This document shows, piece after piece, positions 1-64,000 of a stretch of DNA of 64,000 nucleotides (within the stretch, counting starts at the first letter, position 1; every line of letters starts with the position of its first letter). A program made the translations under genes and the position numbers. The notes under the pieces are model-generated. The model was not told the DNA's origin, made no database searches, and was given only the letters and a program-made list of their open reading frames with translations. The DNA comes from Laetmonice hystrix (taxonomy: Eukaryota), in assembly GCA_965235115.1 (NCBI GenBank), contig OZ249436.1, forward strand, positions 15,378,001-15,442,000. The letters are read 5' to 3'.

Positions 1-67
1 TGGGTGATCATCAAGTGGTTTTTTGATATTTCTTCTTTTGAAGTGGAGGCCAGGTACTATTGTATGT

Positions 68-3000
68 TCACCAGTCATCAAATCCTGGCATGGGAAAGTT
101 GACAGCAAACTCCTCCACCTCTTGCCGAAGGACTGCGATCTTTGCTCGTACACCTTCATCGTCTTTTACCTTGGCCTTGAACTCTCGAAGTGTTGGCCCA
201 GACTCAGATGCTATATCCCCTGTCAGTTGGATTCCTTAAAAAATAAACACTACGGTATAGCCTGCATTGCACGGAAAGTTTTATGTCAAGAGTAAAGTGT
301 TTGGAAAACCTTTTGTCACATATCTATCACTTATTGGCATAGAAGCTTGGATATTTATAACTATTTATCCTATACCATGAGAATATAAGGGACCCTGTCT
401 GTCACATTAACCAGAGCAGAATATTCAGAACTCAAGGTAAAGTCATGACACAAACACTTCCTACCTGAAAATATCACTTCACTTAGAACTTATTTACACA
501 GAATAATGTTCATGCTTCGGGTTGCAGGCTAACAAAAGTCAAAAGAGACCCTACAGCAATGACACACATGATAAACCTACCTCTGTAGATAAAATCTGCA
601 ACTTTCTCAAAATCTTTCTCTTTCAGTTCACGTGATGTCAGAGCTGGTGTCCCCAGACGGAGTCCACTTGGTTTTAAGGCACTTTTATCTCCAGGACATG
701 TGTTCTTGTTTACCGCAATGCTTATCTCTTCTAGTACACGCTCAGCACGTGCACCATCAATCTTTTGAGGTCGAAGGTCAACTAGGATCAGATGATTATC
801 TGAGCCACCTAGTATAAGGAACAAAATAATACGGAGGGCACATGGAATTAGGCGGGATACAACTGTAGTCTGGTATCAAACCTATATACGGCACCTATAT
901 ATACAGCAACCATCCATGAGGAGGTACTTTGTAATATTGTCTGATAAATTAAACCATTAAAGCAATCACCAAGTATCTCTCATTTCAATTACTCCAAAAT
1001 GCAGTTAGGGCTGTTAGGTTAGAGAAGGCCTTAGACTACATAAATCAAATGTTTACCCACAGAAATTGGGAAATCTAATAAAATTCAGCAAATGAATTTC
1101 AGCAATGAAGCAAATGTCTCATGGCTGGTTGTTAACCTGGCACTGACTTGACCAACCAACAATATTCAACAGAACTGGATCTATCAAGCTGATAGAAATT
1201 CTAGAAAATGATCCTTTTTGGGCACTGGTAGGTACTTACTTCCTAAAATGCCAATCTTATGGGGGACATCTTCAGCTGTACATTCTGCAATCATTACCTT
1301 CAGATGAGAATCAAAGAGTTATATATTACCTGACACCACATGGCATCCTTTCGACTGGAGACTCTTGCACAAAGCCTGACAGTTTGAAACCACTTGCTCT
1401 TGGTATTTTCTGAACTCTGGAGTTGTGGCCTGCTTTAGTGCGACACCAACTCCTAAAATACAGCAATAGAAAAATATTTTTTTATGGCATATTCCTAATG
1501 CTTGGTCTCAACAGACGGTGTTATTTGATAAATCTTTCATGCCAACTTTTATCTTGACTTGTCTGGGAAGCTTGTTCATGAAGTCATCAACTGCTATAGA
1601 TGATAAATGATTAAGAAAAGTTAGAAAAATATTGTATACACACATTCCCTAACTTAAGCGACATATTATATTAAAAAATTCTCGTTGGACCTTCCCTCCC
1701 GTAAATTAAGACTACATGTATAAACAATCTTAAATTCAATACATATATATATAAAAGTTATTCATATTTACTTATTCACATATTTGCATGGAAAAAGCAA
1801 GACGGTATACCTGCAATTGCATGGTTATGTGGTCCACCCTGCAGTCCAGGGAAGACAGCCTCGTTTATCTTCTTTTCTAGATCATACATGACCTTATCTC
1901 CCTTGGTGGTCACAGACCGTACACCTGGTGAACATAATTACAACATTTCAGGTTTCATCAATATAGTGGAAGCCAGGCCCATATATTAAAACTTTGGGTT
2001 GACCTACAAAGCTAATATGCTCTGCTGGGATCAGAATTTTACACTGTACAACATGTATGTGATTTTCCATCAACCTCTTAAAATTGGTTATTCTTGCAAT
2101 TACTCAATTGCCCATCTCGTCTTTTTTACTCTCCTGCTCTTATCCCGTTCTGCTAATTTTAATCTGATATAAATTACCTTGGATCATTAAAATGTTTACC
2201 TTTTCTGTAGAAGATCATGCCTGAGCGTGGTCCCCGTAATGTTTTGTGTGTGGTGGTTGTGACAATGTCACAGTACTCAAATGGATCTGGACCAATGCCG
2301 GCAGCCACCAGTCCAGAGATATGGGCCATATCAGCCAGCAGGTATGAACCGTTCTCGTCAGCAATTTCTCGGAACCGTTTGTAGTCAAGATGACGGGAAT
2401 AGCAACTTACACCTGTATGAGATTAATAAACTTTCATGTTATCCTTTCTTCCTGGGATTATTGATGCATGACTACCGATATATGTATACCAAAATGGAAT
2501 ATTCTTTGAAAAATAAAATGACACCAACATTACAACATCACTCAATGTACATGTATCTACATCCATCCCACCTTCTTGTAACGTTATACAGAAACATGGA
2601 CAATTATTATGGGATCACTAAAAGACCATTTCCTACCAGCAATAATCAGTTTGGGTTTAAAAAGTTTTGCGTTTTCTTGTAGCTTGTCATAATCAATGAG
2701 TCCTGTGGCTGGGTCAAGACGGTAGGGCATAGACTCAAAGAAGATGGAAGTAGCTGAAATTTTCTTGGTTGGTGTCATGAATCCATGGGAAAGATGTCCA
2801 CCATCTGGAAGATCGAGGCCCATAATACGACCATGGGGCTCAACAACAGCAGTATACACTGCAAAATTGGCTGGAGTACCAGAGAGAGGCTGGACGTTGA
2901 CTCCCCATTTCGCCGAGTCAAGTTTAAAAGTCTCTAGTGCCCTCTTCTGAGTTAAACGTTCCATTTCATCAATAAATTCGTTCCCTCCATAATACCTGTG

Positions 3001-4191
3001 ATAGAATGCAAAACTAGGTTAGTTCCCTATTCTAAGGCAGCAACCTTTCCCCCACAACAGTAAAACATGCACATAATAGGGAATTGAAGGTTTCTGCAGG
3101 AGGGGTAGATTTCTGTTATTTTCCCTGTAATAAATTTTACAAATAAAATCTCATGGCTGAGAATCAGACCCTTTGAAGAAGTGGTACAAAATTCACTTGT
3201 TTGCAGAGCTACTATTACTGGTTTTCAAGAATTTTTTTTAAATTTGGGATACTTGCACAGGTCTGCTACTGGCTTTCAATTAATTTCTTTGCAATTGCAA
3301 ATAGTTTTCAATTATATTTTTCAACTTGTGAAAAAATCTAATATCCGTGGTTGGTAGTAATGGGTAAATAATACAATATTAATGAGGAAAAGCACAGCCT
3401 TATTGTAAGTAAAGCACATTCAAGAATTAAACTATTTTCTGTTTTTATAGGCTAAAGAAAAATAATCTCAGCATGCTGCTGCATGGTATCTAAATTCTTT
3501 TTAATGAGAAGACATTTACTGACATTAACTATTAGAATGAAAGGAAAGCCATCTTCTAAGGAATCAAGCAATAACTTAGTACATACTTACTCTACCATAC
3601 CTGTGAAATCAGGCAGAGAAAAACACAAGTATCATTTCCTTGTGTATAAAGTGACCAACCTGGGGTATTCTTTAAGATTGCCAAGTCCTAGGGTCCACAA
3701 ATACCACTTTTTAATTAGGACTACTGTTCCAAAACTTTCTACCATTTTGTCCTAGGGGTAAAGTATCTGTAATGGCTCTAATATGAAAACTCAAGCAGAG
3801 GTTTTTGCCAGGTCACTGGTCCAGCCCTGGTGAGACCAATCCCAATGTCATCCTCAATCTATGAAACAGAATGACAATCTGGGCAACAAAAATTTCTGTC
3901 AAACTTTTTCTCTTCCACCTAGGGGCCATGCGGCACACCGACCGTTGGCCTGACAGTGTTTGCTCACCTTTGACCGGCCTGTCCCTCCGAATACTTGTTA
4001 TTCAGGCATGACCCCAGACACTGTAGAACTGCCTTGCTGGCAAAGTTTTCAGATGCAATTAGCTCTAAGCCACGGAGCTGACGATTCTTCTCCTTTTTAA
4101 TAATTGTAGCCATTTCTGGGTCGTCAATGACAATATCATCTTGCAGTCTATATGGCCCATTGAGACCATCTCCAGTTCCATTGACAGCCAT
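68..4191 (-). CDS. SHMT1: Serine hydroxymethyltransferase, cytosolic type; 7 coding exons: 4191-3968, 2995-2637, 2412-2200, 1924-1811, 1452-1330, 808-581, 234-68
   Basis: Spliced translation gives SHMT motifs [47 protein letters not shown], the PLP-lysine [22 protein letters not shown] and [12 protein letters not shown]. All introns are GT-AG and phase-compatible; TGA at 70-68. No presequence precedes the ATG, hence the cytosolic call. Confidence 0.93.
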
Positions 4192-5359
4192 TGCTGAGAT
4201 AGCCTAGAAAATTCTGCAAATAACACATAAAAATAGCTTTACCCTAAATCAATAGCACTGTATGTATACATGGTAAAACATATCTATGCGATCTATATCA
4301 GGCTAAATGGTACTGAAACACAAAATATCTGTACCACAAAAGTTGTACATTAAATTAGGCCCTTAGACCAATTTTACAGGGCCCTAGCAAGTTAACCTGT
4401 AGACATGTTTAATTTTATTAAATATCTGGTCAATGACATGAATAGTCTTACAATTCTCATTACATGTACTTGTACCACTACCAATGCCATCCTAGTTTAC
4501 AATCCTTCAACTTGCTTAGTTGCCTCAAATTTATGTCCAATCATTTTGGCCAAAGTGGCCAAAATACCTATCTGATAAAATGATCTGGCCAGTAAAGCAA
4601 GCTTTGTCTAGAATATTGACTTTCCAATTTGGGTAAAATAGCTTTAAAAAATACAACTGTCATACTCCCATCAGCCATGGGGTAGGTGAATTTTAGTCTT
4701 TTATTATTAAAGATATGATTATTTTATAATATTATTTAAAGTTATTTTATTATAAAGTAAAGTTATTAAAGTAAATTATTAAACTTATTAAAGTTTACAA
4801 ACTTACATAATTTCTGCTGGCTTTTGTTAAGATGGCCTACCAGGACATTTGTACATTCTTGCCAGCTACTATTTAGAATGGTGTCAAGAATTATACAGGG
4901 TGGTCAATTTCTGAGTAAAGAGTGCAAAGATTACTTTTTGACTGTTATCAGGAGACGTACTACTTAGATAATATTTTGTATAACAAGGTTTGCATGTCAG
5001 TGAGAGTGTTATCAACCTCCAACACTGACAAACTTGTATCTCCCTAGTTATTGTCAGGGATGAATTTAAACCAGCATTTGTAAAGTAATGGATACAGCCT
5101 GGCCTGTCTATGGCAAAAAAATCACAACAGGAAACCTTGGACTTTTTACAAAAGGTCATCAGATTTTTCAGTGAGCATGAAAGATGATATTGACTGTTGG
5201 CCAGTATGACCTCTATATGGATGGGAAGGAATATACGGACATTTCTCCCTCTCTTACGATATAATACTTCTTGCTTGCAGTAGACAATAAAGTGCTGCAA
5301 TTGAAAGATGATCACCAGGGTCTGCCGAATTGAGTGACCAACCTTCAGGCAACTACATG

Positions 5360-5466
5360 CAGGCCTCGAATTAGGCCACCATAAGATTTTTCAAGGGCAC
5401 GGCAGCAAATTTACGATATGGAAAAGCCACGACGGCCGTCGATGCCGTCGTGTAATTCGAGGCCTG
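5360..5466. mobile_element. Small hAT-like MITE
   Basis: TIR CAGGCCTCGAATTA / TAATTCGAGGCCTG; imperfect 8-bp flanks ACTACATG / TTAACATG. Confidence 0.6.
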
Positions 5467-6886
5467 TTAACATGTATTGTAATACTGGCATAAAAGTCAG
5501 GCTTTTGATATCTTGATGGTCACAAGTAGGACAGTGACTGGACATTTAGAGGGCAGTGATGGCCAATTCCTAATGCCTGACACAAGTTGATTGCATGGTC
5601 CAACCATGTCCAACAGACCAAAGACAATAGCCCGATGGCTAGTTCTCTCACCCAACATAGACTTAATAACAAGTACAAAGGGCATGCGGATGTCAGAGTC
5701 GGGCGAGTGGAATTTTGTAGTCCACTTGTCCTGTGGCAAGTGATTAACTTGAAAAATCGGCCACCCTGGAGGGTCTTTGTGACAATACCAAGTCACGAAG
5801 TGAAAATACAATACAATAAAACTTGTTTTGTTCAACTGAAATTTGTTCTGTTCTATATGTACAATATAATATTCAAAAGAAATTCCTGAACAATCATGTT
5901 TAGTTGTTGGCCAACCACTATTTAAGAGCTTGTGCAATGGCCAATGGCCAACCACATTCCTGGGAAATTTAGCGGATCCAGCTTAGTGGGAGATAAGGCA
6001 CCAATGCTTGTAGTTCACATCAGGACACACTCTGGTGGCCACAGGCCAACGTTAGGAGGCAGGAAATGCTGACTTCCTTTGGACAAATTTATTCAGGTAT
6101 GGTGGCTATAGACTCTACAGAGACTGTGTTGCTGGAGATTCTGAGAATTCATGCGATTATTTATAAGCACACGGGGCAGCCATCAGCCATAGTAATAGGA
6201 TAATACTGCCGTGGGAGGCTCGGGGCAGAATAACTTCTGGTAATAAAGTCGCCTGCTTAGAGTGCATCCCCTGCCTGCTAGTGCTACACCATTAAATAGA
6301 TACATGTACTTATAAATACCATAACAGCAAAATTGTACATTTTTTCCACGGAAAAATAAAGACTGAGCGATTGTAAGACATGAAATGTTACACAGCAGCT
6401 TGGCTTGCTTTCTACAGTCTGGTTACAGACATGTAAATATGGCACAAACTGTCACAATTAAATTCTGTTCTATGCTGAAAGCAGAGCTGCCCACGCCAAA
6501 ACACAAGTTTGTGTACATGTATACATAACCAATTGTGATTTCGAGTATAAATGGGTGACTTTCGAGTACAATTCTCCCAAAACCTCATGTATGCTAAATT
6601 TTCCTTAGAAAAAAATACATCAATGATAAATAAATAAAAATAAAGAGGAACTTTCAAAAATAAACACAAAAATATATTTTCAACCTTCATATACTGGAGA
6701 CCACAATGTGGCGCTGTGCACAATATGCGTGTTAACTACTGTGTGGCGCGGGAATCAGTCACCCCGCCATAGAGCATGAATTAATGGAAGAATGGCAGAA
6801 GTGCATAAATGCGTATAATGAGTATACGTCGTACAACTATCATATTTCGTGATGGTAGCCTAAATTACCAACACTGGGGGGGGGGG

Positions 6887-7296
6887 CAGGGTTTCCGCCA
6901 GAAAATAATTAATGGGGGGGGACGGGCGAGCCCGCCAAAGGGGGGCCGGAACGGGCGGTCTCCGGAACTCCGTTTTCCTGGCCTCTCAGAGCGAGAATCT
7001 TCACTACATCTACCACCAAAAAATCCACAATTTTTACCCCAAAAACACAAAATTGGCAGCGACAGCAAACAGAATCATACCAACATTTTAAATAAATGCA
7101 TCATTACAATATATATTATTCAACATCAGAAGGGAGGATTGTCAGGATTATTCATAGACATTTCGTTGTCGACGTTGAAACTATGTTCCGATACCTTTAA
7201 AAAAAACACTGCTCTGCAGATTGATGGGGGGGGGGGGATATCCCCCTCATGTCCCAATCATGGGGGGGCCTGTCCCCCCCTCTGTATGAAACCCTG
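6887..7296. mobile_element. hAT-like MITE inserted in a poly-G run
   Basis: CAGGGTTTC ... GAAACCCTG termini with G-runs on both sides, compatible with an 8-bp G TSD. Confidence 0.5.
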
Positions 7297-8635
7297 GGGG
7301 GGGGCGTCGCCCCTCCCGTACCCCTAACCAGGGCTCTGCGCTTGGTTTGACCACCACGCTGTCAAAAATTTCTGGCGAGACCCCGGTTAGGGTATGTCAT
7401 AATGTGACATTTTAATTGGGAAGTTTAGAGCTCGTACAAAACCTTTTCGGGTTGGAGCCTATAAAAAAAGGTGGGGGGGGGGGGGGGGGAGGACTTATAC
7501 TGCCATAAGGGGCGGAAGATAAAATTGTTTGGGGGTTGTGAATGAAATATTTTCCGAGTTTCAGGATTTGAAATACGGGTCATATTGCCTAGGCCTATGG
7601 CTAGATCTAGGCCACTTGATGTGGACAGGCCCTTATAACCCTAGCACCTATAGCCAATCAAACTGCATGATTCACGCTGAATTGTACACAGTGGCGAGTT
7701 CGCATTGGAGGTATAGTTTTAACAATCCGCGATGTCAGTCCCTGTTTGCTGGCAACTGGGACACCACTTAGTAAACTCGTACTGGCAGTACTAGACCTAG
7801 ACGCTAGAGTCTAGACTCTAGTACGACTAGTCAGACAGGACACGCCCCTTTCTACTATTTAATATTTTAAGCCTAATTATAATTAGCTATTTAGCCATTG
7901 CCGGCTAAATATACACTACCTTTTTTTAATCTGCAGTTATGCAGGAATGCGTAAGCCTATAATCATGATATGGCTAACCAGTAGTGTAGCCTGTAGGAAG
8001 CTGGAAGGGAAAAAATATTTGGGGGGGGGCAGAAGTGACGTCACAATGACTTACGCCTATATGCTTTTGCATTGAGCTATGCGGTCATTTTATAAATATT
8101 GGGGGGGGGGGGCAGAGCCCCCTCTGCCCCAGCTTCCTACGCCCCTGGGCTTGCTATACTCGTGCCTGACGGGCACCTGTGCCACAGACTGGCTGAGCCT
8201 GTGGTGCCACCACGCACGTTCCCGCCACGGCTCAGGCCGCTGCCGCGCTGGCACTGGTAAGCCGACAAGGCACAAGTCAAGTTGGTTCAGTACCGACGAC
8301 AGAGACAGTACAAAGTAGCCCATTCACCAAAAACCAAAATGACGTTTCGCCTTACAACTTACCTACACCGACTTACAATAGACCCTAAATGGGAAGAATT
8401 CGGTTAGGCCTAATCTAATGTGAAATTGACATGATTGAATGTGGCTCCCTGGCTTGCAATGTCAATGCACAGTGACTTGGTAAAGTTGGTTGCAACTTGC
8501 AAGCATTTACCCCTTGATTGCGTAAGCCCTAAGCTAGGTCTAACGTTTGGCCTAATTCTCAAGTCGGCTCCTATCTCCTAAAACTAAAACGTTAGTAATT
8601 TCCCTTTAATTCGGCATAATATTCAAGCCTGATAT

Positions 8636-8673
8636 GCCAAACCATAGATGTGTAGACACACCTATGGCCAAAC
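8636..8673. mobile_element. 24-bp CATAG...CTATG remnant (8643-8666) flanked by 7-bp direct repeat GCCAAAC; probable P-superfamily excision footprint
   Basis: GCCAAAC (8636-8642) + CATAGATGTGTAGACACACCTATG + GCCAAAC (8667-8673). Confidence 0.7.
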
Positions 8674-8677
8674 CTAC

Positions 8678-8825
8678 CTTTTTCGTAACTCTTTCGGCCC
8701 CTGCGGCTGCGCTCTCTGTTCCCAGAACTTTGTTTCCTCCTCTTGTCTTGACAGCCAAGGAGTGAGGATGAGCGCCAGGGCGAGCGCTATAAATAGCCAG
8801 GTGGCCGGATTTCTGTCCAATCAGA
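8678..8825 (-). promoter_or_regulatory. Probable SHMT promoter and non-coding first exon (donor AAG|GTAGGT at 8678/8677)
   Basis: GC-rich ATG-free segment ending in a good donor. TATA-like CTATAAATAG at 8788-8797 and CCAAT at 8817-8821. The coding exon has an acceptor at 4213 that needs an upstream exon. Confidence 0.6.
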
Positions 8826-9500
8826 TAGCGTAATGCCCCGACCATTGCCTCGTGTTTGCAGAGACAGAGATGAAAACTCATGTAGGCCTACGGGTACTCA
8901 CTAGGTGGCGCCTTATTTCAGAAGGCTTACTTGCCGCTCTGCTGGGCAATGCGACGCCATGACACCAAAGACCTATCAATGATCACTCATCGATCTTTGA
9001 TGACACTAAAGTAATTAGGGGGTGGGAGTGGGGTGTCCTTTAACTGGTTTCTGCCGTACTATAATTATGGTCGAAACCACTCTTGATCTGCCCCTGATCC
9101 TAGCCATTTTAATTCCTATATTACCCTCCTCTCCCCCATCCCCTTTAAAGATTTGCCCTTAACTTAAGGCCCTGGTTGCAAAAACATGCCAAGAAAAATG
9201 TAATGTGTATCCAATAATAATAACTTAAATCTTCTACTCTAAATTCACAAATAGTTTATTCTGTCATAACAAGTAACACAGAATACTCTGCTACCTGCAA
9301 TATGCCTAGATGTTAGCCATGAGCATAAACCGTTCTGTCTGTCTGATGCTGTCAGATGCCACTGAACAAATTATAATCCGTGGTGGGCACAGCCTGATGA
9401 ATTGTCCACATTGAAGTCATGGCCAGCACACAATTCATTGAACCAGGTCCATGGGGTCCAGTTTTATGAGAAATTCACTCAAGTTTCTTCAATAGACGGG

Positions 9501-12500
9501 CTACCTGCTGTTGAGCAGTGCTTCAAAATCAGGTGTGCACACCAGCTTATGATCTATATGTCCAAGTACTGTCATGTCTCCACCGTCATCCTCCAGTCGA
9601 ACACTCACCAGGTCCTGGAAAGCAAGTTTATAAATCAAATTAGGAATTAGGTATAGATCATGCGAAAGGTCCCCCCCCCCCACCACCACCAATCTATGTC
9701 TTGTTTATATTTATGGGACAGCCAGACAGTGATATTTACGTTTATTGGAGAAGGCTAGAAGGTGTGGAATTTGAATTCCCTGGTTATGGAGTAAGATGGT
9801 ACCTACCTGTAGAAAGCCTGCAGGCTTCCCCATAGTAACATCTAAGGCAACGTTACCAAGCACAAGACAGGTACGACCTGACTTGTGTAGCTGAAGCTTG
9901 CCAATGTAGCCCTCACTGAAGTCTGAGAGTGAGCACTGGCCTAGTCGTGTTGCAATCTTATCCTGTCCATGGGAGTAAAACTTAATTAAGCTAAATATCC
10001 AAGACGTACCATATCACAAACACCAGTACAGTCAGGCCTCGTTTATTCGAACAGCTTGGTGCCCATTAAAATGTGTTTGGATTGTGAAACATATGGATTA
10101 CTGAATCATTTTAAGTAGAAAATGGTAGAAGAGGTTACCAGAAAATGTTTGGATTGTGAGGTACATGTACCGTATACAGGTTAATGCAGCAGGGAATCTC
10201 TATAATCTGCTTAATTTTATTCCCTCGTTGTCTATAACGTAAAAACTTTTAACTGGATGTCACTGAATTCCCAATCAACCCACCTCTTCCTTTTTAGCAT
10301 CATCCTTCACAAGGATGTTGCCTGTGGCTGATTGTGACTGTCGTGGCATTGGGCGATCCCTGTCTCTGTCTGTGTCTTTCAGTGGAGGATCTCCCGGTAG
10401 AGAGTCAGGCAGCTGCAGGAACATCAGCTGTCCTTGGTCTGAAAATTCATTAGTTGGATTATTCTGCATTGTCGTCCGAGATACTGATAACCTGTTATTA
10501 AAGTCTCCAAGAACCCAAATCTGATCAGCATCTGCTATGCAGAAGATGTTGGAATATGCCTTGATTTTGAGCTGCTGTGACTTGTTAAGTATTTAGATGA
10601 AAGAAGTACCGATTAATGAGGACTGACTTCTTTACATCCTTGTACATGTATTTGTTAAATCCCTTTGAGTGCATCATTGAGTGCAATTTTTTATAAGGAA
10701 ATATTGTGGGAAAGCTCTATGCATTATTTTGACATAAATCAGTTAGGAAGTCATATAATTTTTATACCAGGCATTCAAAAATAAATTCACACATTTTATT
10801 GCACTGGTCTGTTTCAATTGTTATATCCTGTTTTTCTTGGCAGAGGAAACATACACAAGTCTAACCTGACTTGGAAGGTGCTGTAAAAAGCTGCATACAG
10901 TTATGAGCTTTACTGGTCTTGCTCCCTGACGCCACAACACCTAGTGCTGCTGCTGCTAGTGGGATACCTGCTGTGTCTATGTCATCAATGTCTACTGGCT
11001 CACTCTTCACTGGCAGGAAAAAAACAAAAAAGAACTGATTATATTATAAACATACTTATATACACGAATATTTTAAATACATAAAATGTCTTTTAAAACA
11101 CTTTTTATTTAAAAATAAAAAGTGTCACATATTATCTCTAATTACCTTATCACCTATTATTCTAAAAATCTGTTTACACTAAGATCAATTATGATGGGAA
11201 GGATTTTATTAACATGGAAAATCTTGCCTTTGACTTCTGTTTTTACCAACTGTTCTGATTTAACTTCTTGTTTGATGCTGGCAGCAAGAGGCAAACGAAT
11301 AGGGGTCATTGTAGGGTCATCCCCTCCTAGATCCTCATCAACCATGAACTGTAAGTAGTGATTACAAAGTAAATGTATAAAAGGAATTACATTAAGAGAT
11401 ATTCCAAGCATAAAGCAGTCCAGCCAAGTGTGCAGGTTCTATTTTACTCCCATAAAGGTGATACCACCTGCATAGAGGGCTTTATATAGTTGTGTAAAAT
11501 CAAATTGTATTGTTTTTCCATCCCCTTTAAATGGGGCTTTGTTGTTTTATTGAAACATGGCCCTCAACATTATAACACCTAAATATTTTAGTAGTTTGCA
11601 CTCCTCAAGATACAAATTTAAATGCATATTTTTTTGTATGACTAACATCATCCCGTAGAAGGTCATCGAGGATCTTCTTGGTTCCTTCATCCTCAGTCCG
11701 TTCAACCTTGAATGATGACGGCCGACAACCCCCACTTCCACGACCACCACGACCACCACCGCCGCCGCTACCACCTCTCAGGTCACCATCAATGCTGTAA
11801 CCCCCTGAAAAGGAAAGAGGCAAATCATACTTGGGCAAAGTATCTTAACATGTCCTTTTAAATGTAAAACTGAAACATCTCAAACCTTTGCTAACCTGTA
11901 CTTTTAACCATCCTAGTAGTATACTGTCCCTTCTTGATTTAATATGTATGAACTGATGGAGCAGACAGTATATCAATGGAGCTGTCATGTGTGTTCAATT
12001 TCTGCCTGCAGTCTGTAACCGACAAAGAACTGGGCAGTTGACTAACTGCTTTTCCAGTAGAGATGATAAAGATAACAACTGAGAAAGGTTAATTAAGCAA
12101 TACCTGGTTTCACTTGTCTCTCTGCAGGTCCCTGTTCAAAAATGGAATGTGACTGAATTGTTTCAGCCCGACCTCTCCCTCGGCCCCGCCCCCGTCCTCT
12201 CCCACGGTCATCTTTTCCACGGCCCCGCTGACCTCTAGCATTTTGAGTCTGTTTTGAAGCATTTGCTTCCACGCTAATCCTGAAAGTAAGATTAAAATAT
12301 AAAGCATGCACACAATCCCTATAATGACTACCCAGGCCAATTTAAGTTGCCAATTTAATCAAAATTAGGAATATAATCTCCTCATAGTTTTCAAAAGAAA
12401 CCGGCAGACACCATTCTGGTATCATTTCCAGTACCAAGAACACAGTCGTGCATAGAACAAGTGGCACCCCTAAAAAAGGCACTCGTGAAAATTACTGGAT

Positions 12501-13107
12501 AGTCTGGACCAATACTTATCAACTTTCATTAAGTCTATACCACCACAAAAGTCATGTAAAACCATGCCCAATACATACTCCTCCTTCCTTTTCCTGGCTG
12601 CTAGTATAGGAGCAAATGTCTTCTTTGGAACTCCACCAAGGGTGAGATCACGTGGACTACGAATTGATGGCAACCTGTATAATTGAGAATATCAGAGATT
12701 CTGGCTAAAGGCATGAGAAATTAAAATGTGCAGGTAAGTTATATAAATATATAGCCAAGCTCAAATCAAATATAATAAAACCAGAATCTTCCTAGTCCTT
12801 GAAATCTCTCCAGTGGATGGCATATTATGATAAATGATTTTGAAATCTTCCAAGTGCTGAAATTTTTATGACGCCATCTTAATTAGTGGAAAAGTAATAT
12901 GAGACTCTCCACTACTTTTAAAATTTAATGTAGTGTGCAAATGAAGGTACAATATTTTTATGATGATGCTCGTGGATTACTTAATTTAACTCTGGGTCCT
13001 TGAACACAACATTTGAACGATTCTCACCTGCCACTTTTACCTGGAGGAACACCTCGTCTGCCTATCAAACCACGAGGCAGTCCTGGTGGGGGAGTCTGTT
13101 CAGCCAT
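9501..13107 (-). CDS. POLR3D: RNA polymerase III subunit RPC4; 9 coding exons: 13107-13028, 12674-12579, 12279-12104, 11804-11647, 11348-11228, 11009-10866, 10438-10284, 9962-9807, 9614-9501
   Basis: Motifs RLPSIRSPRDLTLGGVPKKTFAP, RG-rich tract, IQSHSIFEQGPAE, LMFLQLPDSLPG, EGYIGKLQLHKSGR and HKLVCTPDFEALL. Phases are consistent provided intron 5 uses a GC donor. PolyA signal on minus at 9260-9255. Confidence 0.9.
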
Positions 13108-13539
13108 TGCGGTTCTTCACTCACTACTGATCTGGTGGATACATTCAATTCCAAAGAAATAATTTGTAGTGTTTTAGCTGAATAGGTAGTATCCTAGGCT
13201 CGGGTGTGTAATGTTACCATCAAATAATAAAGAAACATTTTGGCAAGTTTTAAGAGCTAAATTCCTGTAGCCAAAATACAAATGTTACCGGCTTGACTTG
13301 GCCAATTCATTCTGGCAGTTAGACACCCTGTATCATATTGGTTTAGGTGATCACCACGATGCAGAAGAGAGAGGGGAATGCAAACAGAGGATACCTGTAA
13401 TAATATTAGCTCTGACATTAGTCATAAATCTCAAAATTTGCTTTCTTGGTAGTTGGTAGGCCTACACCTTGGAGTGGAAAGGAGAATAATAGCCCCTGGG
13501 CCATGCATGGTAAAAACTCCTTGAATTTGGTGGCAAGAA

Positions 13540-13690
13540 CCAAAGATCAAAGAAGTAGGAAGAGGAGAAGAAGGAAAGGAGGAAGAGGAAGGACGAGGGA
13601 AAAAGAAGGTAGAAAGAGGAAGGAGAACTCTGAGAACGGAGGATGAAGGAAATGAAAGAAGTGGAATTTGAGGAGGGAGAAGAACAGGGC
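13540..13690. repeat. GA-rich polypurine low-complexity tract
   Basis: Almost exclusively A/G on the plus strand. Confidence 0.7.
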
Positions 13691-13824
13691 AGTTCTAAGA
13701 ATAACCTATTGCCCATCCTTAAGCATGACAGGCTATGGCAGTGGCAGATCCAGGATGTTTTCCGGTAAACTCACGGATTATCTAAATTAGCACAGGTCTA
13801 ATGAGGGACTTTGTTACCGTCTTT

Positions 13825-14110
13825 TCCGCATGGCGGCAGCACTATCAACCCGGGCCCCTTGGGCCACATTATTATGAAGTTAGATAGGTCGACGAAATGC
13901 TAATCTATCGCTGGGTGCTGTAGTGCTATTTGCTATGAAATATTATGGTACGTTTAGGAGTTCTACAACATGGTGAAGCCTATCAAGTTATCATTTTTCA
14001 TAACAAATAGTCTAAACACATCCTGCCACAGATTAGCATTTCATCGTCCTATCTAACGTCATACTAATGTGTAGCTAAGAGGACCGGGCGACAGTGCTGC
14101 CGCCACGCGG
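13825..14110. mobile_element. Fold-back element/MITE with ~90-bp imperfect inverted repeats at the POLR3D 5' end
   Basis: CCGCATGGCGGCAGCACT...GTTAGATAGGTCGACGAAATGCTAATCT matches the reverse complement of 14030-14110. Confidence 0.7.
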
Positions 14111-14131
14111 ATATGACCTGAAATGTGCCGT

Positions 14132-14141
14132 TGCGCATGCG
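14132..14141. promoter_or_regulatory. NRF1-type site TGCGCATGCG in the likely POLR3D promoter
   Basis: Motif match upstream of a candidate 5'UTR donor at 13775/13774. Confidence 0.45.
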
Positions 14142-16633
14142 TCTCAAGGAGTGTGAAGTCCCTCATTAATGGGGCTATGTATAGACTTGACCATATTATG
14201 AACCACCTAGTGGACTTAGAGAACTATTATGAATCGGGTATTGTCTGTCTCAAAGGCAGGAGGAAACCCCCAGCATTGCACTTTAAATTTCAAGGCAAGA
14301 TATATTTAACATGCAGAAATCGATGAAAAATTATGCATCTTTGTAGTCACTACTAGAGGGCACCACCTAGACTTTTGGGACAAGTTAATGGTTGTATGAG
14401 GAAAGTCTATCGTCTTAATAACCAATTTGAGACTTAAACTAACACTAACTCTAACACATTGTTTTCCATCGCTCATTAGTCAAACTCACTGACTTATTTT
14501 GCCAGAATACCAGTTTTCGGTATTTGTCCATTTAATTAAATGGAATGCTGTCTAATCCAGTGGTCCCCCAACTTTTTAAAAGTGGTCTCCCCCCCCCCTT
14601 TCAATGAGAGATCCGGACCAGTGAAATCTCCACCCCCTTATCTGATAAAACAGGGCTACAGGCCTAGCTCAATTAAAGTACCGGCATATCTAAAAATACA
14701 GACATCATACCCCGGTATTTCAGGGATGACCCTGACTCCAATTTCTTAGAGAAAAATAGTTTGGTTCCATCTCCAGTTGAAAATAATTTTCGTGCTCTTG
14801 TGTAAAGATCCATGGTATTTTTTTTTAGAAATGGGGAATCCCCTTCCAGGTTGGAGGGACCACACTCGGGCGTGTCACTAGGGGTTCGTCACTAGCCTAT
14901 CCATTACACAGATAGGGCAGAATTCTCAGCCCAGTGCAGAAGTTCAGAACTATTTTATTCTTAAATGCGACTTTGCCTCAACCTAGAACTTAGAAGATCT
15001 AGATCTAGTCCTAAAATGTTACGTAAGGCAGGCATATTATAAACAAGCAAGACAGTCGCGACTAGCGCCGCATGAATAATTTTGAGCTAGGCGGGGAGTC
15101 GAAGGCGAGCGCGACAATCCACCCCGCTGCCTGCCACACACGCCCCGGCTCGCTTAGGCGCTAAGGCCGCGTACGGCTGATGTTACGCACGGTCTTACCA
15201 CGGCACTGTACCAGTACTGGCAGTAGTCAGTACTGCAGGCTACACTGCACGAGTCTTTGCCTAACAGTAACACAGGTCTAATCAGAGAGTGGTCTAATGT
15301 AATAAGTTGTTCGTCAATATCGCCGACCTGCCCTGTGCCACCCCGGACAACTACATTTCTGAATACATGCTTACCACTGACACAAAAAATCGGGTTCGTC
15401 TCCTTGGCCTCTGGCCTTGTTTTCAGGAAATTTCTTACACGTTCATGTTGGTCTCGCGTCCCATTTTTAACCATCGCGCACAAGCCGAGAGTGGCTGGTT
15501 CCCTGCTCCACTCACTCCTCTCTACAGGGTGGCCCACAAAGAAAATCGCAACGGCCTACATCTGCAATATAAAAAAAACAGTTAGACGACTGACACAAAG
15601 AACTCTTGATTCAGTTCAGTGGGGTTGGCTCTAAGGTTAGAGCCATTTTGGTGGAGCAAAGTCGGAAAAATCAACTGTCTCTGGCAGGGTTTCTCTCAGC
15701 TCAGGGATGATTGCCTTTACTTTGCTTCACTAAAATGGCTCAAATCAAAAGTAGGCCTACTCAACCGAATCAGGAGTTCTTGGTGCATTCGCCTTCAAAC
15801 AAAATTCGGAAATATTCTCCAACTATTCAAAGTCAATGGTTTAGGTACGCTGACATTGCGTTTTTAGGGCCAGCCTGGGCGGCCGTTCGGGTTTATCTAG
15901 TTCAGTTTCTAAACGGTGTCTTCAGAACACCGTTTAGTTGTCGAGTGACGCTGGCCTAGCGACTCGTGGACGCTCTGCGAAGAGGTCCGTTATCGCAACT
16001 TTGCGGCCTTCGTTTTGGTACTAAACTTCTTCAACGGAGTATGAAATCGATTTTTATAGAGAGCCACAGTATTGAAATTTCTATTCCGACTTTGATTATA
16101 ATTATTGGACAAATATAACGTCCACACGGTCCGGTTGTTTACGAGCATGTCGGGTCCGTAGGTCCGTCAGCCATCTGCGGTGCACCGAGTGACCGGGAAC
16201 TGATAAAAGTTAGATCGGTACTGGTACCCGAAACGGGTAGCTTCACTCTGTGCCGTCAGCGTCTGCTTGAACAGAGCGCGACCTACTTATGCGGTCCGTT
16301 CCGGATCAACTGTAGAATTGGAAAATACGCACACCCGATAAACTGGGTCACCGCTCGTCACCCGCGCTGCGCTGTATTTGACCAAACAAACTGAGAATTT
16401 CACCTACTAAGATAACATCCAATGAAATACATTTACGTATCTGATGAAGTAACCTCTTTTGTGTACTCTCAGCAAGTTTCAGTGCCAAAAGTGGTCTGAA
16501 ACATGACTTTGAGGCGATGATGCGCGATAGGACCGAGATAGAACCCCGGCAGCATAGCAGTCGCTGGCGCATTTGTACTCGACGGTCAGAGTCCGTATGG
16601 ACGTAAGGACTAGGACTCAGGGGCCGGTTTTAC

Positions 16634-17584
16634 CATAGAACTGTACTGGAGGGAAGGCCAACTCTCTTTCGTGCCCCAATTATCGCTCAAATATGTAGGG
16701 TCGTTCGCAGCGCCCCCATGTGGTTATGAGACCGGTGCTTGGGTGCAACGCTCGGCATAGCACGGCGACATTAGGCCTAGACTCTCTTGGATTTAAACAT
16801 CAACTGGATTATGGATAAAGTGTATAGGCAGTGGAGCAGAATGTAGCAAAGGCTTGGAAAAAATCTAGGTGTCCTAGCAAACTCTTAGATATTTTAAAAT
16901 CAATTACCTAGAATTAAAATCGAGAGACCCAATCAGCGACGTCAGGAACAATGCACAATAGCGCTACGTCACAATGGTCATTTGGAATGTGATCATAACG
17001 GGCCTAAATATTAATGGCGGACGGTGCTTCGCTTCGCCAGTTCAAACGTCTCTAACTGCTAAAATACACAAGGAAGAACGTTGAAACGTGACATAAGGGG
17101 ATAAAATATTGAACCAAACAATGTCACTGACTTAGAATTGTTTAGCAAGGTCCCCCCTTTCTTAATTCAAGCACTGTCATCGCCGGAGATCGGTGAAGTT
17201 TGTGACGTTACAATTTCGTACCCTCGTAATCTGACAGTTTTTTTTGGGTAAATTTTGAAAAGATTAAGTAACAGATGTGAATGCCATATACATTTATAGA
17301 TCGAGGATTACTCTAAAATCCGGCCTGGATAGATTCTAAAATTATTGTTGTGATTTAGTATTTCTAATGGGCCGTTCTTATTGGGGGTTGACCCAAGCCT
17401 TGCGGCCAAGCCCGCTTAGTTTAGGCCTAACTGGCGCGAGTGCATACCCATGTTTACACTTGGGCCAAGGCAGATGACGTTACGGGTCTCATAACCACTG
17501 GAGGGCGCTGCAAACGCATAAGACTACTAGCGCCCCAAGCGGAAAAAATAGAGAGTTGGTCTTCCCTCCCAGTACAGTTCTATG
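16634..17584. mobile_element. 951-bp P/Galileo-like MITE with 7-bp TSD GTTTTAC
   Basis: TIR CATAGAACTGTACTGG(G)AGGGAAG(G/A)CCAACTCTCT at both ends; inner inverted block GCAGCGCCC...GTGGTTATGAGACC; GTTTTAC at 16627-16633 and 17585-17591. Confidence 0.8.
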
Positions 17585-17729
17585 GTTTTACTAAAGGTCC
17601 TTATTTAAGGACGTCGCTAATTTAACATAGAAGTGAATGGGTTGCTAGGTCGAAAATAACGACCTAGCAACCATTCACTTCTATGTTAAATTAGCGACGT
17701 CCTTAAATAAGGACCTTTAGTAAAACCGG
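17585..17729. mobile_element. Near-perfect hairpin MITE (~70-bp arms, 7-nt loop); its left tip (about 16621-16633) was displaced by the P-like MITE
   Basis: GTTTTACTAAAGGTCCTTATTTAAGGACGTCGCTAATTTAAC...GCTAGGTCG-AAAATAA-CGACCTAGC...GGACCTTTAGTAAAACCGG. Confidence 0.8.
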
Positions 17730-17829
17730 ACTTGTTGGAGTAGGGGAACCTCGCCCACAGTATTTTGGGGCCACCCTGTATTTCCAATGAGACAGGGAAC
17801 CAGCCAGACACCAGTGACTCAAAAAGCTT

Positions 17830-17911
17830 AATTTTGATTGGTTAGCCAGTTGTTGACCAATAATGCCATCGTTCTCAAATGGGATGTTTACATGCCGCGT
17901 AGGTTTTCAAA
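17830..17911 (+). promoter_or_regulatory. CCP110 proximal promoter with two CCAAT boxes and a reverse CHR-like TTCAAA
   Basis: ATTGG near 17837, CCAAT near 17857 and TTCAAA at 17906-17911, immediately upstream of the first ATG exon. Confidence 0.45.
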
Positions 17912-20900
17912 ATGGAGCGGGATGGAGAAGGCTTTCCCCAATCAAGGGTAAGTTTCTTTCTTATTTTTCGTGTAAGTATGTCCGTTTTTCTTTGTGTATT
18001 TCACAAGCGGATAGTTTACTTAATACCATCGGAATTTACAGGTAACTGAAGTCGGCGTCTATCTAGATCTAACACTCACACTGTCACTGTCAGTGTCAGT
18101 GTCACACAGTCGCACTGCCTGCACTGCCACTGCACTGGCGACAGTCAGTACGTCAAATACTTAGTCGCGCATGAAGTTGATGAACTGTCATCATTGAACC
18201 ATTCCATGTGTCAATCAACCGAGTCATGCTTGTGCAGGTCTCCACGCAAGGCCAGGAATGACCAATGGCAATGGTATTCCTACGTATAGCCTTGGGGACC
18301 CCGCCTTGGGCAGATTATTTATGATGCTATTGCTAGAGTAGAGACGTATGAACTAGTTGTACTGATCTTTATTGATTGTCATTGATCTGATGATTGACAT
18401 TGAATGAGAGATTCATTTAATAATGGTTATTCTGCCGCCGTATGGGATGGGTCATGTGACTGCAATCATTCTTATTGGATGATGTCTGACGGCAGAATAG
18501 CGCGGATTATCTAATTAGAGGGAGTCTAGTCTAAGTCTAGTGCCTAATTAACAACAATTTTGTGACTAAACTAAAGCCCGCCGTACACTTTCCCGATTTT
18601 GCCCAACTCGAGTCGGTAACCATGGTTCCCGACTGCTCCCGACAGCTCCCCACTGCAGTTGGAGCAAATCGTAGCCGATTCGAAAAACGAATCGGGAGCC
18701 GAGCGTGGTTCCCGATTACGGCCGACTGAGCTTAGATTTTCCAACCTTGGGTTCTTCAAAACACGCTCGCGGTGGTAATAACAATGAATTAATTCAGATT
18801 GAAATTATTGCAAAGGAAACTAGAGATATGTGGCTTTTATCCAGTATAAAATTTAATAAAATTATAGATTTAAGGATTCTTTTTCATACGGCCATTCGAA
18901 AATCATCAAAAACGTATAAAAAACCTGAAAACGCGTAACTTCTCTACCTTGCAGGTCTTGCCATGCAAAATCTGTCGCGACGACCTATACAAAAAAGTAC
19001 CCAGAAATTTTCCCCACATCGTAAGGTTTCCATAGATGTCTTTCTTTTAGCGAGACTCCTTTTAGTTATGAATACAGCGAGCTTTGTTTGGAAATTTAAA
19101 AGTTCCCAAAACTTTGATAATGACGTTAAATATCACAATAGAAAGCCAGGCGCCAATCGAAGCTGTGTAGGATCAGGGGCCTATAATGATGTTTACACAG
19201 ATATTATAATGCTATAATTTTCAGAGAATATCTACTGACCTTTGAAGTTTCTGTGTCTGTAGTATTTTAATGCATCTGTTGATAAAACGAGAGCTAGACA
19301 GCAAAATAGTGCAGTCTACGTTAGATCTAAGCCTTCTCTTCACGGCTCTGCCGCACGTCCTCATTATGACGCCACAGCCTTTTTGTCAGTGAAACATTGT
19401 AATTTTATGTATCAAAATACGTAGTTAACTATTATGATGTCACAAGTGACAATGAAAGCTAAACAGGTCGAGCAGTTAGTCTTCACACTATTATCACCTA
19501 GGCTAGAAAGATTATAATAACACTTTCTGGGCGTTCAAGTGGGGGTTGAACTGGATGACCTCCCAACTACGGTGCCGATCTATGGCCGCCAACACTGCAT
19601 GGGTCGGGAGCAAATAATCGGGAGAGTGTACGGTGGTCAGTCGGGAGTCGGGAGTCGGGAGTTGGGCAAAGTCGTGACAGTGTACGGCGGGCTTAACACT
19701 AACCGAGGGACTCCTAGTTTTAAAAAATTTCCGGAGGCGTGTGCCCCCGAACCCCCCTAGCAGGGATTCGCACCGATCGGGACTCGCGTCTGTATCATAA
19801 CGAATTCACATCCTATTAGTATTAGGCCTAAGTTGCCCGACCAATCATGCGATCGTTGCGCCGTCCCTGTAACCCTAACCCTAACATGTTGTTTGACCAG
19901 TGTCAGTAATAATTTAAACTATACATGTAATTTATAATTTATTCTGCTGTCTGACGGCAGAATAACCACTTTGTATTTTTAAATGGCAGTGGTTATTCTG
20001 CCGGCGTATTAATGGGTCATGTGATGACAATACTGGATTTTTATTCAGTTATTGGATGGTGTCTGACGGCAGAATAGTGTCATTAGTGCCTAATTACAAT
20101 TTTGGGATTAAACTAACACTAACCCTAGGCTTTAACCTTAACCCTAACCCAAACTGTGCAAACATATTGTTTCGTGTCGGTAATAATTACTGATTTATTT
20201 ATTCTGCCGTCTGACAGTTTCTAGATCGCCGGTGGTTCGGCCCCACCATGATAATGTTGACATCAATCAATCCAGGGTGTATTTTTGATCGCCGCCATGT
20301 TGTACTTTTGTCCCGAATGGAATATACTACAACGTATTTGATTGGCTTCCCACTTTGAGAACCGTGTTACCATTGGTCCGTCATTGTACCCAGTCAAGTG
20401 ATACTTTGTCAACCACGTGCTATTCGAAACACGTGTTGAAACCACAGACATCGTTATATGAAAAATCCTCGGTTGAAGGGAGCTTCCAGATCGCTCTTCT
20501 AGAGCAGCTAAGGGGAGCTATTAATCACTCCCCTGCATTTTTCAAATCCTAAGGTCTGAGACCCCCCACCCCCCTTAAAGAAAGGCAGTAGTCTGAGTGT
20601 AGCATGTGTACAGTAGAGGGCTGGGTATCTAGTAAGATCTAGACAATAATATTGTTATTTGTTTTCTTTTTTCTACAAGAATGTTTGCACATTGATGTAC
20701 CATAGTGATTTTCATATTGAAGGATACATGCAATTCCAGACTCTCCTTAAGCAGGAACACAGCATTTCTGCTATATTAAGGAGACTTGTTAAAATTATGT
20801 ATTCTACAGAGTCATGTTGGTGGAACTCGCATTATGGATGAGATGTTCAACATGTTTGACTCCGAGTCCACTACATTAAACTGCCTTAGTGACAGCATCA

Positions 20901-23900
20901 GCATGCCAAGGTCATATACATCATGCATCAAGTTTGCGGGACGGCCAATACTACCCCCTATTGTAAGTATCCTGGCCTAAAATTTATGTTGATCTATAAT
21001 AAATGAAAGTTGTTCTATATTTCCAAATATTTCTTGAGATTTCCTTTTTTTCTTTTAAATTTTCTTTGGATTCTTGGGGCTTATTTAAAGGGCCAATTCG
21101 TGAGGGCCGTTTTTGCAAAATTCATGCAACTTACAAAGTTATGTGTTCTAGGGACGACAATACATGTACATGTACATGCAAGAGTACACATTTGTATGGT
21201 CACAACGCATAGCTAATGAGGTGTTGCTGCCCTCATGTCAAAAACATGTCCCATCGACCCTTGCGCTCCCCCCTCTGCCCCAACGAGCCCTGCGGTCCTG
21301 CCATGGACAGCAGCGGGCAGGACCACTGAAGTGTAGGCCCTACGGTCGCCGCTGAGATCAGACTTGCCATGATTGATCCGAATATGATTAGGATTGACCA
21401 GTAAGCAACAACATTTACACTCCAGTCATCAATTTTCTTTATTTTAGATGACTGTGGAACGATATGAAGAAATGGCAATGTACAAGAGACAAGCCATCTT
21501 TACAGAAACAAGATTGAAGACACGCTGTCAGCAGAAACTGCTTGCTCGTGTGCAAACTGTTGTGGATAGTATAAGTGTAAGTGTCAAATAGGGTACTTGT
21601 ATTAGTTTTCTTGTGTTATGAGATAAATTACATTTCTGTTGCTCATATGGTGCCTAAACAGTTGGGTATCCATTATTGTCATAAAAAGTCTAATTTAATG
21701 GTATTTGCTGACATCAACCATAACTTGTTATTTGTTAAAGGTTAAAGCTTTATTATGTTGAAGATTAACAAGTGGAATATTCCCCAGAAAGACCCCAAAG
21801 GGATAAAAATATTTTGCTTTTCTTTGTTTGATTCACTGCTAAAATTGAAGTAAATTAATTTATATCAAAACAAAAGTATCTCTCACATGTCTGACACAAA
21901 TATTAAAGGAAAATAACATAAATTCTTTTTCAGAAGAGGCCAAGTGCATTTCCTGGAGTTGAATTGGATAGTCAGGAGGTTGGCAACAGAGCAGACTCGA
22001 TGAAGACATCAGCAAATCCTCCCAGGGAACTTTCATCAGATACTCTCAAAGATGACCCTTTGTCTGGCTCAGGTAAACAACACGAGTCAATCCCAGAAAC
22101 ATCATCATTGAGGGCAGTAGCAGACAGAGACAAAGAGGAAAAAGTTTCCCCCCGATCAGATGTGACCAAGGACAGCGGTATTTCCTCTGTGGTGCCATCG
22201 GTCACGCCAAGCTTTCCTCAGGAATTGGAACTACAGGACACCATGGCTGAAATCACAGACATTTCTGATGAGGATTCAGATGGAGAATCAGGCAGATCAA
22301 AGGTACTGGATGATGCTGAACAGAAAGCTGGGAGTCATGTTCAAAGGAGAGCACAGTATGAGTCAGTGGCTGACCGTATCAGGAAAGCTTTCATGGCCCA
22401 GACAGACTCAGAGCCTCTTCTGGTGCAGACAAGTGCTCAGTCAAGTACCAGTGGGACAACATCCACAGCAAGCACTGATGACACCTTGATGAACTACACA
22501 GTAGTTGCCAGAGACCTGAGTAATGTTTGTGCAACGACAGATCCTTCCAAAGTTTCATCTGAGTTAGACATTGAGAACAGCATGCCCACACAAGATGAAG
22601 TTACTGAGAAAACTTCCAGTGGTGTGGCAGACACTGGGTTGGTGGACTTCCACAGCAGTCTCCTCAGTAAAGTGGCCATGGATCCTGAAACCGGTGGTGA
22701 TTCTGATTCTGATCTTCCAGAGGAAGGAGAGACAGCAGGAGCTCAAGGTGAGGAGGTGATGCATAGAGTAGGAGACCTTTCCAGGATCACCCTCACCAGT
22801 TCTCAGAAGGTTGTGGATGAGGAAAGGCCAAAGGAAACTCAAGTGGTTGTGGACCAAAGAGAAAATGAAAAGAACCTCCAGACATCAGTGATAAAGCCAA
22901 AGTCTTCTTGTACTTCAAATACATCTGATACTGGGAAGATCACACCTCAAGATCAGAGTGAGCCAGAGGGAATTATCAGCAATGATATATCCCCACCATC
23001 AAAGGATCAAAACATAGACCTGTCTGGGACTGATAATCAGGAAAGTCATTTTTTGTCAGCTAATGTACCTACAAGTAATGCAGAGCAAGAGGAACTTCAG
23101 CTGCCATCCAGGGATAACTCTGGGATGATTACATCACCCCAGAACGTGTCTGACTCCAGCACAGAGCAAGGTGCTAAGTCAGAGAACAACTCCACCATGT
23201 ACACAGCTAGCACAGACCTCGACAAGTACATGGCTGGCTCGATGGACACCATCAAGAGCTCTATGACAACCCTGCCGCACATCTTGGATGATGTCACTCC
23301 AGTTCCTACAGATGAAGACATAAGGATAGTACCCCAGGAAAAAAGTGAAGGCTTTGATATTTCAGAAGACATCTCAAACGTTTCAGAGATGCTTACTCAA
23401 AAGGGACATTCATCCACTATATTTGTTGGTGATACTTCTACATCCAGTTCATTTCCCCCCAGACCAACCTTTTCCACTGCTATGCCTAATGTAAGTGCCC
23501 CATCACCGAAGGACAACCTCAGAAGGGGTTCCTACACCCTGGACTCGCCCTCACCTGCCCTGCTGTTGGCAAGTGAGAAACCGGATTTCAAACATGCTCA
23601 GACAGCACTTGTCCAAAAATCTGATATTGAAAGACATGAACTCAAAGGCAAGGCACAATCTTTACCAAAGAAGCTGATAAATAATAGCAAGCCAGAGGGG
23701 AATGACTCTTGTATCACAAAGCCTAAAGATGTCTTTGAGATGACCAGTAGTATGGAAGACTTGAAACTAAAACCAGTCCAAAGAACACTCAATTTTGATG
23801 AAGAAGGTGATGAAAGATCTGAGTCGACCAGTGTCCCACATTCAGCACAGGTGCTTAAGGAAGACTGTAGACAACAGCAGGCATGCTGTCATGATCCGAT

Positions 23901-26900
23901 AGCAAATGCGAAGGAGGAGCATCTCCGTCGGTATCTCCAGAACCTGGGTCACATGCCTGCTGCCCAACGCCTACATCAGAGTCAGCCAGTTGGTGCAGAG
24001 CCTGGTATCTGTGACACTGGAAGCAGTCCAGGACAGGTCAATCTATGCACAGAGTCAGCACCAGGGGGCGTGCTCAATAAGATGGACACCGGGATGAGTA
24101 CCAAAAGTGTGAGCATAGCCACTGACTGCAGCTCGTTAACACGCAGCCTACAGACTGAGTTTGATGCTCTTCAGCAGAGCCTTGTTGACCAGCAGCAGGC
24201 TCAGCTTGGCCAGCTATTGATGGAACAAAAACACCAACAGCTACTGATGCAACAAGAGTTCCTGAAGCATGAGGCCATGCTGCTGAGCTCAGGCAGCTCC
24301 AGCCAGGAGGGGCAGCTCCAGAAGTGGCAGGAGAAGCAGCTCCTAGAGCTACGGGAAAAGCAGGCTCAGCTTATGCAGCAACACCTGACAATGCAGCACC
24401 AAATGAAATGTCAGATGCAGCAGCAGCAAACTGAGCTACTTCTGCAAAGTCAAGCTATGATGGTACAGCAGCAACAACAACAGCAAAAACAACAACCACA
24501 GCTTTATCAATCAGGTCTTCAAGCTACCATGACATCACAACAGAATGGAAAAAAACGTCGTCGGAAGACCTGGCAAGAACAGCAGGGTACAGAGCTTCTG
24601 GTTGCCCAACAACAGGTTGAATCTAATGATTTCATTAATACACATCAAGAACTCCAAAATGGTCAACAGCCATTCTCTGATCGCCCAGGTGCCTTGCCAT
24701 CCATTAGTAATCACATTCTCCAACGAAAGCAGGGACCTTATTTTGCATCCATTGCCACCAATCTGTTAAATGTACAAAGTGATGACACTTTATCTGGGAG
24801 CTGTAGGTCAAATGTAGGTTCTGAAGGTGTTAGTGGGACTTCCTCCAGTGTTAACAGGTCAGGTGTTCCTGTCAGCCTTGAACCTGATTTCCACAACTAC
24901 AAACCTCAAACTGGTGGTTCCCCTGAAAGCGTTCATACCAACCCCCAACATCCACAACATGGCAAGAAAAGGGTAAGTTTCTCTGACATGGATACTGTCA
25001 CAGAAAATGGGTCAGTCACATCACGAAGCACAAGCAGCCAGAGTGTCAGTCACAGTGGTCTTTACACTGAAACAGGAGGACCCTACTATAAACTTGGCAA
25101 CCAGTATTTTCCTGTGCCAAGCATAGAACCAGTTCCAGAAACAGGAGAATACGGTGATGTAAGTGTCTTGAGTTGTGATTCATCATCTCCAGCCCGTTTG
25201 GTTGGGGGAGTGTATGTTGCCTCTCCTATCTCCAGTTGTGGATCACGTACACCAAGGAGTAACCGTGCCAGTCCAAGAACTCCAAGACACATAGCAATGG
25301 CTGGACCCAAACTGACTCTTAATGACACAGTAAGTTGGTAGATGTTTTGATTATAATCAAAAGATTTTTTTTTTTAGAATCTTTTAAAATAAAAAGTTTT
25401 GTCATTCAAAAATGTTTGAAACCTGATAATTGCTACTTTTTGCAAATATTTTCTGCACTGAATATATTTCTTTGTTATGGTACCTTAATGATTAAGATTT
25501 CTCTCGCAATTGTCTAATATTCATGTCATTTTTCTCTGAAGACTATCCCTGTAGACCTTCAAAAGAAGTTTGAGAGAGTGTCTGCTGCAGTCAAAGGTTA
25601 CCTGACCCGGCGTTTGATGAGGTCCGACAAAGTCCAGCAGATCATTAAGACTGTCACTGTTAGTAGTCATGTTTGTGCTTTTCATTACCGGTATATATAG
25701 GGCAATTCCATCGTAACTGACGTAACATTCAGACATTTTTGGGGGACATTTTCTTCTTAAAATTCTGGGAAATATTTCACTTTTCAAATGAACTTTCTGT
25801 CATATTGGAAGGTGGCAGCGAGACTTATAAATTACATTATTACTTATAGATCCTTTGATTCTGGTCTCCTCCTCAGTCATCAATAAAATCATCGTAACTG
25901 ACGTAACATAAAATATCAGTCCCTAGGGGATAGTCAAATTAAAAAGCTAAATTCTCTGAATGACACATGACAGAATGACAATGACATGAACTAAAGTAAT
26001 GTTGATAACCTTTAATACCATGCAACAATAATTCGAGAATACAAACTATCATGTACAGATTGTCATGGAACATATCCTGCGTAACTGACGTAACATCATA
26101 ACGTAACTGACGTAACTCTATCGAATGTTGATTCGGTTATGCAGGATATGTTCCATGACAATCCGTACATGTATGATAGAAATTACATGACCTGTAGTAA
26201 ACTGTTAATGTTGCACCAGTTGGGTTGTGATGTACCCCCCTCCCCGTCAAATTCCTCCCCCAAAGTCAAACAGGCAGGTCTCAAAGTATACCGCTATGCC
26301 CCTCCTTACTGTCATACCTAAATCTGCATCATGAGTTGGGTCATGATGTACCCCCCCCCCCTCCCCTTCCACCACTTAAACAGTAACAGTAAATTACAAC
26401 ATGTCGTTAGGGAAATATTTAAAGGACAATATATTGCGATGTGTGTCCATCAGGGTTTCTATATTATGGAATAGTTAAAGGTCAGTTAAAATTTCAAAAC
26501 TTTGCAAAAATGCTCCTGATTTCATTTAAGTTGGGCACTGTGAATGACGTCACTCCTTGAATAATGATCGGACCATAGAAGATTGCAGATTGATGCACAC
26601 TGTCGATGTCAGCTGTTCTGGGCCACTGAAATGATGTCACCCCATCTACAGTTACTTGATGCAGGAACTTGACATCCCAAAAGCCATCTTGGATACTTGG
26701 TTTGAGGATGCGGCCAATATAGAAACGGTCGATATAATCGACTGCATAGTATGACTCGGGTTCAATTTTCTTCTCCTGTGTGGCACTAGTAGAAGTGGAC
26801 ACTGCTTCTGGTGGAACTGCTGGGGCAACTACGCTGGAGGCCTGCTCTGGGATGTCTGCCGTATGGGCTACTTGTGGGGTTGCTACCAATGCATTGTTGA

Positions 26901-29900
26901 ATGGGCTTACAATTTCAGCTTGAAGTTGAAGTGAACCCTGGGTGGTGTGGATATAATGGTGAAACCTCAATTGCGGGATGAAAGCTGGCTTGTGCTCATC
27001 CCATAGTTCATCCAAATCTTTTCGCACTTGTGCAATCTCATTTGAAGCCACATAGATGACTTTTACGTTGGGACATGCCTCTTTGGCGACCTGTGCAACT
27101 TCCACTGCACTGTTAACAACAGTCTGTCCTTGTAGTACCCGCCTCCATACAGCGCGTTTCACTGTTCCGCCCACGCCATCAACAGGCCCTTTACCATGGG
27201 CTGTAGCAAAGAATGACCAGTCCACCATCTCTAGGCCCATGTGAGTTTTTGATGGCCAATTTAGGAGGCTCAGACTGAAGCGGTTTTTAAACTGGCTTGC
27301 AGCCCCATCAGAGAAGATGTGCAGGCGTTTGATTCTTCCATCGGCATTAGCATATTCCAGGATTTTTCTGTTGAATGTAGCCACAGCGTATTTGTCATGA
27401 TGAAGTTCCTCACTCACGATAACAAATGAACTACGGCCATCTGAGGTATTCAGGACTGCTGTGAAGAGTGTTACACCCATGGAAACCCAGTGTGCGGACA
27501 TGACTTCATTTTGCTGCTTGATGCTGTAGTTTTCAGAGAAGTCCTCTTGTAATAGTGCCTCATCTTCAGCAAGCTGGCCTTTCAGTGACTTGATCGCTCT
27601 CAACTGGGTTTTGGCTATGAAGACATGCCTCCTCATGATCCCCAACTGCTCTACCAGTGCTGCTTCCACTTCAGGCACAGATGAACTCACAAGCTCTTTC
27701 TGGTATTGGTTGTTCCACTGGTAGTAGTTCACCGTGATACTAGCATCATCATTTGTGCCGAAAAGCTCTCTGATCAACGAGTCAAAATCCTTGCAATCAT
27801 CACAGTTACCCAGATAACATTCCATATTCCACCCACACACACTCTGTAGGATCAGTGCCTCAGATGTTGGTATATTTGGCTTTTGCTTTCTGATGCCATT
27901 TACAAGCAGTTCAAAGTTTTCGTGATACTGGCAACAACACACGTTCTGGTCCTTGTCCGTCACAGAAACAACATTTTCTGGACGTAAGGCGGCAAACTTT
28001 GATTTCCCGATTTTCACCTCAGGGAACTCAATTTTGAACTGTTTGAATGCCTCCATAACAGTCATAATCAGAATTTTCTTCTGTAGTCTCACACGCTCTC
28101 CATCCTTCTTGACAGTAATGAAGTCCTTCTTCCCAGGCTGTTGACGAGAGATTTCATCTGATAGGTAGAATGTTCGGACAATCTGTTCTGTTTTGTCCAT
28201 TGATGAGTTAGAAGGGCTTGACTTCTCTTGTCTATCTATGGTGAATTTTTTTGTCAATTTTTTTATGATGCAAACTTGCCGTCGAGGACTTGCTGGTAAA
28301 GCATTCTTGACACGTCTCATGGCTTTACCCAGACTCTGAGCTGATGGAAAGGCTTTTGAAGGGGAGCCATTAATAGAGGCAGGACTTGCTACAAGATCAG
28401 ATTCCCTTTTCCTTGCTCGCATTTTCTGCATCCTGAGCTTTGTTTGCATGCTCGCTTGTCTTCTTTTATTATCATCCCATTTTATCCGGCAATACTTCTG
28501 CTGAGCTGCATTCCTCTTGCGTGCTGCATTACGCTTCTCATCAGACATATTCGCCCGATATGCTCGCATTCTTTCTCTTGCAGTCTTTGCCATCTGGAAA
28601 GAAACCGGATACCTGCAGTGAAACAATTTCTATGTTTGTCTAAAAGTATAAATTGTTTTTGTTAAAGAATCATAAATAATCAGTAATTGTGGTGTTGTGG
28701 TAATTAAAAAATGAGTAATACTCAATTAAATCATTTTTGAGGAAAAATGGAAATGTGACCTTGAAAAATTGTTGACTTTGAAATGACAAATCAGTTTAAG
28801 AAAAAGAAAATTTGACCTTGAAAAATGTTTTACCTTGATATTTGACATTGAACTGACAAATCATTTTTAAGTAAAACCGATAATTTAAACTTGAAAAATT
28901 TTTGACCTTGAGATTTGTCCTTAAAATTGTCATTTTTCATTTTTGAATAAAAATGAAAATTTAACCTTGAAAAAGTTTTGACCTTGAGATTTGACCTTGA
29001 AATGACAATTAAATCATTTTTAGGTAAAAATGAAAATTTGACCTTGAAAAAGTTTTGACCTTGAGATTTGACCTTGAAATGACTATTAAGTCATTTTTAA
29101 GTAAAAATGAAAATTTGACCTTGAAAAAGTTTTGACCTTGAGATTTGACCTTGAAGTGACAATTAAATCATTTTGAGTAAAAATTGGAATTTGACCTTGA
29201 AAAAGTTTTGACCTTGAGATTTGACCTTCAAATTACATGGTATTGCTACTTACCTTTGGGAAGTGTGCATAAATCTGTAGGCCTGTGGAGCCTTGGATGT
29301 GCTCCTGATGACTGCTGAGGCATGACTGACTGTTCCTCCCATATTTATAGGTTTATAAGCGAAAATCCGGACCTCTGAGAAAGCACCCTCTCTAAGTCAC
29401 TCCAATACTCAAATCTGTGCTTTCTCCTTTGAGGTTTTTTCTGCACAACTTAGCTCCCAATTATCGCAGAAAGACATGGATGGTATCAAATTGTAGCTCT
29501 CTTCCTAAGCTATTTTATTTTTGGGTTAATTAATTAAATATTTATCGTATTTTTATACAAATTTCACTCATGTTGATGACAAGGCTTTTTCAAGATTTAT
29601 TTTCGTAAATATTCAAATTTTATGAGGATGTGATGAATTTTGTTTAATACCTCACATGAAACATCACATTGAAGTATAACGTATGGCGTTAATAAATTGG
29701 CAATGAGCAGAAGCAACAGTTTGAGAGGCCAAAATATTCTGAAAAGAAACAAATATTTCCAAATTTATGTATATCTGGTCTGGTTGCCTTGACTACCAGC
29801 AACTTGTCCATAAGGCATGCCTTATGAATAAGTACATATTACAGTAGGGTACTGCAGCATCCGGGTCCTTCAAAAAAGTATTAATTTGAGTAGCCCTGGT

Positions 29901-32900
29901 CATGTAACTGACGTAACAGTTCTAAAATCTTGTTACGTCAGTTACAGATGTTACGTCAGTTACGGATATTTCTCTGCATTTAAGAGGAATTTTTAATTTT
30001 TTTTATTGCACAAATGACAGTAATGGTCCACTAAAGGAGGATACTAAAAAACAACCTGAATGCATGTCGAGTGTAAAAAATATATGAAAAAGCATGCATT
30101 TTCGTAACTGACGTAACGTTACCGTCACTTCTTTATTTTCCATCAATAATTAAAAATCCAGTTTAAGCTTCAAAACAGATGTTGTGCCAAAAGGATCTCC
30201 ATTTACCCCTTAACATTGTTGACAAACAATGTTGCACATATTACTGGAAACACTTTTTGTTTTCAACATATTTCTATGGGACAGTTGACTCCCCTCTAAA
30301 TCTGTTGACAAGGTCCTTTTCAAGATGGCCGCCAAATCACGTGACTTCCGGTTTGGTAAAAAAATTGCATAAATTATAATACCTCAACTCTTGATGATTC
30401 AATTAATATAAAAACTGATATAAAATTAAGACTTTAATTTTTCGACCCTAGAGGAACATTTTCGGTGGAATTGCCCTCTATAACAAATTGGCATTTCACT
30501 GCTTTTTAAACTTGTCTTTTAGAAAAAGGAAATTGTTGTTCCGGATCTAAACCTGTATATTATAAATGCATTTTCAAAGGTAACTTGGGTTCTTTGAAGT
30601 GTACAGTATCTTATCTTGTTATCTTGTTATTTATGAGGATGAGCTTTGAATTAATTGATTTTATTGCATTATTTCTTAAACAGGACACGGCTGAATTTGC
30701 CATGAATTTTCAGTGCGAATCTCCAATAAAGAAAGGAATTTTCAGCATGCAAGACAAGGAATTGGTTGAACGAGTCATAGCTCAGGTTGGTTAAAAGTAT
30801 ACCGATGAGTCAATAACAAAATTCCATTCATAGCACCATGATACTTGGCTTTTGGTTACCGGGGTATCTACAAAAGTAGCTTATGGCCTGACGTTTTTGC
30901 AGATATTGTCAGACCTGCCAACTTCTTTGTATTTTGCGTAGCAGGTATGCATTTGACACTGATAATGTATCATTTATTCGCTGTTAATGATTGCAATTGA
31001 TATTTAAAACCTTCATGATATCTGCAGGCTAGCTCAATAATTAGTTGAGTTAGAAATAATATACATGTATCAGGTGCTAATGGCAACATATCTCTAATTT
31101 GAATGGGTAGAGGAATGATAGGGTGAAAGAATGTCCTGCATATATATATTATTTGTTTTTATGTTTTATAGCTGACTGCTGCCTTGTATGAAATTCATGA
31201 GATTTTCTTCGAGATTCCAATACCAGAACGCATGGCTTTGATTGCACAAACAAGAATGCTTGAGAGAGAAAAACTCTTCAAACAACAGGTAAGCAGGTTT
31301 ATTTGTTATATTCTGTACATATTATTTCCTGGTATGATGTGTACATATCATTGACAGTACTGTGTGTCTGATGATGATAACCTCTTGATGCAACTGACAC
31401 AAAAATTTTGAGAAGACTTCTATTTTTAGGGAGGGGTATGGCATTCTTTCAGAAGGTTATAGCAATATTAACTATTTAAAGTTCAGGCACATCTAGGAAA
31501 GTTCTTTTCATACACAAGCTTTGCGTATCTCTATTCAGTTATTTGTCAAGTTGCATATTTTTCTGTACGACCATCGAAAGTTTACAAAGGAACAGATTTC
31601 TTTTTCTACATCTAGTGAGCCATAGCACATTGCAAAATGGTTGGCCCATTCAGGGTGAAAGTATATTTGCAGAGAAATGTTTCTGAAATAATGTTGATTG
31701 ATGTATCTTAGCAGTTAATGTACAGCATTTGTAAACAGACCAGTTAAGCTCAAATATATACTGCAACATTTTTTTGCAGGAACGTTTTGACACAGAGAAG
31801 AAGAAAAGACTGAGTTCAGCAACTCTGAAAGCCATTGAAAGAAAGAAAAAGGCTCGGTATCCTTGATGTATTATGAATAATCGTAATACAGTGTATATCC
31901 CCCCCTATGGCTATCTTTGGGGTGTGGCAATCTATTGGGTATATACAGTATATATTTGAATGGGAAGAAGGGTAGGGACACATTTTTGTATTTCTTTGCA
32001 GTTTTGTGTAGATAGAATGGGAAGGTAAAAACACAGAGCAATAGAACACTGTATGCCAAATACAAGACAAAGGTTTTGCTTTGACGAAGACCAGAGCAGC
32101 AGAAATGGCAGCATTTGGTGATGTGCGGTCCCTGTCAGCCCCACCCAACACGAGTAGTCCGAAGGGTGAGAGACACTCAGAATCTGTGTAAGTATTTCTA
32201 CTAGGTGACTAGAATTATCAACACAAAACTATTTTTTTCAAGGAATATCACTACAAAATTTGGTTTGATACTATGGCTGACACCAATTATGCATGTGGTT
32301 CTCTTCACGTGACAATATTTTCTTTGTCTTTATTCCACTAGTGAAAAATTTAACTTCATTATTAAGTTCATATAAACTTTAGTAGTTCATGGGCTGCCCA
32401 GAGTCATGATTTGGATATGCTTATATTTTGTTTCATTAAGTTTGGTTTCTGTTGGCGGCTTTAGTGGACCATTGAGGCGGCATTACCAATCTATGATGTC
32501 GCGAGTATTAAAACCCATCCAGACTCAACTCAGCCCCATCAAACCTGTCAAGGACACCCTTAACAGGTAAGTCTCAGACCCATTCTCAAGCAAAGAAAGC
32601 TAAAATGCGTTTGTTTATATCTGTTACTTGGAAAGAGGTTGAGACTGGAGAACTGACTGAGGTTAGATAAAGATCTGGCTGTATGTCAAAAGTAGTTCTC
32701 TTGTTGCATGTGCATGGGAATATGCCCATGATATAGACAAGTATCATTTTGTAACCTTGAGCTTTATTGGGTGGTTACTATAAGATGTAGGGTGACCATC
32801 ACTTTTGCAGTCCTGCCAACTACTACATATTTTGCAGAGCAGGTTCGCATTTGACACTCCGACTACGCTATTGTGCACTCAGTCCTTCACATACTTCGCA

Positions 32901-35573
32901 AAACGGCCATAAAAAATCCATAAAAAAATCGCCATTTCTAGACCGATAATTCATAATTTATTTGCCGGTAATGATTGCAATCGATATTACAGACCCACAG
33001 GAAGTCGTTTAGGCATCACTCTCTGCTCAAAATGTGCTAGGAATGCACCTGAGACAACCCTTAATTTCAGTATTTTGGTTGGTGGCTAGCCCCCCCCCCC
33101 CCCATACCCCTTACCCCAGATGGAGGAGGATATTCCTCTCCTGGACCTACCCCCTTGTGGGGCTAATTGTTGCTACGCAAAACAAATTGGTAATGTTGGC
33201 AGGTCTGCTTTTGGTGTCTTTTAGGCCATAGATAGCACTTGATGGCCATGTATTTTAGCATTTCCTTTAGAACACTTAAGGCATGATACAAACAGCTTGA
33301 GGCAGAGCTCACTGCTTTTCTCTATTTCACAACGTCAGTCTTATCTGGTCTGCTCATTTGTGTTCACCAATTACCAGACACTTTCTCATGTAGTGTAATT
33401 AAGAGTGAAACATCATTTATTGGTTGATACAGGGAATGTTACCAGCCTAAAACAGTCACCCCTTATAACAATTTACTGTATAAGGTTGAGAATTATGGAA
33501 AGCTAGGATTTAATCTTTATATCTGTAGAATACTCTGTAGTTGAAAGGCTGGTAACACTGTTGTGTAAACCTATATCAAATTATTTCATAGATTTTGCTT
33601 CCCTCTCACTTGGTTTCCAGCCCAAATCAGAGAACTGTTAATTATGGCAGCTGTACAATAGTGACAGTCATTTTAAGCTCAAGGAAGTTATTTAACTTCT
33701 CATTGAAAATAAGTGACATTAGACAGCTTTAGAGGATTAAAGTAAAGAAGTTGGAGAATTTTAAAAGTTTGCATTTAAATTTGAAGCGAATGATCTCTGT
33801 TTTGGGCTATGGTGGCAGTAATGCATGTTGAAGCAGTCTGGAGTCCAGCTTGGTGTATTTTTTGTTGCCTTCAGAAACCCTCTGAGGCGCAGCAACCAAT
33901 ATATGTACTCACGAGCAATCAAGAGGTATGTCATGGTTTACGGGATGGCATGTTGTCAGAGTTCTCAGAGCCATGCAGACTCCATATATCTGCTCCCTAG
34001 CAATCCCACCGTGCCCACACACTTTTTACTTGATTCATTCCAAGCTATTCACTCCTTTAGTCTTGATCATAGCTCCTCTAAGTTCCTCTCTGCTAGAGGT
34101 TAACTTAAGTCAAATCTAATTTTAGTAATACTGATTCAACTTTGTTTCTTATATGTTTTGTACACAAGTTTGGCTTTGTAAGTCCCTAACATCAAGCCAC
34201 TGTCACCACTAACAAACCAGTCACCCACCTTGAATTTATCTTAAAATTGTGACTCCAGCCATTCATTGATGGTAAAGAGATTAATATACATGTATCAATT
34301 TACAACAATTGTTCAGCATACTATAATCCAGCAAAGGTGGGGCAGGGAGATCATTCATGCAGGCACTTGGATTGTAAAGACTGGGTGTCCGCAGGGCATT
34401 CAGCTCAGTCGACTTGTTCAAAACAAGGAGTGCAGTCCAAGTAAACCTGCTAAGGTTAGTAGTCTAAACCAGTGTTATGATGGCTGTTTAACTGAGTATG
34501 TGGCATGTTTCAGAGCCGTTGTTGAGGAGAGGAAGGAGCAGGAGAGAGTAGGGAAGATAAAGGCAAACACTGCTATTGTAAAAAGGGCCAAGACCAAAGT
34601 GGTCTCGGGTACACACGGTGAGTTTTACAAGAGGAACAGGAAAGTTCCTTGTGTCTATACAAAATGTGGTGAGCAGCCCAAAATGTGCTGAATCTCTGCA
34701 GGTTTTATGGATACCCCTGTCACTGTCAGAGTTGCCAACATGTACGGTTTGCCTGTATACAGTTTCAGACTGGTCTACGGTTATCCGGCCAGTAACAAAA
34801 CATATGGAAATTGAAGTGGTCATCTTACCGGGGGTACTTAAGATAATTGTCTATTGGATCTAAAAGTTCGGCAAAATTATACACATAAACGACCGCTAAG
34901 TTGACTTAGAGGCTGGTGATTATGGCGATTGTGACATGAGCGCTAATATTCTGACAGGGTGTCACTGTTTTCACGATAGCTCCAGTGGGTATAATTTGAA
35001 CTATTTCAGTTTGATTTTCGGAACATAAGCAAAAAATAAAAACATTTTGTGAATAATTTAAATGGTTTTCTTCAAAAAGAAAGATTTTCTGGGAAATCTT
35101 CTGGATTTTCCTCCAAGATCTTAGGTTTTTGTGAATGAATGTTGGCATCCCAGCCCTGTCCTAACTTTTGGTGTCCTGGGCATGTGGGAAATGCACTGTG
35201 CTCTGTCCACCTCTTTCAGTCTCTCCTGTTGCTGAACAAATGTAAGTTTCTTAGCACATGAAATAGCATTGAAACGGGTCCCCCATAAATACAAAGAACT
35301 GAAATAGAACACATAATAAATAATCTGAACTAGAACTTGTACTCAGTTGGTCAGCAGGTGCATGTATTCATTGTGATCTTGGTAAAGACATGGTGTAAAT
35401 TATGATTTATCTTCGACTGTTGGCTATTTATATGTGACAGTCATGTGAACTTGTCCATTTAAGGTGTGAGGAAACCCACTGCCGGATCAAGCCCAGGGGG
35501 TGCACCCAACAAACGCAGCTCTGCCCTAGTGAGGCCTCAAACAAAGCCAGTAACAACTCATCCCTGGAAGTAA
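17912..35573 (+). CDS. CCP110: Centriolar coiled-coil protein CP110; exons 17912-17947, 20810-20962, 21448-21576, 21934-25329, 25542-25658, 30684-30785, 31172-31288, 31780-31856, 32095-32187, 32465-32566, 33875-33925, 34514-34617, 35464-35573 (first and last three exons less certain)
   Basis: N-terminal SCIKFAGRPILPP and QKLLARVQTVVDSI; C-terminal IQ-like SAAVKGYLTRRLMRSDKVQQIIKTV, AQLTAALYEIHEIFF and LSSATLKAIERKK. These parallel CP110 conserved blocks. Splice phases are consistent; TAA at 35571-35573 and AATAAA at 36867-36872. Confidence 0.85.
18425..20215. repeat. Tandemly duplicated Helentron/DINE-like unit; the first copy is interrupted by the PIF MITE
   Basis: Repeated GGTTATTCTGCCG, GGGTCATGTGA and GTCTGACGGCAGAATA blocks (about 18425 and 19991), palindrome TTATTCTGCTGTCTGACGGCAGAATAA, and CTAACC-type microrepeats. 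Confidence 0.5.
18575..19693. mobile_element. PIF/Harbinger-like MITE with TAA TSD in CCP110 intron 1
   Basis: TIR AGCCCGCCGTACACT / AGTGTACGGCGGGCT; TAA at 18572-18574 and 19694-19696. Confidence 0.8.
26494..28593 (-). CDS. DDD-type transposase, Sola2-like, 699 aa, uninterrupted
   Basis: Motifs QEDFSENY, SAHW, HDK, FSDGAASQFKNR and WSFFATAHGKGPVDGVGGTVKR; Cys/His cluster CCCQYHEN...CYLGNCDDC; basic N-terminus. ATG at 28593 follows the acceptor TTTCCAG. Confidence 0.88.
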   Translation of the reverse strand: MAKTARERMRAYRANMSDEKRNAARKRNAAQQKYCRIKWDDNKRRQASMQTKLRMQKMRARKRESDLVASPASINGSPSKAFPSAQSLGKAMRRVKNALPASPRRQVCIIKKLTKKFTIDRQEKSSPSNSSMDKTEQIVRTFYLSDEISRQQPGKKDFITVKKDGERVRLQKKILIMTVMEAFKQFKIEFPEVKIGKSKFAALRPENVVSVTDKDQNVCCCQYHENFELLVNGIRKQKPNIPTSEALILQSVCGWNMECYLGNCDDCKDFDSLIRELFGTNDDASITVNYYQWNNQYQKELVSSSVPEVEAALVEQLGIMRRHVFIAKTQLRAIKSLKGQLAEDEALLQEDFSENYSIKQQNEVMSAHWVSMGVTLFTAVLNTSDGRSSFVIVSEELHHDKYAVATFNRKILEYANADGRIKRLHIFSDGAASQFKNRFSLSLLNWPSKTHMGLEMVDWSFFATAHGKGPVDGVGGTVKRAVWRRVLQGQTVVNSAVEVAQVAKEACPNVKVIYVASNEIAQVRKDLDELWDEHKPAFIPQLRFHHYIHTTQGSLQLQAEIVSPFNNALVATPQVAHTADIPEQASSVVAPAVPPEAVSTSTSATQEKKIEPESYYAVDYIDRFYIGRILKPSIQDGFWDVKFLHQVTVDGVTSFQWPRTADIDSVHQSAIFYGPIIIQGVTSFTVPNLNEIRSIFAKF
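28720..29232. repeat. ~77-bp minisatellite (about 6-7 copies) in the transposase 5'UTR intron
   Basis: Unit AAAATTTGACCTTGAAAAAGTTTTGACCTTGAGATTTGACCTTGAAATGAC...; unit-initial TGACCTTGA recurs near 28963, 29039, 29116 and 29192. Confidence 0.9.
29253..29350 (-). promoter_or_regulatory. Putative transposase promoter and non-coding first exon
   Basis: TATAAATA on minus at about 29348-29341; strong donor AAG|GTAAGT at 29253/29252. Confidence 0.6.
32808..33207. mobile_element. hAT-like MITE with 6-bp TSD CTTTTG; a partial related copy lies near 30909-30960
   Basis: CAGTCCTGCCAAC / GTTGGCAGGTCTG; CTTTTG at 32802-32807 and 33208-33213. Confidence 0.7.
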
Positions 35574-37044
35574 CCTGCTTCTGTCAATCTGTGGAAGGGC
35601 GGAATGAAACACCAGGACATGAGGGGTTGGCCTTGAGATTGAAGATCAAGAAGGAATATGGCTTGTTGCCATTACTTAGTTTGATGACAGACACTGACAT
35701 TGATTAGAGGCTTCTTATGAAATCACTTATGTTTGAAGTATACCGTAGACTACTCTACGCCTATAAGAATACTCATTACTGTTACAAAATTTACTACCAA
35801 ATACTGTCAGGACCCCGCTCAAGTAAGATGGAGCTAGAATGGTGCTATTAGAATGTCAGATATTGAAATCAGTTGTCAGCAAAAACTGATCAGTGATATG
35901 TGGATGGCAAGGTTATGTACAAGTGAGTTGCATTTGGCAGTTGATGTGTGCTTCTCCGATGGGGAAAGTACATGTACTTCCTGCAGCTGTGATATTAGAT
36001 GTATCTGACGTTTGTAAAAGGAAAGACCTTTTTCTCACAAGATGTGGTGAAATGTCAATGAAGCAGGAGCTTAAAGAAACGCACATCTCACAATAGTTTT
36101 GAAATGTTCATGGACGACTTGGTATCAGTCGCTCTGGTGGCAGTAGAACGCAGTAGATATAGGATAAATTTCTTGTCAGGATATAATGATAATTGTACTC
36201 ATAGTTTCTAATTATACTTTTTACATTATCTTTCGTAGATGTCCAGCCATTTTAATGTTTGTCTTCAACCTGGGAACCCTACAAATTATAAAAAAGCTGG
36301 TGTGATCTTTATTAGAGCTTTTCTTTTCAAATAACTGTCAAAAGTTGGCATTTACTATTGAAGACATCGTCCATGGGGAGTGTTTAGGGATGATCTAAGT
36401 TGTATTTGCGGTCTTCAGCAGAGCTTGCAGCCACCTATTGACTATATATCAAGGTGTTTGAAAAGATTATTGTTTCAATTAGGATATCAAGAAGATGAAT
36501 GTCTTTCGTCGCTGAACCTCAGATCTGAAGGGCCTTTAGAAACACTCTCAACACCTCATCGAAGTTTGTAAGACAGATGCCCAACCAATCCTGTGATACT
36601 TTATTAACTGTCTAGTGATCGTTGGTTTTACTTTCCTGATTAACTTTCAAGTCGCTTAGAAAAAAATTAGGGAAAGGTCTGAGACAGCTCTGCTGAACTT
36701 TGACAAAATGGCAATACATACTGCATTGATTGAATTTTTGTCCAGTTTTCTTCATGTGTAATTTTTCCAGCTGTGTAAATATAAAGTTATCTTTTGTTGC
36801 TCCAGAGTACCCCTAGATGATATAGGACTGTATAAAATGTACATATCGTTATCTGTTTGCCAGGCAAATAAAACCTGACTCATGTCTCAAATGAATCTAT
36901 CGTTTTGAACAAATTTAACCTCATAAGGTCTGTGTTATAAATTCGAGTTTATTCTCCTTAGAACAAAACGTCGCAAATTGAAATATAATTTATACGTTCT
37001 CACTTTTTACCCGCTAAGAACTAATAATAGCTGAAATCCATCAA

Positions 37045-37078
37045 GTCTGGCCATAGATGTGTACATCTATGGTCTGGC
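37045..37078. mobile_element. 20-bp CATAG...CTATG remnant (37052-37071) with 7-bp TSD GTCTGGC; probable P-superfamily excision footprint
   Basis: GTCTGGC + CATAGATGTGTACATCTATG + GTCTGGC. Confidence 0.72.
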
Positions 37079-37094
37079 TGGCCAGGTGCGCGTC

Positions 37095-37278
37095 AAGCGT
37101 TGCCATGGCATTGGGGAGGGGGCAGTTGCTAAGCGACTACCGCAGCGCCACATCAGGCGGCGCCACTGTGCTGGACATTGGTGGCGGCATCTGGCGTAGG
37201 CCTATATAGAGGGGAGCTCTTTGGTGGTGAAGGCAAGATTGATTCCTGACGTCACTCGGATCCAACCCTGAACCAAGC
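37095..37278 (+). promoter_or_regulatory. ACO2 promoter: X-box-like motifs, TATA-like CTATATAG and CRE TGACGTCA (37247-37254)
   Basis: GC-rich segment directly upstream of the ACO2 ATG with these motif matches. Confidence 0.55.
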
Positions 37279-55701
<18,423 letters not shown>

Positions 55702-58072
55702 ACCAGCAAACGTGGGAGTATCCAACTCCAGAACACACTTCAGTGGCATACATTTTTATGAGAAAGTGACTGATACCTTCAGTGACGCCCCTTTCACAGA
55801 GGATAGAGCCATGTTTAGGCATGATAAGGCGATTTTGCTGATATGGTTTGTCTCGTTTGATATTCTAGGACAGTGCTGTAAAATAGACTGCTCACACAGA
55901 GTAACAGGAGGGAGCGATAATACTCGAAAGAGAAATGCACAATGCAGCAAAATAAAACCCTTGATTTTGCCCCTATAATACTTTATTCCTTTGCAAGCCA
56001 AACAACTTCATCCAAACAAAATTTATGTAGTAAATCTGTTTCATCTTCTTGTTTAGTAGTAATGCACGTGACCAAGATGTACAAAGTCAAGATCTGTGAT
56101 ACCCTACTATGCTTGAACCCACCAACTGCTGTGTGTTAGTTTGGCCACATGTGACTGTTGTAGACAGAGCTGCATATCGTGGCAACACTCAAGGGTTTTA
56201 TTTTCAGTTAGCATGACTACTACTAGTGAAAGAGTTCACAGTTCTTAATTACCCTGGTGTATTGAGAATACCTGCACACTTCTGAGAACACAGTGTTTCA
56301 GCCTCTGGAATGATGCAAAACGGTCCCAAACGAAAGTCAGGAAGGTTATGCCAAAAGGCCAGTATGTATTTACGCTAGAAACACAGTTAGCATCATAGCA
56401 AGTTAGGACATTAAATCTTGCCAGAAATACCACCTCAGCTAGGACGGCATTACAAAGGTATTTTAGTCCCGACAGAGCTTTTAATTTATAAGTAAATTCC
56501 TTCCATATATACTCTCTTTTTTTTTAGGAATTATTTATTTTTGGCAAACCATAGTACATTTGTGTTGGTCTTCAGGTCTTATTGTACAGATTCTGAAATG
56601 CATGCAATATTCATAACAAGGTTTATCAGATTTTTTAAAAAAAGATTAAATTTGGTATAGAAATAAGGAAATCTTTGGTTTTATCTTGGTGCACTTACTG
56701 AGAAGTGCTTGTATCATACACGTTCATACCAAAACTGTTTCTTGGTATATTTAGTAAGAAAACCTTTTACTTTCGTCATTTTATATTACTTTAAATTTTG
56801 GTAAGTTTCAAATTTTGTATTGTGGGTATAAATTATTGCATGTAGCAATCATATCATTTGTGTATCTACCTAAATTCATCTTTTTAATCATAGCTGTGGT
56901 TTTATTTCTACAAAGTGACAATCTCTAGTTGCCTTTTTCGTGATGGACTTCTACTTATACATAGGTAACTTTTTCCTCTGTTTGTACATACACAAAAATG
57001 GACAAGCGTTTGGAAATGTCATCTCTGGAAATATGAAATAAAAATTGTTGCATATCCAGACTCATGATCTGTCTCATCTTTCACTTGCCGTGATTGCTTT
57101 CCGAGTACATGTTTGTTATCACCATCAGTAGAAATGGATAATGCATGAACAGTGTATCTACGCTAACGCTTGTGGTAATGCAAGGACATTTCTGTCGGGT
57201 TAAAGCTAGCAACATTAGCTTTGTGGGAATTGATTGCTTTGGCTGATTAAATTCAAATTGTCAAAATTAAAACCTGCCTTATTTTTGGCCATTCACACAT
57301 AATTCCTGTATTTTTGCACGATCTTTTACAGTGAATTCTCTAGATGTTTTAAAAATGCTCAAATGGTGAAAAAAACGTTCTGTACTATTGCGTCTATTCT
57401 TTCCAATTAACTGCCAAGTTCTGTGCAGCTTATTCTTTTACAAATTTGTACAAATTCAGCTCTAACAAAAGATGCAGAATGGGTCAAATGGCCTGCATTA
57501 TTTAGATCTCGACATTCCACATTTTGTACACTGCAAGGTTTTTGTGAGCTGAAAAGGGCTAAGATAAGATTAAGTTCGAGAGCAACTGTAGATAAATTGG
57601 TACTATATACGTCTTCAGTGATTGTAAAACTTTAAAAGACTGCTGCTGGAAAACGTACTGGTTTCTGCTGAGGACTCGTACAAATTCAATTGATTATATA
57701 AAGTTTATTCCACATCTATACATATACACAAATTGAGTAAAGAAATGTATAACTAATCGGTATCTCTGTGAATGAAAATATTCACAAACGATAGAAGTCA
57801 GTGCAGCGAGTGCATATTGCTTCAGAAAAACCTAGACACCTTTCATCTGTGGTGTCGTTCTGTATCTTAATTGTCTCGTGAAAAGATATATGTACGGTTT
57901 TTAAGAATGCCGATTTTGGATTTTTTAAGGCTTATTTTCACTTTAAGCACCAACAACTTAGCGGTTTTATATTTATGCAGACATCTATGTACAAAAAAAT
58001 AACTACATGTAATGACAATCTGTAGCTGTTAAAAAAATTAAAATACTCAGTATCTGCCTATGATGAATTACT

Positions 58073-58497
58073 GGGGCTCATTGCACTAACATAGGACTAG
58101 TCCTACGTAGGACCAGTCCTATGTCTGACTGAGGTAGGACCAGTCCTAAAAAGTGTTGCACTAAACCATTCCTATGGCGTTCCTATATTTCACTCTTACG
58201 GCAGGCTTTGGTGCAAACTTTGCACCGTGACCATGGAAACTGGGACCGATTTTGACGTTGCGAGCTCGCTCATATCCGCCATGTTTGTTTACTGTTGCTT
58301 CACAATGACAGGTCGACCTTATGAAGCAGTCTAAAGAATTGGAATTAAATGTTGTCTGTTGTTGGATGTTTTAGACAGTTAGCTATCATCAGGTGGGTGT
58401 GAATTGTTCAAATCTGCAGGTTTAAGTGCAAGCTGTATTTTTCCTACGTAGGACTGGTCCTAAATCTGGTACTAGCACCGTTAGTGCAACGAGCCCC
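58073..58497. mobile_element. Harbinger-like MITE in the probable MOSMO 3'UTR
   Basis: GGGGCTCATTGCACTAAC / GTTAGTGCAACGAGCCCC; internal TAGGACCAGTCCTA palindromic repeats. Confidence 0.7.
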
Positions 58498-60252
58498 CAG
58501 GGTATATACTCTAGACATAAGTTACTTCACGGTCAATTCCAACAGACCAAACATGGCATGCATACCTGCCAACCCTCCTGTATTTGAATGGATTACATTC
58601 CCCAACAACAAAAAATTACTGAATCAAAAATCATAGAAAACAAATAGTAATAATGGATTACCTCCAAATAAATCTTAAATCTCTTACTGAAAGCATATTT
58701 TCATAGGAAAGTGAGTGAGATGGATAAATATACGTGGAAGTGGTATACCAGTTATTAGAAGGCCAAACCAATTACCGGGGTACCATTCTTGAACTTTATC
58801 CATTATACACGTGATTTGGACAATTTCTGATTCAGTCAACATAGTGTTGACAGGTATGCATTTTAATATTGAACCTCTTCTAATCATACCAAATACTGAA
58901 CCTCTTTACCCATACCAGATACTGAACCTAATGATGCTGAACTTGCACATGATTTAAACAGAACTGTAACCACATCACATTTACATCAAATATACTAAGG
59001 TAGCACATCCTGCCCTCCGAATAAAGATTTTACCACTTTTTTATAGTTTTGATCTGTCTTCTCCCCTTATTTTCCTTGGTACAAAAGAAAACATTGTTCA
59101 GCTCTAGATCAGGACATAATAAAACATTTTTTTCAATTTATTCTATCAAGTCTGATGCATCAATACAGGCTGTAACTGTTTCAAAATATCCATGCCCAAA
59201 TTATTTCTCCAGACAGGTGACATAAATATATACATACTTTTACAAATAATTCATGGTAGCAAGCTTAAAGTCTGTCTACAGGGCATGAGATGTCGCTCCT
59301 TTTTTCCACTTAACTATTTGTCCCAAAGTGTAATGCAATTTACTCAGTCATCTTGTATTTACATATATATATTTGATCCAAGAATTTGATCATGTAAACA
59401 TGATGGTCACTCTCTGCAACACTTGCCTGCCTAACCAGTAGACAAAAAGTTGAAAGCCTGGAAGCCAGCCAGAGTTTCAAGAGTATAAAAAGATTCCATC
59501 AATAGTCCATTTAAATTTCCCCGTTTCCTGGATATCAGCATTATTATATCTACATTAGATGCTAAAAGATGCACTCAGTGGTTGTACAATGAAAAGAAGT
59601 TCCTCCTCTTCAGAGTTCTAGCTCTATCTCTCAGCATTGCGGGGTTAACACTGCACATTTTACTGCAATGCTGCCGTCTGAGAGCGCAATGCTGTCACTT
59701 GACAGTGCAACGCTGAAATAAGAGATGATGTTTGGAAAGTATGTGTTTGGTTACCTTCAATAGTGAAAGATATGCAGAAAATCCAGAAGTTGGCCTCAGA
59801 ATGCACCATTTGGCATCTAAAATATGAGAATTTTGAATAAAGGAAACCCCCAGACCCCCCTACAGGAGGGGACATCTCTCTCAGCACTGGCCAGTGCACT
59901 GGCGCACGGAGTGCCACATTGGTTTAATGACTTTCAGTTTCCACATGCAGCAACTCTACTATTTTTTCTTAGCTAGAACCCTGCTCATGTTGCACTGCTC
60001 ATGGTTATGGATATAACTTTTCATACTGTCACATTGGTATGCTGTATCTCATGACATCTCCTGGTGCTTCACTGATGAGCCAGTTTCTAATAAAGAGGCA
60101 CACAGACTTGAGACGCAGTGATTACACAGATCACATCATTATCTATGAGACAAAGATGAGGTCTGAACTAACATATTCTTTCAGATCACCACAAACAGGA
60201 GTATTGGCCGATTTCCTTTTTACTTTTGCATAAATTTGTCAATTTTGTGGGA

Positions 60253-62371
60253 TCAAAAATGTGGAAGGCAGACTTTTCCAGCAAACAGTTCTGAGATTAC
60301 TGTGATCCACAGGGCCAGTACAAAGAAGATGTAGGATATTCCGACTTGGTAGCTGCTTGGAAGCTGGTACGGCTCGCCTCCAATCTGATCCATATCAAAT
60401 CCAGTCGGGAAAATCACAGCTGCCTGACAGAACATTATCACTGTAAGAAAATGTGAAAAATTTAGAAGTAGGTGCTTATATTTCTTTGAGTGACTGAAAT
60501 GGGTGAATTTGATTTATCTTGTTTTACGTCTTTTGTAACTTTTGCAAGAAATTCAATGTTAGGGAAATGATTACAGGTTGAATACAAATCTTGGAATATC
60601 TACAATGCAGCACTGCCAAATAAACCCTTATAAGTTATTAGACTTAAAAGACATAACCTCTTATAAATGACAAATACATACTTGCAACAAAGCCTAGCCA
60701 TCGAGCAAACTTCATGACATTGTATTTCCAGTATGATACAGCCAACAAGATGATTGTTACTGTGACGCATATAACACCAAGTGCTATACAAATAAACGTC
60801 AACAGCCACTCTCCACGAACGTTGTCGGGCGTGAAGCAGGAAGTTTCTCGACCATAAATTGTCACACATGTCTGGAGGAGACCTATATATGTGTTCCCTG
60901 TAATACCAAAAAGAGTAGTATTATTACATATCATATACATATCTAAATTCAAGCAAGGCAGCGGAACAGATAATATATTGGGGGGGGGGTCCACTTTGCA
61001 AAAATTTCTATCAGGCCAAAGGAAAATACGTTTGGATAAAAACCAACACAAAAAAAACAAGGTCTTGATTACCCCATAGATGTTAGTTAATCCACAATCT
61101 CATAAGCCATAATAAATCTTCATAAGCCATACAATTATTGGGGGGGCCAGGCCCCCCAATAAAATTATGGGGGGCAGTGCCCCCCTGCCCTCCCCCCCCC
61201 CCCCGCTTCCGCCGCTTAGGCCACTTATAAAGTTCTTCATTTTCTGTACTTTCCTTCACTGTTCAAACATGAAATTTAAACATGGTATTCTCAGGGATAT
61301 TGTTATCAAATCTCCAAGGGAGGTCATTTGAGATTTTGGACCTTCTCTAAAACAAATTTTGGACCTTTTTCTTAGGGGCATGGTTTAGGCCTCCAGATAG
61401 TTTACAAAAGATCCAAAATTGTGGACCGTTTTTGTAAGTCACTGGGTCAGAGGTCCAGATATTTTACAAAAGATCCATTTGTTGACCTTTCTTTCTGGCA
61501 CATGGCTCAGAGACAAATGCCCATGATATCCCACAAAGCATCCAAAATTGTGGACCTTTCTTTCTTTCAGAGTCAGACTCAGAGATAAGTAAGATCTAAA
61601 ATAGTGGACCTTTTTGGGGGGGTTGTCAAAATTCAAGGGGGGCCAATGCCCCCCTGATAAAAATATCCCTGTTACTGAGAATAAAAGGCAACTTTTAAAA
61701 TGCCGTGGCACTGATAACGCGTGGCCATAATAATGACAGGAGTAAGTAAGATCTAAAATAGTGGACCTTTTTTGGGGGTTGTCAAAATTCAAGGGGGGCC
61801 AATGCCCCCCTGATAAAAATATCCCTGTTACTGAGAATAAAAGGCAACTTTTAAAATGCCGTGGCACTGATAACGCGTGGCCATAATAATGACGGGAGTA
61901 AGTAAAATCTAAAATAGTGGACCTTTTTTGGGGGTTGTCAAAATTCAAGGGGGGCCAATGCCCCCCTGATAAAAATATCCCTGTTACTGAGAATAAAAGG
62001 CAACTTTTAAAATGCCGTGGCACTGATAACGCGTGGCCATAATAATGACGGGAGTCCGTATAATAATAAAAATGTATTAATAGGTCCCGTATAAAAACAA
62101 TATTAGCATACTGAAATTCCCCTATTATCGCCCATGTATACATCTGAAATTGATTACATTTCTTGGCATTTGGCCCTGCAGAAAGATATGAAATTATTTC
62201 CATCCGAACACACTTGGATGCAGGCATCATCCTGCGGAGTGCCTTTTACTCGGAAATACTTAACTTACCCCCAACATCAGAGACGATCCAGTTGGGCATG
62301 GCCAGACTGGCGATGGCGAAAAGGTCGGCAGCGAAAAACAACGCTCCCGAAATTATGCTCAATTTGTCCAT
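60253..62371 (-). CDS. MOSMO: Modulator of Smoothened (C16orf52/ATTHOG) tetraspan protein; exons 62371-62269, 60897-60682, 60440-60253
   Basis: MDKLSIISGALFFAADLFAIASLAMPNW, GLLQTCVTIYGRETSC, ARWLGFVAMIMFCQAAVIFPTGF, GGEPYQLP and LFAGKVCLP closely follow vertebrate MOSMO; two phase-1 GT-AG introns. Confidence 0.9.
61586..62054. repeat. Three near-identical 156-157 bp tandem repeats in MOSMO intron 1
   Basis: Units start at 61586, 61743 and 61899 and differ by only a few bases. Confidence 0.92.
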
Positions 62372-64000
62372 AGCGGGGAATATCGTATCGATCACAGTCT
62401 ATACAATGTCTTATGTCTCGATCCTTGATGGCCCCATTGTATGTGCTTTGCTTAGGCGATTGTTTGGGCTTGTTGTATCAGTCTTTAGTCCTTCCTCTGG
62501 AGCCACTGCCAGTGCCAGGGGGGATGCCAATACGCCATCTAGTGACAAATTGATGAAATACGAAAGGCCTGCTATAGTTGACGCCGGCCCGTTGACGATG
62601 GCCTGTAAAACTATCACAGTCTATAAGGTAGCCCCCGGTCTCATATATATAACTACGTTTTGCATTAATTGGGGAGTAGACAGGATTGGTAATGGTGGGG
62701 GTGGAGTCAGTGGTAAAAAGTTGCTAATTACCTGAGGATACCAACAAAAGGCCTCTAGGAATGTGAAGAATGAAATCGAGAGCTCACTGGGGTGGCAGGG
62801 ACTGTAACCTACCAATCACATGACTATCCAATGCAAAACATGGCTGCAGTGTGTTGACAGGCCGTTGACAGTCAAGTGCAATGGATTCTGTGCCAGAACT
62901 AAGTTTAGAAGGCCAGGCAAGTATAAAATTTATCTCATTGTACGGAAATAATTAAATGTAGTATGCTGCTCCATTTTATTTTACAAAATCTGTATAAAGC
63001 TACGTGTCCTTAATTAATACAGACAGTGAATCTGAATAGGGTTAGGCCTACTCCAACAAGCCAGAGTCTGATAGGCTATCTGATATGTGGTCTGTATCAG
63101 ACTCTGGCAGTTGAATCGAAAAAGCGCGTGGCAACCACATTGAACGTTCGAGTGACCGGGGTTCGCGTCATTCGGCGACTGATAACTTCCTTTTGGGATC
63201 ACTCCGGGTGGTAAAACTTGCCAAGTAGATACAAAAGATATTAATGTGTGATTCACGGTGATGTGTTGCGTTGTGGTCTTTATAAAGCATACTTTTGTGC
63301 ACGGTTTTGCCTGTTCTCTTTGCACACAACCGTCGAACGGAAGTATAGCCATGTTGGATTGACCGAGTGGTCATGAACATATGAATTGTTATGTGGCCGC
63401 CAGGCGGAACGAACCACGCAGATTCCCAGCCAGCGTGGTGCTGTTCACTTCCCATTGCGATTCCACTTTTACCAGAAACATGCCCATGACGTCACCGCTA
63501 GCCAAATTCGAATCAAGATGGCGACAGATTCATCGACGATTTCAGAGAGGGTTGCAAACGACAGCCGCACACGAACTCAGTATTAATCAACATACCCCAA
63601 TAACGGTGTGAAGAGAGAGAAAAAGGTGTCTGCTGTCACCGGTAGAGTCAGTTAGTGTAATGAGTCAGTCGTAGTGAGTGAGTGAAGCCGGTGAAGTTTG
63701 CCACGGGGGTAGGCGTGGCAAGGTGCCACTGGTTTTGAAAGCTTAACTCCTAGACCCTGTTGACAACAAACTAGCAGAAACAGGGTCTAGGTTCCTGGAC
63801 TAGGGTTAGGCCCTACTCCTACCAAGTAGGCCTAGATCTACCACCAGCACCAGGCAGTAGTAGTATAAGAAGTACCATACATACCTCAGTCAAATCATAT
63901 CATGTTGCGTTGCCATGAATGATGATTTTATAGCCTACACTGCCTATTATTTGGTATTTTCAAAATTTGGCACTTTAACAAGCACATTATGAAAATCAAA

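Follow-up and report, generated by a model that had tools for sequence, protein, structure and literature searches.

Probable excision scars of P-superfamily transposons with 7-bp target duplications in an animal genome, and the cut depth they suggest

Taken together, our scans of one 64-kb stretch of Laetmonice hystrix DNA (the window) and of the 627-Mb animal assembly that contains it reveal hundreds of short transposon scars that fall into at least seven families of terminal inverted repeat (TIR). We think it likely that these stubs are the end-joined donor sites of excised P-superfamily elements with 7-bp target site duplications (TSDs), and that the inner cut is placed by a conserved inner TIR motif and not by a count of bases from the tip. 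The system works like the fly P element, with the superfamily features found through its coding relatives. The original prediction read such stubs as excision scars left by a long staggered cut, a reading that an empty allele, full-length parents and sharp arm limits now favor as far as sequence can tell.

In the window, CATAG..CTATG ends stand between identical 7-mers at 37052-37071 (GTCTGGC), 8643-8666 (GCCAAAC) and 16634-17584 (GTTTTAC). These are the three insertions originally predicted; their duplications are exact, and the two hits of up to 40 nt and three of up to 1200 nt lie far above the 0.005 and 0.01 per window expected by chance in 200 simulated windows (order-3 Markov). The statement that no comparable insertion exists elsewhere in the 64 kb proved wrong, as a 34-bp scar with the TSD ATGACAC is present at 8966-8999. 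A G-N5-C form of the TSD survives as a tendency but not as a rule (34/85 sites outside the window), and the notion of one transposon system applies to the two stubs, which share a family, but not to the longer element, a MITE whose TIR departs from the stub TIR after base 6, so that the three insertions represent two families.

The focal stub is a recent insertion, and its empty allele exists. The 20-bp scar (37052..37071, + strand) is made of 12 nt of one family-A tip and 9 nt of the other with one base common to both, and on the sequence it is bordered by a left GTCTGGC duplication at 37045..37051 (+), the sole copy kept in the empty allele, and a right one at 37072..37078 (+). Four sequencing runs (X1-X4) cover the region, X4 being spliced and the other three DNA-like. 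Runs X1 and X2 carry the stub at 37045, and comparison of haplotypes, proposed originally as a check for an empty site, found a contig of run X3 in which exactly 27 bases are absent at this point, namely the stub and one duplication. Since the runs are filed under one sample, the X3 allele comes from either the other haplotype or another individual, which contigs cannot distinguish. The identical 20-mer is found at 6 places in the genome, 5 of which have unrelated flanks and each its own 7-bp TSD. A second locus, seen as a 267-nt contig in runs X2 and X3, has a GTCTGGC duplication around a 24-nt family-A scar.

Downstream of the focal stub lies the first coding exon of an aconitase (ACO2-like) gene (37279..37311, +), identified through a spliced X4 contig that joins 37309/37311 to 39042, with Aconitase Pfam matches in later exons. 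The ATG at 37279 places the stub 208 bp upstream, in agreement with the roughly 200 bp first proposed. In X4 the contig of the upstream gene stops at 36782 and that of the aconitase gene opens at 37279, so the stub falls in a 500-bp gap upstream of ACO2; because the latter contig begins at the ATG itself, it cannot mark the start site. In the ACO2 promoter region (37087-37204) two alleles, which differ by 3 substitutions, a 1-bp insertion and an 8-bp deletion, are present in all three DNA-like runs.

As neighbors Pfam also supports SHMT, RPC4 and, weakly, CCP110. The 24-bp family-A scar, which with its GCCAAAC duplications occupies 8636..8673 (+), has arms of 13+11 nt with one substitution and lies 12 nt inside a minus-strand GT donor, downstream of TATA- and CCAAT-like words; this is 12 nt into a putative first intron of SHMT. 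Pfam matches support the SHMT gene, and its first exon would be placed here by the donor and the TATA-like and CCAAT words; of the predicted relative at the SHMT first exon, the stub and its GCCAAAC duplications are confirmed, with the exon itself a candidate and the stub in the putative intron. The 34-bp scar (17+17) has CAAAGA..TCTTTG ends of another, CA(A)AGA-ended family and, including its ATGACAC duplications, spans 8959..9006 (+) upstream of the putative SHMT start. The 951-bp MITE, a family-B element that spans 16627..17591 (+) with its GTTTTAC duplications, is a deletion variant of a ~1087-bp family. It interrupts the left end of a 144-bp palindromic element (17584..17727, unstranded), the other arm of which carries one GTTTTAC and so acts as an internal empty site for the MITE. 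The CCP110-like gene has a putative first coding exon (17912..17947, +; phase 0) that is in frame with an exon at 20810, and PF16025 matches, below the curated cut-off, occur in the next two exons; the candidate ATG at 17912 is in phase with these exons and 328 bp after the MITE, much as predicted (about 330 bp). A second promoter-like stretch near 20280 may be an alternative for this gene.

Several further features were observed in the window. Between CCP110-like exons, positions 26494-28629 (-) hold an uninterrupted frame of 711 aa, flanked at 25709-26171 and 28723-29220 by repeats, both inverted ones and tandem ones of 76-77 bp; this frame has no Pfam match at E<=0.01, is in our estimation DDE-transposase-like, and is probably a coding DNA transposon. 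A 1.1-kb element with 36-bp inverted ends (18574-19694) has a middle that is 70% like family-A bases 825-1179. We also noted an Attenuator-of-Hedgehog exon at 60647-61099 (-), a 156-bp tandem repeat at 61612-62079, and a 128-bp imperfect inverted repeat at 13819-14117, close to the RPC4 5' end.

Across the assembly, the scan for TSD-flanked CATAG..CTATG-type stubs suggested at the outset was positive. With looser patterns, family-A-type ends gave ~74 sites in the 20-28 nt range plus 33 that measure 29-39 nt, and CATAGAACT-ended sites numbered 128, in each case against 0-1 for reversed controls and with some tandem or repeat-borne copies included in the site counts. The exact 7-bp duplication was kept at 40 of 47 inspected stubs. 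Among the long family-A stubs 31/33 measured 29-34 nt, and none exceeded 39 nt in a search that reached 59 nt. The family-A parent is a non-coding element of 1267-1303 bp with a 39-bp TIR and a 7-bp TSD, represented by 70 ends and also by a 225-bp deletion derivative; judged by their sequence, the 20- and 24-bp stubs correspond to the joined tips of this 1.3-kb element. Family B, to which the MITE belongs, is a young sister family of family A: among 23 near-full copies, 20 retain the two ends along with exact 7-bp TSDs, the window's 951-bp copy is 98-99% identical to its closest relatives, and the two families, unlike in their TIRs, have ~350 internal bases in common at 82%. This internal module (family A 162-505, family B 174-533) also occurs at L252:3712-4018 and in other repeats and contains CCAAT-, ATGGCGG- and ACGTCA-like words; it is possibly a captured promoter fragment. 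A matrix built from 79 sites gives the target palindrome TWnGTNWNACnWA.

Some scars have had a later history of their own. Together with their TSDs, they have been amplified into tandem arrays at G000 C1:22248147, C1:33277323 and C1:47351948 (units of ~75, 94-98 and 39 bp), and single scars ride in other repeat families (L212, L236, L237, L241, L248; L278-L282) and inflate copy counts. Inside some P scars we find TAGGCCTA (L286; G000 C2:18417676), which in L286 reads as a later 6-bp addition at TA.

Membership in the P superfamily with a 7-bp TSD, as originally proposed, is upheld by coding relatives with CA..TG TIRs, a transposase of THAP, HTH, RNase H and GTP-binding domain (GBD) and its catalytic residues. 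PF21787 matches occur at at least 90 places (150 of 217 candidates scored), and of 20 such loci that were opened, 6 have TIRs and 7-bp TSDs at their borders and 1 has an 8-bp TSD. A distinct P element of 7.1 kb (L115:1449-8554), with CAGAG/CACAG termini and a TSD of 8 bp, coexists with the 7-bp clade. Family C is a 12.1-kb CATAG-ended element with 7-bp TSDs, present in two copies that are 99.5% alike, one of them at G000 C7:1084287-1096430. Pfam recognizes THAP, HTH, RNase H and GBD in its exons, some of which taken singly fall short of the curated threshold; among named proteins, those closest to its predicted product come from Priapulus (65%) and Biomphalaria (60%). The transposase at locus L105, which also carries P-transposase domain matches in Pfam, aligns with the fly structure PDB 6P5A at E=4e-47 and keeps D230, D303, D528 and E531, and the L120 exons have matching catalytic motifs when read by eye. 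The TSD is 7 bp in families A-C and E-I, and 5 of the at least seven scar TIR families have P-transposase-coding parents with 7-bp TSDs, one of them CATAG-ended. Family A is another matter. The full elements with CATAGATGTGTA TIRs, sought as carriers of a P transposase, were found in non-coding form only: its ends, paired and single, held no P-transposase match when fetched and scanned, and no coding element with the CATAGATGTGTA TIR was found, the nearest PF21787 match lying 52.6 kb from any of 82 ends (150/217 candidates scored). With no family-A end within 52 kb of a transposase match, we infer that the mover of family A is a relative, and both non-coding families, A and B, would borrow transposase from related coding families.

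The length of tip retained in the scars bears on the cut. In family A, 39 ends have the 17-nt prefix, of which by eye 12 continue into the full TIR, 27 leave it at base 18-19 and none falls between these two groups. The arm limit is 17 nt (27 places, up to 3 of which may have 18), and none of the fetched scars fully explained by two arms needs an arm of more than 17 nt, though the family-A TIR has 39. A family-A variant one base longer has an arm limit of 18. For family B the limits are 17 on the left and 18 on the right (28 places), and for family C 19 on the left and 18 on the right (36 places), the last fitted after the fact and with key scars that have imperfect TSDs or none; the two tips of family C are unlike, and by eye most informative scars carry one of each. 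When the TIRs are aligned, a spacer that differs in length is seen to separate the outer tip from the inner block RGAWNNYCRACT, and each arm limit falls one base before RGAWNNYCRACT.

This rule was recorded before we searched families E, F, G and H, all of which have coding parents and for which the alignment predicted 17 (G), 21 (E), 18 (F) and 18 (H). Family G gave a 17+17 join among the best 100 of 122 matches, family F a 36-mer of 18+18, family H 18+18 at two sites, and family E joins of 21+20, 21+18 and 20+19; the E arms finish with a run of G, in which slippage could pass for added length. Among 40 long-arm scars fetched, TSDs and unrelated flanks were confirmed for the principal cases of families E, G and H and for several of family B; many 34-mers read equally well as 17+17 or as 18+18 minus 2. 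The rule held in the four new families, with three exceptions of one or two bases overall: an 18+15 event of family G amplified in a repeat (5/5 fetched copies have common flanks), one family-C scar that needs 20 nt or a filler base, and one family-E arm with seven C, one base too long. A simpler version based on the first RGAW was rejected, as it predicts 18 for family E, for which the anchored block has to be used in full to obtain 21. Likewise rejected as separate events were two blunt family-C joins of 16+17, being one event copied.

On the evidence of these sequences, the arm limits suggest that the inner nick is set by a motif and not by a fixed 17-nt ruler. It is probable that P-superfamily transposases do not count off 17 bases and that this nick falls one base outside the conserved inner TIR block, with spacers absorbed by a looped-out strand and overhangs of 17-21 nt that differ even between the two ends of one element. 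The fly enzyme cuts one strand of the P element at its tip and the opposite strand 17 bases further in (PMC7776569, section 7); in the fly structure, as section 8 of the same source describes it, the inner half of the TIR is gripped by the HTH, with disorder at bases -14 to -18. Spacer length varies here at the stretch that matches these disordered bases, which by analogy would allow slack for variable spacers. We found no report of a variable P stagger or of genome-wide P scars in the literature covered, which lay mostly outside subscription journals and Repbase.

The course of events we favor begins with insertion at a GTNWNAC-like site, whose 7 bp are duplicated in the copies we see. By analogy with the fly enzyme, a THAP/RNase-H/GTP-binding-domain transposase would then excise the element with a long stagger, so that the tip stays behind on either flank in single-stranded form. 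These tails would be trimmed and joined, a pathway suggested by junctions that are blunt, have 1-2 shared bases or contain filler, to give scars of 17 to ~45 nt, mostly 20-35, between two TSD copies. The longest tail would measure 17, 18, 19 or 21 nt, as the arm limits indicate, and its end one base before RGAWNNYCRACT would mean that the spacer between outer tip and inner block sets the overhang.

Depths specific to each family would fit equally if every transposase measured a set distance of its own from the tip, with TIR spacers that had merely co-evolved, and the families do have different transposases; we consider this unlikely, given that the two ends of one element differ (17 left and 18 right in family B) and that limits of 17 and 18 belong to family-A variants whose lengths differ by one base. 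It is very unlikely that the stubs are instead products of internal deletion, whether through a hairpin or slipped-strand deletion between the TIRs or through aborted gap repair. Pairing between TIRs is feasible, P elements are known to undergo aborted repair (PMC4168063), the 225-bp derivative of family A exists and a few over-long arms may stem from such events, but breakpoints of this kind should scatter along the 30-39-bp TIR, and in family A there are none between base 20 and 39; blunt joins at the arm limit moreover recur (17+17, 18+18). That the 20-mer is itself a mobile micro-element we find scarcely credible: its identical presence at five unrelated sites with different TSDs speaks for it, against which stand the heterogeneous junctions over more than 100 family-A sites, stubs that have no inner TIR block, and recurrent junctions in fly repair as well, where the tables of PMC2895639 include 14 isolates of one.

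The promoter claim is the weak part of the earlier reading, which held that each insertion marks a gene 5' end and that the lineage homes to promoters. In the window, which was chosen for its insertion cluster, all four sites do lie in or beside CpG-rich promoter-like stretches within an otherwise depleted block (800-bp windows with CpG o/e >=0.7 cover ~15% of the 64 kb), and 400 kb of random DNA contained no scar. Outside it, 85 sites (60 scars and 25 MITEs, five duplicated-context loci dropped) were compared with 40 random 10-kb regions by proxies that are crude, made without gene annotation and liable to miss promoters of unmethylated genes. Promoter motifs averaged 0.87 at these sites versus 0.63 in random DNA (p=0.017) and CpG o/e exceeded 0.75 at 43/85 versus 36% (p=0.014), but there was no difference in mean CpG o/e (p=0.10), no local CpG peak (42/81 positive, p=0.82) and no excess at island edges (2/6 vs 16/55), and at only 4/85 sites were there three or more motifs. 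Other CpG tests were not significant (p 0.06-1.0). A CTCF-like motif was present at 7/57 versus 3%, in a set that includes the window's own sites and with 640 windows of the 40 regions treated as independent. Host exons were found in the vicinity of 9/40 scar loci and of 3/40 random ones (Pfam, 203/355 candidate coding segments; hits were classed by eye, those to transposons or low-complexity sequence were set aside, and the five duplicated-context loci were dropped), and a site upstream of a recognizable N-terminal exon was found at 3/40 and 1/40, respectively.

Strong homing to housekeeping gene starts is therefore unlikely in our view. It draws on the four window sites and the empty 400 kb, on the position of the focal scar in a 500-bp gap between two transcripts, on the known preference of fly P elements for promoters (PMC7776569, in part) and on the mild excess of motifs, CpG and host exons; against it are the few motif-rich sites, the flat CpG profile and the island-edge counts given above, the 5/9 host-exon matches that place the scar downstream of the matched exons, and the several scars that sit in repeats or tandem arrays. 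The bias fits a slight preference for DNA that is open and unmethylated, as has also been suggested for the fly P element (PMC7776569), and not homing. Insertion would on this account lean mildly to CpG-rich, probably open DNA, which in methylated gene-dense blocks like the window would mean promoter islands.

Similar to what we observe here, the available portion of PMC7776569 describes Drosophila melanogaster P with CA..TG ends, a short TIR (31 bp in the fly, ~30-39 here) and a THAP-HTH-RNase H-GBD transposase with the same catalytic residues, found here in the coding relatives. The scars have the form of fly end-joined P excision sites, in which two trimmed tips lie between both TSD copies and are joined bluntly, by microhomology or with filler (PMC2895639, Tables 1 and 3). 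However, the TSD is 7 bp here and 8 bp in the fly, the overhang would be 17-21 nt and vary by end where that of the fly is constant at 17, the coding elements here are multi-exon and 6-12 kb long, and the promoter preference, by our proxies, looks weaker. Galileo and 1360/Hoppel likewise belong to the P superfamily and have a 7-bp TSD (PMC4168063 and PMC3573991, as far as available), but their ends and sizes differ. The system had been called Galileo-type, and indeed its 7-bp TSD and its palindromic GT..AC target match (GTATTAC in D. willistoni according to the same portion of PMC4168063, GTNWNAC here); it is nevertheless not Galileo, as its TIRs are only ~30-40 bp, with no long, internally repeated foldback TIRs. 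The P-MITEs of Anopheles form non-coding families whose TIRs match those of coding P masters around unrelated middles, a pattern that resembles families A and B, but they have an 8-bp TSD, and for family A no exact master was found (PMC1562414, partial text). Zebrafish Pdre2/THAP9 provides a P-type transposase outside insects, one that is active and acts on CA..TG ends; unlike here it has a 13-bp TIR, an 8-bp TSD and larger flanking deletions reported after excision (PMC10983969, from the part available).

What is new here is the empty allele, the parent elements, the inner-block rule, tested on predictions made beforehand, and a test of promoter homing that came out largely negative. If our reading is true, the cleavage chemistry could be deduced for any P family from nothing but the sequence of its genomic scars. 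The TIR-based depth rule also offers a spacer-swap test of inner-strand nicking, for which young coding elements are available, and the scars would constitute a dated, polymorphic record of P-element landings and departures.
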